Below, in pieces: positions 1 through 64,000 of a stretch of DNA of 64,000 nucleotides; positions within the stretch are counted from its first letter, which is position 1, and every line of letters begins with the position of its first letter. The stretch lies in the NCBI GenBank assembly GCA_945946665.1, contig CAMEWO010000010.1, forward strand, positions 1,781-65,780, read 5' to 3'. The position numbers and the translations under genes were made by a program. The DNA comes from an uncultured Eubacterium sp. (GTDB lineage: Bacteria > Bacillota > Clostridia > Lachnospirales > Lachnospiraceae). The notes below the pieces were generated by a model, which searched no databases, was not told where the DNA came from, and saw nothing but the letters and a program-made list of their open reading frames with translations.

Positions 1-2388
1 GAAGCAACCGAGCAGGGTGAGTACGTTTCTACCATAAACTGCTTAAAGGAAATCGCTCTACAACAAATGATCCTAACCAAAAAGCAGTACGGCAAAGAGA
101 ACGGATATATTGCTTGGCACGGTTATCAGAGCTTTAAGCCGGATGAGGTTACGGCAAAAGAAGCACACGAAATCGGGTTGCAGACCGCAAGAGAAATGTG
201 GGGTGATCGGTATCAAATAATCGTTACTACCCACCTTGACAAAGACCATCTGCACAATCATTTCTGCTTCAATTCCGTGTCCTTTATTGATGGCGGCAAG
301 TATGTTTACTCGAAAAAAGAATGGTGGAGATTGATGCAAGTGTCTGACCGCATCTCTGCTGAACACGGCTTGTCGGTTATCAAGAACCCACACAAAGCAC
401 CCACAAGACAAGTATGGCTTGATGAGAAAAGCGGTAAATCTACCCGTTACAATGTATACCGTGAGGATGTGCGAGAAGCCATTGATTACAGCCGAAGTCC
501 AAAATATATCGAAGAATATTTGCAGAGAAAAGGATATATTACCGACTTCACGGGTAAGCATTGGAAGATACGATTGTCGCAGTACCAACACTTTACAAGG
601 CTTGATACCCTCGATGAGAGATGGACTCCCGAAAACCTAAAGTGGTCGATTGGCAGATACGCTTCTTTCGGTAGCAGACGGGCATATATCTCTTATCCCA
701 AAGATATGCCGCAGGACTTAAAGGATTGGTTTCAGCCATTCCACCATACAAGCCATATATACCGCTTGTCCCGTGATGACGAGCAGGAAGGCATTTCGGG
801 CAGTATTAAAAATCAGCAATCTATACTTGAGAAGTACGCTAAGGACAATGGCTTTAAGAACGCCCGTGTATTCGTGGATGACGGTTGGTCGGGAACGACT
901 TTCGCAAGACCTGCCTTCACCGAGATAATGGAACTTGCCGAAAAAGGAATGATTGGTACACTTATCGTAAAAGACCATTCCCGTCTTGGTCGTAACCGCT
1001 TGGTTGTCGGTCAGTTGTTGGAAGAAGGCTTTGATAGCTTGGGTGTAAGATATATTGCTATTATGGATAATATCGACACCGCAAAAGGTATCAGCGACCT
1101 TGTTCCAATGCAAGACCTATTCAACGAATGGCACGCTAAAAACACAAGCCAAAAAGTCCGCAACGTTTTCAAAAACAAAGGTATGTCGGGTGTACCGCTT
1201 ACAACAAATCCGCCTTTCGGGTATATGAAAAATCCCGATAACACAAAGGAATGGATTATAGACGAAGAAGCGGCAAAGACCGTCAGACAAATCTTCACCC
1301 TATGTGTTGAAGGACTTGGACCGACACAGATCGCAAAGCGGCTCAAAGCCGCAAAGATGCTGACACCTACGGAATATTGGATTAGCATCGGCAGAAATTG
1401 CAGTAAACCGCCCGCCGTTCCGTATAATTGGTGTTCGGCAACTGTGGCAGATATTCTTTCAAAGCAGGAATACTGCGGAGATACGGTCAACTTCCGAAGC
1501 ACGACAAAATCCTTTAAGAACAAAACGAAAATCGAAAGACCGCAGGAAGAATGGAAAATCTTCCCGAATACTCATCCGGCAATCATTGACCGAGAGGTGT
1601 TTGATTTGGTACAAGAGCTACGGCAACACCGCCGCAGACCTACCAAAAGCGGAATTGTCAGTTGGTTTTCGGGACTTCTCTACTGTGCAGATTGCGGAGA
1701 AAAATTGTATTACAGCGTAACAAACAACTACAAACGGGAGCAAGCGTATTTCTTTTGTTCTTCGTTCCGCAAAAACTCCGATGAATGTTCCGCCCACTAT
1801 ATTCGTGAAAAGGTGGTAATGGAAAATGTATTGGAAAGTATGCGGCGCATCTTACTGAACGTGCAAGCCTTTGAAAAGGAATTTGCCCGTAAACAGATGG
1901 AATGTTACAGTGAGGATAAGAAAAAAGAGCTTGCGGAGAAACGCCGAGAGCTTAGCAAGGCAAAGAAGCGTATCGCAGAGATTGACGGTTTGATACAGAA
2001 ACTCTACGAAGATAACGCTATCGGTAAAATATCCGATGAACGCTATGCCACCTTGTCAATGTCCTACGAGGAAGAACAGCGGGACTTAAAAGCTGCACTT
2101 CCTGATATGGAAACCTATCTCGAATCTGAAACGGACAAGACCGAGAGTTTACAGAGATTTATTGATAAGGTCAAGCGGATAACGGAACTCAAGGAACTGA
2201 CCGCCGAGTTAGTACACGAATTTATTGATAAAATCGTAGTACACGCTCCGAGATACCTTGACGGCAAAAGAGTTCAGCTCATAGATATTAACTACAACGG
2301 CGTTGGCATACTCCGAGAACTCACTCCTGAAGAAATGGAAGAATCGTTCCAAAAGCATATGGCGGAACGCAAAGCAAAAACGGCATAG
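1..2388 (+). CDS. In-frame fusion of MOBP-type relaxase (N-terminal, 5'-truncated by window) and TndX/TnpX-like large serine recombinase with DUF4368-like tail
   Basis: Frame is open from base 1. Relaxase motifs HGYQSF and THLDKDHLHNHFCFNS are followed at ~760 by YRLSRDDE...VDDGWSG (serine recombinase catalytic domain), a recombinase domain and a CADCG..C..C zinc ribbon. Confidence 0.85.
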   Translation, partial: EATEQGEYVSTINCLKEIALQQMILTKKQYGKENGYIAWHGYQSFKPDEVTAKEAHEIGLQTAREMWGDRYQIIVTTHLDKDHLHNHFCFNSVSFIDGGKYVYSKKEWWRLMQVSDRISAEHGLSVIKNPHKAPTRQVWLDEKSGKSTRYNVYREDVREAIDYSRSPKYIEEYLQRKGYITDFTGKHWKIRLSQYQHFTRLDTLDERWTPENLKWSIGRYASFGSRRAYISYPKDMPQDLKDWFQPFHHTSHIYRLSRDDEQEGISGSIKNQQSILEKYAKDNGFKNARVFVDDGWSGTTFARPAFTEIMELAEKGMIGTLIVKDHSRLGRNRLVVGQLLEEGFDSLGVRYIAIMDNIDTAKGISDLVPMQDLFNEWHAKNTSQKVRNVFKNKGMSGVPLTTNPPFGYMKNPDNTKEWIIDEEAAKTVRQIFTLCVEGLGPTQIAKRLKAAKMLTPTEYWISIGRNCSKPPAVPYNWCSATVADILSKQEYCGDTVNFRSTTKSFKNKTKIERPQEEWKIFPNTHPAIIDREVFDLVQELRQHRRRPTKSGIVSWFSGLLYCADCGEKLYYSVTNNYKREQAYFFCSSFRKNSDECSAHYIREKVVMENVLESMRRILLNVQAFEKEFARKQMECYSEDKKKELAEKRRELSKAKKRIAEIDGLIQKLYEDNAIGKISDERYATLSMSYEEEQRDLKAALPDMETYLESETDKTESLQRFIDKVKRITELKELTAELVHEFIDKIVVHAPRYLDGKRVQLIDINYNGVGILRELTPEEMEESFQKHMAERKAKTA

Positions 2389-2444
2389 CCAATGGCTACA
2401 CCGCTTAACGAAATCAATTATTCAGTTTAGATACAAGAGCCACC

Positions 2445-2490
2445 TTGGGGCACCTTCCTTACGGAGGGTGCCCCAACCGCTGTCCTTTTT
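2445..2490 (+). terminator. Intrinsic terminator-like hairpin after the recombinase
   Basis: ttggggcaccttcc-ttac-ggagggtgccccaa, 14-bp stem with one G.T, T-rich tail nearby. Confidence 0.6.
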
Positions 2491-2530
2491 CTTACTTATT
2501 TTGCGATAACCCACCTGTAGTTTCAGTTTG

Positions 2531-2970
2531 CAGCAACACCATTTTTTACACCAACACAGTGGTTTATGCCTAAACTGGTCCGATAGGGCAGGGTTTACTG
2601 GAATTCGGAGTTTGTCTGGGTGTCCGGCTGCTTATGGGGTTTAGAACTGCTAATTGGGTAAATACAATTGGAACTACGAAGAGAATCATCAGCGCTGTGG
2701 CATGTATGAATTACACTCGCTTATTTCAGCAATGGTTCAAAACTCAGCCCTACGGGCTTCAAACAGTTGCCCCATTGCTGGCGAAGTGTAATCCAACATA
2801 CCCCACCGCTTGTGATTTCTTCTAATGTTCCAATTGTATTTACCCAATTAGCAGTTCTAAACCCCATAAGCAGCCGGACACCCAGACAGACTCCGAATTC
2901 CAGTAAACCCTGCCCTATCGGACCAGTTTAGGCATATACTACTGTGTTGGTGTAAAAACTGGTGTTGCTG
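2531..2970. repeat. Giant palindromic element A (144-bp arms around a 152-bp core)
   Basis: 2531-2674 is the reverse complement of 2827-2970 with 4 mismatches; core 2675-2826. Confidence 0.95.
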
Positions 2971-3133
2971 AAAGTTATACCCTTAGTAAATTAGCATAAT
3001 ATTTTGAGAAAAATGGTTAGTGTTTCTGCTCTTTGCTGTCACTTTCGACAGATGATGTAGTGGCAGGCTGAGTCAGAACTTACTGGGGTGGGTGGGGTGT
3101 TCTTGCATTTTTGTTGTTTTGGAAGAGACAGTA

Positions 3134-3630
3134 GTAACTGGCTGAGCAGGATTTAACGGAAGTATGGCCGGTCTGCACCCTTATATAAAAAGTCACATTT
3201 AGAAGAAATCTTAGCGCTGCGGTGTGTATGGATTACACTTCGCCAGCAACTGTACGGATTATGGTAGTCCAGGCTGTACCCTTAAATAGAAAAAAGTCAC
3301 ATTTAGAAGAAATCTTAGTGCTGCGGTGTGTATGGATTACACTTCGCCAACAACTGACCGATTGTTTGAGTCCCGACAGGGGCGAGTTGAAGGGAAGTTG
3401 TTGAAATAAGCGAGTGTAATCCATATACATCGCAACACTTAGATTCTCTTCGTCGTGACTTTTTTCTATTTAAGGGTACAGCCTGGGCTGCCACAATCCG
3501 TGCAGTTGCTGAAATAAGCGAGTGTAAGACATATGCGTCGCAACGCTTAGATTCTCTTCGTCGTTCCAGGAAGGCAGCATATGTAGGTACACACAGGCCA
3601 TACTTCCGTTAATTCATGCCAGCTGGTTAC
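3134..3630. repeat. Giant nested palindromic element B (B-spacer-B-loop-A'-spacer'-A')
   Basis: B units 3187-3245 and 3291-3349; A' units 3403-3464 and 3511-3564; 45-bp spacers 3246-3290 and 3465-3509 complementary with 4 transitions; perfect 17-bp outer IR 3153-3169/3596-3612. Confidence 0.95.
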
Positions 3631-3691
3631 GGCAGGGATTGTCGAAATGACGTAAGGATGTAAGAACATGGGGCGGAAAGTGCGATTGTGC

Positions 3692-3719
3692 TTGACCTTA
3701 ACCTTGTTTTCGGTATAAA
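3692..3719 (+). promoter_or_regulatory. Possible sigma-A promoter for the GH13 operon
   Basis: TTGACC-16-TATAAA about 110 bp upstream of the start. Confidence 0.35.
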
Positions 3720-3825
3720 ATTATGGTGTATGAGGCTATACTGTATCATGAATGGTGCAGCAAAGGGTGGAAGTGAGAAATTGCGCAGACTGGCGTAGTT
3801 TTATCCCCCTAGAAATGAGGAATTT

Positions 3826-5937
3826 GTGAAAATAGTTAAATGGATCAATTCTCTTGATGCGAATGAAAAGAAACTTTTATATATGTGCAATACACGTCCT
3901 GTTTTAAAGCCAAGGGCGTTGTATTCTGATGGAACAGGAGATTACAGAATACCTGCGGAGTGTGAACCATGGGATACTGTAAGGCTCAGGCTCAGAACCG
4001 GAAAGTTTAATATTGATAAGGCATATTTGTATGTGGATAATGAAGAATATCCAATGGAGCGTGTTGAATCAGATACCTATTTTGATTACTATGAGGCATC
4101 TGTGGAGGTTGGAGAGGCACCTGTCTCATATTATTTTAAGGTAGTTGGTGCAAAGTCTGTTGTGTATTACTATAACCAGATTGGTGCGGCAAAGGAGCTT
4201 AACCCATATTATAATTTCCAGATTTATCCTGGACACAAGGTTCCAGAATGGATTAAAGGAGCAGTAATCTACCAGATATTTGTGGACAGATTCTGCGACG
4301 GAGATAAATCTAACAATGTGCTGGATGATGAGTATTCTTATATTGGTGAGCATGTTGTACAGGTGCAGGACTGGAACAAATATCCTGCTTCAATGGGTGT
4401 TAGAGAATTTTATGGCGGTGACCTTAAGGGAGTATGGGACCAGCTTGATTATCTGCAGAGTCTGGGCGTGGAGGTTATATATTTTAATCCCCTTTTTGTA
4501 TCTCCATCTAACCACAAATACGATATTCAGGACTATGACTATATTGACCCACACTTTGGAGTTATCGTTGATGATGAGGGTGAACTTCTGGGTGAGGGAG
4601 ATATGGATAATACCCATGCAACAAGATATATTAACAGGGTTACCAACAAGAAGAACCTGGAAGCAAGCAACGCATTTTTTGCAAAGCTTGTGGAGGAAAT
4701 CCACAGAAGAGGCATGAAGGTCATAATTGACGGAGTGTTTAACCACTGTGGTTCCTTTAACAAATGGATGGACAGAGAACATATATACAGCAACAGCAAT
4801 GAGCAGTATGAGGCTGGTGCATATGAAAAATATGAGAGTCCATACCACAGCTTCTTTAAGTTTTATGGAGACCAGTGGCCTGATAATGATTCATACGATG
4901 GATGGTGGGGACATGACACACTTCCTAAACTTAATTATGAGGAGTCAGATAAGCTGGAAGAATATATAATCAACATTGGAAAGAAATGGGTATCTCCTCC
5001 TTACAATGTAGATGGCTGGAGATTAGACGTGGCAGCAGACTTGGGATACAGCCAGGAATATAACCATGAATTCTGGAAGAAGTTCAGAATTGCTGTAAAG
5101 GAGGCAAATCCTGATGCGGTAATTCTTGCTGAGCATTATGGTGACTGTCACAGCTGGCTTAGCGGCGGCGAGTGGGATACTATAATGAATTATGATGCAT
5201 TTATGGAGCCTGTAACATGGTTCCTTACTGGAATGGAGAAACATTCTGATGAATACAGGCATGATATGCTGGGAAATGCAGGTAATTTCTTTGGTGCGAT
5301 GCATCACGGAATGTCAAGGATGGGCAGCCAGGCAGTATATACTTCTATGAATGAACTGTCAAATCATGACCATTCAAGATTCCTTACAAGAACTAACCAT
5401 ATTGTGGGACGTACAGCATCTGTGGGACCACTGCGGGCTTCGGAAAATGTTAATAAGGCCTGCTTTATGGAAGCAGTAGTGATGCAGATGACATGGCCTG
5501 GTGCACCTACAATATATTACGGTGATGAGGCTGGTGTATGTGGCTGGACAGATCCAGACAACAGGCGGACTTATCCGTGGGGACATGAGGATCAGGAACT
5601 GATAAGATTCCATCAGGATATAATAAAACTCCATAAGGAATGCAGTGTGCTGCAAAACGGCTCATACAAGGAACTGGTTTCAGAATATAATCTGCTGGCT
5701 TATGGCAGGTTTGACAGGAATGATATATTAGTTGTTGTTATTAATAATTCAGACGATGAAAGACGTGTATCCATACCAGTGTGGGAGTTAGGTATGCCTA
5801 CGGATACTGATATGGAACAGATATTTGTAACTTATGATGGGGGATACAGCACGCAGAGACTTTATTATTCTGTCAATGACGGATGGATTAGTCTTGGTAT
5901 GAGAAGACATTCCTCTCTTGTGCTTCGCAAAGCGTAG
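3826..5937 (+). CDS. GH13 neopullulanase/cyclomaltodextrinase-like alpha-glycosidase with N-terminal CBM-like domain
   Basis: GH13 regions DGVFNH, GWRLDVA, AEHYG, SNHD; YQIFVDRF and YYGDEAG. Confidence 0.9.
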   Translation: MKIVKWINSLDANEKKLLYMCNTRPVLKPRALYSDGTGDYRIPAECEPWDTVRLRLRTGKFNIDKAYLYVDNEEYPMERVESDTYFDYYEASVEVGEAPVSYYFKVVGAKSVVYYYNQIGAAKELNPYYNFQIYPGHKVPEWIKGAVIYQIFVDRFCDGDKSNNVLDDEYSYIGEHVVQVQDWNKYPASMGVREFYGGDLKGVWDQLDYLQSLGVEVIYFNPLFVSPSNHKYDIQDYDYIDPHFGVIVDDEGELLGEGDMDNTHATRYINRVTNKKNLEASNAFFAKLVEEIHRRGMKVIIDGVFNHCGSFNKWMDREHIYSNSNEQYEAGAYEKYESPYHSFFKFYGDQWPDNDSYDGWWGHDTLPKLNYEESDKLEEYIINIGKKWVSPPYNVDGWRLDVAADLGYSQEYNHEFWKKFRIAVKEANPDAVILAEHYGDCHSWLSGGEWDTIMNYDAFMEPVTWFLTGMEKHSDEYRHDMLGNAGNFFGAMHHGMSRMGSQAVYTSMNELSNHDHSRFLTRTNHIVGRTASVGPLRASENVNKACFMEAVVMQMTWPGAPTIYYGDEAGVCGWTDPDNRRTYPWGHEDQELIRFHQDIIKLHKECSVLQNGSYKELVSEYNLLAYGRFDRNDILVVVINNSDDERRVSIPVWELGMPTDTDMEQIFVTYDGGYSTQRLYYSVNDGWISLGMRRHSSLVLRKA

Positions 5938-5952
5938 AAAGGTGGTAAACAG

Positions 5953-6837
5953 ATGAGTAACGATAAGGAAACAAGACCAGAGATTAAGCTGAACCGTAAG
6001 ATGAGAATGTGGAATAAATACAGAATTTTCTGTATTATTGCAGCTGTAATTCTTGTGGTTGTTATAGTGGTAGTGGCAGCTGTTAAGGGAATTACAGGAG
6101 GTAAGAATAAGCAGGTTGCTGAGAATCCTACCCCAAGCCAGGGACAGAGCCAGACTTATGTGCCTGAGGCAACAACCACGGCAGGTGAAACAACAGGAGC
6201 AGAACAGACAACAAAGCAGGAGGAGACAACAACTACCCAGGCTGCACCATCTGGAAGTGGACTTAAGCTTAGTGGTTCTGCGGAAGCTGAGACATTTACA
6301 AATAAGGATTATTATTCAGATACAGTATTTATGGGAGATTCTGTTATATCAGGTATTGAGAGCTATGGATACCTTAATAATGTTGTGGGAAATGTGAATG
6401 CCACAAGTGGCAAGCTGGAATCTTACGTTAATGAGGCCATGAAATCTAACCCTTCGAAGGTATTTATTATGGTTGGACATAATGATGCCAACTATGGAAC
6501 AATAAAGGAAGAATCTCTTGCTTCTAATATTACTGATATTGTAGCAGCAATTCATAAGAAGAATAGTTCAACCAAGGTATATGTTTTATCAATTACACCA
6601 ATTACATCTGCATATGAGAATAAGTCATCTAATAATGTAAAGCAGTCTTATATTGATAAAGCCAACAGCCTTATTGAGGAGAATGCTTCATCAGGAAAGT
6701 ACACGTATGTAGATGTTGCATCTGCATATAAAGATACTAATGGCTATATGAAAACAGATTGTACAGGTAATGGTATTAACCTTAAGAATAGTTATTATCC
6801 ATTTCTTCTTAATGGCATTGCTGAAGTAGTAAAGTAG
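5953..6837 (+). CDS. Membrane-anchored SGNH/GDSL hydrolase-like protein
   Basis: N-terminal TM helix, T/Q-rich linker, FMGDSV and VGHND blocks. Confidence 0.7.
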   Translation: MSNDKETRPEIKLNRKMRMWNKYRIFCIIAAVILVVVIVVVAAVKGITGGKNKQVAENPTPSQGQSQTYVPEATTTAGETTGAEQTTKQEETTTTQAAPSGSGLKLSGSAEAETFTNKDYYSDTVFMGDSVISGIESYGYLNNVVGNVNATSGKLESYVNEAMKSNPSKVFIMVGHNDANYGTIKEESLASNITDIVAAIHKKNSSTKVYVLSITPITSAYENKSSNNVKQSYIDKANSLIEENASSGKYTYVDVASAYKDTNGYMKTDCTGNGINLKNSYYPFLLNGIAEVVK

Positions 6838-6855
6838 TTTAAGAATGGAGTGACA

Positions 6856-7566
6856 ATGAATTTTCACGTATTAACCCTTTTTCCAGACATGATTACACAG
6901 GGGCTTAACACCAGCATAACAGGAAGGGCTATTGAGAATGGTCTTGTTTCTATAGAGGCAGTTAATATCAGGGATTATTCAACTGATAAGCATCTTAAGG
7001 TGGATGATTATCCATATGGTGGCGGTGCAGGACTGGTTATGAGGGCTGACCCTATATGCAGGGCATATGATGCAGTTGCTTCCAGACTGGATAAGAAGCC
7101 AAGAGTGGTATATATGACTCCCGTAGGATATACATTTAACCAGAACATGGCAAGGGAGTTTGCCCAGGAAGAAGAACTGGTTATTCTCTGCGGACACTAT
7201 GAAGGAGTGGATGAGCGGGCGCTTGAGACAATTGTGACAGATTTCGTCTCTATAGGTGATTATGTGCTGACAGGTGGAGAACTGGCAGCCATGGTAGTTA
7301 TTGATGCGGTGTCACGGCTGGTTCCAGGGGTACTTCATAATGATGAGTCTGCTGTTACAGAGAGCTTTGAGAATGGTCTTCTGGAATATCCACAGTATAC
7401 ACGTCCTGAGGTTTACAATGGAATGGCAGTTCCGGAGGTTCTGCTTTCAGGACACCATGGCAACGTGGATAAATGGCGGTTGGAGCAATCCCTTCAGCGC
7501 ACTAAGAAGTACAGACCAGATCTGTATGAGGCATATATGGAGCGTACTAAGAAAGATAAAGCTTAG
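6856..7566 (+). CDS. trmD: tRNA (guanine37-N1)-methyltransferase
   Basis: VDDYPYGGGAG, LCGHYEGVDER, SIGDYVLTGGE, LEYPQYTRP. Confidence 0.97.
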   Translation: MNFHVLTLFPDMITQGLNTSITGRAIENGLVSIEAVNIRDYSTDKHLKVDDYPYGGGAGLVMRADPICRAYDAVASRLDKKPRVVYMTPVGYTFNQNMAREFAQEEELVILCGHYEGVDERALETIVTDFVSIGDYVLTGGELAAMVVIDAVSRLVPGVLHNDESAVTESFENGLLEYPQYTRPEVYNGMAVPEVLLSGHHGNVDKWRLEQSLQRTKKYRPDLYEAYMERTKKDKA

Positions 7567-7568
7567 AA

Positions 7569-8282
7569 ATGAGGATTAAAATGATTAATTCTTATGTAGC
7601 ATTAGATATTGAGACAACGGGGGTTAATCCTTCCCTTGATAAAATTATTGAAATTGGAATGGCTAAGGTTGTTGACGGAGTAGTGGTTGACAGCTTTAGC
7701 TCTCTTATTGACCCCAGAACTTCCATCAGTTCAAGGATTACAGAACTTACAGGGATTACTGATGAGGATGTGAAGGGAAAACCTGTTATTGACAGTGTTA
7801 TTGGTTATATTGTGGAATTCACGGAAGGGTTTCCTTTGCTGGGACATAACATTATATTTGACTACAGCTTTATAAAGAAGGCTGCTGTCAACAATAAAAT
7901 AGAATTCGAGAGGGATGGGATTGATACCCTGAAGATGTCACGTAGATTGCTTCCTGATATGCCGCACAAGGGACTGGAGTATCTCTGCGGACAGCTGGGA
8001 ATTAATCCGGGACATTCCCACAGGGCATATGATGATGCGCTTAGTGCCATGGAGTTGTATAACAGGCTGTATGATATTAATCCGGAGGATAGCGGGTTTA
8101 TGCAGCCTGTTAAACTTGTGTTTTCTGTTAAGAAGGATACACCTGTTACAGCAGCCCAGATAAGGTATCTGTATGCACTGCTGGCGAAACACAATCTGTC
8201 GGTTGATGAACCGGTTGAAAGTCTTACAAAAAGCAAGGCAAGCAGACTGATTGATCAGATTATTTCCCAGTACGGCAAGTGA
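7569..8282 (+). CDS. DEDDh 3'-5' exonuclease (DnaQ/PolC-epsilon-like)
   Basis: ALDIETTG, GHNIIFD, HRAYDDA. Confidence 0.9.
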   Translation: MRIKMINSYVALDIETTGVNPSLDKIIEIGMAKVVDGVVVDSFSSLIDPRTSISSRITELTGITDEDVKGKPVIDSVIGYIVEFTEGFPLLGHNIIFDYSFIKKAAVNNKIEFERDGIDTLKMSRRLLPDMPHKGLEYLCGQLGINPGHSHRAYDDALSAMELYNRLYDINPEDSGFMQPVKLVFSVKKDTPVTAAQIRYLYALLAKHNLSVDEPVESLTKSKASRLIDQIISQYGK

Positions 8283-8311
8283 GCCCCTCATGTCAGCAGC
8301 ACTTAGTAAAA

Positions 8312-8599
8312 CCTACGATAGGTATGCGTGGATTATGGCAGTTCGACTGTACCCTTAAGTAGAAAAAAGTCACGACGAAGAGAATCTAAGCGTTGCGACG
8401 CATATGAATTACACTCGCTTATTTCGCGACCGCTCTCCAACTCGCCCCTGTCGGGGCTCAAACAATCCGAGCAGTCGCTGGCGAAGTGTAATCCATACAC
8501 GCCGCAGCGCTAAGATTTCTTCTAAATGTGACTTTTTTCTACTTAAGGGTACAGTCAGAGCTGCCGTAATCCACGTATACCTATCTTATGTATCGTAGG
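8312..8599. repeat. Giant palindromic element C (arm-A-loop-B'-arm')
   Basis: 8317-8373 pairs with 8528-8585 (3 transitions, 1 indel); A unit 8364-8425, B' unit 8479-8537. Confidence 0.95.
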
Positions 8600-8879
8600 C
8601 TGTATGTGCGTCTGGCTGCTTACGGGACCTAGGGCTGCTGAACCGGTAAATGCAATTGGGACATTAGAAGAAATCACAAGCGGTGGGGTATGTTGGATTA
8701 CACTTCGCCAGCAATGGGGCAACTGTTTGAAGCCCGTAGGGCTGAGTTTTGAACCATTGCTGAAATAAGCGAGTGTAATTCATACATGCCACAGCGCTGA
8801 TGATTCTCTTCGTAGTTCCAATTGCATTTACCGGTTTAGTAGCCCTAGGTCCCATAAGCAGCCAGACACATATACAGCC
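8598..8879. repeat. Giant palindromic element D (65-bp arms; core is the exact reverse complement of the core of A)
   Basis: 8598-8662 vs 8815-8879, 6 transitions; core 8663-8814 equals the reverse complement of 2675-2826. Confidence 0.95.
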
Positions 8880-8943
8880 GGGCAGGCATATACGCAGGCT
8901 CTGCGAAGTGTTGCTGTTGCCACTGAGGCTGCATGGATGTTGG

Positions 8944-9552
8944 TCAGTTGTCAAGGCTTAAGAGAATGGAATCCAGTTTGGATATAATTGGTTTTTTGGT
9001 CAGGGAATCAAGAGATTCTGCCACACTTATCAGATTCTGGATTTTATCTTTATTGCCGTTAGAAGCATAGTATTCGGCTAGCATGGTATAATTCTGGGTT
9101 ATGTCGGTGCGGCAGCTGATGCCGAATTCAAGGTAGGCGGCAGCCTCATCTGTTAAACCTGCTTTATTTAATTCGGTAGCAAGGGGAATGATGGATTTTA
9201 ACATCTGGGTGCAGTTATCATCATATTCTGATAATGCATCAAGATTTGCAGCGCCGTAGGCTGTTTTCAGGTCGGTATTGCTTTTTCCTGTAAGATTAAG
9301 CATTTTTTTGCCTTTGAATGCGTAGAAATTATTAAGGGCTTTTATAACGGCATCATTACAGTCAGACATAGGAAGACTATCAGGGATTGTAATGTAGCTT
9401 AAGCCGGATATATCTTTCCTGCGGACGGTATTTGCCTCTCTTTCCCTTTTCCAGAAGTCTTTGTTCAGTTCTTCGTGCTTTTTTGAATTTTTCCTAAGAA
9501 AGAATTGAAAGATTGCAAGTAATATTATAAAATATGGCAATACGAGTTTCAT
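8944..9552 (-). CDS. Hypothetical protein with N-terminal membrane anchor and TPR-like helical tail
   Basis: 202-aa ORF, hydrophobic N-terminus, RBS-like aggag upstream. Confidence 0.7.
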   Translation of the reverse strand: MKLVLPYFIILLAIFQFFLRKNSKKHEELNKDFWKREREANTVRRKDISGLSYITIPDSLPMSDCNDAVIKALNNFYAFKGKKMLNLTGKSNTDLKTAYGAANLDALSEYDDNCTQMLKSIIPLATELNKAGLTDEAAAYLEFGISCRTDITQNYTMLAEYYASNGNKDKIQNLISVAESLDSLTKKPIISKLDSILLSLDN

Positions 9553-9839
9553 GAAAATCTCCTAAATTATTGTTATATTTGTTATATGTTATATTTGTTT
9601 TATATTATTTTTGGCTGCAGGGCAGCAGAAAGGCTTGTTTATGATTAATTTTAACAGCAAAAAGAATAAAAAGATACTTCTTTCACTGGTTATTGTACTG
9701 GTTCTGGCAATGATTGTTCCTATGGTAGTATCGGCAGTCAGTGCATTTATGTAATGTAATATACTCTAAAAATGGAAGTTATGCAAATATATATGGCTTT
9801 GCCAGAAATGGAATTAAGTCATGGGTAAACCATTAGGGA

Positions 9840-10832
9840 ATGAGGACTAGGATGAAGGTTGGTAAGATTTCTAATACGATTCTGAACAGGTCGGTTTTTA
9901 AGAATATTAACTGTAAAAATGTGTGTAAAGAGAGCAGACTTAAGGCCGGACTGGGTGCATCGGTTTTTAAGAAAGATGCATTTCAGGGTGGAAACAGAAT
10001 TGTTATGGTGACTGAGAGCGGGATAGAACCGGTAATCAGAGCATATAATGCGGTGTGGGCCAAGGGGGCGGTTCCTAAGGCTGTCCAGGTAAGCGTCATC
10101 TTACCGGAGAAGGCAAGAGAGATACGGCTAAAGGAGATTACTGCGGATATTTCAGCGGATTGCAGCAGACTGGGGATTGATTATGCAGGAGGACATACAC
10201 AGGTTAGTGAGAGTGTCCAGGCCCCGGTTATTACAGCTACATGTATCGGCGAACAGTTGGATGGAGAGATTAGTGCATTTACGGGGAAAGATGTGAAGCC
10301 GGGAGATGTGATAGCTGTTACCAAATGGATTGGAATTGGAGGAATCCAGAAGATTATTGAACTTTCTGTTGATAAAATCAGGGAGAGATACACACAGGCA
10401 GTTATTGACAGAGCTTATGGGAAAAGGGAATTCTTATCAATAAAGGATGAAGCAGAGCTGGTATCAAAGGCAGGAGTGTCTTATATGATGCCGTTGTCTA
10501 CTGGAGGAATATATGGGGGATTATGGAATCTTTCGGAGGTAACAGGCTTAGGAATTGATGTGGATTTTAATAAAATACCTGTGTGTCAGGAGATTATTGA
10601 AGTCTGTGAAATGTTCGATATCAATCCATATGAATTAGAATCTAGTGGATGTTTGTTAATGACATTCGGAAAAGAATATGATATAGTTAGAATACTAGAG
10701 GATAATGATATACCTGTGAACATTATAGGCTGCATGCAGGAGGGAAACGATAAGGTTATCTGTAATATGGATGAGATTCGTTTCCTGGATATGCCGAAAT
10801 GTGATGAGGTTTATAAGATAATTAATTCGTAG
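9840..10832 (+). CDS. AIR-synthase-related / HypE-like protein (PurM fold)
   Basis: GGHTQV, PGDVIAVTKWIG, GGIYGGLW; start may be 9852. Confidence 0.7.
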   Translation: MRTRMKVGKISNTILNRSVFKNINCKNVCKESRLKAGLGASVFKKDAFQGGNRIVMVTESGIEPVIRAYNAVWAKGAVPKAVQVSVILPEKAREIRLKEITADISADCSRLGIDYAGGHTQVSESVQAPVITATCIGEQLDGEISAFTGKDVKPGDVIAVTKWIGIGGIQKIIELSVDKIRERYTQAVIDRAYGKREFLSIKDEAELVSKAGVSYMMPLSTGGIYGGLWNLSEVTGLGIDVDFNKIPVCQEIIEVCEMFDINPYELESSGCLLMTFGKEYDIVRILEDNDIPVNIIGCMQEGNDKVICNMDEIRFLDMPKCDEVYKIINS

Positions 10833-10859
10833 CCAATGCGGGAAAATGAGGTTAATTTG

Positions 10860-11342
10860 ATGGAAGAGAAGATTTTACGCCTTATGGAGAAGAATAGCAG
10901 AATCAGCGTGAAGGATCTGGCGGTTATGCTGGGAATATCTGAGATTGATGCTGCTAATACAATAGCTGATCTTGAGAAGAAGAATGTTATATGTGGATAT
11001 AACACCATTATTGACTGGGATAAGACAAGTGAGGAGAAGGTTACAGCCCTTATTGAGGTAAAGGTTACACCTCAGAGAGGTCTGGGCTTTGACAGTATTG
11101 CGGAGAGATTATACCAGTATGAAGAGGTTACATCTGTTTACCTTATGTCAGGTGGCTTTGATTTTACAGTTATCGTGGAAGGAAAGAGCATGAAGGCGGT
11201 GGCCCAGTTTGTTTCTAATAAACTGGCACCATTGGAATCAGTACTTAGTACTTCTACACATTTTGTCCTTAAGAAATATAAGGATTATGGAACAGTGCTG
11301 GATGCCCCTGAGAAAGATGAAAGGATGTTAATAACACCATGA
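10860..11342 (+). CDS. Lrp/AsnC family transcriptional regulator
   Basis: N-terminal HTH (NSRISVKDLAVMLG), C-terminal YLMSGGFD. Confidence 0.9.
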   Translation: MEEKILRLMEKNSRISVKDLAVMLGISEIDAANTIADLEKKNVICGYNTIIDWDKTSEEKVTALIEVKVTPQRGLGFDSIAERLYQYEEVTSVYLMSGGFDFTVIVEGKSMKAVAQFVSNKLAPLESVLSTSTHFVLKKYKDYGTVLDAPEKDERMLITP

Positions 11343-12496
11343 GAAATGCCATTTCCAAGAAAATAGAAGGAATTCAGCCTTCAGGTATCAGAAAGTTCTT
11401 TGATGTGGTCAGCGAAATGCCGGATGCCATATCTTTAGGTGTTGGTGAGCCGGATTTTGACACTCCATACAGTGTAAGAGAAGAGGGAATATATGCTCTG
11501 GAAAAGGGAAGAACATTTTACACCTCCAACGCCGGATTAAAGGAACTCAGAGAAGAGATATCCAGATATCTTAAGAGAAAGTATTCTCTTGATTATGATG
11601 CTGATAACGAGATTATGGTTACTGTTGGTGGAAGTGAGGCTATTGATGTAGCTTTAAGATGTATGGTTGACCCGGGAGATGAGGTACTTATACCTACACC
11701 ATGCTATGTTTCATACCTTCCATGTTCAATTATGGCTGATGCAGTGCCTAAGGTTATTGAACTTAAGGCTGAGAATCAGTTTAAGCTTACCAGGCAGGAG
11801 CTGCTTGACAGTATTACTGATAAGACTAAGATTCTTATCCTGGCATTTCCTAATAACCCTACAGGTGCCATTATGACTAAGGAAGAGCTGGAGGAACTGG
11901 TTCCTGTAATTATCGAACATGATTTATTTGTTATATCTGATGAGATATACTCAGAACTCACATATGACAACAAGCATTGCTCTATTGCATCCCTGCCTGG
12001 AATGAAGGAGAGAACTGTTACAATTAACGGATTCTCCAAGGCATTTGCCATGACAGGATGGAGGCTTGGGTATGCCTGTGCTCCTAAGGAGATTATGAAG
12101 CAGATGATTAAGCTTCACCAGTTTGCAATTATGTGTGCTCCTACTAACAGCCAGTTTGCTGCTATTGAGGCGTTGAAAAACTGTGATGATGATGTCGACA
12201 GAATGGTGGAGGCTTATAACCAGAGAAGAAGGTTCCTGCTTAATTCCTTTAAGGAGATGGGGATTGACTGTTTTGAGCCCTTTGGCGCATTCTATGTGTT
12301 TCCATCTATTGCCAAGTTTGGTATGACATCGGAGGAGTTTGCCAACAGACTGCTTAGGGAGCAGAAGCTGGCAGTAGTTCCAGGTACTGCATTTGGTGAA
12401 TGTGGAGAAGGATTTGTAAGAATTTCTTATGCTTATTCTATTGAGAATCTTAAGCAGGGAATGGACAGAATCAGGAAATTTATAGAAAGCCTTTAA
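11339..12496 (+). CDS. Class I/II PLP-dependent aminotransferase
   Basis: SLGVGEPDF, PNNPTG, SDEIY, GFSKAFAMTGWRLG. Confidence 0.93.
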   Translation: MRNAISKKIEGIQPSGIRKFFDVVSEMPDAISLGVGEPDFDTPYSVREEGIYALEKGRTFYTSNAGLKELREEISRYLKRKYSLDYDADNEIMVTVGGSEAIDVALRCMVDPGDEVLIPTPCYVSYLPCSIMADAVPKVIELKAENQFKLTRQELLDSITDKTKILILAFPNNPTGAIMTKEELEELVPVIIEHDLFVISDEIYSELTYDNKHCSIASLPGMKERTVTINGFSKAFAMTGWRLGYACAPKEIMKQMIKLHQFAIMCAPTNSQFAAIEALKNCDDDVDRMVEAYNQRRRFLLNSFKEMGIDCFEPFGAFYVFPSIAKFGMTSEEFANRLLREQKLAVVPGTAFGECGEGFVRISYAYSIENLKQGMDRIRKFIESL

Positions 12497-12538
12497 GGTA
12501 AGTAATTAATTTAAATAACAGGTAGGAGGAAGGATAGA

Positions 12539-13006
12539 ATGTCTATTAATGTTGAATATATCAATCCATTTTTAATGGCAGCTACTAATATTATCAAGGA
12601 TATATGCCAGATTGATATGCAGGTTGGAAAGCCATACGTAAAACAGACAGCATTTGCGGATGATTCTGTTATCATTATGATTGGTATAACAGGAGAGATG
12701 AGAGGGTCAGTTATTATTGCGCTTACATATAATAAAGCTCTTGAGATTGCGTCTAAGATGATGATGGGTATGCCTGTAACTGAGCTGGATGAGATGGCTA
12801 CAAGCGCCATTAGTGAGCTGGGCAACATGATTATGGGTAATGCTGCAACAATTCTCTCTACAAAGGGTGTGGGAATTGATATTACACCACCAACACTTTG
12901 CAGGGGAAATCTTACAATTACCCAGTCATATACGAAGAATATCTGTATACCTCTCAGTGGAGATGATATTACAATTGAGCTGGATGTAGCAGTAAAGGAC
13001 GCCTAA
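12539..13006 (+). CDS. cheX: Chemotaxis phosphatase CheX
   Basis: YINPF, IGITG, SAISELGNMIMG, DITPP. Confidence 0.9.
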   Translation: MSINVEYINPFLMAATNIIKDICQIDMQVGKPYVKQTAFADDSVIIMIGITGEMRGSVIIALTYNKALEIASKMMMGMPVTELDEMATSAISELGNMIMGNAATILSTKGVGIDITPPTLCRGNLTITQSYTKNICIPLSGDDITIELDVAVKDA

Positions 13007-13008
13007 GC

Positions 13009-13506
13009 ATGATTAATATTGTATTGCATGAACCTGAGATGCCGGCAAATACTGGAAATATTGGAAGGACGTGTGTGGCAGCAGGCGTCAGGCTTCATCT
13101 GATTGGACCATTAGGCTTCAGCCTCAATGAGAAAATGCTTAAAAGAGCCGGACTGGATTATTGGGATAAGCTGGACGTGACAGTTTATGATGACTATAGT
13201 GATTTCCTAGCAAAGAATCCAGGGGCGAAGATATATATGGCAACAACAAAGGCTCATAAGATTTACACAGAGGTAAATTATGAGCCAGACTGTTACATTA
13301 TGTTTGGAAAGGAAAGTGCAGGAATTCCAGAAGAAATCCTTGTAGACAATGAGGATACCTGTATAAGAATTCCTATGATTGGGGATATCAGATCCCTTAA
13401 CCTTTCCAACTCTGTTGCTATTGTGTTATATGAAGCTCTCCGTCAGGGAGATTTTGCGTCTATGAATCTTGAGGGACATCTTCATCGGATGCACTGGAAG
13501 TCTTAG
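13009..13506 (+). CDS. trmL: tRNA (cytidine34-2'-O)-methyltransferase (SPOUT)
   Basis: PEMPANTGNIGRTC, KRAGLDYW, FGKESAG, RSLNLSN. Confidence 0.93.
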   Translation: MINIVLHEPEMPANTGNIGRTCVAAGVRLHLIGPLGFSLNEKMLKRAGLDYWDKLDVTVYDDYSDFLAKNPGAKIYMATTKAHKIYTEVNYEPDCYIMFGKESAGIPEEILVDNEDTCIRIPMIGDIRSLNLSNSVAIVLYEALRQGDFASMNLEGHLHRMHWKS

Positions 13507-14950
13507 ACAGCTGTAGCGTGAATGTGAATTCTGTACCAACTCCTACTGTACTTACAACGTCTATATTTTCGTTGTGGGCCAGTAGGATTTCTTTTACTAT
13601 GGCAAGACCAAGGCCTGAGCCTTTCTTGTCCTTACCTCTTGAAGTGTCGGACTTGTAGAATCTGTCAAATATTTTTCCAAGACTTTCCTTCTCAATTCCA
13701 CAGCCGTTATCTCTTATGGATATAATTGCCTTCTCACCCTTGACACGCACTGTAACAAATATGCAGGAATTTTCCGGACTGAACTTGATAGCGTTATCTA
13801 TAAGGTTATATATAATCTGTCCTATTTTGCTCTTATCCCCATATACATAAAGGCTTTCGCCAGGGAAGGTAAGCTGGAACTGTATTTTCCTCTTCTTGCA
13901 TCTTCCCTCAAATGTTTCGATAGTATGGCGCATCAGTGCATTTACATCAAAATCGGTACATTCCAGACGGATTGACTTAGGATCAAGCTCATTCAGGGTA
14001 AGAATGTTGCTGGTCAGCTTTGTAAGCCTGTCTGTCTCAAATAATACAATGTCGATGTATCTTCCCTGCTGGTCTGGTGGAATAGTACCATCTGCAATGG
14101 CCTCCAGATAACCCTTGATAGATGTAAGAGGGGAACGGAAGTCATGGGAGATATTAGACAGGAAATCCTGCTGGTGCTGGTCCATCTCGTTTAGCTTGGT
14201 CGCCATGTAATCAAGGGAAACAGCCAGGTTACCAATCTCGTCATCAAATGCCGGCTGGATGTGGTAAGCAAAATTACCCTTTCCATATTCAAGAATAGCA
14301 GCATTAATATCCTTAATTGGCTTGTGTACCTGAATGTAGTAAAGGATAATGAAAAGAACATTAAGGATTACTACGAACAGGAGAGTATAATAGTTAGTGT
14401 TAAAGGTTGCTATAAATCTGTATGAGATAACAGTTTCCGGCATGTGGACAGCCACATATCCCTTTAAGGTGTATGCATCAGTAATAGGTGCGAACACCGA
14501 AATGGTTTTCTCCTTAAATATGGTGTGGAAGTCACCGCTCTGGTAATACTTGGAACCTAAGTCGTTCATGTTGAAATCATTGATTTCATACAGAACCCCT
14601 TCTGTGTCTGACAGGGATATGAACTCTTCGTTCTGAAGAAATTCTGCATTTTCATTATAGCCTGTATCAAGGATTACACCACCATCAGTGTTGATAAACA
14701 TAATGCGTGTGTTGTTAAGAGAAGACACAGTTTCAAGCTCAGATTCTATGGTTCTTAAATTCTCATTACTGAAATATTCAGGTGCGTATTTGTAGGAAAT
14801 GTTAACCGCCTGACGGTACATGTCCTCTGTCTGTTCTTCATATACACTTTTGTAGTCGATTCTGTAGCTTACAAATGTAACTGCAAGAAATCCAAGCACT
14901 GCAATACAGATGTATATGAATATAAATTTGGAAAGCAGATTCATTTTCAT
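13460..14950 (-). CDS. HAMP-domain sensor histidine kinase
   Basis: Two TM segments, SHDFRSPLT H-box, NAIKF, DNGCG, GSGLGL. Confidence 0.92.
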   Translation of the reverse strand: MKMNLLSKFIFIYICIAVLGFLAVTFVSYRIDYKSVYEEQTEDMYRQAVNISYKYAPEYFSNENLRTIESELETVSSLNNTRIMFINTDGGVILDTGYNENAEFLQNEEFISLSDTEGVLYEINDFNMNDLGSKYYQSGDFHTIFKEKTISVFAPITDAYTLKGYVAVHMPETVISYRFIATFNTNYYTLLFVVILNVLFIILYYIQVHKPIKDINAAILEYGKGNFAYHIQPAFDDEIGNLAVSLDYMATKLNEMDQHQQDFLSNISHDFRSPLTSIKGYLEAIADGTIPPDQQGRYIDIVLFETDRLTKLTSNILTLNELDPKSIRLECTDFDVNALMRHTIETFEGRCKKRKIQFQLTFPGESLYVYGDKSKIGQIIYNLIDNAIKFSPENSCIFVTVRVKGEKAIISIRDNGCGIEKESLGKIFDRFYKSDTSRGKDKKGSGLGLAIVKEILLAHNENIDVVSTVGVGTEFTFTLQLSKTSSASDEDVPQDS

Positions 14951-14967
14951 GGCAGATACTTCTTTCT

Positions 14968-15672
14968 TTATTTAGTAACGAACTTATATCCGATTCCCCA
15001 TACGGTATCTAAGGCCCAGTGAGGACTTTCTTTGATTTTTTCACGGATTCTCTTAATGTGGACATCAACAGTTCTTGTGTCACCAATATATTCGTAGCCC
15101 CAGATGTTATCCAGAAGCTGCTCACGGGTAAATACCTGGTTAGGAGAGGAAGCTAAGAAGAATAAAAGTTCCAGTTCCTTTGGAGGCATATCAAGAGCTT
15201 TTCCGAAACAGATAACAGAGTAGTTTGCCATATTAATAACAAGGTCTGGAAGTTCAATAATCTGGGAAGATTTTTCCTCCTTAACTGGTGCAGGAGCAGC
15301 ACTCTGTGAACGCCTTAAAACTGCCTTTACTCTTGCTACCAGTTCCTTTGTTTCAAATGGCTTGATAAGATAATCATCAGCTCCCAGCTCCAGTCCTAAT
15401 ACCTTGTCAAAGGTTTCGCCCTTGGCAGACAGCATGATAATAGGCGTATTGTGGGATTTCCTAACCTCACGGCATACCTGGTAACCATCGATTCCCGGAA
15501 GCATCAGGTCAAGAAGTATCAGGTCAGGTTTAAACTGTTCCACCTCTGTCAGTGCATCTTCACCGTTATAGACCATCTTTGTCTCGTAACACTCTTTGGT
15601 AAGGTACAGAGATATTAAGTCTGCAATATTCTCATCATCATCAACAATCAGTATCTTTTGCTTTGAAACCAT
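14968..15672 (-). CDS. OmpR-family response regulator
   Basis: ILIVDDD, LLDLMLP, GADDYLIKPF, VWGIGYKF. Confidence 0.95.
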   Translation of the reverse strand: MVSKQKILIVDDDENIADLISLYLTKECYETKMVYNGEDALTEVEQFKPDLILLDLMLPGIDGYQVCREVRKSHNTPIIMLSAKGETFDKVLGLELGADDYLIKPFETKELVARVKAVLRRSQSAAPAPVKEEKSSQIIELPDLVINMANYSVICFGKALDMPPKELELLFFLASSPNQVFTREQLLDNIWGYEYIGDTRTVDVHIKRIREKIKESPHWALDTVWGIGYKFVTK

Positions 15673-15684
15673 AACTTTCCTCCA

Positions 15685-18051
15685 TTATTTGAATTCTACT
15701 ATTGTCACGCCTGCGTCGCCCTCTCCTGCTTCCCCCAGACGGAAATTCTTAATATATGGGATACCTTTAAGATAGGCGGTAATTCCCGCTCTTAAGGCAC
15801 CAGTTCCTTTGCCGTGGACTATTCGTACCTGGCTTAGTTTAGATATATATGCATCGTCAAGATATTTATCAAGTCTTGCAACAGCTTCATCAACTGTACA
15901 GCCTAAAAGATTAATCTCAGGGGAGATGGATGCTGACTTGGACATCTTGATTCTGCCCTGACCTGTTGATGATTTACCTGGCTTTGATTCCTCTGGCTCT
16001 TTATAGTCTGTGATGATTTCCAGATTATTAATCTTAGCTTTAGTGGTAAGACTTCCCACAGCAACAGTGACTTCTCCCTTGGTATTTGGCGTGCCAACAA
16101 CAGTTCCTGTAAGATTCATGCTTAAGATTCTTACATATATTCCCTCTTTAAATTCACTGATGTCGGAAGCCTTGTGAGCTTTAGGAGGAGCTGCCTTAAC
16201 TGCCAGCTTTTCCTGATTCTTGTTGAGCTTATCTCTAACAGCGGTTCTCTGTTTTTCCAGTTCTTTAACTGACAATCCATGTTTGTTCATGGTTTTAATA
16301 GTTTCGTCAGCGTATTCTTTTGCCTCCTTAAGAATCTCAGCAGCTTCCTGATTTGCTTTTTTAATAATCTTATCAGTTCTTTCGTCAAGTCTTTGCTGCT
16401 TTGCTTTAAGTTCAGCCTTAAGATCAGTTATTTCCTTCTTATATCTGGCAATCTCTTCCTGCTCCTTCTGGATAGTAGCCCTACTGGTTTCAAGGTCGCT
16501 GATGATATCCTCAAAATGAATGTCTTCAGCATCCATGCGCCTGGTAGCATCATCAATAAGATATTCAGGAAGTCCAAGACGCTTCGATATGGCAAAAGCA
16601 TTACTCTTGCCGGGAACACCTATAAGAAGCCTGTATGTTGGCTTTAATGATGCAACATCGAATTCACAGCAGGCATTCTCCACACCAGGTGTAGTGAGGG
16701 CGTATAGCTTAATCTCACTGTAGTGAGTGGTTGCCATGGTTGCGATACCTCTCTGGTGAAGGTCATTAAGGATAGATATGGCAAGCGCCGCACCCTCTGT
16801 AGGGTCAGTACCTGCACCAATCTCATCAAAGAGTATAAGACTGTCACTGGTGGCATTCTTAAGTATGTGGATTGTATTAGTCATATGGGAAGAGAAGGTA
16901 CTGAGGCTCTGCTCAATGCTCTGCTCATCTCCGATATCTGCAAAAATATTATTAAATATACCAATTTGTGAATGGTCAAGTGCTGGAATGTAAAGTCCTG
17001 CCTGAGCCATTAATGTAAGAAGTCCCACTGTTTTAAGGGAAACAGTCTTACCACCTGTATTAGGACCTGTGATAATAAGGAGATTAAAGTCTTTACCCAG
17101 GTTAATGTCGATTGGTACAACCTTTTCGGGGTCAATTAATGGATGGCGGCCCTGCTTGATATTGGTATAATGTTCTGTATTCATGACAGGGGCAGTACAG
17201 TGCCAGTTTCTGGCAAGCTGTGCTTTGGCAAATATAAAATCCAGCTTTACAAGAACCTTGTAATCTGTTGCTATCTGTTCTGTATATTCAGCTGCCTGTG
17301 CACTTAAATCTGCCAGGATAGCCTGAATCTCTGCCTCTTCCTTTAATTCCAGCTCACGGATATCGTTATTGAGTTTGACAACAGCAGCTGGCTCAATAAA
17401 TATAGTTGAACCGGTAGCAGACTGGTCATGAACCATTCCGGGAACCTGGGACTTATATTCTGCTTTAACAGGAAGGCAGTATCTTCCCTGTCTTGAGGTT
17501 ATGACATAATCCTGAAGACAGTTGCGCAGTGACTGGTTATTCAATATCTTATTAAGCTCTGTGTGTATCCTGTCGTTGGCAAGCCTTATATTCCTGCGGA
17601 TATCCTTCAGGTTGGCACTGGCGTCATCACTTATCTCATCCTCAGATATAATACACTTCTTTATCTGGGCATACAGAGAAGGAACAGGATCAAGAGAGTC
17701 ATACAGTGGTGTAAGGGAATCTTCAGTCTCTTCGTAATGTGTTTTATGAGCTTTGGCAGCAGACAGAACACCACTTATCTGCAATAATTCATGGGCGTTA
17801 AGACAGCTTCCAACTTCAAGACGCTTAACGCTTCCCATTACATCGGATACACCTGAAAATGAGGCACATCCTTTTGCATACAGCCTTGAAAGAGCATCTC
17901 CTGTTTCTGTAAGACACGCATTAATCTTATCTATGTCAGTCATAGGAACCAGTTTGGCTGCTTTGTTCTTGGCGTCTCTGCTCACTGCAAAGGACTGGAG
18001 CTTGTCGATTATTTTGTTGTATTCAAGTGTAGTAAGAGATTTGCGGTTCAT
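15685..18051 (-). CDS. mutS2: MutS2 (ATPase plus Smr domain)
   Basis: TGPNTGGKT, DIGDEQSIEQSLSTFSSHM, HGKGTG Smr; RBS-supported start at 18051. Confidence 0.95.
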   Translation of the reverse strand: MNRKSLTTLEYNKIIDKLQSFAVSRDAKNKAAKLVPMTDIDKINACLTETGDALSRLYAKGCASFSGVSDVMGSVKRLEVGSCLNAHELLQISGVLSAAKAHKTHYEETEDSLTPLYDSLDPVPSLYAQIKKCIISEDEISDDASANLKDIRRNIRLANDRIHTELNKILNNQSLRNCLQDYVITSRQGRYCLPVKAEYKSQVPGMVHDQSATGSTIFIEPAAVVKLNNDIRELELKEEAEIQAILADLSAQAAEYTEQIATDYKVLVKLDFIFAKAQLARNWHCTAPVMNTEHYTNIKQGRHPLIDPEKVVPIDINLGKDFNLLIITGPNTGGKTVSLKTVGLLTLMAQAGLYIPALDHSQIGIFNNIFADIGDEQSIEQSLSTFSSHMTNTIHILKNATSDSLILFDEIGAGTDPTEGAALAISILNDLHQRGIATMATTHYSEIKLYALTTPGVENACCEFDVASLKPTYRLLIGVPGKSNAFAISKRLGLPEYLIDDATRRMDAEDIHFEDIISDLETSRATIQKEQEEIARYKKEITDLKAELKAKQQRLDERTDKIIKKANQEAAEILKEAKEYADETIKTMNKHGLSVKELEKQRTAVRDKLNKNQEKLAVKAAPPKAHKASDISEFKEGIYVRILSMNLTGTVVGTPNTKGEVTVAVGSLTTKAKINNLEIITDYKEPEESKPGKSSTGQGRIKMSKSASISPEINLLGCTVDEAVARLDKYLDDAYISKLSQVRIVHGKGTGALRAGITAYLKGIPYIKNFRLGEAGEGDAGVTIVEFK

Positions 18052-18252
18052 ATCCAATCCTTTCCATATTACATACAAAAACTTAACTCTATTCTAAACT
18101 ATAAACTGTAAAAATTCCAGCAAATAATGATATTAGAACATAAAGTATTCATAATAATGGTGTATTATGATATACTAAACAGGTATTGAAAAAAATATGC
18201 TGTTTATTGTAAAATTATATTCAGATTTATTTGAAAAGGGAATACATATTAT

Positions 18253-19443
18253 ATGAATAACGATAATATTGAAAATGAAGGGGAATTTTCTCTCTACACT
18301 GAGACTATAGTGCAGAGCCCCCTTGAAAAATACAAAAAGCAGATAGCTATATTGAGAGGCGTGGCTGCAGGTGCTGTTCTGTGCTTTGTGATATTTGCTG
18401 TGGCAATGCTGGTTCAGAAGCTGACAAAAAAAGAGGAAGTGGAAAACTATATTCCAAGAACTCCATTGACTCTGGAAAAGGACGAATACAGCATATATGG
18501 CAGGTCACCTTCCATGGAAACTGAAGAACCGGACATATCCAGAATACAGTACTGGATTAATGCTATTATCTACAATGTATCCCGTTCTATTCTGTACATT
18601 GGTGAAGATACTGTTGGAGTAGTAATCGGGGAATCTGATGGTGATTATGTGATTCTCACAGAGAACCACAGAGACTGGGCCGATGAGAATTATTATATCA
18701 GTATCAGTGATGAGGTAACTATTCCAGCTACAGTAATCAGAAAGGATGCTGACAGTGGCATTGCCCTTCTTGCTGTTAAGAAATCAGCAGTGACAGAGGC
18801 TGGAAAGACACCAGATGTTGTTAAGGCCGGCAATTCATATGGTGTTAAGCAGAATGATATAGTTATTGCACTGGGAAGAGTTCAGAGTAATGCCAAGGGA
18901 TATGCGGCAGGGTATGTGAAGGAAAACAATACCCTGGAAAATGATGTGGATATATCTTATGATATTCTGGAAACCAATATCGAACTGAAAGAAGATGACT
19001 ATGCCCTTATATTTGGAGTTAATGCTAATCTTATTGGCATATCCCATGTCACAAAGGTGGGGGATGAGATAAGGAAGAATGTTATAGGAATTTCCAGTGT
19101 GAAGACTCTTATTGAGGAAATGTCTTCCGGAATACCTGCTGGAAGCATGGGCATTAAGTGTACTAACATTACGAAGGATATATCAGAACAGTTTAATTTC
19201 CCTGAGGGAATATATGTGACTGAGGTTGAGGTTGACTCTCCTGCATACAAGGCTGGTTTACAGGCAGGAGACATTATATATGAGTATAATGGAGGCGCAG
19301 TAGGCGCAGTACAGGATTTTAGTGATATGATTCTTATGAGTGAAAAGGGAGATTCTGTGACAATTAAGCTTAAGAGAACCGGACGCGGCGGGGAATACAG
19401 GGAACTGGAATACACGGTGAAGATGGGATTAAGGCTGGATTGA
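18253..19443 (+). CDS. HtrA-like trypsin-fold/PDZ membrane protein, apparently lacking catalytic Asp and Ser
   Basis: TM helix, ILTENH, SGIALL, C-terminal PDZ (SPAYKAGLQAGD); no GNSGG. Confidence 0.75.
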   Translation: MNNDNIENEGEFSLYTETIVQSPLEKYKKQIAILRGVAAGAVLCFVIFAVAMLVQKLTKKEEVENYIPRTPLTLEKDEYSIYGRSPSMETEEPDISRIQYWINAIIYNVSRSILYIGEDTVGVVIGESDGDYVILTENHRDWADENYYISISDEVTIPATVIRKDADSGIALLAVKKSAVTEAGKTPDVVKAGNSYGVKQNDIVIALGRVQSNAKGYAAGYVKENNTLENDVDISYDILETNIELKEDDYALIFGVNANLIGISHVTKVGDEIRKNVIGISSVKTLIEEMSSGIPAGSMGIKCTNITKDISEQFNFPEGIYVTEVEVDSPAYKAGLQAGDIIYEYNGGAVGAVQDFSDMILMSEKGDSVTIKLKRTGRGGEYRELEYTVKMGLRLD

Positions 19444-19473
19444 TACGGGATTAATTAAAGGAAGGTATTAAGG

Positions 19474-20415
19474 ATGCATTTTATAGAGAAGTTTAAGGAT
19501 GGAGACAGAATATCAGATATATACCTCTGTAAACAAAAGGGTATTGCAGTGGCAAAAACCGGAAAGGAATATGGCAATGTAATTCTGGCGGATAAGACGG
19601 GAACAGTAGATTCCAAGATATGGGATCTTAATTCTGGCGGGATAGGAGAATTCGAGCCGGGAGATTATGTGTATGTGTCTGGACAGGTTACAGTGTATAA
19701 CGGCAATATACAGCTGAAAATCGAGCGTGCCAGAGTTGCAGATGAGAATGAATATGTTATATCTGACTACATTCAGTGCTCAAGGTACAGTATAGATGAT
19801 ATGTACAGCGAGCTTCTTGGACTGGTGGATACTGTGAAGAATCCGTACATATCAAAGCTTCTTAAAGCATTTTTTGTGGAGGATAGTGAATTCATAGCTA
19901 AGTTCAAGGCTTCTGCAGCAGGGAAGTCAGTTCACCACAGCTTTATGGGAGGTCTGCTTGAACACAGCCTTTCTGTGACAAGGATGTGTGACAGTATGGC
20001 TAAGAATTACGATTATCTTAACAGGGATCTTCTTGTGGCATGTGCCATGCTTCATGACTGTGGAAAGGTTAGGGAATTATCTGCATTTCCTAAGAATGAT
20101 TACACAGACGAGGGGAATTTCCTTGGACATATTGTGATGGGCTATGAGATGGTTAATGAGAAGATGAAGGCGATTCCTGATTTTCCTGAACTTCTTAAGA
20201 GTGAAATCGGTCACTGTATTCTTGCACATCACAGGGAATTAGAGTACGGTTCGCCTAAGAAGCCTTCAATAGCGGAAGCTCTGGCTCTTGCATTTGCAGA
20301 TGACTGTGATGCCAAGATGGAGACTATGAAGGAGGCACTGGAAAGCAAGGAGTCAACTGACTGGCTGGGGTATAACAGGTGGATTGACGCCAATATTAAG
20401 AAGACTATTGTGTAG
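19474..20415 (+). CDS. yhaM: 3'-5' exoribonuclease YhaM family (OB plus HD)
   Basis: N-terminal OB fold, HHSFMGGLLEH, LHDCGK, GHIVMG. Confidence 0.88.
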   Translation: MHFIEKFKDGDRISDIYLCKQKGIAVAKTGKEYGNVILADKTGTVDSKIWDLNSGGIGEFEPGDYVYVSGQVTVYNGNIQLKIERARVADENEYVISDYIQCSRYSIDDMYSELLGLVDTVKNPYISKLLKAFFVEDSEFIAKFKASAAGKSVHHSFMGGLLEHSLSVTRMCDSMAKNYDYLNRDLLVACAMLHDCGKVRELSAFPKNDYTDEGNFLGHIVMGYEMVNEKMKAIPDFPELLKSEIGHCILAHHRELEYGSPKKPSIAEALALAFADDCDAKMETMKEALESKESTDWLGYNRWIDANIKKTIV

Positions 20416-20490
20416 GGGAAAAGGTGTCAGTAGAAAATATATGCCAGATTAACGCTGCTGTGGGCAGTGCATGATAGAAAAGAGGAAGAT

Positions 20491-22209
20491 ATGGCACTTG
20501 AGAAAAACGATATTGTTCGTCTTACAATCAGTGATATAGGAACAGATGGAGAGGGTATAGGTAAGGTTGACGGCTATACCCTCTTTGTTAAAGATGCGGT
20601 AATAGGAGATACAATTACCGCAAGGGTTATCAAGTTAAAGAAGAATTATGGATATGGAAGACTTATGGAGGTTATAGAGCCTTCAAAGGACAGGGTGGAG
20701 CCTGTATGCCCCGTCGCAAGGCAGTGTGGCGGTTGTCAGATTCAGCAGATGTCATATGATGCACAGCTGGATTTCAAGAGAAAGCTGGTTGAAGGTAATC
20801 TTAGAAGAATCGGTGGATTTTCAGATATTGATGTCCTTCCAGTTATAGGTATGGAGGAGCCTTACCATTACCGCAACAAGGCCCAGTATCCTGTGGGACG
20901 TGACAAGGATGGCAACGTGGTAATAGGCTTCTATGCAGGAAGAACCCATTGTATTATTGATAACCAGGACTGTGCAATAGGCGCCAGGGAGAATGTGAAG
21001 ATTCTTACAGCCATCCGTGATTATATTAATGAGAACAAAGTAAGCGTGTATGATGAAAACACAGGAAAAGGGGCGGTAAGGCATATTCTTATCCGCAAAG
21101 GTTTCCACACGGGACAGGTGATGGTGTGCATTGTGGTGAATGGAGAGTCACTGCCTCATGAGGACAAGCTGGTGGCAAAGCTTACAGGGTTGGAATTTTA
21201 CAATGAAACTGATGAAAAGACTAATTCTGTTGAAGGATTAGAAACAGCAGATTCTGTAAAGGGAAAAGCTGTGCCAAATATATCTTCTGTAATGATAAAT
21301 ATTAACAGGGAGAATACTAATGTAATTCTGGGAGACAGATGCAGGACACTGTGGGGAAAGGATTATATTGAGGATTCTATTAATGGAATTACATTTCAGA
21401 TATCACCACTGTCTTTTTATCAGGTAAATCCTGTGCAGACGGAAAAACTGTACGGAAAAGCCCTTGAATTTGCCGGGCTTACAGGTAATGAGGTGGTATG
21501 GGATATGTACTGCGGTATAGGTACTATTTCCCTTATTATGGCAACCAGGGCAAAGAAAGTGTATGGCGTGGAGATTGTTCCTGCTGCTATTGAGAATGCA
21601 AAGAACAATGCAAGAATTAACGGACTGGATAATGCGGAATTCTATGTTGGCAAATCGGAGGAGATTGCTCCTAAGCTTGCAGAGCAGGGAGCAGTTCCTG
21701 ATGTTATCGTGGTAGACCCTCCAAGAAAGGGCTGTGATGAGGCATTGCTTGATACCATAGTAAAGATGCAGCCTGAAAGGGTAGTGTATGTAAGCTGCGA
21801 TTCTGCAACTCTGGCAAGAGACCTTAAATACCTTGCAGCCAGGGGATATGAGGTGAAAACTGTGCAGCCAGTGGACCAGTTCTGCCATACGGTGCATGTG
21901 GAGAGTGTTGTTCTTTTGTCCCAACAAAAAGCGGATGATTATCTGGAAGTAGAGATCGACTTGGATGAGCTTGATGCTACTAGCGCAGAGACTAAGGCTA
22001 CATATGAAGAAATTAAGAAATATGTTGCAGAGCATAATGATGGGATGAAGGTATCTAACCTTTATATTGCGCAGGTGAAGAAGAAATGTGGAATTGAGCT
22101 AGGACAGAATTTTAATTTGCCTAAATCTGAGAATGCTAAGCAACCACAGTGTCCGAAAGAAAAAGAGGATGCTATTGTGGAGGCATTGAAGGCGTTTCAG
22201 ATGATATAA
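20491..22209 (+). CDS. rlmD: 23S rRNA (uracil1939-C5)-methyltransferase RlmD/RumA; about 100 C-terminal residues supplied by the integrated element
   Basis: TRAM domain, CGGCQ, YRNK, VDPPRKG, YVSCD, HVE; RBS-supported start at 20491. Confidence 0.95.
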   Translation: MALEKNDIVRLTISDIGTDGEGIGKVDGYTLFVKDAVIGDTITARVIKLKKNYGYGRLMEVIEPSKDRVEPVCPVARQCGGCQIQQMSYDAQLDFKRKLVEGNLRRIGGFSDIDVLPVIGMEEPYHYRNKAQYPVGRDKDGNVVIGFYAGRTHCIIDNQDCAIGARENVKILTAIRDYINENKVSVYDENTGKGAVRHILIRKGFHTGQVMVCIVVNGESLPHEDKLVAKLTGLEFYNETDEKTNSVEGLETADSVKGKAVPNISSVMININRENTNVILGDRCRTLWGKDYIEDSINGITFQISPLSFYQVNPVQTEKLYGKALEFAGLTGNEVVWDMYCGIGTISLIMATRAKKVYGVEIVPAAIENAKNNARINGLDNAEFYVGKSEEIAPKLAEQGAVPDVIVVDPPRKGCDEALLDTIVKMQPERVVYVSCDSATLARDLKYLAARGYEVKTVQPVDQFCHTVHVESVVLLSQQKADDYLEVEIDLDELDATSAETKATYEEIKKYVAEHNDGMKVSNLYIAQVKKKCGIELGQNFNLPKSENAKQPQCPKEKEDAIVEALKAFQMI

Positions 22210-22374
22210 TATCTATATGCACTTAGCCTTAAGTGCTTGTTTAATATACAACACCCCTGTAGATGCATGTCAAGGTTTTACACCTTTACATGGTTCTGCA
22301 AGGGTGTTATTTCTATTGTTAAATATGGAAAAATGAAAATAAAATAGAACATGGTATTGCTAAGCTAGTTTGGG

Positions 22375-22403
22375 TTGACAACATATAAATATAGTGCTAC
22401 CAT
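22375..22403 (+). promoter_or_regulatory. Sigma-A promoter for the ABC-F cargo
   Basis: TTGACA-17-TACCAT with extended -10 TG. Confidence 0.65.
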
Positions 22404-22604
22404 AGGCATAGATTTTAGAGAAAGAGCACATTTTATGTGTATGGTGAGGAAATGAATAATAGATAGTTTAATTTAGGTGAAACAAATAAGAAGTTGATGC
22501 TGCAGAGGCAGTCTTATTTGTGTACGCTTAATTTAGATTATCGCATAGTTCATTTTCTTTTTAATTTCGTGATATGAAATTTAATAAGGATAAATTTGTG
22601 TGTG

Positions 22605-22639
22605 AGTCTGTATTTGCGTATGCAAGTACAGACTTTTTT
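22605..22639 (+). terminator. Leader terminator (putative attenuator) upstream of ABC-F
   Basis: agtctgtatttgc-gtat-gcaagtacagact followed by T-tract, 27 nt before the ATG. Confidence 0.65.
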
Positions 22640-22666
22640 GCTTCTGTCAAAAAGGGAGTGAAGTAT

Positions 22667-24214
22667 ATGTTACAAATAAACGGACTGAATTTAACACATA
22701 AAAAAGACTTAAGGATAATATTGGACAAGTTTGACCTTGTATTAAACTATGGTGATAAAGCTGCAATCATAGGTGAAGAAGGAAATGGTAAATCAACACT
22801 TATGAAATGGATATATAATCCAGAAATTGTGGAAGATTATATTGAAGCAGAGGGGACGAGAATACTTGGAAATGAAAGACTTGGTTATCTGCCCCAGGAG
22901 CTTCAAGACAAGGATAAGGAAAAAAGTCTATATGAATTCTTTTCAGAAATGGACTGTTTTTGGAATCAGACGCCAAAGGATTTGGGAGAATATGCAAACA
23001 AATTTGGAGTGTCTGTAGACTTTTTCTATAGTGAACAAAAGCTTGTAACACTTTCTGGAGGGGAGAAGGTAAAGGCTCAGCTTATGAAATTACTAATGCA
23101 GGAACCAACTGTACTTTTAATGGATGAGCCCTCAAATGATATTGATATTGCCAGTCTTGAGCTTTTGGAAAAAATCATAAATGAGTGGCAATACATCGTA
23201 CTTTTTATATCACATGATGAGACATTAATTGAGAATACTGCAAATATGATTGTCCATATTGAGCAGATTCAGAGAAAAACAAAATGCAGGTATACTGTTG
23301 CAAAGATGGGATATAGAAAATATGTGGAAGAAAGACTCAATGCTTTTGAAAAACAGGAGCAGCAGGCTTTAAGCGACAAACGTGAAAAGCAAATCAGAGA
23401 TGAGAAGTATAGACGAGTTTTAGATAGTGTGCAGCATGCTTTAGAGGATTGCTCAAGGCAGTGTCCTTCAGTAGCAAAAAATCTAAAGGATAAGATGCAT
23501 ACGGTAAAGTCTATGGGGAAACGATTTGAAAAAGAAGATGAAAATATGACACAGATGCCAGAACAGGAGACTGCGATATTTTTTAAACTTGGAAGTGAAA
23601 CATCAAAAATCCCTGCAGGAAAAACAGTTGTAGAATACAGCCTGGACAAATTATATACACCAGATGAGGATAGGATATTATCAAAAGATATTGTTTTAAA
23701 TATCAAAGGCTCGGAAAAAATATGTATAGTTGGTATGAATGGTGCAGGGAAAACTACTCTTTTAAGAAAGATGGCACAAGACCTGTTAAACAGAACTGAT
23801 ATCAGAGCAGAATATATGCCGCAAAATTATGAAGATTTATTAGACTTAAATATGACACCAGTGGATTTTTTGGATAAAACAGGAGAAAAGGAAGAAAGAA
23901 CAAAAATCAGAACCTATCTTGGCTCATTAAAATACACGGCAGATGAGATGGATCATCCAATCAGAGAGTTGTCAGGAGGTCAAAAAGCGAAAGTTCTCTT
24001 GCTTAAAATGAGTATGTCTGAGGCAAATGTGTTGATATTAGATGAGCCCACTAGAAATTTTTCTCCTTTATCAGGGCCGGTTATTAGAAAAATGATACAG
24101 GAATTTCCCGGTGCTGTAATCAGTATTTCGCACGACAGAAAATATATAAAAGAGGTATGTGAAAAGATATACGAATTAACCGTTGATGGACTTAAACAAA
24201 GGGAGATGGAATAG
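22667..24214 (+). CDS. ABC-F family ATPase
   Basis: Two NBDs (GEEGNGKST, GMNGAGKTT; LSGGE/Q; DEP), no TM domain, long inter-ABC linker; RBS gggag before 22667. Confidence 0.88.
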   Translation: MLQINGLNLTHKKDLRIILDKFDLVLNYGDKAAIIGEEGNGKSTLMKWIYNPEIVEDYIEAEGTRILGNERLGYLPQELQDKDKEKSLYEFFSEMDCFWNQTPKDLGEYANKFGVSVDFFYSEQKLVTLSGGEKVKAQLMKLLMQEPTVLLMDEPSNDIDIASLELLEKIINEWQYIVLFISHDETLIENTANMIVHIEQIQRKTKCRYTVAKMGYRKYVEERLNAFEKQEQQALSDKREKQIRDEKYRRVLDSVQHALEDCSRQCPSVAKNLKDKMHTVKSMGKRFEKEDENMTQMPEQETAIFFKLGSETSKIPAGKTVVEYSLDKLYTPDEDRILSKDIVLNIKGSEKICIVGMNGAGKTTLLRKMAQDLLNRTDIRAEYMPQNYEDLLDLNMTPVDFLDKTGEKEERTKIRTYLGSLKYTADEMDHPIRELSGGQKAKVLLLKMSMSEANVLILDEPTRNFSPLSGPVIRKMIQEFPGAVISISHDRKYIKEVCEKIYELTVDGLKQREME

Positions 24215-24215
24215 G

Positions 24216-25058
24216 ATGATTGATTGGACAAATATAAAAAAGATAGATGCACATATACATTTAATGCCATCAGATGTTATTGAGGCAAATAAAGAGTATG
24301 GTGGTAACTTTATAGATTTTGGAGATGTGGAAGATTATCTCAAAATAATGGATAAATATAATATTGAGTCAGCATTTATAATGCCGTTCAATGATCCATA
24401 CATGTTATCTATGGATTTTAATGTATGTACCGTTCATAATAATTTGCTTGATATGTGTGGCAAAGCAAAAAATAGATTGTTTTGCTTTGCCGATATCGAT
24501 ATCAGAAATGATATAGAGAAGACAATTCAAATATTAGAAGATGCAGTGAGAAGGGAAGAGGTATTAGGCGTGAAAATACATGCAGCAAATACCAGTTATC
24601 CGATTGATGGCATATATTATGATGAGATTTTTAAATGGGCAAATAAAAATAATATTTTAGTTGAGATACATTCGTATCCAAGAACACACCTTATGGATGA
24701 TATGTGTTCTCCGACTAGAATAAAAAATATTATAAAAAAATATCCGAAGCTACGTATGTCAATTGCTCATATTGGAGGCTTCCAATATGAAGAGTTAACT
24801 GACCTTGGACTGTTTTTTAATATTTCTGCTATTTTGCCAGATTTGGTAGACAAGTACGGTATTGCTGGTACAAATAAAATCTTAAGAAGATTAGATGTAG
24901 AAAAATTAGTATTTGCTACTGATTATCCTGATAATCGTAAACTTGAACCTATCGAAATATATGACAAATATTTTGAAATTCTTAGTCAAATGGACTTTTC
25001 AGAGGAAGAAGCTGAGAAAATATGCAGGCTAAATGCATTAAAAATGATTAATAAATGA
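24216..25058 (+). CDS. Amidohydrolase_2 family metal-dependent hydrolase
   Basis: IDAHIH, GVKIH, VEIHS, AHIGG, FATDYP. Confidence 0.85.
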   Translation: MIDWTNIKKIDAHIHLMPSDVIEANKEYGGNFIDFGDVEDYLKIMDKYNIESAFIMPFNDPYMLSMDFNVCTVHNNLLDMCGKAKNRLFCFADIDIRNDIEKTIQILEDAVRREEVLGVKIHAANTSYPIDGIYYDEIFKWANKNNILVEIHSYPRTHLMDDMCSPTRIKNIIKKYPKLRMSIAHIGGFQYEELTDLGLFFNISAILPDLVDKYGIAGTNKILRRLDVEKLVFATDYPDNRKLEPIEIYDKYFEILSQMDFSEEEAEKICRLNALKMINK

Positions 25059-25079
25059 CATAAAACGTCTAGAAATATA

Positions 25080-25127
25080 GGTATCTTATTATGTGGAAAT
25101 CGCATAATCAGATGCCTTTTTTTATTT
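25080..25127 (+). terminator. Probable intrinsic terminator after the cargo operon
   Basis: aggtatct-tattatgtg...cgcataatc-agatgcct followed by T-tract. Confidence 0.5.
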
Positions 25128-25338
25128 TTCAGAATCTAAATGAGTTTACACCTTAGCTTGTGTTAAATCCATGTATAAGTCGTTCTAAGCTTGGGACTTT
25201 TTATCCCAAGGCACATCTATTAGCTTATGTTCCAGTGGCTCAGAAGCTTTCTAATTATTTTTGAATAATCGTGAATTTTTCATTTTTTAAGCTATTACCT
25301 GGATGCAAGAAAAAATAAATAAAAAGGAAGATTAAGAG

Positions 25339-25667
25339 TTTTTGTTCCCATATTCCCTATGTAAGGTTGAAAAAGTTTTGTAAAAAAGTGCAACGAAAGG
25401 AAATTTTCTTCCCATATGCATTTTGTAAAGGGTTAAGAAATTTTGCTTAGTATCTGTAATCACGAATTCTAGGCTCCAAGTACTTAATAGTAAAAACTTT
25501 ATAAATTTTTTGCTTGTATTTAGTAATCAGGATTTTTTCAACCCAAATGTAGTGTAGAAAGATAAAAATTTCTGCAATCAGATTTTTCATGTCCCAAGTA
25601 CTTTATGAAAGGAAAATTTGTAATCACCTTTTTTTGACCCTAAGTACTTTATGAAAGGAAAAATCTG
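25339..25667 (+). repeat. Degenerate tandem array of about 6 units (45-65 bp)
   Basis: Recurring [taatca]-T-tract-CCC-x-gtactt/atg(t/a)aagg-A-tract-tttg; two units share cc(c/t)aagtactttatgaaaggaaaa. Confidence 0.6.
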
Positions 25668-25906
25668 AAAAAACTGCAGATGCGTCTGTTCAATCGCCTA
25701 TGTGAATTATGTAAGTAGGGAGATTGGCTGATAGACCAGTATTGCAGTGAAAAACTTTTGTGCTGCGTGAAGGTATTAGGTGGATATGTTACCAAATACA
25801 GTTCAGATAGGCACAAAAGGAATTGCACTATAACTTGCTTCCCGGGAAAAGCAAGTTGTAGTGAGTGGATTTTTTGAGCCCGTCCAGGGTGCAACCTTGG
25901 TCCAGG

Positions 25907-26011
25907 TTTTGTCAACATCGTTGACAAAAAGAAGTGATGTGCACGTCACTTCGTACTGGGTACTATCTGGCGGAGGTAATGCCTGTTCCGTTCGCAGAGG
26001 TGTCTGCGAAC
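25907..26011. promoter_or_regulatory. Probable oriT/RSA region of the MobV relaxase
   Basis: Three hairpins immediately upstream of mobV: ttttgtcaac/gttgacaaaa, gaagtga/tcacttc, gttcgcaga/tctgcgaac. Confidence 0.55.
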
Positions 26012-26066
26012 CCATTGGTTGTGAAGCCAGATTAACAGAAAAATTTTACAGTGAAAGGAGTGCGCA

Positions 26067-27350
26067 ATGAAAGCGACAAGACACAATGGTCGAAGTGGAA
26101 AGCACGGCTCCTACAATCCTAAGCATAATGATAGGCAATTTGATATTTCACATAGTGAGCATATAGATGGAGAGTTGGCATTACAGAATGTGTATTGGGA
26201 TTGTTATGGAGGGAGACGTACTTCCGCTGAAACTCCAGAAAATGATGAGAGCTTTGAGGAAGTTGAGCTCAGATTTTATCACGATAATTATCAGGACTCT
26301 GTTAATGGACAGAATTATAGAAATGAATGCTATGGACATTCTGAGAGAAATCGTTCTGTGGAGGAAATCTATCGTAATAAGAAAACATGTCCTGAAGAAA
26401 GCATTTTGCAACTTGGCAATATTGATGGAAGTGTAAGTGCAGAAACACTAATGAATGTTGCAGAAACATTTTTTGAGCAATTTAACGAGCGGTTTGGAGA
26501 GCATGTCCATATTCTTGATTGGGCGCTACATGTGGACGAAAAAACACCGCATATCCATGAAAGACATGTATTCGATGCATTAAATGCACACGGAGAACTA
26601 GCACCACAACAGGATAAGGCACTTGAGGCACTTGGAATTGATCTTCCAGATCCAAATAAACCAAAGAGTAAATCCAATAATCGAAAGATGGTATTCGATG
26701 CAATTTGTAGAGATATGTTTTTATCCATTTGTGAGGAGTATGGGCTTTCTGTGGATCGAGAACCGACCTATGGTGGCAAGAAATATCTTGACAAGCAGGA
26801 TTTTATAATTCAAAATCAGCAGACTCGGCTGGCAAATATTGCAGATCAAGTGGCAGACAAAGAAAAAGATTTAGAAAAGGCGAATGTAGAGTTTGCTGCT
26901 ATAGATACGATTATGAATTCAATCGCATCATCCATCTATGACAGTACTTGTAGCGTTGTAGCTGAAGTGGTTACTAGGGATGTGCTGAAGAGGAGTATCG
27001 ACAGTGCAAAAGCTGCGAAGGATGAGGAAGAGCGTACAAGCTTTTATTCAAGTTATGAAAAACAAGCTATGGGAAGTTTGCTGAAAAGATTTATCAATCG
27101 AGTTGAGCAGACAATTGATGATGTTGTTTATAGGGTAAAATGCAAGTTTTCACAAGATGACAATAGGAGCAAGAATATACAACTTGTGCAACAAAAAATG
27201 TGGAGAAATTTGGACCGTCTAGCAGAGTCTGGACCTCATGATTATGAAATTTGCTATGGAAATGAATTGAATTATAGCGACATGGGAAAGGTCGGTTCCA
27301 AAACACAGGAGATAGCTCAACAGGTTGTTCGTAGAAGGAGGGGACGTTAA
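26067..27350 (+). CDS. MobV/Pre-family (TnpZ-like) relaxase
   Basis: N-terminal KHNDR, HVDEKTPHIH motif, coiled-coil tail. Confidence 0.85.
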   Translation: MKATRHNGRSGKHGSYNPKHNDRQFDISHSEHIDGELALQNVYWDCYGGRRTSAETPENDESFEEVELRFYHDNYQDSVNGQNYRNECYGHSERNRSVEEIYRNKKTCPEESILQLGNIDGSVSAETLMNVAETFFEQFNERFGEHVHILDWALHVDEKTPHIHERHVFDALNAHGELAPQQDKALEALGIDLPDPNKPKSKSNNRKMVFDAICRDMFLSICEEYGLSVDREPTYGGKKYLDKQDFIIQNQQTRLANIADQVADKEKDLEKANVEFAAIDTIMNSIASSIYDSTCSVVAEVVTRDVLKRSIDSAKAAKDEEERTSFYSSYEKQAMGSLLKRFINRVEQTIDDVVYRVKCKFSQDDNRSKNIQLVQQKMWRNLDRLAESGPHDYEICYGNELNYSDMGKVGSKTQEIAQQVVRRRRGR

Positions 27351-27839
27351 TTGTCATTTGAAAAGAGAATAAATTATATCAAAAAGAATACGAAGCTTCC
27401 TTCGTATGTTCCACTTCCTAGTAGCATGATTGGGACAGGCCTTAGCTCATCTGCAATGATTTTATATGCAGAACTGTTAAATAGAGCAAGCCTGTCACAG
27501 AAAAATGATATGACGGATGAATTTGGAAATGTATATGTTATCTATCCTATTGATCAACTAAGTAAGCGTCTAAATTTATCAGAAACACAGATAAAGCGTT
27601 TGATTAAGGAGCTTGTAAATGAAGGCCTCTTGAAGAAGAGAAGCGGAGGATTTAATAAACCAAATCACTTATTTGTTATTCTTCCAGGGGAGCAAAAAGG
27701 AACTACTGGGGAGACCACAAATGGCACTACTGTAGGTGCAAAAAAGGCACCACTGACAGTACATAAAGGGCCTACTAACTACTATAACAAAACACTTGAT
27801 GAAACTACTTATACATATGATGAAGGGGAGAGTTTTTAA
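27351..27839 (+). CDS. Replication initiator-like winged-helix protein (RepA_N/HTH type)
   Basis: AMILYAELLNRASLSQKN..TDEFGNVYVIYPI, HTH, KPN.LFV; TTG start. Confidence 0.7.
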   Translation: MSFEKRINYIKKNTKLPSYVPLPSSMIGTGLSSSAMILYAELLNRASLSQKNDMTDEFGNVYVIYPIDQLSKRLNLSETQIKRLIKELVNEGLLKKRSGGFNKPNHLFVILPGEQKGTTGETTNGTTVGAKKAPLTVHKGPTNYYNKTLDETTYTYDEGESF

Positions 27840-27841
27840 TT

Positions 27842-28642
27842 ATGGAAAAGAAAAATACTTATTTAGGAAATGATGGTTTGCTCCATTGCACTGTATGTAA
27901 TGAAGCTGTAGAAGTAAAATTTGATGTTCCTGTAATGGGAATCACAGGTCATGGCAGAATGTGTAAGTGCCAGAGAGAGTTGCAGAAGCAGATAGAGGAA
28001 CGACAGAGACAGCAGGAGGAACATATTAAAAGAGACCGTTGTTTTCCAAGTTGTATCCAGCATGAATGGACATTTGAAAATGATAATGGTCGTAATTCCA
28101 AGATGCAAGTTGCTAAGAAATATGTGGCTAACTGGAATGAAATGAAGAAAAATGGCTTAGGGCTTTTGCTTTGGGGCTCTGTAGGCATTGGTAAAAGCTA
28201 TATGGCAGCATGCGTGGCAAATGAATTGATTAAGCAAGGAGCCGACGTAAAGATGACCAACTTTGCAACCGTATTAAATGATTTATTCAATTGCGAGGAT
28301 AAGAATGAATATATTAGATCCTTATGCAGATATAGTCTTTTGATTTTAGATGATTTGGGAATTGAGCGTAATACGGAATATTCTTTGGAAAATCTATTTA
28401 ATGTGATTGATGCCAGATATGTGTCAGGAAAGGCGATGATTATTACAACCAATTTAAATTTAGAGGAATTGAAGAATCAGAAGCAGCTTAGCTTAAAGCG
28501 AATTTATGACCGAGTACTGGAGCGCTGTATTCCAGTATGTGTTTCAGAGAATGATTTTAGAAAAGATAATAGGGTGGAAGCAAAGGTCAAATTTGGAAAG
28601 ATAATTAATGGGGGCAAGATGGATGAAGAAAAATATGAATAG
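27842..28642 (+). CDS. DnaC/IstB-like ATPase (helicase loader)
   Basis: Cys-rich N-terminus, GSVGIGKS Walker A, LLILDDLG, IITTN. Confidence 0.88.
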   Translation: MEKKNTYLGNDGLLHCTVCNEAVEVKFDVPVMGITGHGRMCKCQRELQKQIEERQRQQEEHIKRDRCFPSCIQHEWTFENDNGRNSKMQVAKKYVANWNEMKKNGLGLLLWGSVGIGKSYMAACVANELIKQGADVKMTNFATVLNDLFNCEDKNEYIRSLCRYSLLILDDLGIERNTEYSLENLFNVIDARYVSGKAMIITTNLNLEELKNQKQLSLKRIYDRVLERCIPVCVSENDFRKDNRVEAKVKFGKIINGGKMDEEKYE

Positions 28643-28913
28643 AGCAATTAATGAAAAATACTTTAATGATCCAGTACAAAATGCAGCATTTATTTGTTGT
28701 ATTGATGTTCTTGCTGAGCTGGTGGAAAAGTATGGAGACAAGGTGTTAGATACTATTTCAGATGGTGTGAATTCTAGTAATGTTTGCGACTATATTTTTA
28801 TTGCAAATGGAATGTCTGTATTATGTGAGGCTGAGAAAATAACAAACGCAGATATTTTAAAAGCATATGTTCAGGTAGCTTACGCTAATGGACTAATTGC
28901 AAAAAGTGCGTAG
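28608..28913 (+). CDS. Small hypothetical protein of the element
   Basis: About 100-aa ORF coupled to the ATPase gene; exact start uncertain. Confidence 0.55.
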   Translation: MGARWMKKNMNRAINEKYFNDPVQNAAFICCIDVLAELVEKYGDKVLDTISDGVNSSNVCDYIFIANGMSVLCEAEKITNADILKAYVQVAYANGLIAKSA

Positions 28914-28928
28914 TGCCTAAAACACAAA

Positions 28929-28957
28929 TTGACACACTGTGGGTTTAATGCTATTAT
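28929..28957 (+). promoter_or_regulatory. Sigma-A promoter flanked by two GTG(A/C)C..G(A/G)CAC inverted motifs
   Basis: TTGACA-17-TATTAT with extended -10 TG. Confidence 0.65.
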
Positions 28958-28990
28958 TGTGACAAATATCAAAATGGCACAGATGTAAGT

Positions 28991-29293
28991 GTGGAGTTGG
29001 AGGCAACTATGATTAATACATTAAAAGAAGCGTTAGAGCGTATCAATGAGCTGGAAGCGGAAAATAAACAGTTACTATCAGAATTAGAGTATTACAGGAA
29101 TAGAAATTATGGAGGTAGAAAGAAACATAATGAAGCGTGGATGACTGCTTATAATGATTTTGTTGTGAAATATGAGGGTGGTATGACTATTATGGAGATT
29201 GTGGCTGAAAGCGATATTAGTAGAAGGACAGCATACCGATATAAAGCCTATTATGACAAGCTAAAAGATGCGGGAAAAAAATCTTCTATATGA
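28991..29293 (+). CDS. Coiled-coil plus resolvase-type HTH protein
   Basis: GMTIMEIVAESDISRRTAYRY HTH. Confidence 0.7.
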   Translation: MELEATMINTLKEALERINELEAENKQLLSELEYYRNRNYGGRKKHNEAWMTAYNDFVVKYEGGMTIMEIVAESDISRRTAYRYKAYYDKLKDAGKKSSI

Positions 29294-29296
29294 TAG

Positions 29297-29320
29297 TTTA
29301 AACCCGTCGAATTCGACGGG
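29297..29320. promoter_or_regulatory. Upstream copy of the KilA-N internal palindrome
   Basis: tttaaacccgtcgaattcgacggg is identical to 29582-29605. Confidence 0.8.
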
Positions 29321-29365
29321 GTAAGAAGTTAAGGTTATAAATTGTGACGTTAAAATTATTGGAGG

Positions 29366-30232
29366 ATGGAATGTATGGCAGAAAATATAAAAAAGGAAAT
29401 AATTCATGCAAATGGATTTGACATTCGTATTTTCACAACTGATTTTGAAAATGAATATTTATCACTTACCGATATAGCAAAATATAAAAGCAATGATCCT
29501 AATGATGTTATTAAGAATTGGATGAGAGGTCGAGAGACATTGGAGTTTCTTGGATTATGGGAAAAGTTACATAATTCTGATTTTAAACCCGTCGAATTCG
29601 ACGGGTTTAAAAGTGAAGCAGGACTTCATGCTTTTACTATGTCGCCTACTAAATGGATTGAGGGAGTAAATGCTATTGGTATAGTATCAAAAGCTGGAAG
29701 ATATGGTGGTACTTATGCACATTCGGATATTGCATTAGAGTTTGCTTCATGGGTATCGGCAGAGTTTAAGCTGTATATTATGAAAGACTACCAACGGTTA
29801 AAAAAGGATGAAAACAGTAGATTATCTTTAAATTGGAATCTTAATCGCGAGATTGCAAAGTTGAATTATAAAATACATACGGATGCAATAAAAGAAAATC
29901 TAATTCCGCCAGAGCTGACAATGGAGCAGATTTCATATAAGTATGCGAATGAAGCAGATTTGCTAAATGTTGCTTTGTTTGGCGAAACAGCAAAACAATG
30001 GCGCGAAAAGAATCCTGAGATTAAAGGCAATATTCGAGATGAAGCAAATTTGAATCAATTATTGGTTCTTGCAAATATGGAAAGCTATAATTCGATTTTG
30101 ATTGAACAAGGGAAATTGATGTCTGAACGTTTGGTGCTGCTAAGAAATCTGGCAGTGAAGCAGATGAGTACATTATCCTCCGCATGTTTGGAGGATATAA
30201 AGAGATTACCAGGAGGGGATAAAATTGACTAA
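29366..30232 (+). CDS. KilA-N domain DNA-binding protein
   Basis: YLSLTDIAK, IKNWMR, LGLWEKLHN, GRYGGTYAHSDIALEFASWVS. Confidence 0.9.
   Translation: MECMAENIKKEIIHANGFDIRIFTTDFENEYLSLTDIAKYKSNDPNDVIKNWMRGRETLEFLGLWEKLHNSDFKPVEFDGFKSEAGLHAFTMSPTKWIEGVNAIGIVSKAGRYGGTYAHSDIALEFASWVSAEFKLYIMKDYQRLKKDENSRLSLNWNLNREIAKLNYKIHTDAIKENLIPPELTMEQISYKYANEADLLNVALFGETAKQWREKNPEIKGNIRDEANLNQLLVLANMESYNSILIEQGKLMSERLVLLRNLAVKQMSTLSSACLEDIKRLPGGDKID
29581..29612. repeat. Perfect 32-bp palindrome inside the KilA-N CDS
   Basis: ttttaaacccgtcgaa|ttcgacgggtttaaaa, encodes FKPVEFDGFK. Confidence 0.95.
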
Positions 30233-31922
30233 AAAGCGAAAGTGTTACATATATACACGTGTATCAACGGCTATGCAGGTTGATGGATATAGTTTGGATG
30301 CACAAAAGGAAAAATTAAAAAAGTATGCAGCATATGAAGAAATGCAAATTGTTGGAGAGTATTCAGATGAAGGTCATTCAGGAAAGAATATAGCTGGAAG
30401 ACCAGAATTTGTAAGAATGTTAGAAGATATTGAGGATGGCAAGGACGAGGTTACTTTCGTCCTTGTTTTCAAATTATCGAGATTTGGACGTAATGCTGCA
30501 GATGTATTAAATTCTTTACAGCTAATGCAGGATTATGGAGTGAACCTTATTTGTGTTGAGGATGGGATTGACAGCTCAAAGGAATCTGGGAAGCTCATGA
30601 TTTCCATTCTTTCTGCTGTAGCGGAACTTGAACGTGAGAATATTCTTGTTCAAACAATGGAAGGACGTAAGCAGAAAGCTAGAGAAGGAAAATGGAATGG
30701 AGGTTTTGCTCCATATGGCTATAAGCTTGAAGATGGAGAACTTATTATAGCAGAGGATGAAGCAGAGACTATAAGAGTTATATTTGATAAATACATTCAT
30801 ACAAATCTAGGAGCTAATGGAATTGCAGAGTATTTGAATACGCATGGTTACAAAAAGAAAAAGCGTCAAAATAATACATTAGATGCATTCGCACCATCAT
30901 TTATAAAAGGCGTTCTTGATAATCCAATTTATATGGGGAAGATGCCTTATGGAAGACGCGCGACAGAGAAAATTCCAGGAACAAGAAATGAATTCCATGT
31001 AGTAAAGCAGGATGAATATTCGCTTTATGAAGGAGCTCATGATGCCATCATTTCAGAAGAAGATTTTGCGTTGGCAAAACAGAAGCGCGTTGATACTGGA
31101 GTTAGATTAAAAAAAACACATAGCCTGGATCACGAACATATTTTATCAGGAATTTTAAAATGCCCGGTGTGTGGTGGCGCAATGTATGCAAACGTGAATC
31201 GAAAGAAGAAAAAAGATGGCACGTATTATAGAGATTTTTTCTATTATGCTTGTAAGCATAGAATAAGAATTGATGGACACAGTTGCGATTATCATAAGCA
31301 GTGGGGGCAGGATAAAGTAAATGCTGCAGTAGAAGAAGTGATTAGAAAAATGGTTAATAATCCAAAATTTCAGACTGCACTTAAGCAAAAAATAGGTTCT
31401 AAAATAGATACATCTGAATTGGATAAGGAAAAAGTTGTCTTAAATAAGCAATTACAGCAGGCTATAGGTGCAAAGAACAAAATTGCTGAGCAGATGGACA
31501 GACTTGATATTACAGATAAACATTATGACCGAAAATATGAGGATATGCAGAATCGATTGGATAAGCAGTATGATGAGATTTCATCATTAGAGGAAAAGAT
31601 TGAATCAGTAAGTTTGCGAATTGATAACCTCCATAAAAACAAATTATCTGGGGAAGCAGTCTATCAAATATTGTTACAGTTTGATAAAATGTATTCAGAG
31701 TTTACAGATTTAGAAAAGAAACGATTTCTTAAATCATTTGTGAAGGATGTATTTGTCCATGAGCAGGAACTCCCGGATGGAAGATTTTTAAAGGGAATCA
31801 AATTCAGGTTCCCAATCTTTTATAATGGAGTTGAAACAGATCAACTTGATTTTGAAAGTTGTTGGGACAAAGAAACGAATGACGAGACGGTTTGTTTGCT
31901 ATCGCGTAAAGCCCAAGTTTAA
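30225..31922 (+). CDS. Large serine recombinase (integrase); last residues ETVCLLSRKAQV are rlmD-like
   Basis: YIYTRVST, YSDEGHSG, SRFGRN, CPVCGG zinc ribbon, coiled coil. Confidence 0.95.
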   Translation: MTKKRKCYIYTRVSTAMQVDGYSLDAQKEKLKKYAAYEEMQIVGEYSDEGHSGKNIAGRPEFVRMLEDIEDGKDEVTFVLVFKLSRFGRNAADVLNSLQLMQDYGVNLICVEDGIDSSKESGKLMISILSAVAELERENILVQTMEGRKQKAREGKWNGGFAPYGYKLEDGELIIAEDEAETIRVIFDKYIHTNLGANGIAEYLNTHGYKKKKRQNNTLDAFAPSFIKGVLDNPIYMGKMPYGRRATEKIPGTRNEFHVVKQDEYSLYEGAHDAIISEEDFALAKQKRVDTGVRLKKTHSLDHEHILSGILKCPVCGGAMYANVNRKKKKDGTYYRDFFYYACKHRIRIDGHSCDYHKQWGQDKVNAAVEEVIRKMVNNPKFQTALKQKIGSKIDTSELDKEKVVLNKQLQQAIGAKNKIAEQMDRLDITDKHYDRKYEDMQNRLDKQYDEISSLEEKIESVSLRIDNLHKNKLSGEAVYQILLQFDKMYSEFTDLEKKRFLKSFVKDVFVHEQELPDGRFLKGIKFRFPIFYNGVETDQLDFESCWDKETNDETVCLLSRKAQV

Positions 31923-31940
31923 GCGGGGCTCAGGGCTTTT

Positions 31941-32129
31941 TTGATAAATACAAGAGGTACGCAGGAACTGCATAGCAATAGTACAACATTTGGTGTAAAA
32001 GAAAATATGTATTGGATACCAATTAATGAATTGGACAATTACAAGGCATTTCCTACTTTCATGAAAGATTATTTATGCCGAGAGCATGTTGGAATTGAGC
32101 ATATTGTAACGGATGAAAGGACTAGGTGA
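31941..32129 (+). pseudogene. C-terminal remnant of a NUDIX-like hydrolase
   Basis: RGTQEL..MYWIPINEL..KAFPTFMKDYL..GIEHIVTDER resembles a NUDIX C-terminal half; no N-terminus or RBS. Confidence 0.45.
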
Positions 32130-33208
32130 TATTCTTGGATAAATATTGGAAATTAGAACTAAATGAATATATTCGCCAAGGCGAGCCAGATAAAATTGAA
32201 AAAAGTAATGCATGGAAAACCGCTATTGGTCTTCAGGATGTAGACGGACTTAAACCTTCTGCGTACTTGATTGAAACTGCGAAAAATCATATTGAGGGTA
32301 ATATTAGCATAACGGAAGCAGATAAGCGTATTCATAGCTATTATGAAGAACGAAAAGACAGAAATGAAATGGAAGAAGATACTAAGGAAGCAGATATAGT
32401 TTCTGTAAGAATTGTAAAATTACTCGGAGAGAAGACATTTCAGTTTTCACCGGTAGAATGGCAGAATATTCATCGTAGATTATTTGAAGGTCTGTTTAGT
32501 CATGCCGAAAAAATTCGTGATTACAATATCACGAAAAAAGAGTGGATACTTAAAGGTGATGCAGTAATGTATGCATCATTGAATAATATTCGTGCCACGC
32601 TTGACTATGATTTTTCACAGGAGAAGAACTTCTCCTACGAAGGATTGACCATAGATGAATCTGTTCGTCACATTGCAAAGTTCACTTCTGGAATATGGCA
32701 GATTCATCCCTTTGGAGAAGGAAATACCAGATCGACTGCGGTATTTATCATTAAGTACTTGAAGACCTTTGGATTTGCTGTAAGTAATGAAACTTTTGCA
32801 GAAAACTCATGGTATTTTAGAAATGCATTAGTAAGAGCTAATTATAATGATTTGCAAAATGGCGTGTATGCTACTACTGAGTTCTTGGAATTGTTTTTTG
32901 AAAATCTTTTGATGAATGCGGGGCATGAATTAAAAAATAGATATATGCATGTAGATTTTGACAAACAAAGTGCAAATCAAAGTGCAGATAGTAATGATTC
33001 AAAGTGCAAAATTTGCACTTTGGAGGAATTGGCTATTATTCAGGAGTTAAAAAGGAATCCTGCAATTACTCAAAGAGAATTAGCAAAAGCTAGTGGTAAA
33101 TCGGAGAGAACAGTAAAAACGAGAACCGTTGAAATGCAAGAAAAAGGTTTGATAATTCGTGAAAATGGCAAACGAAATGGCAAGTGGAAGCTGTTGGTTG
33201 AAATTTGA
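32126..33208 (+). CDS. Fic-domain protein with VbhA-like N-terminus and C-terminal HTH
   Basis: AIGLQDVDGL, HPFGEGNTRST Fic motif, NPAITQRELAKASG HTH. Confidence 0.88.
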   Translation: MIFLDKYWKLELNEYIRQGEPDKIEKSNAWKTAIGLQDVDGLKPSAYLIETAKNHIEGNISITEADKRIHSYYEERKDRNEMEEDTKEADIVSVRIVKLLGEKTFQFSPVEWQNIHRRLFEGLFSHAEKIRDYNITKKEWILKGDAVMYASLNNIRATLDYDFSQEKNFSYEGLTIDESVRHIAKFTSGIWQIHPFGEGNTRSTAVFIIKYLKTFGFAVSNETFAENSWYFRNALVRANYNDLQNGVYATTEFLELFFENLLMNAGHELKNRYMHVDFDKQSANQSADSNDSKCKICTLEELAIIQELKRNPAITQRELAKASGKSERTVKTRTVEMQEKGLIIRENGKRNGKWKLLVEI

Positions 33209-33248
33209 TATAGAACAAATAAACACCAGAGGAAAAGGAGAACATAAG

Positions 33249-34400
33249 ATGAATAAACGTTTAGAAAAAACCGGATATATTGCTTTTTTCTTAAGTGGAA
33301 TTTGCGCGATTTCCAGTGGTATTATTGTAAGTGTTTTGCAGCAAAAGTATGGTTTTTCTTATGGTATGACAGGAACCCTTTTATCCTTTATGAGCATTGG
33401 AAATATGGTGGCTTCCTTTCTTTCCGGAATTCTTCCAACAAGAATTGGAACGAAGAAAACGGTTGGTATTTTATGCAGTGGTTACTTCCTGGGATATATT
33501 TTAATGGCGTTTATAGGAATTAATGGAGCGTTAGTTGCGGGATTTCTCATGGTTGGTCTTGCTAAGGGCTGCGCTATTAATAATTGTACGGTGTTGGTGG
33601 GAAATAACAGTAAAGACCGTACGATTGGAATGAATTTGATGCATGCTGCTTATGCAATGGGGGCGATGGTTTGTCCTTTTTTGATTAGTGCCCTGATTAT
33701 TGGGGATGGAACATTTGCTATTATTGGAGTTGCTGTTATAGGATTACTTATGTGGCTTGTTTTCTTTTGTGCGAAACTTCCTGGGAAAAATGTACAGGAG
33801 GGAAAGTCAAGGGGAAAAGCAGATTTTAGCTTTATGAAAAATACAAAGTTCTGGTTATTGACGGCGTTAGTGTTTTGTCAGAATGCAGCAGAAACCGGTG
33901 TAACAGGATGGCTTGTAACCTATTACAAGAATCAGGGGATTCTTAGTGGTACGCTTAGTGCATACACAGTTACGATTATGTGGGGTGCTACGCTGCTTTG
34001 CCGTTTATTGATTGCCTTTGTATTTCCAATCAGGAATACCTTTAAGGCTTTGATGACGATGGGAATTGGTTGCAGTGCATTTTATGTTTTGTTAATCGTC
34101 AGCCATCAACCGGTGGCAGCAGTGCTTATGCTTTTCTGTTTTGCGTTTTCAATGGCCGGAGTGAATCCAGTGGCGGTTGCCGGAGTTGGTAAAATGATGA
34201 ATGCTACAAGCATGGGGGTATTACTTCCGATTGCCAGTATTGGTGCAATCCTTGCACCATGGATGATTGGTGTTGTGGCACAGTATCTTGGATTACAGGC
34301 AGGTATGATGGTTAATCTTATCCCTTGTATTGGAATTTTTGTACTGAGTTTTATATTACTTGGGCAGACAAAAAACAGCACAGGTGTATCACAGAAGTGA
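33249..34400 (+). CDS. MFS transporter
   Basis: About 12 hydrophobic helices; RBS-supported start at 33249. Confidence 0.85.
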   Translation: MNKRLEKTGYIAFFLSGICAISSGIIVSVLQQKYGFSYGMTGTLLSFMSIGNMVASFLSGILPTRIGTKKTVGILCSGYFLGYILMAFIGINGALVAGFLMVGLAKGCAINNCTVLVGNNSKDRTIGMNLMHAAYAMGAMVCPFLISALIIGDGTFAIIGVAVIGLLMWLVFFCAKLPGKNVQEGKSRGKADFSFMKNTKFWLLTALVFCQNAAETGVTGWLVTYYKNQGILSGTLSAYTVTIMWGATLLCRLLIAFVFPIRNTFKALMTMGIGCSAFYVLLIVSHQPVAAVLMLFCFAFSMAGVNPVAVAGVGKMMNATSMGVLLPIASIGAILAPWMIGVVAQYLGLQAGMMVNLIPCIGIFVLSFILLGQTKNSTGVSQK

Positions 34401-34432
34401 TATCAGGGTGATTTGAGAAAGAAGGTAATCAT

Positions 34433-35293
34433 ATGTGGTTTGGTTTTGCAGTAGGTTCTGCTTTCTTTGCAGGAATTACTTCAATTCTGGCAAAATGTGG
34501 AATTAAAAGAACAGATTCGGATGTAGCAACAGCAATCAGGACGATTGTTGTACTTATCTTTGCGTGGATTATGGTTGTGGTGACAGGAACGGGCAGTGCC
34601 ATTACCAGTATCAGTGCCAGAACAATGACATTTCTTATATTATCAGGAATTGCTACTGGTGCATCCTGGCTGTGCTATTTTAAGGCGTTGCAGCTTGGTG
34701 ATGTGAATAAGGTTGTTCCTATTGATAAATCCAGCACTGTTCTTACCATTCTTCTGGCATTTATTATTCTGGGAGAGAACATTTCTGTATGGAAACTGAT
34801 TGGTATTATTGGTATCGGAGCAGGTACCTTTCTGATGATTCAGAGGAAGGACAGTGCAGGAGAAAAAAAGACTGAAAAGGGATGGCTTATATATGCTGTT
34901 TTGTCTGCTGTATTTGCCAGTCTTACATCTATTCTGGGTAAAATAGGTATATCTGGGGTGGATTCCAATCTGGGAACAGCAATTAGAACTGTTGTGGTGC
35001 TTTTTATGGCATGGATTGTTGTGTTTGTGAAGGGAAAGCAGTGTGAAGTAAAGAAAGTCGAGAAGAAAGAACTGGTATTTATTGTTTTATCCGGAATTGC
35101 TACGGGAAGTTCATGGCTCTGTTATTACAGGGCTTTGCAGACAGGACCGGCAAGCGTGATTGTACCTATTGATAAACTGAGCATATTAATTTCCATCGCT
35201 TTTTCTTACGTGGTATTTAAAGAAAAACTTTCTAAGAAGGCATTTGCTGGATTAGTTCTAATTGTGGCAGGTACACTGGTAATGCTGTTATAA
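34433..35293 (+). CDS. EamA/DMT family transporter
   Basis: Duplicated EamA halves (SILAKCG/SILGKIG, WLCYF/Y.ALQ.G, VVPIDK). Confidence 0.9.
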   Translation: MWFGFAVGSAFFAGITSILAKCGIKRTDSDVATAIRTIVVLIFAWIMVVVTGTGSAITSISARTMTFLILSGIATGASWLCYFKALQLGDVNKVVPIDKSSTVLTILLAFIILGENISVWKLIGIIGIGAGTFLMIQRKDSAGEKKTEKGWLIYAVLSAVFASLTSILGKIGISGVDSNLGTAIRTVVVLFMAWIVVFVKGKQCEVKKVEKKELVFIVLSGIATGSSWLCYYRALQTGPASVIVPIDKLSILISIAFSYVVFKEKLSKKAFAGLVLIVAGTLVMLL

Positions 35294-35297
35294 GTGC

Positions 35298-35326
35298 GTG
35301 ACAAATCCGAAAATTTATTTTATAAT
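35298..35326 (+). promoter_or_regulatory. Sigma-A promoter for rubrerythrin
   Basis: GTGACA-17-TATAAT. Confidence 0.6.
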
Positions 35327-35395
35327 TATGGCATGTAGTAAGTATATATACTAAAGAGTGCAGCAAAAATTAATTCAGGAAAAGGAGATAACGTC

Positions 35396-35935
35396 ATGAA
35401 AACAAAATATGCAGGAACACAGACAGAGAAGAACCTTGAGGCAGCGTTTGCAGGAGAATCACAGGCAAGAAATAAGTATACGTATTTTGCGTCAGTAGCT
35501 AAGAAGGAAGGCTATGAGCAGATGTCAGCTCTTTTCTTAAAGACAGCAGATAACGAGAAAGAGCATGCAAAGATGTGGTTTAAGGAGCTTAACGGAATAG
35601 GAGATACACCTGCTAACCTTGCCGCTGCAGCTGATGGCGAGAATTATGAGTGGACAGATATGTATGAGGGATTTGCAAAGACCGCAGAAGAAGAAGGATT
35701 CCCAGAGCTGGCTGCAAAATTCAGGGCAGTAGGTGAAATCGAAAAGCACCACGAAGAGAGATATCGTGCACTTCTTAAGAATATTGAGACAGCACAGGTA
35801 TTTGAGAAGAGTGAAGTAAAGGTATGGGAGTGCCGCAACTGTGGTCACATTGTTGTCGGAACTAAGGCACCTGATGTATGCCCAGTATGTAACCATCCAC
35901 AGAGCTATTTTGAAGTTCACCAGGAAAACTACTAA
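35396..35935 (+). CDS. rbr: Rubrerythrin
   Basis: [31 protein letters not shown]. Confidence 0.95.
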
Positions 35936-35958
35936 TTATGTAATACTATTATAACTTT

Positions 35959-35998
35959 AAAGAGCTGTTGCACTGCCTTAGTGTAACAGTTCTTTTTT
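35959..35998 (+). terminator. Intrinsic terminator after rbr
   Basis: aagagctgttgcact-gcctt-agtgtaacagttctt followed by T-tract. Confidence 0.75.
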
Positions 35999-36005
35999 CA
36001 TCAAA

Positions 36006-36034
36006 ATGACAAATTCCACCATTCATGGTACAAT
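36006..36034 (+). promoter_or_regulatory. Sigma-A promoter for the two-component operon
   Basis: ATGACA-17-TACAAT with extended -10 TG. Confidence 0.55.
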
Positions 36035-36057
36035 GAATTTAGAAATGGGGGATTATT

Positions 36058-37650
36058 ATGGATTTATTAAAGCTCGTGATTGTTGATGATGAATCAATCC
36101 TGCTTCAGGGATTACTTGAGACTTATGACTGGAATGATATGGGGTTTGAGGTTGTAGGTTCTGCCATGAGTGGTGAGCAGGCAATACAGGTTATTGAAGA
36201 TAAGAGACCTGATGTGGTCCTTTCAGACATCAGGATGAAGAAAATAAGCGGTCTTCAGGTGATAGAGGAGATTCATAAGAAGGGAATCGACTGCATATTC
36301 ATTATGCTGACTGCCTATAAGGATTTTGAGTATGCAAGGGAAGCCTGTAATCTTGGCGCATATGCGTATCTTCTTAAACCAATTGATGATGATATGCTGA
36401 AAGAGACTATGACAGGTGCATATGAACAGCGGATGAAGCAGATACGTGAAAATCAGAAGTATGAAAGAATGGAAAATCTTCTTTCAGAGGAATCGGATAA
36501 TTATCTTCAGGTAATGATTCAGAAATACGTGGATGATGAAATATCAGAAAAGCGTATGACGGAGATTATGGAGTCATTGGGGATTACACCTGGGGAAAGA
36601 GACAGGTTTGTTACAGTATGTACTGATATCGACCTTGTATATAAGATTACTGATGACTTCGACCCAAGAAAATCCCGGGAGATACTTATGTCCGAAATTG
36701 ACAATATATTATTAAACCGTTTTCAATACTGGAAATTTGAAGATGAGGATGGAAGTATTATATTCCTTGTATTTTCTGATAACCATGATGCAGACAAAGA
36801 ACTGGGAAAGATAATGGATACTGTAAAGGACAATGTGAAATGGCCCCTTATATACGCAGTTTCCAGACCATTCAGGAGCATTAATGGCATTAAGAAAAGT
36901 TATGAAGAGGCAAAACAGGATTTTTCGGTTGCATGTACAAAGAATAACAGAATTTTCTCTATTCCAGGAATCTCAGACGATAATCCAATGAAAAATGAGA
37001 TGTCGGATGCCATAATGTCAGTTGTTAATATAGTAAGAAAGAATAATAAAGAAGATTTGAAAGAGGCATTTATATCATTTATCTATAAGCTTCCAAAGGA
37101 TGAAAACAGGCAGAGTGATTACATTCACAGACTTATGATATGTGCCTATGACATGCTGATTGAATCCTATGGAATGACGGAAGAACTTCAGGACAAATTT
37201 ACCAAATACTACAGGAATATGGCTAACCTGAGTCCATCCCGTGCGGTTGATGTGTGCTTTAAGATATTATCTGATGCAATTAATATCCGCAGTGATATGG
37301 CAGCACAGGGAGACAACAGATGCTTTGAGGAATATCTGTCAGAAGCTCTGGCATACATAGAGGAAAATCTTGATGATGAGACGTTGTCAATCGTGTCAGT
37401 TGCATCACATGTATATCTTAATCCCGTTTATTTCGGAAGGGTATTTAAGAGTAAGCTCAATATGACATTTAAACAATATCTGCTAAAACAGCGCATGGAG
37501 AAAGCCAAGAGGCTTCTTGAAACAGGAACGGTTAATGTAAGTTCTATATGTGAACAGGTAGGAATTAATAATCCATCGTATTTTACACATCTTTTTAAGC
37601 AGTATGCAGGAAAACTTCCAAGTGAATATAAGAAGGAATACGAGTCATGA
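36058..37650 (+). CDS. YesN-like response regulator (REC plus AraC)
   Basis: VIVDDE, SDIRM, YLLKP; C-terminal LNPVYFGRVFK and NPSYFTHLFK. Confidence 0.92.
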   Translation: MDLLKLVIVDDESILLQGLLETYDWNDMGFEVVGSAMSGEQAIQVIEDKRPDVVLSDIRMKKISGLQVIEEIHKKGIDCIFIMLTAYKDFEYAREACNLGAYAYLLKPIDDDMLKETMTGAYEQRMKQIRENQKYERMENLLSEESDNYLQVMIQKYVDDEISEKRMTEIMESLGITPGERDRFVTVCTDIDLVYKITDDFDPRKSREILMSEIDNILLNRFQYWKFEDEDGSIIFLVFSDNHDADKELGKIMDTVKDNVKWPLIYAVSRPFRSINGIKKSYEEAKQDFSVACTKNNRIFSIPGISDDNPMKNEMSDAIMSVVNIVRKNNKEDLKEAFISFIYKLPKDENRQSDYIHRLMICAYDMLIESYGMTEELQDKFTKYYRNMANLSPSRAVDVCFKILSDAINIRSDMAAQGDNRCFEEYLSEALAYIEENLDDETLSIVSVASHVYLNPVYFGRVFKSKLNMTFKQYLLKQRMEKAKRLLETGTVNVSSICEQVGINNPSYFTHLFKQYAGKLPSEYKKEYES

Positions 37651-39440
37651 CAGGTAAGAAAAAGATATGGGGAATCCAGAAGAAAATATTAACATATACA
37701 GCATTACTGCTTCTGCTGGCACTTTTTCTGTCCTGCGTGGGAGTGGCGGGATATTCACAGCGTAAGCTGGAAGCTGTCACTACTGATAAATATAATTTTC
37801 TCTGTGAGAAATCAGGGCTTTCCCTGCAGGCTTTATATGAAAGAACAGATAAAGTCACGGAGAACTGTATTAAATATGAGGATGTCCAGAAAAGTCTAGG
37901 GGCTGACCATATGAATGGAGCACAAAAAAGTGCATTGAGTAAGTATTTTTCATATATAGACCTGAATAACGTGTCAGAATACTGTTACGTAGATAATAAG
38001 AAAAATCTGTATACCAAGCCATATTGTAAGATTTCTTATCACGATTTCAGGAAAAGCGGAATTGAAGATTTTCTTGGTGATGATTATGCTGTGACCAAAT
38101 GGTTCTTTACCGAAGACACTTTATTTGGAACTGGGGAGATGTCGTTATTTGTTGGCAGGTATGTTCACAATATGGATTTTGCCCATGAGCCCGGAGTACT
38201 AATACTTAAGATGGATGAGGATTTCTTTGCTGGACTGACTGGTGACGAGCTGGTGCAGTCTGGGGATGTGACAATGGGAATTGTTAACTCAGAGGGCAAG
38301 ATATGTTTTACAAATAGCAACAGAGAGGTGAATTTATCAGATTACAACATGAATATACTGGCTGATTTCTCAGAGTATGAAGGTACAGGCATGATAGCAA
38401 GAGGTCTTAGAGTGAAGGGTGGTATGCTTTCGGCTTTCAGGCATCAGGACAGTGGTATGACGCTGTTTGTGTATGTGCCTGTGAAGGTGCTACACGCTGG
38501 AACGGGAAAGATTCTATTAGTAATTATTGGAATCTATCTTGTGGTATTTGCTGCGGCAGTTCTTTTAAGTCTGTACGCTTCTGACAGGATAGCCAAGCCA
38601 ATTAAGACTTTAAGCAGGGCAATGTCTGAATTTAATGGTGAAGATTATACCAGAATCCAGGAGTTGAATACCAATACAGAGCTGGATGGAATCGGACGTT
38701 CATACAATAAAATGCTTGGCAATATTGAACAGCTTGTCCAGGAGGTTAAGGACAACCAGAAGGAGCTTAGAACTGTGGAAGTTAATATGCTTATAAGCCA
38801 GATTAATCCACATTTTCTGTATAATACACTGGATACAATATATATGCTGGCACGCATTAATAAGGATGAGACGACAATGCGGATGATACAGGCACTTTCA
38901 CGGTACCTGCGTCTGTCATTAAGCAAAGGAGAAGACATTGTTACAGTTGAGGATGAAATTGAAAATGTAAAGAATTACATGGAAATACAGCAGATAAGGA
39001 ATGAGAATCTGTTTTCATATGACATAGCCTGTGAGGTGGATGCCAAGAATGAACGGGTGCTTAAGCTTATCCTGCAGCCTCTTGTTGAAAATGCAATAAA
39101 ATATGGCTTCTGTGATATATACGAAGGAGGCATTATCCGCATTACAGTAACTAAAGAGGATAATATGCTGGTATTAACAGTGTTCAACAACGGTGAGCCT
39201 ATTAATGAGGAAAGCTGTAACAGGATTAACAGCCTGGCTGGTTTACCGTTGAATCAGATGAAGGAGACGTTCCAGAATAATAAGAACGGATATGGCATTG
39301 TAAATATAATTACCAGACTGAGATTAATGTATGATGATAAAATAGTATTTCAGGTAAAATCAGAGCAGGATGGAACCATGTTCACAGTGAAGGTTCCTGA
39401 AAGGCCTGATGAACAGCAGGACAAGCCGAAGAATTCTTAA
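37647..39440 (+). CDS. YesM/LytS-like sensor histidine kinase
   Basis: Two TM segments, HAMP, SQINPHFLYNTL, LQPLVENAIKYG. Confidence 0.92.
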   Translation: MTGKKKIWGIQKKILTYTALLLLLALFLSCVGVAGYSQRKLEAVTTDKYNFLCEKSGLSLQALYERTDKVTENCIKYEDVQKSLGADHMNGAQKSALSKYFSYIDLNNVSEYCYVDNKKNLYTKPYCKISYHDFRKSGIEDFLGDDYAVTKWFFTEDTLFGTGEMSLFVGRYVHNMDFAHEPGVLILKMDEDFFAGLTGDELVQSGDVTMGIVNSEGKICFTNSNREVNLSDYNMNILADFSEYEGTGMIARGLRVKGGMLSAFRHQDSGMTLFVYVPVKVLHAGTGKILLVIIGIYLVVFAAAVLLSLYASDRIAKPIKTLSRAMSEFNGEDYTRIQELNTNTELDGIGRSYNKMLGNIEQLVQEVKDNQKELRTVEVNMLISQINPHFLYNTLDTIYMLARINKDETTMRMIQALSRYLRLSLSKGEDIVTVEDEIENVKNYMEIQQIRNENLFSYDIACEVDAKNERVLKLILQPLVENAIKYGFCDIYEGGIIRITVTKEDNMLVLTVFNNGEPINEESCNRINSLAGLPLNQMKETFQNNKNGYGIVNIITRLRLMYDDKIVFQVKSEQDGTMFTVKVPERPDEQQDKPKNS

Positions 39441-39477
39441 AGGACGTGTGGGTCGGCAACAAGCCAAAGGAGCAGGT

Positions 39478-40761
39478 ATGAAAAAAGTATTAGTAAAGAT
39501 GACGGCAATGTGTATGATAGCCGTAATCCTGTCCGTAACAGGATGCCAGGGAGAGAGTGCTGTCAACGTTTCGGAAGAAAAATCAGCAGTTGAGATTCCT
39601 ATGATTCTTACAGTTAATCCTTCTAGTGGTAAGAAGAATGAACAGGCACTTGTAGATGCATTTAATGAGGAGTACAAGGGAAAGTATTATCTTAATGCAG
39701 AATGGATTATGGAGACAGAGGAAGAATACAGACAGAATCTGAAAAGACAGAATGTTACAGATAAGCTTCCGGCAGTAATAACGGATTTGCGCATGCTTCC
39801 ATCATTTTACCAGTTGATGATAAAGGATGGAAGAATTGAGGATTTGTCTCCTTATATCGAAAATGACAGTGAATGGAAAGATATGATAGAACCGGTAGTG
39901 CTGAAGGCCTGCACAGAATCTGATGGAAGTATATATCTTGCACCTCTAAGCACTGCGGCATTTTCCTGCTCTGGTATATTCTGGAACGAGAGTCTGTTTG
40001 AGCAGGCAGGAATCAGGGAGTTTCCAAAGACATGGGATGAATTCTTTGTGTGCTGCAGTAAGCTCAGGCAAAAAGGCATTACGCCTATAGGACTACATAC
40101 AGAAGGAACAGGGTGGGCTGCAATGCTTGTGGCTACAGCTGAGATGGCAGATACGCAGGAAGGAGCGGAATTCATGGAACAGGAATATCCGTCCAGCTAC
40201 AATAATGACAGCGTGTATCACATGGCAGAGACTCTTCAGAGACTGTTCCGGTATACATCTGATGATGCTGTTAATTCAGACTTTGATGTTGCATACAATA
40301 ATTTTATATCAGGTAAGACTGCAATGCTTGCCAACGGATACTGGATGATAGACCAGATACCGAAAGATTTAGTTGGTTCAATCCGGTTTTCTCCATTTCC
40401 GGGAAATAAGCTTATATCCTCTCCTGAGACCTTTGGATGGGCAATTGTATCAGGATGTAGTGAAGAGGTTAAAGAGGGAGCGGTAGAGTTCCTTAAGTTC
40501 AGGACAAGAATGAACATGGAGCAGCGTGAGGAACTGTTCTCTAAGGAAAGTTCAGACATGTCACAGATGTTAAAGGATTATATCAATGCATATAGGAACA
40601 ATCCACAGATTGTTCCTAACTATCAGGTTAAGTGGAATTCAGTTCTTCAGGAAAAAGTGCTGGGAGAGGCATTATCTTCCCTTGCACTGAATAAGATTAC
40701 CACTGCAGAATTCGTGGAGATGATGAACAAGAGTGTTGAAGAGTATATGAGAGAGCAATAA
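39478..40761 (+). CDS. Extracellular solute-binding lipoprotein (family 1)
   Basis: Lipobox VTGC, SBP_bac_1-like blocks; RBS-supported start at 39478. Confidence 0.85.
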   Translation: MKKVLVKMTAMCMIAVILSVTGCQGESAVNVSEEKSAVEIPMILTVNPSSGKKNEQALVDAFNEEYKGKYYLNAEWIMETEEEYRQNLKRQNVTDKLPAVITDLRMLPSFYQLMIKDGRIEDLSPYIENDSEWKDMIEPVVLKACTESDGSIYLAPLSTAAFSCSGIFWNESLFEQAGIREFPKTWDEFFVCCSKLRQKGITPIGLHTEGTGWAAMLVATAEMADTQEGAEFMEQEYPSSYNNDSVYHMAETLQRLFRYTSDDAVNSDFDVAYNNFISGKTAMLANGYWMIDQIPKDLVGSIRFSPFPGNKLISSPETFGWAIVSGCSEEVKEGAVEFLKFRTRMNMEQREELFSKESSDMSQMLKDYINAYRNNPQIVPNYQVKWNSVLQEKVLGEALSSLALNKITTAEFVEMMNKSVEEYMREQ

Positions 40762-40892
40762 ATATTGTTTTTTATACCAAGTATGATTTTTGATAGTTGA
40801 GGTTTTTAATTTGCTAATAGATTTTTAAATTATTTGTTATGATTAACTCACATAAAGAACGTAAGCGTTCTAGAAAAAGGAGAGTTGATATT

Positions 40893-42233
40893 ATGAAGAG
40901 TTTAAAGAGATTACTGGCTGTTGGGCTGGCTACAGTCATGACAGCAGGAATGCTGACAGGATGTGGCGGCAGCGGAAGCCAGACATCAGGAACAGATGGG
41001 GGACAGACACCAACGGGCGGAAAGACTGGTTCTGTTTACTATCTTAACTTCAAACCAGAACAGGATAAGCAGTGGCAGGAACTGGCAGCTGCATACAAGG
41101 CTGAGACAGGAGTAGAGGTAACTGTTGTAACAGCAGCTTCTGGTGAGTATGAGACAACACTTATGAGTGAGATGGGTAAGAGCAGTGCTCCTACACTTTT
41201 CCAGGTAAATGGACCTGTTGGTCTTGCAAACTGGAAGGATTACTGCTATGACCTTACAGGTACACAGGTTTATGGAGAACTTACAAGCCAGGATTATGCA
41301 CTTAAGGACGGAAACAAGGTTGCAGGTATTGCATATGTTATTGAGTCTTACGGAATCATAACTAACAAGAAGCTTCTTGAGAAGGCCGGATACAAGGTTG
41401 AGGATATTAAGTCATTCAAGGATCTTAAGAAGGTTGCTGAAGATATTACAGCCCGTAAAGACCAGCTTGGATTCGCAGCATTTACATCAGCAGGTATGGA
41501 TGGTTCATCTGACTGGAGATTTAAGACACATTTAGCAAACCTCCCTATTTATTTTGAGTACCAGGCAGATAAGATCGGAACCACTGATAAGATTAAGGGT
41601 ACATACCTTGATAACTACCGTGCTATCTGGGATCTGTACATCAACAACAGCACATGCAAGCCTGACAGCCTTGCTGCCAAGACAGGTGATGATTCACGTA
41701 ATGAGTTCCTTGCAAATGAAGCAGTATTCTTCCAGAATGGTTCTTGGGAGTATGGCAACCTTGTAGGAAACGGTAAATTTACAGATTCTGACCTTGCAAT
41801 GATTCCTATCTACATTGGTGTTGGTGACGAGGCTAAACAGGGCCTTTGTACAGGTACAGAGAACTACTGGTGTGTAAATAAGAATGCAGACCCTAATGAT
41901 ATTAAGGCAACTCTTGATTTCATGTACTGGTGTGTAACTTCTGACAAGGGAACAAAAGCAATGGGAACTGATATGGGATTCGTTATTCCATTCAAGAAAG
42001 CAGTTGCTTCTAACAACCTTTTTGTAAAGCAGGATGCTGAGATGACAGCAGCAGGAAAGAAGCCAGTTTCTTGGAACTTCCCAACAATGCCATCTGAAGA
42101 GTGGAAGAATGGTGTTGGCCAGGCATTGACAGCATACGCTGCAAGTCCTTCAGACAGCAGCTGGGATGCAGTTAAGAAGGCATTCGTAGATGGATGGGCA
42201 TCAGAGTATAAGCTTACTAATTCACAGAAATAA
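40893..42233 (+). CDS. Sugar ABC transporter substrate-binding lipoprotein (MsmE-like)
   Basis: Lipobox LTGC, YYLNFKPE, FFQNGSW; strong codon bias. Confidence 0.92.
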   Translation: MKSLKRLLAVGLATVMTAGMLTGCGGSGSQTSGTDGGQTPTGGKTGSVYYLNFKPEQDKQWQELAAAYKAETGVEVTVVTAASGEYETTLMSEMGKSSAPTLFQVNGPVGLANWKDYCYDLTGTQVYGELTSQDYALKDGNKVAGIAYVIESYGIITNKKLLEKAGYKVEDIKSFKDLKKVAEDITARKDQLGFAAFTSAGMDGSSDWRFKTHLANLPIYFEYQADKIGTTDKIKGTYLDNYRAIWDLYINNSTCKPDSLAAKTGDDSRNEFLANEAVFFQNGSWEYGNLVGNGKFTDSDLAMIPIYIGVGDEAKQGLCTGTENYWCVNKNADPNDIKATLDFMYWCVTSDKGTKAMGTDMGFVIPFKKAVASNNLFVKQDAEMTAAGKKPVSWNFPTMPSEEWKNGVGQALTAYAASPSDSSWDAVKKAFVDGWASEYKLTNSQK

Positions 42234-42246
42234 GTTTTTACAGGGC

Positions 42247-42279
42247 GGGCAGGCATGCTGCCTGCCCTGATTTTTTTTA
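42247..42279 (+). terminator. Hairpin between SBP and permease (partial terminator or mRNA stabiliser)
   Basis: gggcaggca-tgc-tgcctgccc followed by T-tract. Confidence 0.65.
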
Positions 42280-42289
42280 GGAGGCTGTT

Positions 42290-43141
42290 ATGCAAAAGAC
42301 TTTAAGACGTTATTGGACGATTTTTTTAATTCCTACTCTTGCAGCCTTCATAATTGGATTTATTATTCCATTTATTGAAGGAATATATCTTTCATTTTGC
42401 AGGTTTACAACAGTTGACAATGCTAAATGGGTAGGACTTGACAATTATAAAGCTATATTAAGCGATGAAACATTCCTTTCTTCTTTTAAATTCACAGTAA
42501 TGTTTGCAGTTGTTGCTATCGTGCTTATTAATGTGGTTGCATTTGCACTGGCCCTGGTTCTTACTAAGGAGATGAAGGGAACTAACATATTCCGTACAGT
42601 ATTCTTCATGCCTAATCTGATTGGTGGTATTGTACTGGGATATATCTGGCAGATTCTTTTAAACTGTATTCTTTCTCTGGCAGGAAAACCACTTCTTGCA
42701 CTTAATTCAACAGCAGGTTACTGGGGACTTATTATTCTTACATGCTGGCAGCAGATAGGATACATGATGATAATATACATTGCAGGTCTTCAGGGTGTGC
42801 CCCTTGATGTTATTGAGGCTGCCAAGATTGATGGAGCCAGCAAATGGCAGACACTTATTCATGTTAAACTGCCAATGGTTATGCCAAGCATAACAATCTG
42901 TACATTCCTTACTCTGACTAATGCATTTAAGCTGTTTGACCAGAACCTTGCCCTGACAGGTGGTAATCCTAACCATACTACTGAGATGCTGGCACTTAAC
43001 ATTTATAATACATTCTATGCAAGATCCGGACCTATGTTTAAGGGATATGGTCAGGCAAAGGCAGTTGTGTTCTGTATACTTGTAGTTGCAATATCACTGA
43101 TACAGTTAAGAGCATCACGTAAGAAGGAGGTACAGCAGTAA
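42290..43141 (+). CDS. Carbohydrate ABC permease
   Basis: EAA motif EAAKIDGAS, TM helices. Confidence 0.93.
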   Translation: MQKTLRRYWTIFLIPTLAAFIIGFIIPFIEGIYLSFCRFTTVDNAKWVGLDNYKAILSDETFLSSFKFTVMFAVVAIVLINVVAFALALVLTKEMKGTNIFRTVFFMPNLIGGIVLGYIWQILLNCILSLAGKPLLALNSTAGYWGLIILTCWQQIGYMMIIYIAGLQGVPLDVIEAAKIDGASKWQTLIHVKLPMVMPSITICTFLTLTNAFKLFDQNLALTGGNPNHTTEMLALNIYNTFYARSGPMFKGYGQAKAVVFCILVVAISLIQLRASRKKEVQQ

Positions 43142-43983
43142 TGAGAACGAAAAAGAGTATAAAAAATGCAATATATACAATTTTACTTATTGTTGCATCC
43201 GTCGGATGGGTGTATCCTGTTATTATGATCTTCCTTAATTCCTTAAAACAGGAAACTGCAATCAGTACAGATTCGGCATTTAAGCTTCCAACAGCAGAGA
43301 CATTTGCAGGAGTTGAGAATTACATTAATGCTGTTACATCAAAGGGATTCCTTACAAGCCTTGGATACAGCGTGCTTATCACAATAACCTCAGTGGCTGC
43401 CATAATATTCTGCTGTTCTATGTGTGCATGGTTTATTACAAGGTCTAAGGGAAGATTTTCAAAGATGGTATATTATCTGTGTGCTCTTTCTATGGTAGTG
43501 CCTTTCCAGATGGTAATGTTCACACTGTCACAGACTGCAGATAAGCTCCATCTTAATACGCCTTATACTATCTGGATAATCTATCTTGGATTTGGTTCGG
43601 GACTGGCAGTATTTATGTTCTGCGGATTCGTTAAATCAATTCCTTTAGAAATCGAGGAGGCAGCATTAATTGACGGATGTAATCCACTCCAGACATTTTT
43701 CCATGTAGTAGTTCCTATGTTGAAGCCTACTATGATTTCAGTCGGCGTCCTTGAAGCTATGTGGGTATGGAATGATTATCTTCTTCCAACACTGGTACTT
43801 GATATTAAAAAATATAAGACCATACCAATGCTTATCCAGTACTTCAGGGGAAGCTACGGAAAAGTTGAGATGGGACCTATGATGGCAAGTATTATGATGA
43901 CAATTATCCCAATTATTATTGTATATATTTGCGGACAGAAGTATATTATTAAAGGTGTTGCTGACGGTGCTGTAAAGGGCTGA
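43141..43983 (+). CDS. Carbohydrate ABC permease
   Basis: EEAALIDGC, WVWNDYLLP. Confidence 0.93.
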   Translation: MRTKKSIKNAIYTILLIVASVGWVYPVIMIFLNSLKQETAISTDSAFKLPTAETFAGVENYINAVTSKGFLTSLGYSVLITITSVAAIIFCCSMCAWFITRSKGRFSKMVYYLCALSMVVPFQMVMFTLSQTADKLHLNTPYTIWIIYLGFGSGLAVFMFCGFVKSIPLEIEEAALIDGCNPLQTFFHVVVPMLKPTMISVGVLEAMWVWNDYLLPTLVLDIKKYKTIPMLIQYFRGSYGKVEMGPMMASIMMTIIPIIIVYICGQKYIIKGVADGAVKG

Positions 43984-44008
43984 TTATTTTTACTGAAAGG
44001 GAAATAAT

Positions 44009-45505
44009 ATGAGACAAAGTGGAATACTTTTACCAATATCGGCTTTGCCATCTGAATATGGAATAGGCTGTTTTTCAAAAGAAGCTTATGAGTTCGTTGA
44101 TATTCTTAACCAATGCGGACAGTCCCTGTGGCAGATACTGCCACTTGGGCCTACCGGATTCGGGGATTCTCCTTATCAGTCTTTTTCTTCTTTTGCAGGA
44201 AATCCTTATTATATTGACCTTGAAAAGCTTATCAAAGATGGCTTATTAACAAAGGATGAGTGTGATAAGGCTGATTTTGGTGATGGTAAGATAATTGACT
44301 ATGAGAAGCTGTATAACAGCAGATTTATCTTATTACGTGCCGCCTATGAGCGGGCAAAGAAGTCAGGAGTAATGGAATCTCCTGAGTATTCACATTTTTT
44401 GAATGATAATGGATACTGGCTCAATGATTACAGTTTATTCATGGCTGTAAAGAATGAAAACGGTGGAAAATGCTGGACAGAATGGGATTCAGATATCCGC
44501 TTAAGGAAGCCGGAGGCTGTAGTAGAATACCGTAACAGGCTTAAGGACGATATTGAGTTCCAGTGCTATATGCAGTACCTGTTTTATTGCCAGTGGAAGG
44601 AATTAAAGGAATATGCTAATATTAAGGGGATTAAGATAGTAGGAGATATTCCGATATATGTGGCAATGGACAGTTCTGATGCCTGGGCAGCCCCAAAACA
44701 GTTCCAACTGGATGAGGAAAATATGCCTATAGAGGTTGCAGGGTGTCCTCCTGACGGGTTCTCAGCAGATGGACAGCTGTGGGGTAATCCACTGTATGAC
44801 TGGGAGTATCATAAGAAGACAGATTTCCAGTGGTGGACCAGGAGAATGGAGCAGTGCATGGATCTGTATGATATGATAAGGATTGATCATTTCAGGGGAT
44901 TTGACGAGTACTATGCAATTCCATATGGTGAGAAAACCGCAGTAAATGGCAGATGGAAAAAGGGTCCTGGATTAGACCTTTTTGAAGCTATTAAGGAAAA
45001 ACTGGGTGAACTGCCTATTATCGCGGAAGATCTGGGCTTTGTCACAGACAGTGTAAGGAAGCTGTTAAAGGATTGTGGTTTCCCTGGAATGAAGGTTCTC
45101 CAGTTTGCATTTGACTCAAGGGAGGAAAGTGATTATCTTCCTCACAACTATGAGAGAAACTGTGTTGTATATACCGGAACACACGATAACAACACATTGC
45201 TTGGCTGGTATGAAGAATTGGATGAATCGGACAGGAAAATGTCACAGGAGTATCTGAATAATAACTGGACTCCTGGTAATGAGATTCATTGGGATTTCAT
45301 TGGCCTTGCAATGAGAAGTGTTGCAGATATATGCGTTATTCCGGCTCAGGATTATCTTGGAATTGGAGCAGAGGGAAGAATTAACACACCATCCACTCTG
45401 GGTGGAAACTGGGTATACCGCATTAAGCTGGATGCCTTTGACAACAGCCTCATAAGCAGAATCAGGAGACTTACACAGATATGTGGAAGACTATCCGGAA
45501 AGTAA
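44009..45505 (+). CDS. malQ: 4-alpha-glucanotransferase (GH77)
   Basis: WQILPLGP, GDIPIYV, RIDHFRG, IAEDLG, YTGTHDN. Confidence 0.95.
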   Translation: MRQSGILLPISALPSEYGIGCFSKEAYEFVDILNQCGQSLWQILPLGPTGFGDSPYQSFSSFAGNPYYIDLEKLIKDGLLTKDECDKADFGDGKIIDYEKLYNSRFILLRAAYERAKKSGVMESPEYSHFLNDNGYWLNDYSLFMAVKNENGGKCWTEWDSDIRLRKPEAVVEYRNRLKDDIEFQCYMQYLFYCQWKELKEYANIKGIKIVGDIPIYVAMDSSDAWAAPKQFQLDEENMPIEVAGCPPDGFSADGQLWGNPLYDWEYHKKTDFQWWTRRMEQCMDLYDMIRIDHFRGFDEYYAIPYGEKTAVNGRWKKGPGLDLFEAIKEKLGELPIIAEDLGFVTDSVRKLLKDCGFPGMKVLQFAFDSREESDYLPHNYERNCVVYTGTHDNNTLLGWYEELDESDRKMSQEYLNNNWTPGNEIHWDFIGLAMRSVADICVIPAQDYLGIGAEGRINTPSTLGGNWVYRIKLDAFDNSLISRIRRLTQICGRLSGK

Positions 45506-45521
45506 AAGGGAGTAGGATTTT

Positions 45522-47774
45522 ATGGATTTAAAGAGTAGAATTGAACAGCGTTTAGGAACAACAATTGACAGAGCAGATGACAGAGCATTATATTATGCAC
45601 TTCTTGGACTTGTTAAGGAAATGTGCCATGAAAAGGAAACTGTGAAGGGTTCCAGAAAATTATATTACATTTCTGCTGAATTCCTTATTGGAAAGCTTTT
45701 ATCTAATAATCTTATAAACCTTGGAATCTATGATGAGGTTAAGAGTATATTAAGCCAGAATGGAAAATCTATTGAAGCTGTGGAGGAGATTGAACCAGAA
45801 CCTTCATTGGGTAATGGAGGCCTTGGAAGACTTGCAGCCTGCTTTATTGATTCTATGGCAACACTTGGCCTTAATGGAGAAGGTGTAGGACTTAATTATC
45901 ACTATGGTCTGTTTAAGCAGTGTTTCAGGGATAATAAGCAGAGGGAAGAGAAGAACCCATGGATTGAGAAGGAAAGCTGGCTTACTAATACAGGAGTCCA
46001 TTTTAATGTGCAGTTTAAGGATTTTTCAGTGCAGTCTACTTTATATGACATTGATGTTCCTGGCTATGAAAATGGCGTGAATAAGCTTCATTTGTTCGAT
46101 GTTGATACATTAGATGAATCTCTTGTGGGTGATGGCATTGATTTTGACAAGAGAAACATCCAGAAGAACCTGACACTGTTCCTTTATCCTGATGACAGCG
46201 ATAAGGCAGGACAGCTCCTTAGAATATACCAGCAGTATTTCATGGTCAGCAATGCTGCAAGGCTGATTCTTAAGGAAATGGATGACAAGGGATATGATAT
46301 CCGTACTCTTTCAGAGCATGTGGTTATCCAGATTAATGATACTCACCCTTCAATGGTAATTCCAGAGATGATCCGACTGATGATGGAGAGAGGCGTTGGT
46401 TTTGATGAAGCAGCAGATATTGTATCAAGGACATGTGCCTATACAAATCACACAATTCTTGCCGAAGCCCTGGAAAAGTGGCCTGTTTCTTATCTTGAGG
46501 AGGTTGTTCCACATCTGCTTCCAATAATCAGAAGGCTGGATGAGAAGGTGAGAGGCAGGTATAATGATGAACGCCTTGCAATCATTGACAGTCAGAACCG
46601 TGTTCATATGGCACATATGGATATTCATTACGGATTTTCTGTAAATGGTGTTGCAGCACTTCACACAGATATATTAAAGCAGTCTGAGCTTAAGCAGTTC
46701 TATGACATATATCCTTGGAAATTTAATAATAAGACTAACGGTATTACATTCAGACGCTGGCTTATGCACTGTAATCCTGAACTTTCCGGTTATATCACAG
46801 AGCTGATTGGTGATGAGTGGAAAAAGGACGCATCAAAATTAACAGAATTACTGAAATATAAGGACGATGAGAATGTATTGAAGCGTCTCATTGAGATAAA
46901 ATCAGCAAGAAAAGCAGAGCTTAGTGATTATCTTAAGAGAACACAGGGAATAACTATATCTGCAGATTCAATATATGATATCCAGATAAAGAGACTTCAT
47001 GAATATAAGCGTCAGCAGATGAATGCCCTGTATGTAATATACAAATACAAAGAGATTAAGGCAGGAAGACTGCCTAAAACTCCGATTACAATGATATTTG
47101 GCGCTAAGGCAGCTCCTGCATACACAATTGCAAAGGATATTATTCATCTTATCCTCTGTCTGCAGCAGCTTATTAATAACGACCCACAGGTAAGTCCTTA
47201 TCTGAAGGTTATTATGGCTGAAAATTACAACGTTACACTGGCAGAACAGCTTATACCTGCCTGTGATATATCTGAGCAGATATCACTGGCATCCAAGGAA
47301 GCCAGCGGAACAGGTAATATGAAGTTCATGCTGAATGGAGCAGTTACACTGGGAACCATGGATGGAGCCAATGTGGAGATTCATGACCTTGTTGGAGATG
47401 ACAACATATACATTTTTGGTAAATCAAGTAATGAAGTTATCAATCTGTATAATACCAGAGGATATCATCCAACAGACTATTATGATAAGGATGAGACAAT
47501 AACTGAGCTTGTTGATTTCATTATCAGTAAGGATATGATAAGAATCGGAGATCCTGAGAATCTCTGCCGTCTGTATAAGGAAATGATTAATAAAGACTGG
47601 TTTATGACTCTTCTTGATGTGAAGGAATATATTGCTGTGAAGGAGCGCATGCTTAATGATTATGAAGACCATATGGCATGGGCATCTAAAATGCTTGTGA
47701 ATACAGCAAAGGCAGGATTCTTCTCATCAGACAGAACTATAGACGAGTATAACAGGGATATCTGGAAATTGTAG
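45522..47774 (+). CDS. glgP: Maltodextrin/glycogen phosphorylase (GT35)
   Basis: [39 protein letters not shown]. Confidence 0.95.
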
Positions 47775-47851
47775 TCTGGTTTATTAATTTACTAATGCGG
47801 AACAGTAAATATTGCTGCATAACAGCTGTAATAAAAGCTGTATAAATGTTT

Positions 47852-47894
47852 GGGGCGGTGTACCATGATTAGTACACCGCCCCGGCTTTTTTTT
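47852..47894 (+). terminator. Intrinsic terminator of the maltodextrin operon
   Basis: ggggcggtgtac-catgatta-gtacaccgcccc followed by T-tract. Confidence 0.8.
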
Positions 47895-48090
47895 TAGAAT
47901 CTCTTTATCTTTTTTGTTGTGTTCTTTTCAAATTCTGTCTCACGGACTTTAAGACTGTAGACCTTCTTGTATGAAGGGACGTTCTTATTGTACTCATCTA
48001 TTATTTTCTGAAGTTCGCTCTGTAAATCTTTTATCTTTTTCTTTTTAGCATATTCGTAGTCTGGGAATATCTGCCGGAACACTGGATTAC
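47894..48090 (-). pseudogene. C-terminal remnant of a long-chain acyl-CoA synthetase (AMP-binding)
   Basis: IFPDYEY...IIDEYNKNVPSYKKV..VRETEFEKNTTKKIKR matches a FadD-type C-terminus; catalytic body absent. Confidence 0.55.
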
Positions 48091-48174
48091 CTGTCTCTGA
48101 TAGTATAGGCAGTAGTATTGAAAAACATATATTACAGGTGTATAATATATACACAGTAATCTTTCAGGAAAGGG

Positions 48175-48708
48175 GTGGAGTGCATGACGATAGGTGGTTT
48201 AACAGGTGGCTATGGAAGTTTCGGTTACATGAACACTGCCATGAATACAGGCACCACGGGGAGCACTGCTTCCGCTTCTGGTACCCAGGATGTCAGTAAA
48301 GCCTCTTCTAATCCTGATGAGGTTAAGAAGCCGGGAAGGCGTTCTTCTCCTGCAGAGTGTGAAACATGTAAGAGCCGGAAGTATCAGGATGGTTCTGATG
48401 AGAGTAACGTTTCTTTTAAGGCAGCAGCCCATGTATCTCCAGAATCAGCAGGGGCTGCAGTAAGAGCCCATGAAGGACAGCATGTATCCAATGCATATAA
48501 GAAGGCTGCACAGAAGAATGGAGAGGTTGTTAACGCATCTGTATCAATACATACTGCTGTATGTCCGGAGTGTGGACGTACTTATGTATCCGGTGGAACA
48601 ACTAATACAACTATTAAGTACAGCAATGAAAGCAATCCATATACCCAGAATAAGAAGGCTCTTGATGCCATGATGCTTACAGGAGCTAATGTGGATTATG
48701 CAAGCTGA
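48175..48708 (+). CDS. Hypothetical protein, SprA-related-like (HExxH plus two CxxC)
   Basis: CETC, VRAHEGQH, CPECG; S/T/G-rich N-terminus. Confidence 0.6.
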   Translation: MECMTIGGLTGGYGSFGYMNTAMNTGTTGSTASASGTQDVSKASSNPDEVKKPGRRSSPAECETCKSRKYQDGSDESNVSFKAAAHVSPESAGAAVRAHEGQHVSNAYKKAAQKNGEVVNASVSIHTAVCPECGRTYVSGGTTNTTIKYSNESNPYTQNKKALDAMMLTGANVDYAS

Positions 48709-48741
48709 TATACATTTTTAATAATAACAGGAGGCTTAGAT

Positions 48742-49194
48742 ATGTTAGAGACAGGAACTAAAGCACCAGATTTTGAACTTCCTGATCAGAATGGACAGAT
48801 GCACAGACTGTCTGATTACAGGGGAAAGAAAGTTATATTATATTTTTATCCTAAGGATAATACTCCAGGATGTACTAAGCAGGCATGCGGATTCTCAGAG
48901 AGGCTGCCTTTGTTTCTTGAAAAAGGTGCGGTTGTACTTGGGGTAAGCAAAGATTCAGTGGAATCACATAAGCGTTTTGAGGAGAAGCAGAATCTTGCAT
49001 TTACCATACTTTCTGATCCTGAACGAAAAGTAATTGAGGCTTATGATGTGTGGAAAGAGAAGAAAAACTATGGAAAAGTATCTATGGGTGTAGTACGTAC
49101 CACATATCTTATTGATGAGAACGGCATTATAATCAAGGCTAATGATAAGGTCAAAGCAGCAGATGACCCTGAAAATATGCTGAAACAGTTATAG
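48742..49194 (+). CDS. bcp: Thioredoxin-dependent peroxiredoxin Bcp
   Basis: YFYPKDNTPGCTKQAC. Confidence 0.95.
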   Translation: MLETGTKAPDFELPDQNGQMHRLSDYRGKKVILYFYPKDNTPGCTKQACGFSERLPLFLEKGAVVLGVSKDSVESHKRFEEKQNLAFTILSDPERKVIEAYDVWKEKKNYGKVSMGVVRTTYLIDENGIIIKANDKVKAADDPENMLKQL

Positions 49195-49216
49195 TTTTCT
49201 GGTATAGTAATAATGT

Positions 49217-49255
49217 GACCTCCATCTGACAAAAAAGTTAGATGGAGGTCTTTTT
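49217..49255. terminator. Terminator between convergent bcp and MATE
   Basis: gacctccatct...agatggaggtc followed by T-tract. Confidence 0.75.
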
Positions 49256-50582
49256 ATGCGTAGTGATATCTCTTCCTGTACTTAATCAGGCAGGTAACGG
49301 TTACCAGAAGAGTAAGGGCTTCAGCTACAACCACTGCACTCCATATACCATTCAGTCCATAGACAGCGGGAAGAATAAGCACAGCGCCAATCTGGAATAC
49401 AAGTGTTCTAAGGAAAGATATAACAGCTGAGATTACTCCGTTATTAAGTGCTGTAAAGAAAGATGAACCGAATATATCAAATCCGTTGATAAGGAAAACT
49501 AAAGCATATATTCTGAATCCCTGCCGTGTTAAATTAAGAAGAGCTTCATCATAGCCTACAAACATTTTTGAGAGAGGGGCGTTGAGAAGCTGGGCTAAGG
49601 TGGCAAGGCATATACCCCATATTGCTACAAGGGTGAGACTTTTCTTAAACATGTTTTTTAACTCGTTATGGTTGCCAGCTCCATAGTTGTAGCTGATAAT
49701 TGGAGCACTTCCCATAGAGTATCCAATGTAAATTGCCACAAATATGAAGTTGACATACATAATAAAGCCATAAGCCGCAACGCCGTTCTCACCGGCGAAT
49801 CTCATGAGCTGCAGATTGTACAGTGAGTTTACTATTGAACTGGAAATATTAGTCATAAGCTCTGATGAACCATTGATACATGTATAGTAAAGGGTTCTTC
49901 CATAGAATCTGGTCTTTCCGAGTTTAAGCAGGCTGGAATTCTTTCTTCCAAAATACAGTAAAGGTGCAAATCCCCCCAGCATCTCTCCACACACAGTGGC
50001 AATTGCTGCACCGGTCAATCCAAATCCAAGGATTGCAACTAACACAATATCCAGTATAATATTAGTAAATCCTGATAACAGAATGAAGCAAAGGCCAACC
50101 TTTGGCTTTTCGGCAGTGACAAAGAAGCTCTGGAATACATTTTGCAGCATGAAAGCAGGAAGAGAGATAAAGTTAATTCTGGCATACAGTATTGAGTTGG
50201 ACAGGAGTTCACCCTGGGCACCTAAAGCTTTTGCAATGTGAGGAACCAGAAGAGAACCTGCAATGGAAAGAATTATGCCGAGAATGATGGTAGCGTATAC
50301 CAGCATGGAAAAATATTCATTGGCTTTTTCCTTCTTTCCCTCACCAAATGTTTTTGCAACAATGGCGCTGCCTCCTGTACCAATCATGAATCCAAAGGAT
50401 GCCAGTCCCATTACAATTGGCAGGATAAGATTAATTGAAGCCAAGGCAGTTTTGCCTGCAAAATTAGACACAAAGAACCCGTCCACAATGTTATAAATTG
50501 ACGTAAAAATCATCATAACAATTGATGGAATGACAAACCGAAGCAGCTTTTTATAAGTAAAATGTTCTGATAACTGAATCAT
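49254..50582 (-). CDS. MATE family efflux transporter
   Basis: IYNIVDGFFVSNFAG, 12 TM pattern. Confidence 0.92.
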   Translation of the reverse strand: MIQLSEHFTYKKLLRFVIPSIVMMIFTSIYNIVDGFFVSNFAGKTALASINLILPIVMGLASFGFMIGTGGSAIVAKTFGEGKKEKANEYFSMLVYATIILGIILSIAGSLLVPHIAKALGAQGELLSNSILYARINFISLPAFMLQNVFQSFFVTAEKPKVGLCFILLSGFTNIILDIVLVAILGFGLTGAAIATVCGEMLGGFAPLLYFGRKNSSLLKLGKTRFYGRTLYYTCINGSSELMTNISSSIVNSLYNLQLMRFAGENGVAAYGFIMYVNFIFVAIYIGYSMGSAPIISYNYGAGNHNELKNMFKKSLTLVAIWGICLATLAQLLNAPLSKMFVGYDEALLNLTRQGFRIYALVFLINGFDIFGSSFFTALNNGVISAVISFLRTLVFQIGAVLILPAVYGLNGIWSAVVVAEALTLLVTVTCLIKYRKRYHYA

Positions 50583-50768
50583 TGTTAATCTCCTAATTAA
50601 AAAATGTTGTGATTCTTAATTAGTATTGACGAAAAAAATTAATAAATCACATTCTAAGCATATGAATATTAAGCATAATACTATATAGAATAAAAGTCAA
50701 TATGAAATATATTGTGATTATCAAGGAATATACCATTATTGAAAGTTTACATGTAAAATGGAGGATAT

Positions 50769-51449
50769 ATGGAAATTAAACCTATTGCAGTAATACATAC
50801 AGATTTTCCAGAAAAGTTTGGAATACCAAGACAGAGTGGACTGGTACCATCATTAATGGGAAGGGTGGAATTCTATCCTGAATACAGGACTAAAGATGCA
50901 GTCAGAGGCATTGAAGGTTATTCTCACTTATGGATTCTGTGGCAGTTTTCCAAATCACTTCGTGAAAACTGGAGCGCAACAGTAGCTCCGCCAAGACTGG
51001 GTGGAAGACAAAAAATGGGCGTGTTTGCCACAAGGTCTCCTTTCAGACCTAACCACATAGGATTGTCCTGTGTGAAACTGGAAAGTGTACAGTATGATGA
51101 AATTAATGGTCCTGTGCTGTATGTTTCAGGAATTGACATGCTTGATGGTACTCCTGTATATGATATTAAACCATATATTCCATATGCTGATTCAAGACCA
51201 GATGCGACGGGAGGATTTTCAGATGATGTAAAGGAAAACAATCTTTCGGTGTGTATTCCTGATGAACTTAAAATGAAAATTCGGGAACAGGATTATGAAA
51301 CCATCAAAACACTTCTGTCCCAAGACCCCAGAACAGCATATATCCACGATAAAAGCCGGGTGTGGGGCATGTCATATAAGGACTACAACATAAAATTTAT
51401 AGTTGATGGCGACCTGCTTAAAGTACTGGAAATCACACAGATACCATAA
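50769..51449 (+). CDS. trmO: tRNA m6t6A37 methyltransferase TrmO (TsaA)
   Basis: KFGIPRQ, GVFATRSPFRPN, DMLDGTPVYDIKPY. Confidence 0.9.
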   Translation: MEIKPIAVIHTDFPEKFGIPRQSGLVPSLMGRVEFYPEYRTKDAVRGIEGYSHLWILWQFSKSLRENWSATVAPPRLGGRQKMGVFATRSPFRPNHIGLSCVKLESVQYDEINGPVLYVSGIDMLDGTPVYDIKPYIPYADSRPDATGGFSDDVKENNLSVCIPDELKMKIREQDYETIKTLLSQDPRTAYIHDKSRVWGMSYKDYNIKFIVDGDLLKVLEITQIP

Positions 51450-51487
51450 TAGAAATGTGATGTTAATCTTCTTCTATGGGATTAAGC

Positions 51488-52159
51488 TTAGTCCTTTGGC
51501 GTAAACATTTTATTATCGATAGGGATGAAAATATGCTGGAAAATTACAGAATATGCCTCATTTCCACGACCATTTTTAAGAGCATCATAGTAGGCTTCAT
51601 GGTCTGATAAAGTCTGTTCAATTCCATATGGCGTTGACAGAATTGTGTGTGCAGTAACGCTTATCATATACATAAGCCTCTGATAAAGACGTTTGATTTC
51701 GTTGTTTTCAGAGTAATATACTATCAGATTGTGGAACATATTATCATATGTGATGTATTTCTTGAGGACTGTGTGGTCAGAATTATATTTAACAGCACAG
51801 TCTTTCATGTGGGATAGAGCATCTTCAAGGCTGCTAAGAAAATCGTTAAATTTAGGCGTACCTGTCTGGGATGTAATTATAGTGGTGCAGAAGCACTCAA
51901 TAGCACATCTTATCTGGATATTTTCATACATATCCTTCTCTGAAAGCTGTGTAATCTGGAAACCCTTGCTGGGAATAATTGTGATATATCCATCCTGGCT
52001 CAGGCACTGGAGAGCTTCTCTCATTGGGGTTCTTGAAATGCCTACTTCGGAAGAAAACTTTGTCTCAGAGTATAAATCATCTGGGTTAAGTTCACCAGAC
52101 AGAATCTTTTCTTTAATGAAGTCATATGCCTGCTGCTGTAATGCACTTTTGGTTCTCAT
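51488..52159 (-). CDS. GntR family regulator (FCD)
   Basis: GISRTPMREALQCL HTH. Confidence 0.88.
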   Translation of the reverse strand: MRTKSALQQQAYDFIKEKILSGELNPDDLYSETKFSSEVGISRTPMREALQCLSQDGYITIIPSKGFQITQLSEKDMYENIQIRCAIECFCTTIITSQTGTPKFNDFLSSLEDALSHMKDCAVKYNSDHTVLKKYITYDNMFHNLIVYYSENNEIKRLYQRLMYMISVTAHTILSTPYGIEQTLSDHEAYYDALKNGRGNEAYSVIFQHIFIPIDNKMFTPKD

Positions 52160-52406
52160 AGGTAATTATACACCTTTCTAAAACGAATATAACTAACGTA
52201 TACAAATTGTAGGTTATAAACATAATCCGAAATTACGATATCATGGATTAAAATTATTACAATATATCATAAGTGTCAAGTTTTAATTGAAACTTTTTAT
52301 GTGTTGAACTATTTGTTCTTTGTGTTTGGAGTGCTTTGTGGTATACTGATTACATGAAAGATGAGTGGTCATAGAATTTAACACAATGACAAGTGAGGTA
52401 AGTAAT

Positions 52407-52598
52407 ATGTCTGATAATGGTGGACAGGCTAGCTGCGAGTACTGCAATAATCTGGTGTATGATGAGGAGATGGAGGAGTACGTGTGTGATGTGGATATGG
52501 ACGAAGACGATTATGCCAGACTTCTTGGTTCTTCATACAGAAATTGTCCGTATTACCAGAGTAATGATGAATATAAGGTGGTAAGACATCAGATGTAG
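52407..52598 (+). CDS. Small Cys-rich acidic protein (DUF6472-like)
   Basis: CEYC..C..MDEDD..CPYY..DEYKVVRHQM. Confidence 0.7.
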   Translation: MSDNGGQASCEYCNNLVYDEEMEEYVCDVDMDEDDYARLLGSSYRNCPYYQSNDEYKVVRHQM

Positions 52599-52617
52599 CA
52601 GGGAAAAGGAGGGATAT

Positions 52618-53691
52618 ATGGATAAAAAATCTATATTAATGATAGACGACGTTAAGCTTAATCTGGCAACTGCCAGAGATGTTCTGCAGAATGAGTATAT
52701 TCTGTATGAAGCATCATCTGCCCAGGAGGGATTTGATATTCTTAATAAGCACATTCCTGATTTGATTCTTATGGATCTTGTAATGCCAGAGATGGATGGC
52801 TATGAGATGATAGAGATATTAAAAAGTACAAGGCGTTTTATGGGAATTCCGGTTATTATTCTTACTGCCCATACTGATTCAGAAAATGAGGTAAAAGCAC
52901 TGGAACTTGGAGCAGCAGATTTCATTACCAAGCCTTTCGTTCCAGCAGTTATGAAGAGAAGAATAGAAACCCAGATAGAACTCTCGTCTTACCAGCATTC
53001 CCTGGAAAAACTGGTTCAGGAGAAGGTAGAAGAGGTTGAGAAGCTTCAGGATGCATTATCAGTTGGATTTGCAGAACTTGTGGAGTCAAGGGATGGAATA
53101 ACTGGTGGACATGTAAAGAATACGGGACTGTATTTTGATGTGTTTATCAGGGCTCTTAAGGGAGAAGCTAAATACAGGGATGAGATTACAGATGAGTATA
53201 TAAAGAATGCAGTGCGTTCAGCACCACTTCATGATATTGGCAAGGTGGGAATAGATGATGTAACACTTAGCAAGCTGGGAAGGCTGGGAGATGACAGGGA
53301 TCAATATATTGAGAAGCATTGTACCCTGGGTGGACAGACATTCCACAGACTCCGGAAGGTGTTCCCTGAAAGTGAATTCCTAAAGATTGCCGAGAATATG
53401 ACCCTTTATCATCATGAAAGATGGGATGGAACCGGAGGACCATTTGGTCTGAAGGGTGAAGAAATTCCACTGTGTGCAAGGGTTATGACTATTGTTGATA
53501 CTTATGATGTACTTACTTCAGAAAGACCTTACAAGCCTCCATACAGCCATGAAAAGTCAATGGCAATAATTGTGGAGGGGAAGGGTACTATGTATGATCC
53601 TGATCTTGTGGACGAATTTGTTAAGCACAGCGAACTTATAAGAGACTGTCTCAAGAAAAAGGAAGAACTTCTTAAGCAGAAAAGCAGATAA
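52618..53691 (+). CDS. REC plus HD-GYP-like phosphodiesterase (RpfG-like)
   Basis: LMDLVMP, HDIGK, HHERWDGTGGP, RPYK. Confidence 0.88.
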   Translation: MDKKSILMIDDVKLNLATARDVLQNEYILYEASSAQEGFDILNKHIPDLILMDLVMPEMDGYEMIEILKSTRRFMGIPVIILTAHTDSENEVKALELGAADFITKPFVPAVMKRRIETQIELSSYQHSLEKLVQEKVEEVEKLQDALSVGFAELVESRDGITGGHVKNTGLYFDVFIRALKGEAKYRDEITDEYIKNAVRSAPLHDIGKVGIDDVTLSKLGRLGDDRDQYIEKHCTLGGQTFHRLRKVFPESEFLKIAENMTLYHHERWDGTGGPFGLKGEEIPLCARVMTIVDTYDVLTSERPYKPPYSHEKSMAIIVEGKGTMYDPDLVDEFVKHSELIRDCLKKKEELLKQKSR

Positions 53692-53755
53692 TATTTTGCT
53701 GACAGTCATCAGATATAATGAATAATAATTAATCAATAATGAGGAGCATTTTATA

Positions 53756-54235
53756 ATGGATAAAATAGCAAGTTTTACAGTGAACCATCTTTTACTTTTA
53801 CCTGGAGTATATGTTTCCAGGAAGGATAAGATTGGACAGGAGGTCATTACTACATTTGATTTAAGATTTACAAGACCTAACCTGGAAGCCCCTATGGACA
53901 ACCCTGGAATTCACAGTATAGAACATCTTGTTGCCACATTTTTAAGAAATCATCCTGTATGGAAGGATAAGACAATATATTTTGGACCAATGGGCTGCAG
54001 AACCGGGTTCTATGTAATATTTGCCGGAGACCTTAAGTCAGAGGATATTATTGATGTATTACGGGAAGCTGCGGACTTTGTACTTGGTTACGAAGGGGAG
54101 ATACCGGGATATTCACCAAGGGACTGCGGAAATTATCTTGATAATAACCTGACACTGGCTAAGATTTACATGAAAAAGTTTAAGGAAGAGGTATTGGATA
54201 ATCCTGTTCCTGAAAGGCTTAATTACCCAGAGTAA
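53756..54235 (+). CDS. luxS: S-ribosylhomocysteine lyase
   Basis: SFTVNH, HSIEH, GPMGCRTGFY, CGNY. Confidence 0.95.
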   Translation: MDKIASFTVNHLLLLPGVYVSRKDKIGQEVITTFDLRFTRPNLEAPMDNPGIHSIEHLVATFLRNHPVWKDKTIYFGPMGCRTGFYVIFAGDLKSEDIIDVLREAADFVLGYEGEIPGYSPRDCGNYLDNNLTLAKIYMKKFKEEVLDNPVPERLNYPE

Positions 54236-54380
54236 ATATTGGGCGTAAGTGAATATGCATTATTTATCAGGGTTAATCCTCCTTGCATAAGTAATACAGT
54301 TGTGATATGATTTACGGGATATTTGAGGTATTATGACGTTTTGTCATTTGAGAATTATAATATATGAAGGAGAATGAATC

Positions 54381-56147
54381 ATGGTAGATTTTAAGGCGGA
54401 TGAGAACCTTAGCGTTCTCAACCATTCCTGTGCACATCTTATGGCTCAGGCTGTAAAACATCTTTATCCTAATGCAAAGTTCTGGGTAGGACCTGTTGTA
54501 TCCGAAGGGTTTTATTATGATATTGACCTGGGAGATGAGGTAATTAACCAGGATGATATTGCAGCCATCGAGAAAGAGATGAAAAAGGTTGCCAAGGAAG
54601 GCAAGAAGATTATAAGAAGAGAGGTTTCCAAGGCTGAGGCATTGGAGATGTTCAAGGGTGATGAATATAAGCTGGATCTTATATCTAACCTTGAGGATGG
54701 CAATATTACTGTATATGACCAGGGGGACTTCACAGACCTCTGTCGTGGACCTCACGTAGATAATGTTAAGCTTTGCAGACATTTTAAGTTAATTAAGCAT
54801 TCTGGTGTATACTGGAAGGGCGATGCCAATAACCGTGTACTTCAGAGAATTTATGGAGTATGTTTCCCAACAGCAGAGGAGTTGGAGGATCACCTTAAGC
54901 TTCTTGAGGAGGCGAAGGAACGTGACCATAGAAAGATTGGCAAAGATATGCAGCTTTTCATGGTTGATGATCTTATTGGACGAGGACTTCCAATGTTTCT
55001 GCCAAAGGGATATACAATATGGCAGGAGCTGGAGAACTACATTAAGGAGAAGGAGAGAAAGCTTGGCTATCTCCATGTTATGACTCCTTGTGTTGGTACA
55101 GTTAACCTTTATAAGACTTCAGGCCATTGGGATCATTATAAGGAGAATATGTTCCCAGCCATGGAGGTTGAGGGTGAATCATTTGTATTAAGACCAATGA
55201 ACTGCCCACACCACATGATGATATATGCTAACAGAATGCATTCATATAAGGATCTTCCTATAAGAATAGGTGAGATTGCCCATGACTTCAGATTTGAAGC
55301 AAGTGGTACTCTTAAGGGAATTGAGAGAGGACGTCATTTCTGTCAGAATGATGCCCATCTGTTCGTAACTCCTGAGCAGATTGAGGATGAGTTCTCTAAG
55401 GTTGTAGACCTTATATTCCAGACATATAAAGATTTTAATATTACAGATTACCGCTGTGTTCTTTCTCTTAGAGATCCGGCAGATACAACCAAGTATCATC
55501 AGGACGATGAGATGTGGAACAAAGCTGAAGATGCCTTAAGAAAGGTTCTTAATGACCTTGGAATCGAGTATACAGAGGAAATTGGCGAGGCTGCATTCTA
55601 CGGACCTAAGCTTGATGTTAATGTTAAACCTGCTGTTGGTAATGAGTATACACTTTCGACATGCCAGCTTGATTTCTGTCTGCCAGCAAAGTTTAATCTT
55701 ACTTACATTGACAAGGATGGAGAGAAGAAGACACCTGTAGTTCTTCACAGGGCAATTCTTGGTTCTCTTGACAGATTTATGGCGTATATCTTAGAGGAGA
55801 CTAAGGGTAACCTGCCATTATGGCTTGCACCTGTACAGGCAAGGGTTCTTCCTGTTAAGAATGATGATGTGGAATTGTCTGCATATGCTAAGGAAGTATA
55901 TGATATCCTTAATGACAATAACATAAGGGTTGAACTTGACGACCGTTCTGAGAAGCTGGGATACCGTATGCGTGAAGGACAGATTCAGAAAGTTCCATAT
56001 CTTCTGGTTCTTGGTAATAATGAGAAGAATGACAGAACAGTTTCTTTCAGACTGCATGGACAGCAGGAGACTACAACGGTTGGACTTGATGAGTTTGTTG
56101 GAAAGCTTAAGAGGGAAATTGAAACAAAAGGTCATGACGAAAACTAA
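54381..56147 (+). CDS. thrS: Threonine--tRNA ligase, short form without TGS domain
   Basis: HSCAH, DLCRGPH, RDHRKIG, RPMNCP, FYGPK, HRAILGS. Confidence 0.97.
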   Translation: MVDFKADENLSVLNHSCAHLMAQAVKHLYPNAKFWVGPVVSEGFYYDIDLGDEVINQDDIAAIEKEMKKVAKEGKKIIRREVSKAEALEMFKGDEYKLDLISNLEDGNITVYDQGDFTDLCRGPHVDNVKLCRHFKLIKHSGVYWKGDANNRVLQRIYGVCFPTAEELEDHLKLLEEAKERDHRKIGKDMQLFMVDDLIGRGLPMFLPKGYTIWQELENYIKEKERKLGYLHVMTPCVGTVNLYKTSGHWDHYKENMFPAMEVEGESFVLRPMNCPHHMMIYANRMHSYKDLPIRIGEIAHDFRFEASGTLKGIERGRHFCQNDAHLFVTPEQIEDEFSKVVDLIFQTYKDFNITDYRCVLSLRDPADTTKYHQDDEMWNKAEDALRKVLNDLGIEYTEEIGEAAFYGPKLDVNVKPAVGNEYTLSTCQLDFCLPAKFNLTYIDKDGEKKTPVVLHRAILGSLDRFMAYILEETKGNLPLWLAPVQARVLPVKNDDVELSAYAKEVYDILNDNNIRVELDDRSEKLGYRMREGQIQKVPYLLVLGNNEKNDRTVSFRLHGQQETTTVGLDEFVGKLKREIETKGHDEN

Positions 56148-56724
56148 ATTATAAAGCAAGTGCAGTGGTTGTTGGTGGAAAACTGACAACCACTGATTTT
56201 TTTGACTAAAGGACGCATGGTACCTGCATACTTAAATTGAAAAAGTCACTACGAAGAGAATCTAAGTGTTGCGACATATATGAATTACACTCGCTTATTT
56301 CAGCAACTGTTTTCACTATGGCGATTTGGGCCACACACTTGAATAAAAAAAGTCACTACGAAGAGAATCTAAGTGTTGCGACATATATGAATTACACTCG
56401 CTTATTTCAACAACTGCCCGACAACTCGCCCCTGTTCGGGGCTCAGACATTCGTGCAGTTGTTGGCGAAGTGTAATCCATACACGCCGCAACACTAAGAT
56501 TTCTTCTAATGTGACTTTTTTTATTCAAGTGTGTGGCCCAAATCACCATAGTGAAGGCAGTTGTTGGCGAAGTGTAATCCATACACGCCGCAGCGCTAAG
56601 ATTTCTTCTAATGTGACTTTTTCAATTTAAGTGTGCAGGTACTATGCTGTTTATTCTGGAAAAATTAGTGGTTGTCAGTTTTTCTCAGTAGCCCTTATTT
56701 GGTTTATAATTTAGTTTTCTTCAT
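56134..56724. repeat. Giant nested palindromic element E (A-spacer-A-loop-B'-spacer'-B'), arms extending into the thrS 3' end
   Basis: A units 56240-56301 and 56347-56408; B' units 56463-56520 and 56565-56622; outer IRs 56215-56249/56613-56647, 56177-56201/56660-56684, 56134-56155/56703-56724. Confidence 0.95.
56163..56203 (+). terminator. thrS intrinsic terminator
   Basis: cagtggttgttggt-ggaaa-actgacaaccactg followed by a and T7. Confidence 0.75.
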
Positions 56725-56736
56725 TGGAAGGCAAAT

Positions 56737-56769
56737 AAAAAGCTGGCAGAGGGGGACTCTGCCAGCTTT
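56737..56769 (-). terminator. glnA terminator
   Basis: aaaaagctggcagag-gggga-ctctgccagcttt. Confidence 0.8.
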
Positions 56770-56814
56770 ATTAAAATGGAAGACAAATTCATATATATGA
56801 ATTTGGGTTTGTAA

Positions 56815-58926
56815 TTAAACCTCGAATAAGAGATCACCGTATGATGGGAATGGCCAGAATTCTTTGTCCACAATCATCTCAAGCTTATCAGCAGGAGCTC
56901 TTAAGGCATCCATAGTTGTCTTTACTGAATCTCTGTAAGCCTTAGCCTGTGCAGCTGCATCTGTAATCTGTGCGGCTTCGTCTGTAACTTTGATAAGAGT
57001 GGTTAATTGTGTCTTCATTTCCTTTAAGTAAGAAGATACTTCTGCAAGTAAATCGCTCTGGACAGAAGCATCAGCACCAGCCTCTTTAACAGCTGAAACT
57101 GAACCTGCAAGCTCTGTTGTGTAAGAGATTACAGCAGGGATAATCTGCTTGCTGGCTATATCAATCATAGACTTAGCCTCGATGTTGATAGCCTTTGAAT
57201 ATGCCTCGTACTGAATCTCAACTCTTGACTCAAGCTCTGCCTTAGTAAATACACCGAAGTCTTCAAATAACTTAACTGCCTTGTCTGTAACAAGAGCTGG
57301 GATTGCGTCAACCATTGATGTGATGTTAGGAAGACCACGTTTAGCAGCTTCTTCAACCCACTCATCTGAATAACCGTTACCATTGAAGATAATTCTCTTA
57401 TGCTCTGTGAAGAGCTTCTTGATTAAATCGTGTACAGCCATATCGAAGTTGTCAGCCTTCTCAAGTTCATCAGCGATTTCCTTGAAGCTTTCTGCAACAA
57501 TTGTATTAAGAACAACATTTGCTGGAGCAACTGAATCTGAAGAACCAAGCATACGGAACTCAAACTTGTTTCCTGTGAAAGCAAATGGAGATGTTCTGTT
57601 TCTATCTGTAGCATCCTTATTAAGATCAGGAAGAGTAGAAGCACCAGTCTTTAATTTACCTTTCTGGATTGAGCTTGTTGCATCACCCTTGTCAATAAGC
57701 TGTTCAATAACGTCCTCAAGCTGCTCACCAACGAACATTGATACGATTGCTGGAGGTGCCTCGTTAGCACCTAATCTGTGGTCGTTACCAACATTAGATG
57801 CAGACTCACGAAGAAGGTCAGCATGCTTATCAACAGCTTTCATGATTGCACCAAGTACAAGTAAGAACTGGATGTTCTCATGAGGTGTCTTACCTGGATC
57901 AAGAAGGTTGATACCATCATCTGTTATAATTGACCAGTTGTTGTGCTTACCAGAACCGTTAACTCCTGCAAATGGCTTCTCATGGAGAAGGCATACAAGA
58001 CCATGGCGATAAGCAGTCTTTTTTAATACTTCCATCATAAGCTGGTTGTTATCTGTAGCTGTGTTGCACTGTGCATAGATTGGAGCAAGCTCATGCTGTG
58101 CAGGAGCAACCTCGTTATGCTGTGTCTTGGCAGATACACCCATTTTCCATAATTCTTCGTTAACATCCTTCATGAATGCAGAAATTCTTTCTGGAATTGC
58201 ACCGAAGTAGTGGTCATCAAGTTCCTGACCCTTAGGAGGCATAGCACCGAAAAGTGTACGTCCTGTAAAGATAAGGTCTTTTCTCTGTAAATATTTTTCT
58301 CTGTCTACAATGAAGTACTCCTGCTCAGCACCAACTGATGGAGTAACCTTCTTTGAAGTTGTGTTACCAAAGAGTTTTAAGATTCTTAATGCCTGTGTGT
58401 TAATTGCGTCCATTGAACGAAGAAGAGGAGTCTTCTGGTCAAGAGCTTCGCCTGTATATGAGCAGAAAGCAGTTGGAATGCAGAGAGTAGCACCGGCAGC
58501 ATCCTCACGAACGAAAGCTGGAGATGTGCAATCCCATGCTGTATATCCTCTTGCCTCAAATGTTGCTCTTAATCCACCTGATGGGAATGATGAAGCATCT
58601 GGCTCGCCCTTGATAAGCTCTTTTCCGGAGAACTCCATAAGAACCTTTCCGTTTTCCTTAGGAGCAGAGATAAATGAATCATGCTTCTCAGCAGTTGTTC
58701 CTGTAAGTGGCTGGAACCAGTGTGTATAGTGTGTAGCACCCTTCTCAATAGCCCAGTCCTTCATTGCGTTGGCAATTACGTCGGCATCAGCCAGTTCAAG
58801 TTCCTTCTCACCAGACATAACAGCCTTGAGATTCTTGTAAACGTTCTTTGGCAGACGTTCTTTCATTACTGTGTCATTAAACACGTTCTCGCCGAAAATG
58901 TCGGCAACATTGAATAATTCACCCAT
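56815..58926 (-). CDS. glnA: Glutamine synthetase type III
   Basis: [53 protein letters not shown]. Confidence 0.96.
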
Positions 58927-58977
58927 GTCTTTGTCTTCCTTCCTTTTGTGTGAAATAATTTTTAAACACTAAAAACT

Positions 58978-59056
58978 AAAAAAGGCATTCCTATTCACAC
59001 GAATGTATAAATGGGAACGCCGTTGTTCTAAGTGTTAAATTAGCGACATCACTGTC
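58978..59056 (-). promoter_or_regulatory. ANTAR-type dual-hairpin antitermination element overlapping a leader terminator
   Basis: Minus strand: gac-AGTGAT-gtc, 16-nt linker, gaac-AACGGC-gttc (hexaloops with A1/G4); the second hairpin overlaps terminator ggcgttcccatt..aataggaatgcc plus U6. Confidence 0.8.
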
Positions 59057-59176
59057 TTTAAATAAAATAACTCAAAAACAGATAATATGCAAGAGGTTTT
59101 TTAAAAAATATTTATTTTTTTAATTTACAGCCTGTCAAAGCTTAAAAAATATACTTAAGACAGGCCTGTAAGTTAA

Positions 59177-60073
59177 TTATTCACTGGTTGAATTTAAAAC
59201 ACCTTCACCTACATACATACCCTGGACGATAATTCTGCGGTCACCTGTTGCGGTACAAGTGGACAGTGTAACAATCTGTGTTGCATTAGATACGTCAACA
59301 CCTGTGTCATACATAGACAAATCCTTCATCTCTGCCGCATACTCCCGTAAAGATGCAACATTAGGGAAGTTAAATGTGTAGGTAGAACTGATAGGTTCAT
59401 CTATATGCACTGAAAATATCTTGTACTGAATAATTCTGTTGCCTGTGTAAAGGTAGAACACATCATTGCCCTCAGTATTATAGTAGTTCTGGTTCTGATA
59501 ATACTTAAGAGGAGCAAACATACCGTCATTTTTCATGTGGTGGCCATAGAGAATAACATTGGTGCTTGAAATTCCGTCTTTAATCCGATAGTCCTCGAAT
59601 ACGCATCCTGAGCTGTTATTGGTTCCGTCAAATGAATGGTTAAGGTAATAATCATTATCTGAACCCTGAACCAGAGGCAGCCTTGTGTTAGAAGCTGGGA
59701 GATAGAAATATCCTATGGCATCAGAATTGATGGAAAGCAGCTTCTCGTGGTCGTAGTCAAAGGCTTCAACCTGAATATCAACAGAATTATCCGGGTCTTC
59801 AGTGATGATTGAAGCGGTATGTCCTGAGTTGTTCAAAACTTCATTGGACACATTTGAATAAATCTTATCGCTTTCATAGTATTTGTAGAAAATCATAAAA
59901 ATCTGAGAACCAGCAAACACAAAAATGCAGGCAGCCACAATCATAATGGCTATTCTTATGTAAAGATTCTTTTTTTCCTCAGGCGTTCTTACAGAACGTT
60001 GGGCAGCTCCAACAGCCATGGAACCGCCAGAGGCAAGTCCCATTCTGTAGGATTTAGTATTAAGTGTTTTCAT
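59177..60073 (-). CDS. srtB: Class B sortase
   Basis: TM anchor, YYLNHSF, LYGHHMK, TLSTC, RIIVQG. Confidence 0.88.
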   Translation of the reverse strand: MKTLNTKSYRMGLASGGSMAVGAAQRSVRTPEEKKNLYIRIAIMIVAACIFVFAGSQIFMIFYKYYESDKIYSNVSNEVLNNSGHTASIITEDPDNSVDIQVEAFDYDHEKLLSINSDAIGYFYLPASNTRLPLVQGSDNDYYLNHSFDGTNNSSGCVFEDYRIKDGISSTNVILYGHHMKNDGMFAPLKYYQNQNYYNTEGNDVFYLYTGNRIIQYKIFSVHIDEPISSTYTFNFPNVASLREYAAEMKDLSMYDTGVDVSNATQIVTLSTCTATGDRRIIVQGMYVGEGVLNSTSE

Positions 60074-60111
60074 GAAAATAAATACTCCAAATTATTAAAA
60101 TAATACATATT

Positions 60112-60975
60112 TCAGGCTTTATCAGCTGAACCAAAGAGAGTAATCTTCTCACGGACAGTTTCTTTGATTGCTTCAGCACCAGGAGCCAGAAGCTTTCTTG
60201 GATCAAAGCCTTTACCCTCAAGATCTTTTCCTGCCTCAATGTATTTTCTTGTGGCAGCAGCAAATGAAAGCTGGCACTCTGTGTTAACATTAATCTTAGC
60301 AACGCCAAGGCTGATGGCCTTCTTAATCATATCTTCTGGGATACCTGTACCACCATGAAGAACTAATGGCATGTCTCCAACCTTTTCCTTAACAGCTTCA
60401 AGAGTTTCAAAGCTCAGGCCCTTCCAGTTTGCTGGATACTTTCCGTGAATATTGCCGATTCCGGCAGCAAGCATTGTGACACCTAAATCAGCAATTGCTT
60501 TGCACTCGTTAGGATCTGCACATTCACCCATACCTACGACACCATCTTCTTCGCCACCGATAGAGCCAACCTCGGCTTCAAGCGACATACCCTTTTCTCT
60601 GGTAACAGCAACTAATTCCTTTGTCTTAGCAATATTCTCATCAATTGGGTAGTGAGAACCATCAAACATTATTGAAGAGAAACCTGCTTCAATACATTTG
60701 TAGCAGCCTTCATAAGTACCATGGTCAAGATGTAAAGCTACAGGAACTGTAATGTTCTGCTCCTCAATTAAAGCTTTAACCATGGCAGATACTACCTTAA
60801 ATCCGCCCATATACTTACCGGCACCCTCAGAAACACCGAGGATTACTGGCGAATTCATCTCCTGGGCTGTAAGAAGGATGGACTTAGTCCACTCAAGGTT
60901 GTTGATATTAAACTGGCCAACAGCGTATCCGTTTGCACGAGCCTTTGTCAGCATGTCTTTTACAGTAACTAACAT
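60112..60975 (-). CDS. fba: Class II fructose-1,6-bisphosphate aldolase
   Basis: FNINNLEW, HLDHG, MFDGSH, GNIHG, VLHGGTG. Confidence 0.96.
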   Translation of the reverse strand: MLVTVKDMLTKARANGYAVGQFNINNLEWTKSILLTAQEMNSPVILGVSEGAGKYMGGFKVVSAMVKALIEEQNITVPVALHLDHGTYEGCYKCIEAGFSSIMFDGSHYPIDENIAKTKELVAVTREKGMSLEAEVGSIGGEEDGVVGMGECADPNECKAIADLGVTMLAAGIGNIHGKYPANWKGLSFETLEAVKEKVGDMPLVLHGGTGIPEDMIKKAISLGVAKINVNTECQLSFAAATRKYIEAGKDLEGKGFDPRKLLAPGAEAIKETVREKITLFGSADKA

Positions 60976-61150
60976 ATTAATACCTCCGTTTCAAAACATA
61001 TAGGATATTATACTCTAGATTGAGTAAAATGGAAAGCAATATTTTGCTGTTGTATAAAGATGGCAAAAAGGATATAATCTGATATGTTAATGAAGAGAAA
61101 ATGCTTACTGCAGCTGGTTATACTAATATAAATGTAAGGCAGCAGTACAG

Positions 61151-61516
61151 ATGTATTTCAGAACAGAGGTGTTTATGAATTATTTAAGAAGCATAGCAGA
61201 GCTTGTTGGTGGCGAGGCAGGCAGACTTTTACAGATGATAAGCCTTGAAATTGATTTCTATGATGCGGAGGCTCATGCAGGAACTTCTTTTAAGCCATTT
61301 ATTGGTTTTATGATGTTTTTTGCGGGATTTGTTATCATATTCATTGGAATTGTCAAGATAAATGATGCAAAAAAGCAGTGGAATCTATTCTATGACCAGA
61401 GAGACAGGAAAGATTTCTCTGACCCCAAGTATGAGAAGGAGAAAAGAACAGGAAAGATACTGGTGGCTGCCGGTGTGATTCTGATTCTTCTGTCATTTAT
61501 CCTGCTGCCTCTGTAG
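61151..61516 (+). CDS. Hypothetical membrane protein (2 TM)
   Basis: Two hydrophobic segments; start uncertain. Confidence 0.55.
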   Translation: MYFRTEVFMNYLRSIAELVGGEAGRLLQMISLEIDFYDAEAHAGTSFKPFIGFMMFFAGFVIIFIGIVKINDAKKQWNLFYDQRDRKDFSDPKYEKEKRTGKILVAAGVILILLSFILLPL

Positions 61517-61598
61517 TAAAGGATCAGAAGACAGAAATCCTTCCGGCTTTCATGTGTGAATTTTTCATATGCGTATTACAGCCATTAAATGAAAACAG

Positions 61599-61646
61599 GA
61601 TATAAGAAAGCCCCGCTTACTTATGTAAGCGGGGCTTTCTTATATC
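61599..61646. terminator. Strong bidirectional terminator-like hairpin
   Basis: Perfect 22-bp stem gatataagaaagccccgcttac-ttat-gtaagcggggctttcttatatc between convergent genes. Confidence 0.8.
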
Positions 61647-61906
61647 GATGAATCATTACTCACGAATAATGATTCTGTTATTTAGTTGTAGGTTTGTAAA
61701 AAATACTTTAATTTAAAAAGAAAAATTAAAATGAGAAAATGTAAAAAATACAACTTGTTGAAATTTAAAATGAGAATTCTTAATTTCTTAAGTTGTTTTT
61801 AGTATATGGGTAAATAATTAAAAAATGGTGTTTTTGCTGTTAATATTGGGTAAACTATTTGTTAATAATTTGTGAATGGCGAAAACAGCATAAACACAGG
61901 GCTTTT

Positions 61907-62440
61907 CTACATATCTCCCAGCTTTTCAGGTTCGTCATATTCAACCCCGAAGGTTTCAACAGTGACTTTTGACATAACCTGTGGTTTCATTGGTTTGTCA
62001 TTCCAGTCTGTGCCGGTTGTGGCGATTTTATCAAGAACATCTTCTCCCTCGATAAGTTTGCCAAATGCAGCGTAATCTCCGTCAAGATGTGGAGCCTTGC
62101 TGTGCATGATAAAGAACTGGGAACCTGCTGAATCTGGAATCCTTGTACGTGCCATTGAAAGCACTCCCTTTGTATGGAGAAGCTCATTCTTGAAGCCATT
62201 GCTTGAAAACTCGCCCTTGATGCAGTATCCAGGACCGCCCATTCCTGTTCCCTCAGGGTCACCGCCCTGAATCATAAAACCAGGAATAATTCTGTGGAAG
62301 CCTACACCATCATAGAATCCCTTCTTAATGAGGCTGATAAAGTTATTGACTGTGTTAGGGGCGATTTCTGGGTAAAGCTCAGCTTTCATGACATCCCCGT
62401 TTTCCATTTCGATTGTTATAATTGGATTTTGGTTTGACAT
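61907..62440 (-). CDS. ppiB: Cyclophilin-type peptidyl-prolyl isomerase
   Basis: FHRIIPGFMIQGGDP, SMAR, SAGSQFFI, HLDGDYAAFG. Confidence 0.93.
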   Translation of the reverse strand: MSNQNPIITIEMENGDVMKAELYPEIAPNTVNNFISLIKKGFYDGVGFHRIIPGFMIQGGDPEGTGMGGPGYCIKGEFSSNGFKNELLHTKGVLSMARTRIPDSAGSQFFIMHSKAPHLDGDYAAFGKLIEGEDVLDKIATTGTDWNDKPMKPQVMSKVTVETFGVEYDEPEKLGDM

Positions 62441-62609
62441 ATGTTCTAATTCCTTTCCTTATTTGCCATAATTTGTGTTATTATGTTCATAAATCAGAAT
62501 TCATTTCCTGCAGGCTGGAACGATTTCTGACTTTGGACCCTTATATCATGTCATTGTAAAGACAGGATGTGTAAAAGTCAAATTAATAATTGGGAGTTAA
62601 TATTTTAAA

Positions 62610-63470
62610 ATGTTGAAGTATATATGTGTGGTCAATGGTGAGAAGTACAACGGATATGAGGATTTCTGCCACAGGGCAGGAAAGTGTGGAATCAGGGTAG
62701 TAAAAGTGGCAGAAGCTGATAACTGGATTGATGCAGTACTTACTGGTGAAAATACGGAAGATAAAGAACTGGCTGGGAAAACTATGAATGATATAAAAAA
62801 TGACAGCCTTTTGATAACAGATACAGATATGGACGAGCTACATGACATGATTGTGGGACTGGGGGAACATTATTCCGGAAATGCTCCTTTTGTTGTGGCA
62901 GATTTTGACATTTCCATGAATTATGTCCAGCTTATATATGACAGATACCATAATAAGCCACACACAATAGCGGTTACTGACAGGCTGGTAATAAGGGAGA
63001 TGACAGTGGAAGACCTGCCGGAAATGTATCAGCTGTATGACAGTCTTTCCCACTGTCCATATGTGGAACCACTGTATGAATATGACAGGGAACTGGAATT
63101 TACAGAAAATTATATCAGGAATATGTATGGATTTTTTCAGTATGGATTGTGGCTTGTATATGAGAGAAATACAGGAAAGCTTATAGGAAGGGCGGGGCTT
63201 GAACACAGAGAGATAGATGGCAGGACAAGGCAGGAGCTGGGATATATTATTCACAGGGAATTCCAGGGGAAAGGATATGGATATGAAGCCTGCAGGGCTG
63301 TTTTAGAATATGCAGAACAGGAACTGGGGCTTAGTGAAATATTTGTGTGTACGGATATTAATAATAATCCATCCAGGAATCTGGCATTAAAGCTTGGTTT
63401 TGAAAGCTATGCCACAGACGTGGATGGATTTGACATATATCATATTTATCTGAAACTACCACAGAAATGA
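62610..63470 (+). CDS. RimJ/RimL-like GNAT acetyltransferase with an extra N-terminal domain
   Basis: TDRLVIRE, ELGYII, FQGKGYGYEA, LALKLGF. Confidence 0.85.
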   Translation: MLKYICVVNGEKYNGYEDFCHRAGKCGIRVVKVAEADNWIDAVLTGENTEDKELAGKTMNDIKNDSLLITDTDMDELHDMIVGLGEHYSGNAPFVVADFDISMNYVQLIYDRYHNKPHTIAVTDRLVIREMTVEDLPEMYQLYDSLSHCPYVEPLYEYDRELEFTENYIRNMYGFFQYGLWLVYERNTGKLIGRAGLEHREIDGRTRQELGYIIHREFQGKGYGYEACRAVLEYAEQELGLSEIFVCTDINNNPSRNLALKLGFESYATDVDGFDIYHIYLKLPQK

Positions 63471-63497
63471 AAATATGGCAGATGATATGGGGCATAC

Positions 63498-64000
63498 CTA
63501 CAGACCAAACGCGTATTTTATAAATGCAACTGCATTGTCATGGTTAGTAGCGGTAACAACCACCCCGTAGCATGGGTCGCTCATGGTAAGGTCGGTATCT
63601 TTCTTAAGAGGAGTATTTAAAAGGCTTACCGCAACAGGAATACTGGTGCCATCCTTCATGGTATAGTACACAATATTGTCCTCACCGATTTTATTCAGCT
63701 CCTCTTCTGTAAGAATCTCCCGCAAATCACAGAGGAAAGGTTCTGCATCTGTTGAGAAAAATGTTATATAATCCCTGTTGGCAAGATAACCATCCACGTC
63801 TCCTACAGAGGCTTTGGTTATCATCTTGGTTCTGGCAACTGCCGCTTCATTATCCATTGGCTGGACAATCAGAGAGTTATTGTAGTCAATCTCCACCTGA
63901 TGACGTTTTCCGTCAATTCCAAGATAACTGGTAAAACCAGTGGAAATGGCATCAGTACGGTCAAAATACCCTGAAATCTTTCCATCTGCAACATAGATGC
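63498..64000 (-). CDS. C-terminal part of a hypothetical (possibly solute-binding lipoprotein-like) protein, 5'-truncated by window
   Basis: Frame stays open from 63896 to the window end (IYVADGKISGYFDRTDAIS...). Confidence 0.6.
   Translation of the reverse strand, partial: IYVADGKISGYFDRTDAISTGFTSYLGIDGKRHQVEIDYNNSLIVQPMDNEAAVARTKMITKASVGDVDGYLANRDYITFFSTDAEPFLCDLREILTEEELNKIGEDNIVYYTMKDGTSIPVAVSLLNTPLKKDTDLTMSDPCYGVVVTATNHDNAVAFIKYAFGL

What the first reader, a model, noticed from the sequence alone, without database searches (positions are those of the whole stretch)
29297..29612. KilA-N gene encodes a motif with a perfect 32-bp DNA palindrome that is duplicated in its own upstream region
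Seen: 29581-29612 is a perfect palindrome centred on GAATTC and read as FKPVEFDGFK. 24 bp of it recur exactly at 29297-29320, 3 nt after the previous stop, overlapping a possible -35 (TCGACG-17-TATAAA). From memory, homologues vary here as FNPIEFDGIK, FKVVEFDHFK or FNYGEFAIIK, which could also be encoded palindromically; this is unverified. Inference: selection acts on the DNA or RNA structure inside the CDS. It may be a two-operator autoregulatory loop in which site and protein segment co-vary, or a site for templated diversification. I know no description of this.
Basis: partly seen in the sequence, partly recalled or inferred. Interest (0 to 1): 0.75.

Follow-up and report, generated by a model that had tools for sequence, protein, structure and literature searches.

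The report
Conserved DNA palindrome inside KilA-N gene
A mobile-element gene for a KilA-N DNA-binding protein (a candidate anti-phage gene) carries a 32-base perfect palindrome in its reading frame. Relatives in many bacterial phyla and phages keep it palindromic through paired codon changes, and free-standing copies sit beside such genes, so a nucleic-acid signal is written over the protein code; what it does is still unknown.

Summary
Window 29581-29612 is a perfect 32-bp palindrome inside a KilA-N gene, and 24 bp recur exactly at 29297-29320.

- In 97 distinct homologous DNA rows, 94.5% of the 14 stem pairs are paired.
- 7 pairs show two-sided compensatory changes.
- Synonymous variation is frozen in exactly these ten codons.
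- Two of the three remembered variants, FKVVEFDHFK and FNYGEFAIIK, exist and are encoded palindromically.

The co-varying two-operator idea fails. Extra copies recur next to these genes as singles or tandem arrays, and also occur in phages. Apart from this element and its near-identical copy, they carry variable arms that differ from the resident internal site. Those arms match the internal alleles of other KilA-N genes.

The protein matches PADLOC defence candidate PDC-S22, and a site-specific recombinase gene often follows it.

My best reading (about 40%) is a DNA site recognised by the KilA-N protein itself, for autoregulation or for BstA/aba-like self-immunity. Rivals are an RNA hairpin, a recombination or gene-conversion module, and a self-perpetuating palindrome. 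No binding has been shown.

This scan has already reported the same phenomenon on other DNA: a word search returned 173 notes in at least 162 genomes. I found no paper describing it.

The parts
29581..29612 (.). Internal unit: a perfect 32-bp palindrome. It has conserved outer TTTAA arms, a variable complementary 5-bp segment and a conserved core TCGAATTCGA. It encodes FKPVEFDGFK, residues 73-82 of the 288-aa ORF.
   Evidence: Conserved with compensatory changes in homologues. The codons lie in an alpha helix (residues 75-84) in the AlphaFold model.
29297..29333 (.). Free-standing unit. 24 bp are identical to the internal unit, followed by 13 bp of weaker similarity. It starts 3 nt after the HTH_7 stop and ends 54 nt before the likely KilA-N start.
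   Evidence: The identical unit is present after the HTH_7 gene in L117 and in L118, which lacks KilA-N. The covariance model scores it 27.5 bits in L001.
29375..30232 (+). KilA-N domain gene of 285 aa, counted from the ATG 9 nt after GGAGGA (the longest ORF starts at 29366). It belongs to PADLOC defence candidate family PDC-S22.
   Evidence: Pfam KilA-N E = 8.4e-19. PADLOC PDC-S22 E = 3.5e-130. PHROG 2657 'transcriptional regulator' E = 5.6e-50. At least 8000 relatives.
28991..29293 (+). Small gene with a coiled coil and a resolvase-type HTH (HTH_7). It is the first gene of the putative operon, and its stop codon abuts the free-standing unit.
   Evidence: Pfam HTH_7 E = 4.4e-6. 545 relatives in metagenomes, followed either by KilA-N or by an unrelated gene of about 180-220 aa.
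28929..28957 (+). Best promoter-like site: TTGACA-17-TATTAT with TG (11 of 12 matches). If real, both units are transcribed in one HTH_7-KilA-N-recombinase mRNA.
   Evidence: This is a consensus match only.
30225..31922 (+). Large serine recombinase. Its start overlaps the KilA-N stop by 8 nt.
   Evidence: Pfam Resolvase, Recombinase and Zn_ribbon_recom. The same gene pair occurs in about 20 other loci.
27351..28642 (+). Replication module of the element: a RepA_N initiator (27351-27839) and a DnaC/IstB-like ATPase (27842-28642). This is context only.

Best explanation
The palindrome is one copy of a roughly 30-bp cis-acting DNA unit: TTTAA, 5 variable bases, TCGAATTCGA, the complement of those 5 bases, TTAAA. 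Genes of this KilA-N/PDC-S22 family carry the unit inside their own reading frame, so gene and site cannot be separated.

I propose that a dimer of the encoded KilA-N protein recognises the unit through its conserved core and outer arms. In this element the internal unit and the free-standing unit 285 bp upstream would then act together. They would either repress the HTH_7-KilA-N-recombinase operon or mark the element's own DNA as 'self', as the aba element does for the KilA-N-like defence protein BstA.

Shown:
- The unit exists and is conserved at the nucleotide level.
- Compensatory changes override the protein sequence.
- Free-standing copies recur beside these genes.
- The core is conserved even where it does not code.

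Inferred:
- That the reader of the site is the KilA-N protein.
- That the site acts as DNA.
- What happens after binding.
For: 1. Constraint on the nucleic acid.
- 94.5% of stem cells are paired and 7 of 14 pairs have two-sided changes. At pair 20-35 all four Watson-Crick types occur.
- 76 of 97 distinct rows keep at least 12 of 14 pairs.
- The ten codons are the lowest-entropy stretch of the gene, with a top-codon fraction of 0.96 against 0.52.

2. Sequence is conserved as well as structure.
- The core TCGAATTCGA and the TTTAA flanks persist in non-coding units where no codon demands them: L026, L029, L070, L111 and phage LR1.
- This implies a sequence-specific reader.

3. The only gene always linked to the unit is the KilA-N gene itself.
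- KilA-N is a DNA-binding domain (Pfam; PHROG 'transcriptional regulator').
- Fungal APSES relatives appear as weak fold matches: PCG2-DNA 4ux5 and Mbp1 1bm8.
- From memory, APSES proteins bind CGAA- and CGCG-containing sites.

4. The units are confined to these neighbourhoods.
- The covariance model finds units only at the internal site and next to KilA-N, HTH_7 or integrase genes in 720 kb of loci.
- It finds only four places in the 2.45-Mb genome.

5. Non-Watson-Crick cells show no excess of G-U. By haplotype the counts are 11 G-U, 8 A-C and 37 other. This is not what a selected RNA stem usually shows.

6. Precedent and setting.
- BstA has a KilA-N-like domain and a DNA-based, cognate self-immunity element that overlaps its own gene (PMC8585504).
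- This protein matches defence candidate PDC-S22.
- In phage EW its homologue sits in the lysogeny module between the repressor/ImmA genes and int.
- The element has its own replication genes, so it would need self-protection.
Against: - No binding is shown for any member. The complex prediction was not folded and says nothing.
- If the 5 variable bases are not read, their strict complementarity is unexplained by double-strand binding. If they are read, units in one locus should match, and mostly they do not.
- Most distant homologues have no free-standing copy, so a two-site loop cannot be the general function.
- Both units probably lie inside one transcript, so an RNA role is open.
- Free-standing units often sit directly after a stop codon or between convergent genes, as terminator-like hairpins do.
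- In two RNA libraries contig depth falls about two-fold across the internal unit (18.8 to 9 and 15.3 to 8.5), while two DNA libraries stay flat. These are contig-wide means, so the evidence is weak.
- An earlier check within this scan priced the docking-site reading at about 36%.
Confidence: 0.4

Rival explanations
1. RNA hairpin. The units are stem-loops in the polycistronic mRNA. One lies between HTH_7 and KilA-N and one lies 210 nt into KilA-N. They would attenuate transcription, block 3' exonucleases or serve as processing sites, setting low levels of KilA-N and the downstream recombinase.
For: - The 14-bp stem is strong (-21.6 kcal/mol, z = -7.6).
- Complementarity is kept through compensatory changes, which base pairing explains directly.
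- The only strong promoter-like site lies upstream of HTH_7, so both units would be transcribed.
- Free-standing units sit directly after the stop codon of the upstream ORF in the window, L003, L012, L029, L043, L111 and phig1e.
- Contig depth in two RNA runs halves across the unit while DNA runs stay flat.
Against: - There is no U-tract, and the scan found 0 terminator-like sites.
- There is no Rfam match.
- G-U pairs are not enriched among non-canonical cells (11 G-U, 8 A-C, 37 other).
- The conserved loop-plus-core sequence would still need a specific reader.
- The depth figures are contig-wide means, and the contig breaks at the palindrome are a k-mer artefact.
Confidence: 0.25
2. Recombination or gene-conversion module. 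The units are exchange points. Free-standing units act as donors and the internal unit as acceptor, through short-patch template switching primed by the shared core and flanks. This diversifies helix 75-84 of the protein. Alternatively, the units are simply the preferred crossover point between diverged KilA-N genes.
For: - Free-standing units match the internal alleles of other genes, imperfections included. L111 unit 4 differs by 2 of 30 bases from the FNRVQFEAVK allele. The L003 and L070 units match the FNCLEFEAIE allele, L026 matches the FKRIDFDTFK allele, and phage LR1 could encode the FKPVEFDRFK motif seen in protein P0003.
- L111 has four contiguous units of four different types.
- Alleles are polyphyletic: 31 changes on the tree, and monophyly of the CCCCTC/GAGGGG allele is rejected (AU p = 0.0012).
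- L025 is a mosaic with its breakpoint at the unit: 75% identity upstream and 90% downstream to L003.
Against: - Switching is slow. The only closely related DNA pair with different motifs differs in just 4 clustered bases, and the Q/L-allele proteins are about 93% identical to their nearest PV/DG relatives.
- Most family members have no donor units.
- The contigs showed no joints or variants.
- A 30-nt identical stretch in genes that are about 75% identical would attract crossovers without being selected for it.
- The allele groups were named after the tree was seen, and CAGGTC/GACCTG monophyly is not rejected (p = 0.074).
Confidence: 0.12
3. Self-perpetuating palindrome with no function. Once a palindrome with a 10-bp core exists, replication template-switching within quasi-palindromes copies one arm onto the other. 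A change in one arm is then either reverted or mirrored. This mimics compensatory evolution and freezes synonymous sites without any selected role.
For: - It explains complementarity in the variable bases in both coding and non-coding copies.
- It explains the absence of a G-U preference.
- It explains the clustered multi-base differences between close relatives, GGG versus ACC in L030 and L031.
- The mechanism is established for quasi-palindromes in E. coli (from memory: Ripley 1982; Dutra and Lovett 2006).
Against: - It does not explain why the core and flanks keep the same sequence across phyla and in non-coding copies.
- It does not explain why units accumulate in arrays beside these genes and in phages.
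- It does not explain why the family tolerates amino-acid changes to keep the palindrome over such long divergence, down to 49% identity (L109).
Confidence: 0.1
4. The upstream copy in this window is only a relic. It would be a leftover fragment of another KilA-N gene, trapped at a cassette junction between the HTH_7 gene and the variable gene slot, with no function of its own.
For: - Similarity runs 13 nt past the palindrome into what is coding sequence in KilA-N genes (33 of 37 matches). It fits the AGA-AGT-GAA flank of other homologues slightly better than the window's own flank.
- The left junction falls exactly at the edge of the palindrome.
- The same unit precedes a non-KilA-N gene in L118, and degenerate versions occur in L175 and L178.
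- Earlier scan reports reached the same reading.
Against: - Units of different allele types occupy the same spot after the HTH_7 gene in independent lineages (window type, L043 type).
- L111 and StB12 hold contiguous unit-length copies with little flanking gene sequence.
- Most non-coding units remain nearly perfect palindromes. All this argues that they are maintained.
Confidence: 0.3

Closest known systems
BstA abortive-infection protein and its aba self-immunity element (Salmonella prophage BTP1; Owen et al. 2021, PMC8585504)
   Same: - A mobile-element protein with a KilA-N(-like) DNA-binding domain.
- A short cis-acting DNA element that overlaps the protein's own gene, so the two travel together.
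- Variant proteins have variant elements.
- Prophage or lysogeny-module setting.
- This protein is also a defence candidate (PDC-S22).
   Different: - aba is 63 bp at the 5' end (29 bp upstream plus 34 bp of CDS) and is defined by terminal direct CCCGCC repeats. The paper mentions no palindrome or inverted repeat.
- Here the element is a 30-32-bp palindrome at codons 73-82.
- The PADLOC scan matched only PDC-S22 and no BstA model.
- No defence or immunity phenotype is known for this family.
Origins and operators embedded in the gene of the protein that binds them (phage lambda O gene with ori-lambda; RepA_N plasmid origins inside rep)
   Same: A cis site for a DNA-binding protein lies inside that protein's reading frame, in a part of the protein that tolerates sequence change. 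Site and protein diverge together between relatives (from memory).
   Different: Those sites are iteron arrays in replication initiators. Here there is a single palindrome in a KilA-N protein with no known replication role. The element has a separate RepA_N initiator.
Repetitive extragenic palindromes (REP/BIME) and terminator-like intercistronic hairpins
   Same: - Units of about 30 nt that form hairpins.
- Free-standing copies between genes, sometimes in tandem clusters.
- Arms that change in a compensatory way.
   Different: - REPs are genome-wide and extragenic. These units are confined to KilA-N, HTH_7 and integrase neighbourhoods: four places in 2.45 Mb.
- The founding copy is coding.
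- There is no U-tract.
Coding palindromes of hairworm mitochondrial genes (PMC6649704)
   Same: These are perfect inverted repeats inside protein-coding sequence, with both arms translated. I read only the abstract, as listed.
   Different: Those are long (up to 284 bp), numerous and lineage-specific. This is one short unit at a fixed codon position, conserved across bacterial phyla and phages.

Membership tests
KilA-N domain proteins (Pfam PF04383) | Match to the family HMM above the gathering score | tested here: met
   67.8 bits against a cut-off of 23.8, E = 8.4e-19, residues 26-146.
PADLOC phage-defence candidate PDC-S22 | Full-length match to the PDC-S22 HMM | tested here: met
   E = 3.5e-130, 431 bits, profile positions 3-267 of 281.
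PADLOC phage-defence candidate PDC-S22 | Demonstrated protection against phage | not testable with these tools
   It is only a candidate family. The single paper found that names it is a genomic survey.
BstA/aba defence with self-immunity | Protein homologous to BstA | tested here: not met
   The PADLOC scan returned only PDC-S22 at E <= 0.001. The shared feature is the KilA-N-type domain only.
BstA/aba defence with self-immunity | A DNA element in the gene locus suppresses the protein's activity in cis or in trans | not testable with these tools
   This needs plaque, induction or transformation assays as in PMC8585504.
BstA/aba defence with self-immunity | Element anatomy: 5' end of the gene, terminal direct repeats | tested here: not met
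   Here the element is a palindrome at codons 73-82.
Intrinsic (Rho-independent) terminator | GC-rich hairpin followed by a U-tract | tested here: not met
   0 terminator-like sites in 28850-29700. Only three T follow each stem.
Known RNA families (Rfam 15) | Covariance-model match | tested here: not met
   The scan of 28800-30400 gave only four weak matches (E 1.8 to 8.7), far below their gathering scores, and none aligned to the palindrome stem.
Autoregulatory two-operator loop with matched sites | Upstream and internal sites of one locus share the specificity-determining bases across homologues | tested here: not met
   They match only in the window's own element. The arms differ in L003, L004, L012, L019, L026, L029, L043 and L111.
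Site-specific inversion or deletion switch between the two copies | Reads or contigs joining the two copies in a rearranged form | tested here: inconclusive
   No joints in 4 runs, but only assembled contigs were available and they break at the palindrome.

The most novel reading that the evidence does not exclude
A self-referential recognition module. The palindrome encodes alpha helix 75-84 of the KilA-N domain, and that helix takes part in reading the very DNA that encodes it. Only a limited set of 'self-consistent' alleles would then be viable, which would explain why the same alleles recur in unrelated branches. Each allele would define a cognate protein-site pair. Mobile elements and phages would collect free-standing units of several alleles, such as the four-unit array in L111 and the tandem units in StB12, as immunity or decoy sites against the KilA-N defence proteins of competitors. 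This would be an arms race written in a coding palindrome.
Probability: 0.08. Interest if true: 0.92.

Novelty: new variant of a known kind. Interest (0 to 1): 0.68.

Why it matters
If the unit is the protein's own docking site, this would be a general and very widespread case of a gene carrying its cis-partner inside its reading frame. There are thousands of such genes, from Firmicutes to Bacteroidota, Proteobacteria and phages. The DNA signal would visibly override the protein sequence.

It would give a concrete handle on an uncharacterised defence candidate (PDC-S22) and on how mobile elements avoid harming themselves. It would also explain orphan palindromes in phage genomes.

There are two practical points:
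- The perfect palindrome breaks k-mer assemblies, so it generates truncated 'proteins' in metagenome catalogues.
- Codon-based selection tests on these genes will be misled at this site.

Tried and rejected
- Protein-level explanation. I considered cross-strand contacts in a beta hairpin. The AlphaFold model (mean pLDDT 89.8) puts residues 75-84 in an alpha helix, and codon choice itself is fixed.
- Programmed -1 frameshifting at UUUAAAC. The heptamer is in the wrong frame and the hairpin has no spacer (read from the sequence).
- Strand test by G-U against A-C mismatches. It was uninformative, 11 against 8.
- Upstream copy matching the internal core in homologues. This was absent. That search was too strict and missed units with other arms, which were found later.
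- The search for related loci with the diverse alignment A2 failed twice because no conserved stretch was available.
- Read laying returned only assembled contigs. They showed no joints, and the contig ends at 29610 and 29583 are palindromic k-mer artefacts.
- Complex prediction with two protein copies plus the duplex was not folded. It gives no evidence either way.
- Sequence search of solved structures gave nothing meaningful. The Foldseek PDB search gave only weak DdrC and APSES matches.
- Literature searches found no description of the palindrome and nothing readable on HK022 Roi: KilA-N with palindrome, KilA-N with serine recombinase, PDC-S22, and HK022 Roi.
- The AU test for the CGTGTG-type alleles did not finish.
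Full report
**Observation**

The window holds TTTTAAACCCGTCGAATTCGACGGGTTTAAAA at 29581-29612, a perfect 32-bp palindrome. It lies inside an ORF (29366/29375-30232, +) that matches Pfam KilA-N at E = 8.4e-19, and it is read as FKPVEFDGFK.

- 24 bp recur exactly at 29297-29320, 3 nt after the TGA of the preceding ORF. Similarity continues to 37 nt at 89%.
- The 18-nt core occurs twice in the window; 0.02 are expected and 0 of 100 shuffles reach two. It occurs nowhere else in the genome.
- As RNA, the internal site folds into a 14-bp stem at -21.6 kcal/mol (z = -7.6). The upstream copy forms only the 7-bp GC stem.

**Context**

The gene order is RepA_N initiator, DnaC/IstB-like ATPase, a 101-aa ORF, a small HTH_7 protein, KilA-N, and a large serine recombinase whose start overlaps the KilA-N stop. 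Another first-reader note places this in a roughly 10-kb element integrated in rlmD. I did not check that.

The only strong promoter-like site is TTGACA-17-(TG)TATTAT at 28929-28957, before the HTH_7 gene. Both palindrome copies may therefore lie in one HTH_7-KilA-N-recombinase transcript.

**The palindrome in homologues**

The family is very large: 8000 of 8000 scored candidates, and 7762 clusters at 50% identity. I collected DNA for 80 species-representative loci, 30 more from a phylum-wide genome search, and annotated phage and plasmid records.

- At 49-100% protein identity the 30 nt are nearly invariant. This holds across Firmicutes, Bacteroidota, Myxococcota, Betaproteobacteria, a Photorhabdus plasmid, Staphylococcus phage EW and a Streptococcus satellite phage.
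- Where they differ, the differences are compensatory: CAGGTC/GACCTG (Q-V/D-L), CTGGTC/GACCAG, CCCCTC/GAGGGG, CGTATC/GATACG, CCTATC/GATAGG, TGCCTC/GAGGCA, GTGGTC/GACCAC, TATGGC/GCCATA, TCCATC/GATGGA and AAT.../...ATT.
- On 97 distinct 54-nt rows, 94.5% of cells in the 14-pair helix are paired and 7 pairs have two-sided changes. Pair 20-35 shows CG, GC, AU and UA. The covariation score is 0.273 against 0.099 in shuffles (0 of 500 reach it) and 0.03-0.12 when partners are slid.
- 76 of 97 rows keep at least 12 Watson-Crick pairs.
- Synonymous variation is frozen in exactly these codons. Among sequences with the majority residue, the commonest codon accounts for 0.90-1.00 (CCC, GTC, GAC, GGG, AGA), against a mean of 0.52 at 186 other conserved codons (p = 2e-7). 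This is the lowest-entropy 10-codon window of the gene.
FNPIEFDGIK itself was not seen.
- The own genome has a 49%-identical paralogue with TTTAAAGTGTTC-GAATCT-GAACACTTTAAA. Its arms are kept but its centre is asymmetric.

A protein-level cause is unlikely. The AlphaFold model (mean pLDDT 89.8, about 97-98 in this region) places residues 75-84 in an alpha helix, not a beta hairpin. In more distant relatives the stretch is one of the most variable parts of the protein.

**The upstream copy**

A copy matching the resident internal core is found only in the window's own record among the 80 loci. Units of the same design nevertheless recur. The design is TTTAA, five variable bases, TCGAATTCGA (or close), the complement of the five bases, TTAAA.

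Among relatives at 75% identity or more that are linked to serine recombinases:
- L003 and L004 have AATTGCCTCG[G/A]ATTCGAG...
- L012 has two units, one a 15-bp-arm near-perfect palindrome 25 nt before the start codon.
- L019 has two units, L026 has a 26-bp perfect palindrome, and L029 has two units.
- L111-L116 have a contiguous array of four units directly before the ribosome-binding site.
- L043 has AAAGTGTTC-GGAAGT-GAACACTTT across the HTH_7 stop codon.

Other observations on these units:
- The unit after the HTH_7 gene is identical in L117. It is also identical in L118, where an unrelated 182-aa gene replaces KilA-N. Degenerate versions follow the HTH_7 gene in L175 and L178.
- Apart from the window's own element, the variable arms differ from the resident internal allele.
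- The arms often equal the internal allele of another KilA-N gene. L111 unit 4 is 2 of 30 bases from the FNRVQFEAVK allele, imperfections included. The L003 and L070 units match the FNCLEFEAIE allele of L092. L026 matches the FKRIDFDTFK allele of L043 and L050. The L043 unit matches the paralogue allele of L109.
- A covariance model built from the internal sites finds units only at the internal position and in these neighbourhoods in about 720 kb of loci.
- In the own genome it finds four places: the two in the window, the paralogue, and a free-standing AATTCCCCCGAATTCGGGGGAATT after a toxin-antitoxin pair on contig 11.
- Free-standing units also occur in phages. LR1 has a perfect 32-bp palindrome with the new arm ACCGG/CCGGT, between a recombinase gene and int. 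phig1e has one between an ORF stop and terS. D4840 has one between divergent genes. StB12 has two tandem units at the genome end.

**Exchange**

On a tree built without codons 71-84, allele labels need 31 changes. The same alleles appear in separate clades.

- Monophyly of CCCCTC/GAGGGG is rejected (AU p = 0.0012). Monophyly of CAGGTC/GACCTG is not (p = 0.074). The groups were named after the tree was seen.
- L025 is a mosaic whose breakpoint falls at the unit: 75% nucleotide identity to L003 before it and 90% after it.
- A 30-nt identical stretch in diverged genes would attract crossovers anyway, so this shows exchange, not purpose.
- Switching is slow. The only closely related DNA pair with different motifs differs in just 4 clustered bases. 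The Q/L-allele proteins are about 93% identical to their nearest PV/DG relatives.

**What the protein is**

- It matches PADLOC defence candidate PDC-S22 (E = 3.5e-130) and PHROG 2657, 'transcriptional regulator'.
- The next gene downstream is a serine recombinase in 24 of 86 distinct loci, a tyrosine integrase in 4, and a type I specificity subunit in 5.
- The same pairing is seen in phage EW (KilA-N then int, in the lysogeny module), in satellite phage Javan588, and in Photorhabdus plasmid pPAU1 (KilA-N then a 203-aa recombinase).

**DNA or RNA?**

- G-U pairs are not favoured among non-canonical cells (11 G-U, 8 A-C, 37 other by haplotype). This leans weakly away from a selected RNA stem.
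- The core sequence is conserved in non-coding copies, which calls for a sequence-specific reader.
- On the other side, both window units are probably transcribed. Free-standing units sit right after stop codons.
- Contig depth in two RNA libraries falls from 18.8 to 9 and from 15.3 to 8.5 across the internal unit, while two DNA libraries stay flat. These are contig-wide means and the contig breaks are k-mer artefacts, so this is only a hint.

**Verdict**

The co-varying two-operator loop is not supported. Templated diversification is not excluded, but it is slow at best.

I rank the readings as follows:
- A DNA site read by the KilA-N protein itself, for autoregulation and/or aba-like self-marking: about 0.4. 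The closest precedent is BstA/aba, which differs in anatomy and is not homologous beyond the domain type.
- An RNA hairpin: 0.25.
- An exchange module: 0.12.
- A self-perpetuating palindrome: 0.1.

Separately, the window's upstream copy may be just a relic at a cassette junction (0.3). That reading is not exclusive of the others.

The scan has reported this phenomenon before on other DNA: a word search returned 173 notes in at least 162 genomes. I found no paper that describes it.

Noticed in passing
L111:5882-5995 (also L112-L116): A contiguous array of four roughly 30-nt palindromic units of four different allele types. It lies between a 66-aa ORF and the ribosome-binding site of the KilA-N gene, in integrative mobilisable elements that carry a MobA/MobL relaxase and a serine recombinase.
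   Followed up: partly
Own genome contig C11:71169-71204 (outside the window): A free-standing 24-bp perfect palindrome, AATTCCCCCGAATTCGGGGGAATT, of the same unit family. It lies after a Phd/YefM-like and RelE/ParE-like gene pair (my reading of the ORF translations) and before a convergent gene.
   Followed up: partly
Own genome contig C7:42571-43392 (locus L109): A second KilA-N paralogue, 49% identical, with its own palindrome allele: GTGTTC/GAACAC arms and the asymmetric centre GAATCT.
   Followed up: partly
L002:3001 (equivalent to window 29424): In a 99%-identical relative, homology to the window stops abruptly at codon 20 of KilA-N. Upstream DNA is unrelated, so the gene is 5'-truncated at some junction.
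   Followed up: no
L118:1876-2424, L175:1900-2523, L178:1939-2604: In related elements the slot between the HTH_7 gene and the serine recombinase holds an unrelated gene of about 180-220 aa (motif NVSVIKD..GNNIVMINDIIFKGRQAINWEDVE) instead of KilA-N. This suggests a swappable cassette position.
   Followed up: no
L111-L116, gene after KilA-N (starts at 6861): The serine recombinase ORF has different lengths (396 to 649 aa) in otherwise identical elements. This is consistent with an attachment site inside its 3' end, so that integration changes the C-terminus, as another first-reader note suggests for window 31884.
   Followed up: no
window 29583-29610: Assembled contigs of all four public runs end or start at the palindrome, and a separate 31-32-nt contig covers it. 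Many database 'proteins' of this family begin near residues 66-74. These are probably assembly artefacts of the perfect palindrome.
   Followed up: partly
Staphylococcus phages SP197 (7689-7722) and DW2 (13120-13148), hits H48 and H54: Matches of 91-97% to the unit lie inside annotated dUTPase (SaPI derepressor) genes. That would be a second gene family carrying the unit in frame.
   Followed up: no
window 28400-29928: In two metatranscriptome runs, contig depth upstream of the internal palindrome is about twice that downstream (18.8 against 9, and 15.3 against 8.5). Two DNA runs are flat.
   Followed up: partly

What the first reader, a model, noticed from the sequence alone, without database searches (positions are those of the whole stretch)
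56134..56724. Element E contains an inverted copy of the thrS stop codon and terminator half: arms appear to capture flanking host DNA
Seen: atgacgaaaacTAAattataaa (56134-56155, last thrS codons) matches the reverse complement of 56703-56724 at 21 of 22 positions. The 3' half of the thrS terminator (56177-56201) matches the reverse complement of 56660-56684 at 23 of 25. One difference affects a base that pairs in the terminator on the left copy, suggesting the left is original and the right a drifted copy. Inference: insertion or maintenance copies one flank onto the other side in inverted orientation (snap-back or template-switch synthesis). That would explain the locus-specific arms and differ from target-site direct repeats. 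The copy could also compete with terminator folding.
Basis: partly seen in the sequence, partly recalled or inferred. Interest (0 to 1): 0.75.

Follow-up and report, generated by a model that had tools for sequence, protein, structure and literature searches.

The report
Giant hairpin element mirrors thrS end
A repeated giant-hairpin DNA element downstream of the threonyl-tRNA synthetase gene carries, on its far side, a mirror-image copy of that gene's last codons and half of its terminator, and at several other places in this genome the same element family has extended its stem by mirroring neighbouring gene ends.

Summary
Observation confirmed. 56134-56155 matches the reverse complement of 56703-56724 at 21/22, and 56177-56201 matches that of 56660-56684 at 23/25. 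Both lie on the element's own axis (score 36 against 8.7±1.5 in shuffles).

The thrS end is native: congeners without the element keep the same stop position and lack the copy. So the right arm holds an inverted copy of host DNA.

E is one of about 35 loci of a giant-hairpin family found only in two sister pig-gut 'Eubacterium' species. It has no Rfam match, and the genome has no Y1 transposase. Each copy has a conserved imperfect core of about 160 nt and locus-specific, near-perfect arms that abut gene 3' ends. Three more loci mirror native gene ends.

Between the sister species, 13 of 15 inner-arm substitutions appear on both arms. Strains also differ by an in-register block replacement. Arm-to-arm copying therefore continued long after insertion.

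Best reading: fold-back or template-switch copying seeded by the hairpin. Still unresolved:
- whether copying also acts at insertion;
- where the inner arms come from;
- a conspecific empty site, which I did not find.

Competition with the terminator is unsupported. Unchecked notes from this scan describe the same architecture in unrelated phyla.

The parts
54381..56147 (+). thrS (threonyl-tRNA synthetase, 588 aa). Its last 14 bases, including the stop, lie in the left arm.
   Evidence: ORF. Pfam tRNA_SAD, tRNA-synt_2b and HGTP_anticodon on the identical product. The 3' end is homologous, with the stop at the same codon, in G018, G020 and G019.
56134..56159 (+). Left outer arm, block 1: the last thrS codons, TAA and 12 nt downstream. 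This is the original host sequence.
   Evidence: I7. Native by outgroup comparison.
56160..56178 (+). Unmatched block on the left: the 5' half of the thrS terminator stem. It has no counterpart on the right (56683-56698).
56163..56203 (+). thrS intrinsic-terminator-like hairpin with its T-run.
   Evidence: 14 pairs, then a T-run. A metatranscriptome contig covers thrS up to 56218.
56179..56201 (+). Left outer arm, block 2: the terminator loop, 3' stem half and T-run. Original.
   Evidence: I8.
56215..56249 (+). Left family-conserved arm, ending in ...AAAAAGTCAC. This is where the element proper begins.
   Evidence: I2. It is shared with other copies of the GTCAC subfamily.
56227..56416 (+). 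Two tandem L half-units with a 107-nt period.
   Evidence: D1. Strains carry one or two.
56417..56454 (+). Apical region, with a small GCCCC/GGGGC hairpin.
56455..56635 (+). Two tandem R half-units with a 102-nt period.
   Evidence: D2. Strains carry one or two.
56613..56647 (+). Right family-conserved arm. This is where the element proper ends.
   Evidence: I2.
56660..56682 (-). Right outer arm, block 2: an inverted copy of the thrS terminator loop, 3' half and T-run.
Evidence: I8 (22/23).
56699..56724 (-). Right outer arm, block 1: an inverted copy of the last thrS codons, the stop and 12 nt.
   Evidence: I7 (24/26). Absent from the element-free congeners G018 and G020.
56739..56769 (-). glnA terminator-like hairpin. 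It lies outside the palindrome and is flanked by the direct repeat TGGAAGrCAAAT (56725-56736 and 56776-56787).
56815..58926 (-). glnA (type III glutamine synthetase, 703 aa), convergent with thrS.
   Evidence: Pfam GSIII_N and Gln-synt_C.

Best explanation
Element E proper spans about 56215-56647. It is one copy of a lineage-specific family of giant hairpin-forming DNA elements. Each copy has a conserved, deliberately imperfect core of about 160 nt, and E carries two nested or tandem units of it.

The stretches outside it are host DNA: 56134-56214 on the left and 56648-56724 on the right. The left one is the native thrS end and terminator. Two patches of the right one have been rewritten as the reverse complement of the left.

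The most likely mechanism is DNA-level fold-back or template-switch synthesis nucleated by the hairpin. A nascent or resected 3' end pairs across the stem, copies the opposite arm outward, and returns to its template. This extends and re-homogenises the palindrome in register, patch by patch.

Shown:
- the copy exists and is inverted;
- the donor side is native;
- the same thing happened at three other loci;
- arms kept co-changing after the two species split;
- strains differ by an in-register block replacement.

Inferred:
- the enzymology (replication slippage or template switch, as against break repair);
- that the core hairpin is what seeds the copying;
- that coding sequence limits outward growth.
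For: Geometry and significance of the copy.

thrS end native, and copy absent where the family is absent.

Family census: about 35 loci.

Arm-to-arm identity: median 0.93 in the first 60 nt outside the core, decaying to background by about 150 nt.

Palindromes and the core: 59 of 64 long-palindrome groups in the genome contain the core.

Source of the arms: arms have no other copy in the genome.

Position: elements abut gene 3' ends, mostly between convergent genes.

Locus L029 1501-2022: the outgroups have only a 32-nt gap between the same two genes. The last 15 native bases of the DHHW-domain gene recur inverted (24/24 with the added tail) at the far end of a 545-nt insert.

Locus L028: a native gene end is mirrored on the other side.

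Locus L027: the last roughly 45 coding bases of the convergent trpB2 and MATE genes are inverse-complementary in this genome (score 16; 0 of 2000 shuffles reach it). In G005 they are not (score 6). Both proteins keep ortholog-like C-termini.

Concerted evolution: 13 of 15 inner-arm substitutions between G000 and G019 are mirrored on both arms.

Strain haplotypes: two haplotypes of equal length (520 nt) differ by wholesale replacement of a roughly 45-nt block of one arm. In one haplotype the block complements the other arm.

Literature: template switching is known to homogenise and expand inverted repeats (PMC5941160, PMC13100816, PMC8794818).
Against: - No pre-insertion site at high identity was found for any copy, so the timing (at insertion or later) is unknown.
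- The three 'empty' sites in G000 for G019 copies all look like deletion remnants.
- The E copy is patchy, with two unmatched blocks. A single snap-back would not give that without later change.
- The conserved mismatches and the bulge in the core are not corrected by the process invoked for the arms, which needs selection or a positional rule.
- Inner arms differ completely between sister species at one orthologous locus and between strains. Conversion alone does not explain this.
- Known template-switch tracts are far shorter than 100-200 nt.
- No experiment was done, and no read-level joint was seen.
Confidence: 0.6

Rival explanations
1. One-step origin. The inverted flank copy is made once, during integration of the element, for example by hairpin or target-primed synthesis or by fold-back repair of the break into which it inserted. 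The patches seen today are what drift has left.
For: The outermost block at L029 is perfect (24/24) while the middle blocks are diverged. The insert at L029 added the copy rather than overwriting existing DNA, since the outgroup gap is only 32 nt. The flanks are inverted rather than direct repeats, which suggests an unusual integration chemistry.
Against: Mirrored substitutions after the species split and the in-register convergence of two coding ends with unchanged protein lengths both need later arm-to-arm copying. Unmatched blocks of nearly equal length fit patch conversion better than drift. No recent insertion was found to examine.
Confidence: 0.15
2. Homologous recombination between the quasi-complementary L and R halves, or between inverted copies of the element on sister chromosomes, produced an inverted duplication of the flank. 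No polymerase template switch is involved.
For: The core is flipped between G000 and G019 at an orthologous locus while the arms stay in place. The arms therefore do recombine. Unit number varies among strains.
Against: L and R are only about 80-85% complementary over about 60 nt. Recombination explains flipping and unit loss. It does not explain short in-register patches or extension into unique flank.
Confidence: 0.1
3. The whole hairpin is a structured RNA, for example a 3'-UTR stabiliser or bidirectional terminator. Its long stem is kept paired by selection on compensatory mutations, and resemblance to the thrS end is a by-product.
For: Arms co-vary between species. Metatranscriptome contigs run from upstream genes into cores at other loci. 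The core has conserved bulges, as protein-binding RNAs do. Elements sit at gene 3' ends.
Against: Arms of 60-100 nt are perfectly Watson-Crick complementary with almost no wobble intermediates. Among the mismatches next to the core, 64 would be wobble pairs on one strand, 41 on the other, and 52 are transversions, so there is no clear strand signal. There is no Rfam match. Selection for pairing cannot create a 24/24 copy of a neighbouring coding end. thrS transcripts should stop at the terminator upstream of E.
Confidence: 0.08
4. The arms are terminal inverted repeats carried by the element, as in a MITE, and the thrS tail is supplied by the element.
For: Both G000 and G019 have an element after thrS and share the GHDEN tail.
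Against: G018 and G020 lack the family yet have a homologous tail with the stop at the same codon. The arms are unique to each locus. No target-site duplication is present. There is no Y1 transposase in a genome that is 99.95% complete.
Confidence: 0.02

Closest known systems
Quasi-palindrome correction and inverted-repeat expansion by template switching (Ripley model; PMC5941160, PMC13100816, PMC8794818)
   Same: One arm is rewritten as the reverse complement of the other, in register. Arms are homogenised over evolutionary time. Stems can be created or lengthened in single events.
   Different: Described tracts are a few to a few tens of bases at scattered inverted repeats. Here a repeated element of about 160 nt sits at the centre of arms of 60-200 nt at about 35 loci. 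The arms reach into coding 3' ends, while the core's own mismatches are spared.
REP/REPIN elements with RAYT transposases (PMC2817692)
   Same: Intergenic, hairpin-forming repeats built from two inverted half-units, often at gene 3' ends and between convergent genes.
   Different: The units are much longer. The arms are locus-specific. I looked for no GTAG-type tag. No Y1/RAYT gene is present in the genome.
MITEs and foldback elements such as Correia, ERIC, YPAL and RUP (from my own knowledge; general review PMC3184786)
   Same: Short non-coding repeats with inverted ends that fold into hairpins and sit near stop codons.
   Different: Those have element-borne terminal repeats and direct target-site duplications. 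Here the sequences next to the conserved part are inverted copies of local host DNA.
Coding palindromes in Nematomorpha mitochondrial genes (PMC6649704)
   Same: Long, near-perfect inverted repeats that extend into protein-coding sequence, with both arms readable as protein.
   Different: That is a mitochondrial system with no shared conserved core reported in the abstract I read, and an unrelated lineage.
Earlier notes of this scan on other genomes (e1-2122447 in a CPR bacterium; e1-4747203 in Bdellovibrio-like bacteria)
   Same: A conserved hairpin core sits at the centre of a palindrome whose arms mirror native flanks such as stop codons and gene ends.
   Different: These are AI notes that I did not check. 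The cores are different and smaller, in unrelated phyla. I made no sequence comparison.

Membership tests
Template-switch (quasi-palindrome) conversion tracts | The novel tract equals the reverse complement of the facing arm, in register, and increases complementarity. | tested here: met
   E blocks at 24/26 and 22/23 on the common axis. Haplotypes 1 and 2 at L029 have equal length with one block replaced. The trpB2 and MATE ends converge in register with protein lengths kept.
Template-switch (quasi-palindrome) conversion tracts | Concerted evolution of the two arms across related genomes. | tested here: met
   13 mirrored against 2 unmirrored substitutions in 64 inner-arm columns between G000 and G019.
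Template-switch (quasi-palindrome) conversion tracts | Dependence on replication, polymerase or fork direction. | not testable with these tools
   This needs a reporter assay or mutation-accumulation data.
MITE / foldback transposon | Direct target-site duplication at the element ends. | tested here: not met
   The sequences flanking the conserved part are inverted repeats, not direct ones. The only direct repeat nearby flanks the glnA terminator, not E.
MITE / foldback transposon | Terminal inverted repeats shared by all copies. | tested here: inconclusive
   The GTCAC subfamily shares about 45-nt arms and the GGAAC subfamily shares only about 10 nt. Beyond that the arms are unique.
MITE / foldback transposon | A cognate autonomous element or transposase. 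| tested here: inconclusive
   No Y1_Tnp in G000. I did not search for other transposase families. No insertion polymorphism with a clean empty site was found.
REP/REPIN-RAYT | A RAYT (Y1 HUH transposase, PF01797) gene in the genome. | tested here: not met
   0 matches in G000, which is 99.95% complete, while 8 of 15 congeners have one.
Curated structured RNA families (Rfam 15) | A match at or near the gathering score. | tested here: not met
   0 matches at gathering score over the window. The permissive scan gave only a chance-level miRNA hit.
Intrinsic terminator (thrS) | A G+C-rich stem-loop followed by a T-run directly after the stop. | tested here: met
   56163-56195 plus a T-run. An RNA contig ends at 56218 (weak).

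The most novel reading that the evidence does not exclude
The conserved core is a self-propagating palindrome seed. It would be a transposase-less class of bacterial selfish DNA that settles at gene 3' ends or in existing hairpins. It then builds its own long stem by fold-back copying of whatever lies beside it, rewriting terminators and even the last codons of neighbouring genes. The same architecture may have arisen or spread in unrelated phyla, as unchecked notes of this scan suggest.
Probability: 0.3. Interest if true: 0.85.

Novelty: new variant of a known kind. Interest (0 to 1): 0.62.

Why it matters
If a repeated hairpin core reliably drives inverted copying of adjacent DNA, several things follow.
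- It is a natural, locus-independent generator of long palindromes in bacteria. It would create and replace terminators, remodel 3' UTRs and alter protein C-termini.
- It would show template switching working at a scale of 100 nt or more, with a defined seed. That makes the process testable by cloning the core between non-complementary flanks.
- It would explain why assemblies of these genomes break at such loci.
- It warns annotators that sequence resembling a gene end on the 'wrong' strand may be a mirrored copy.

Tried and rejected
- **Rfam scans:** nothing at gathering score or at permissive thresholds.
- **Looking for the missing right half of the G019 element after thrS:** it is not in that 77%-complete MAG, so the arm-equals-own-flank test could not be run there.
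- **Conspecific empty sites:** every ThrS- or GlnA-identical contig that spans the interval carries E, and all ten GlnA-anchored loci carry the L029 element. Two look-ups with other window proteins found no record.
- **ThrS cluster members:** too distant or mis-clustered to help.
- **'Empty' sites in G000 for three G019 copies:** all turned out to be deletion remnants or arm-only palindromes, not pre-insertion sites. They do not date the copying.
- **The idea that arms are carried over from donor loci:** rejected for this genome, since no arm matches anything outside element loci.
- **My first reading that the MATE C-terminal 13 residues are encoded by a captured copy:** corrected. The G005 ortholog has a homologous tail of nearly the same length, so this is in-register convergence, not replacement by insertion.
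- **A fixed polarity (host flank always next to the L half):** dropped, because the core is flipped between species.
- **Mismatch spectrum as a test of RNA strand:** no clear signal.
- **Taxonomic and phage distribution:** an exact 17-mer of the core occurs as a real element only in G019 among 185,579 species representatives, and in no viral contig.

Full report
**The observation.** The sequence is as described.
- The repeat finder returns 56134-56159 against 56699-56724 (26 nt, 92% complementary) and 56179-56201 against 56660-56682 (23 nt, 96%).
- Both pairs share the symmetry axis of the rest of the locus (about 56430). The interval 56134-56724 is therefore a single interrupted palindrome. 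As single-stranded DNA it folds into one hairpin of -189.7 kcal/mol, z = -24.
- Aligning the left flank to the reverse complement of the right flank scores 36. In 2000 shuffles the mean is 8.7, sd 1.5 and maximum 17.
- The left copy covers the last four thrS codons and the stop, then the loop, 3' stem half and T-run of a terminator-like hairpin at 56163-56195.
- The copy is not continuous. Two unmatched blocks of nearly equal length (19 against 16 nt, and 13 against 12 nt) separate the matched ones.
- The same arms are present in independent pig-gut metagenome assemblies, so this is not an assembly artefact.

**What E is.** E belongs to a repeat family with about 35 loci and about 40 apical hairpins in this 2.45-Mb genome.
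- Every copy has a conserved core of about 155-165 nt made of an L half and an R half. The halves are imperfectly complementary, with the same mismatches and the same bulge in all copies.
- Outside the core, one subfamily shares about 45 nt of arm ending in GTCAC, and E belongs to it. Another shares only about 10 nt ending in GGAAC.
- Beyond that the arms are unique to each locus yet nearly perfect. Median arm-to-arm identity is 0.93 in the first 60 nt, falling to background by about 150 nt.
- E proper spans about 56215-56647 and contains two nested or tandem units. Conspecific strains carry 1L+1R, 1L+2R or 2L+2R, all with the same outer arms.
- There is no Rfam match.
- The genome has no Y1 transposase.
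- Among 24 congeners the family is seen only in this genome and its nearest relative G019.
- An exact core 17-mer finds true copies only in G019 ('uncultured Eubacterium sp.' MAG) among 185,579 species representatives, and in no viral contig.
- Elements sit almost always at gene 3' ends, commonly between convergent genes. In about 20 of 32 loci a stop codon lies within 16 nt of, or inside, the palindrome (my reading of the table).
- 59 of 64 long-palindrome groups in the genome contain the core.

**Which copy is the original.**
- G019 (92% identical in thrS) ends thrS with the same codons.
- G018 and G020 (about 83% identical, no element) end it with a homologous GHEEA tail and the stop at the same position. 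They are followed by their own terminators and a small gene that this genome lacks.
- Their thrS-glnA intervals hold no inverted copy of their thrS end (scores 9 and 10, against 36 here).
- The left sequence is therefore native and the right one is a copy.
- One caveat applies. These are other species, and no conspecific genome without E was found.

**Is it general.** Three more loci pass the same test.
- *L029 1501-2022.* G005 and G018 have only 32 nt, a bidirectional terminator, between the same two convergent genes. Here there are 545 nt. The native last bases of the DHHW-domain gene recur inverted, 24/24 including a short added tail, at the far end.
- *L028.* The native end of the gene on the right is mirrored on the left.
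- *L027.* The last roughly 45 coding bases of the convergent trpB2 and MATE genes are inverse-complementary (score 16; 0 of 2000 shuffles reach it). In G005, where the genes are not neighbours, they are not (score 6). The trpB2 end is conserved in three outgroups, and the MATE tail remains ortholog-like in length. The similarity therefore arose by in-register rewriting, not by insertion.
- Arms have no second copy elsewhere in the genome. They are not carried in from extant donor loci.

**Evidence on mechanism.**
- Between G000 and G019, the 64-nt inner arms at L027 differ at 15 positions. 13 of these are changed on both arms in a complementary way. The outer, coding part keeps side-specific differences shared by both species. 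Arm-to-arm copying, or selection for pairing, therefore went on after the species split.
- At L029, conspecific strains carry two haplotypes of identical length (520 nt). A block of about 45 nt in one arm is wholly different between them. In one haplotype it complements the other arm, and in the other it forms a small local hairpin. A third haplotype has different inner arms and a different core subtype.
- At L027 the core is flipped and of another apical subtype in G019 while the arms stay in place. At L023 the inner arms are unrelated between the species while the outer arms are shared.
- Three G019 copies face 'empty' sites in G000. These are an internal deletion between TCTAA repeats that keeps the arms, an arm-only 45-nt palindrome, and a short hairpin that retains a 14-nt core fragment. 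These look like losses, not pre-insertion sites.
- Taken together, the data show recurrent, in-register, inverted copying between arms; recombination between arms, which flips the core; and deletion.
- They do not show when the first copy at a locus is made.
- Template switching is known to homogenise and expand inverted repeats (PMC5941160, PMC13100816, PMC8794818), but at a much smaller scale.

**Rivals.**
- *Element-borne terminal repeats:* excluded by the outgroups.
- *A selected RNA stem:* cannot create a perfect copy of a neighbouring coding end, and it predicts wobble intermediates that are scarce. Cores are nevertheless present in metatranscriptome contigs that run in from upstream genes at other loci, so an RNA role for the core is not excluded.
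- *A single event at integration:* remains possible for the first copy.
- *Competition with the terminator:* unsupported. The terminator precedes the element, and an RNA contig covers thrS only to 56218 (contigs show presence only).

**Comparison and novelty.**
- The process matches quasi-palindrome template switching in kind.
- The family fails the tests for REPIN-RAYT, because there is no RAYT gene.
- It also fails the test for classical MITEs, because there is no direct target duplication.
- I found no description of such a family in the papers searched.
- Unchecked notes of this scan report the same architecture, with other cores, in a CPR bacterium and in Bdellovibrio-like genomes. I did not test those.
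- I rate this a new variant of a known kind, of moderate to high interest.

Noticed in passing
window 56148-56814, compared with loci L019-L022 and L079-L084: Conspecific strains carry E with a thrS-glnA interval of about 457-465, 560 or 666 nt (1L+1R, 1L+2R or 2L+2R units), always with identical outer arms. The single-unit form has L-half bases that differ from both L units of the window.
   Followed up: partly
window 56725-56736 and 56776-56787: An 11/12 direct repeat, TGGAAGrCAAAT, brackets the glnA terminator hairpin (56739-56769). Outgroups have a single copy of this motif next to a different terminator. It looks like a small duplication or a terminator-cassette insertion, directly abutting the right end of the palindrome.
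   Followed up: partly
window 56148-56772, compared with L003-L005: G018, G020 and G005 have a small gene of about 100 aa on the minus strand (my guess from its sequence: a Dabb-type stress-responsive domain protein). G005 also has a membrane transporter gene. Both lie between thrS and glnA. This genome has none of it, and no homology remains between 56148 and 56772.
   Followed up: partly
whole genome G000 (for example window 2531-3630 and 8312-8879): Where two elements are adjacent they are always in the same relative order, + then - (L R ... R' L'). This holds in 11 of 11 pairs, never the reverse.
   Followed up: no
L027:1501-1939 compared with L041: At an orthologous locus the core is inverted and of a different apical subtype (GCAACTG against CCAATGG stem) in the sister species, while the arms are retained.
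   Followed up: partly
G000:C9:33951-34132; G000:C20:18004-18180; G000:C7:11374-11503: Core-less long palindromes. The first is an internal deletion of an element between TCTAA repeats. The second matches the outer arms of a filled site in G019, with flanks 99% identical. The third is a 57-nt-arm palindrome with a 14-nt loop.
   Followed up: partly
G000:C1:318245-318496: A 250-nt palindrome with an unrelated G+C-rich interior, possibly a second kind of hairpin element.
   Followed up: no
L029:1501-2022 compared with L079-L088 and L050: Three haplotypes of one element occur within a species whose GlnA is identical. G019 carries two elements in tandem at this site, one resembling haplotype 3 and the other haplotype 1. 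Here the DHHW-domain gene has lost its ancestral TAA and reads three further codons (GCT GCC TGA, the last a new stop), which is two more residues.
   Followed up: partly
window 56248-56414 (loose ends): Metatranscriptome contigs of 1.0-1.2 kb end inside cores and carry the arms of other loci (the C10-69945 and C2-136950 elements). At least some elements are therefore transcribed as 3' extensions of upstream genes.
   Followed up: no
L039 and L035 compared with L023:883-1503: Next to the C6 element, G019 is 99% identical to G000 over 880 nt, then unalignable for about 620 nt, then 92% identical. This is a local recombination or replacement boundary.
   Followed up: no
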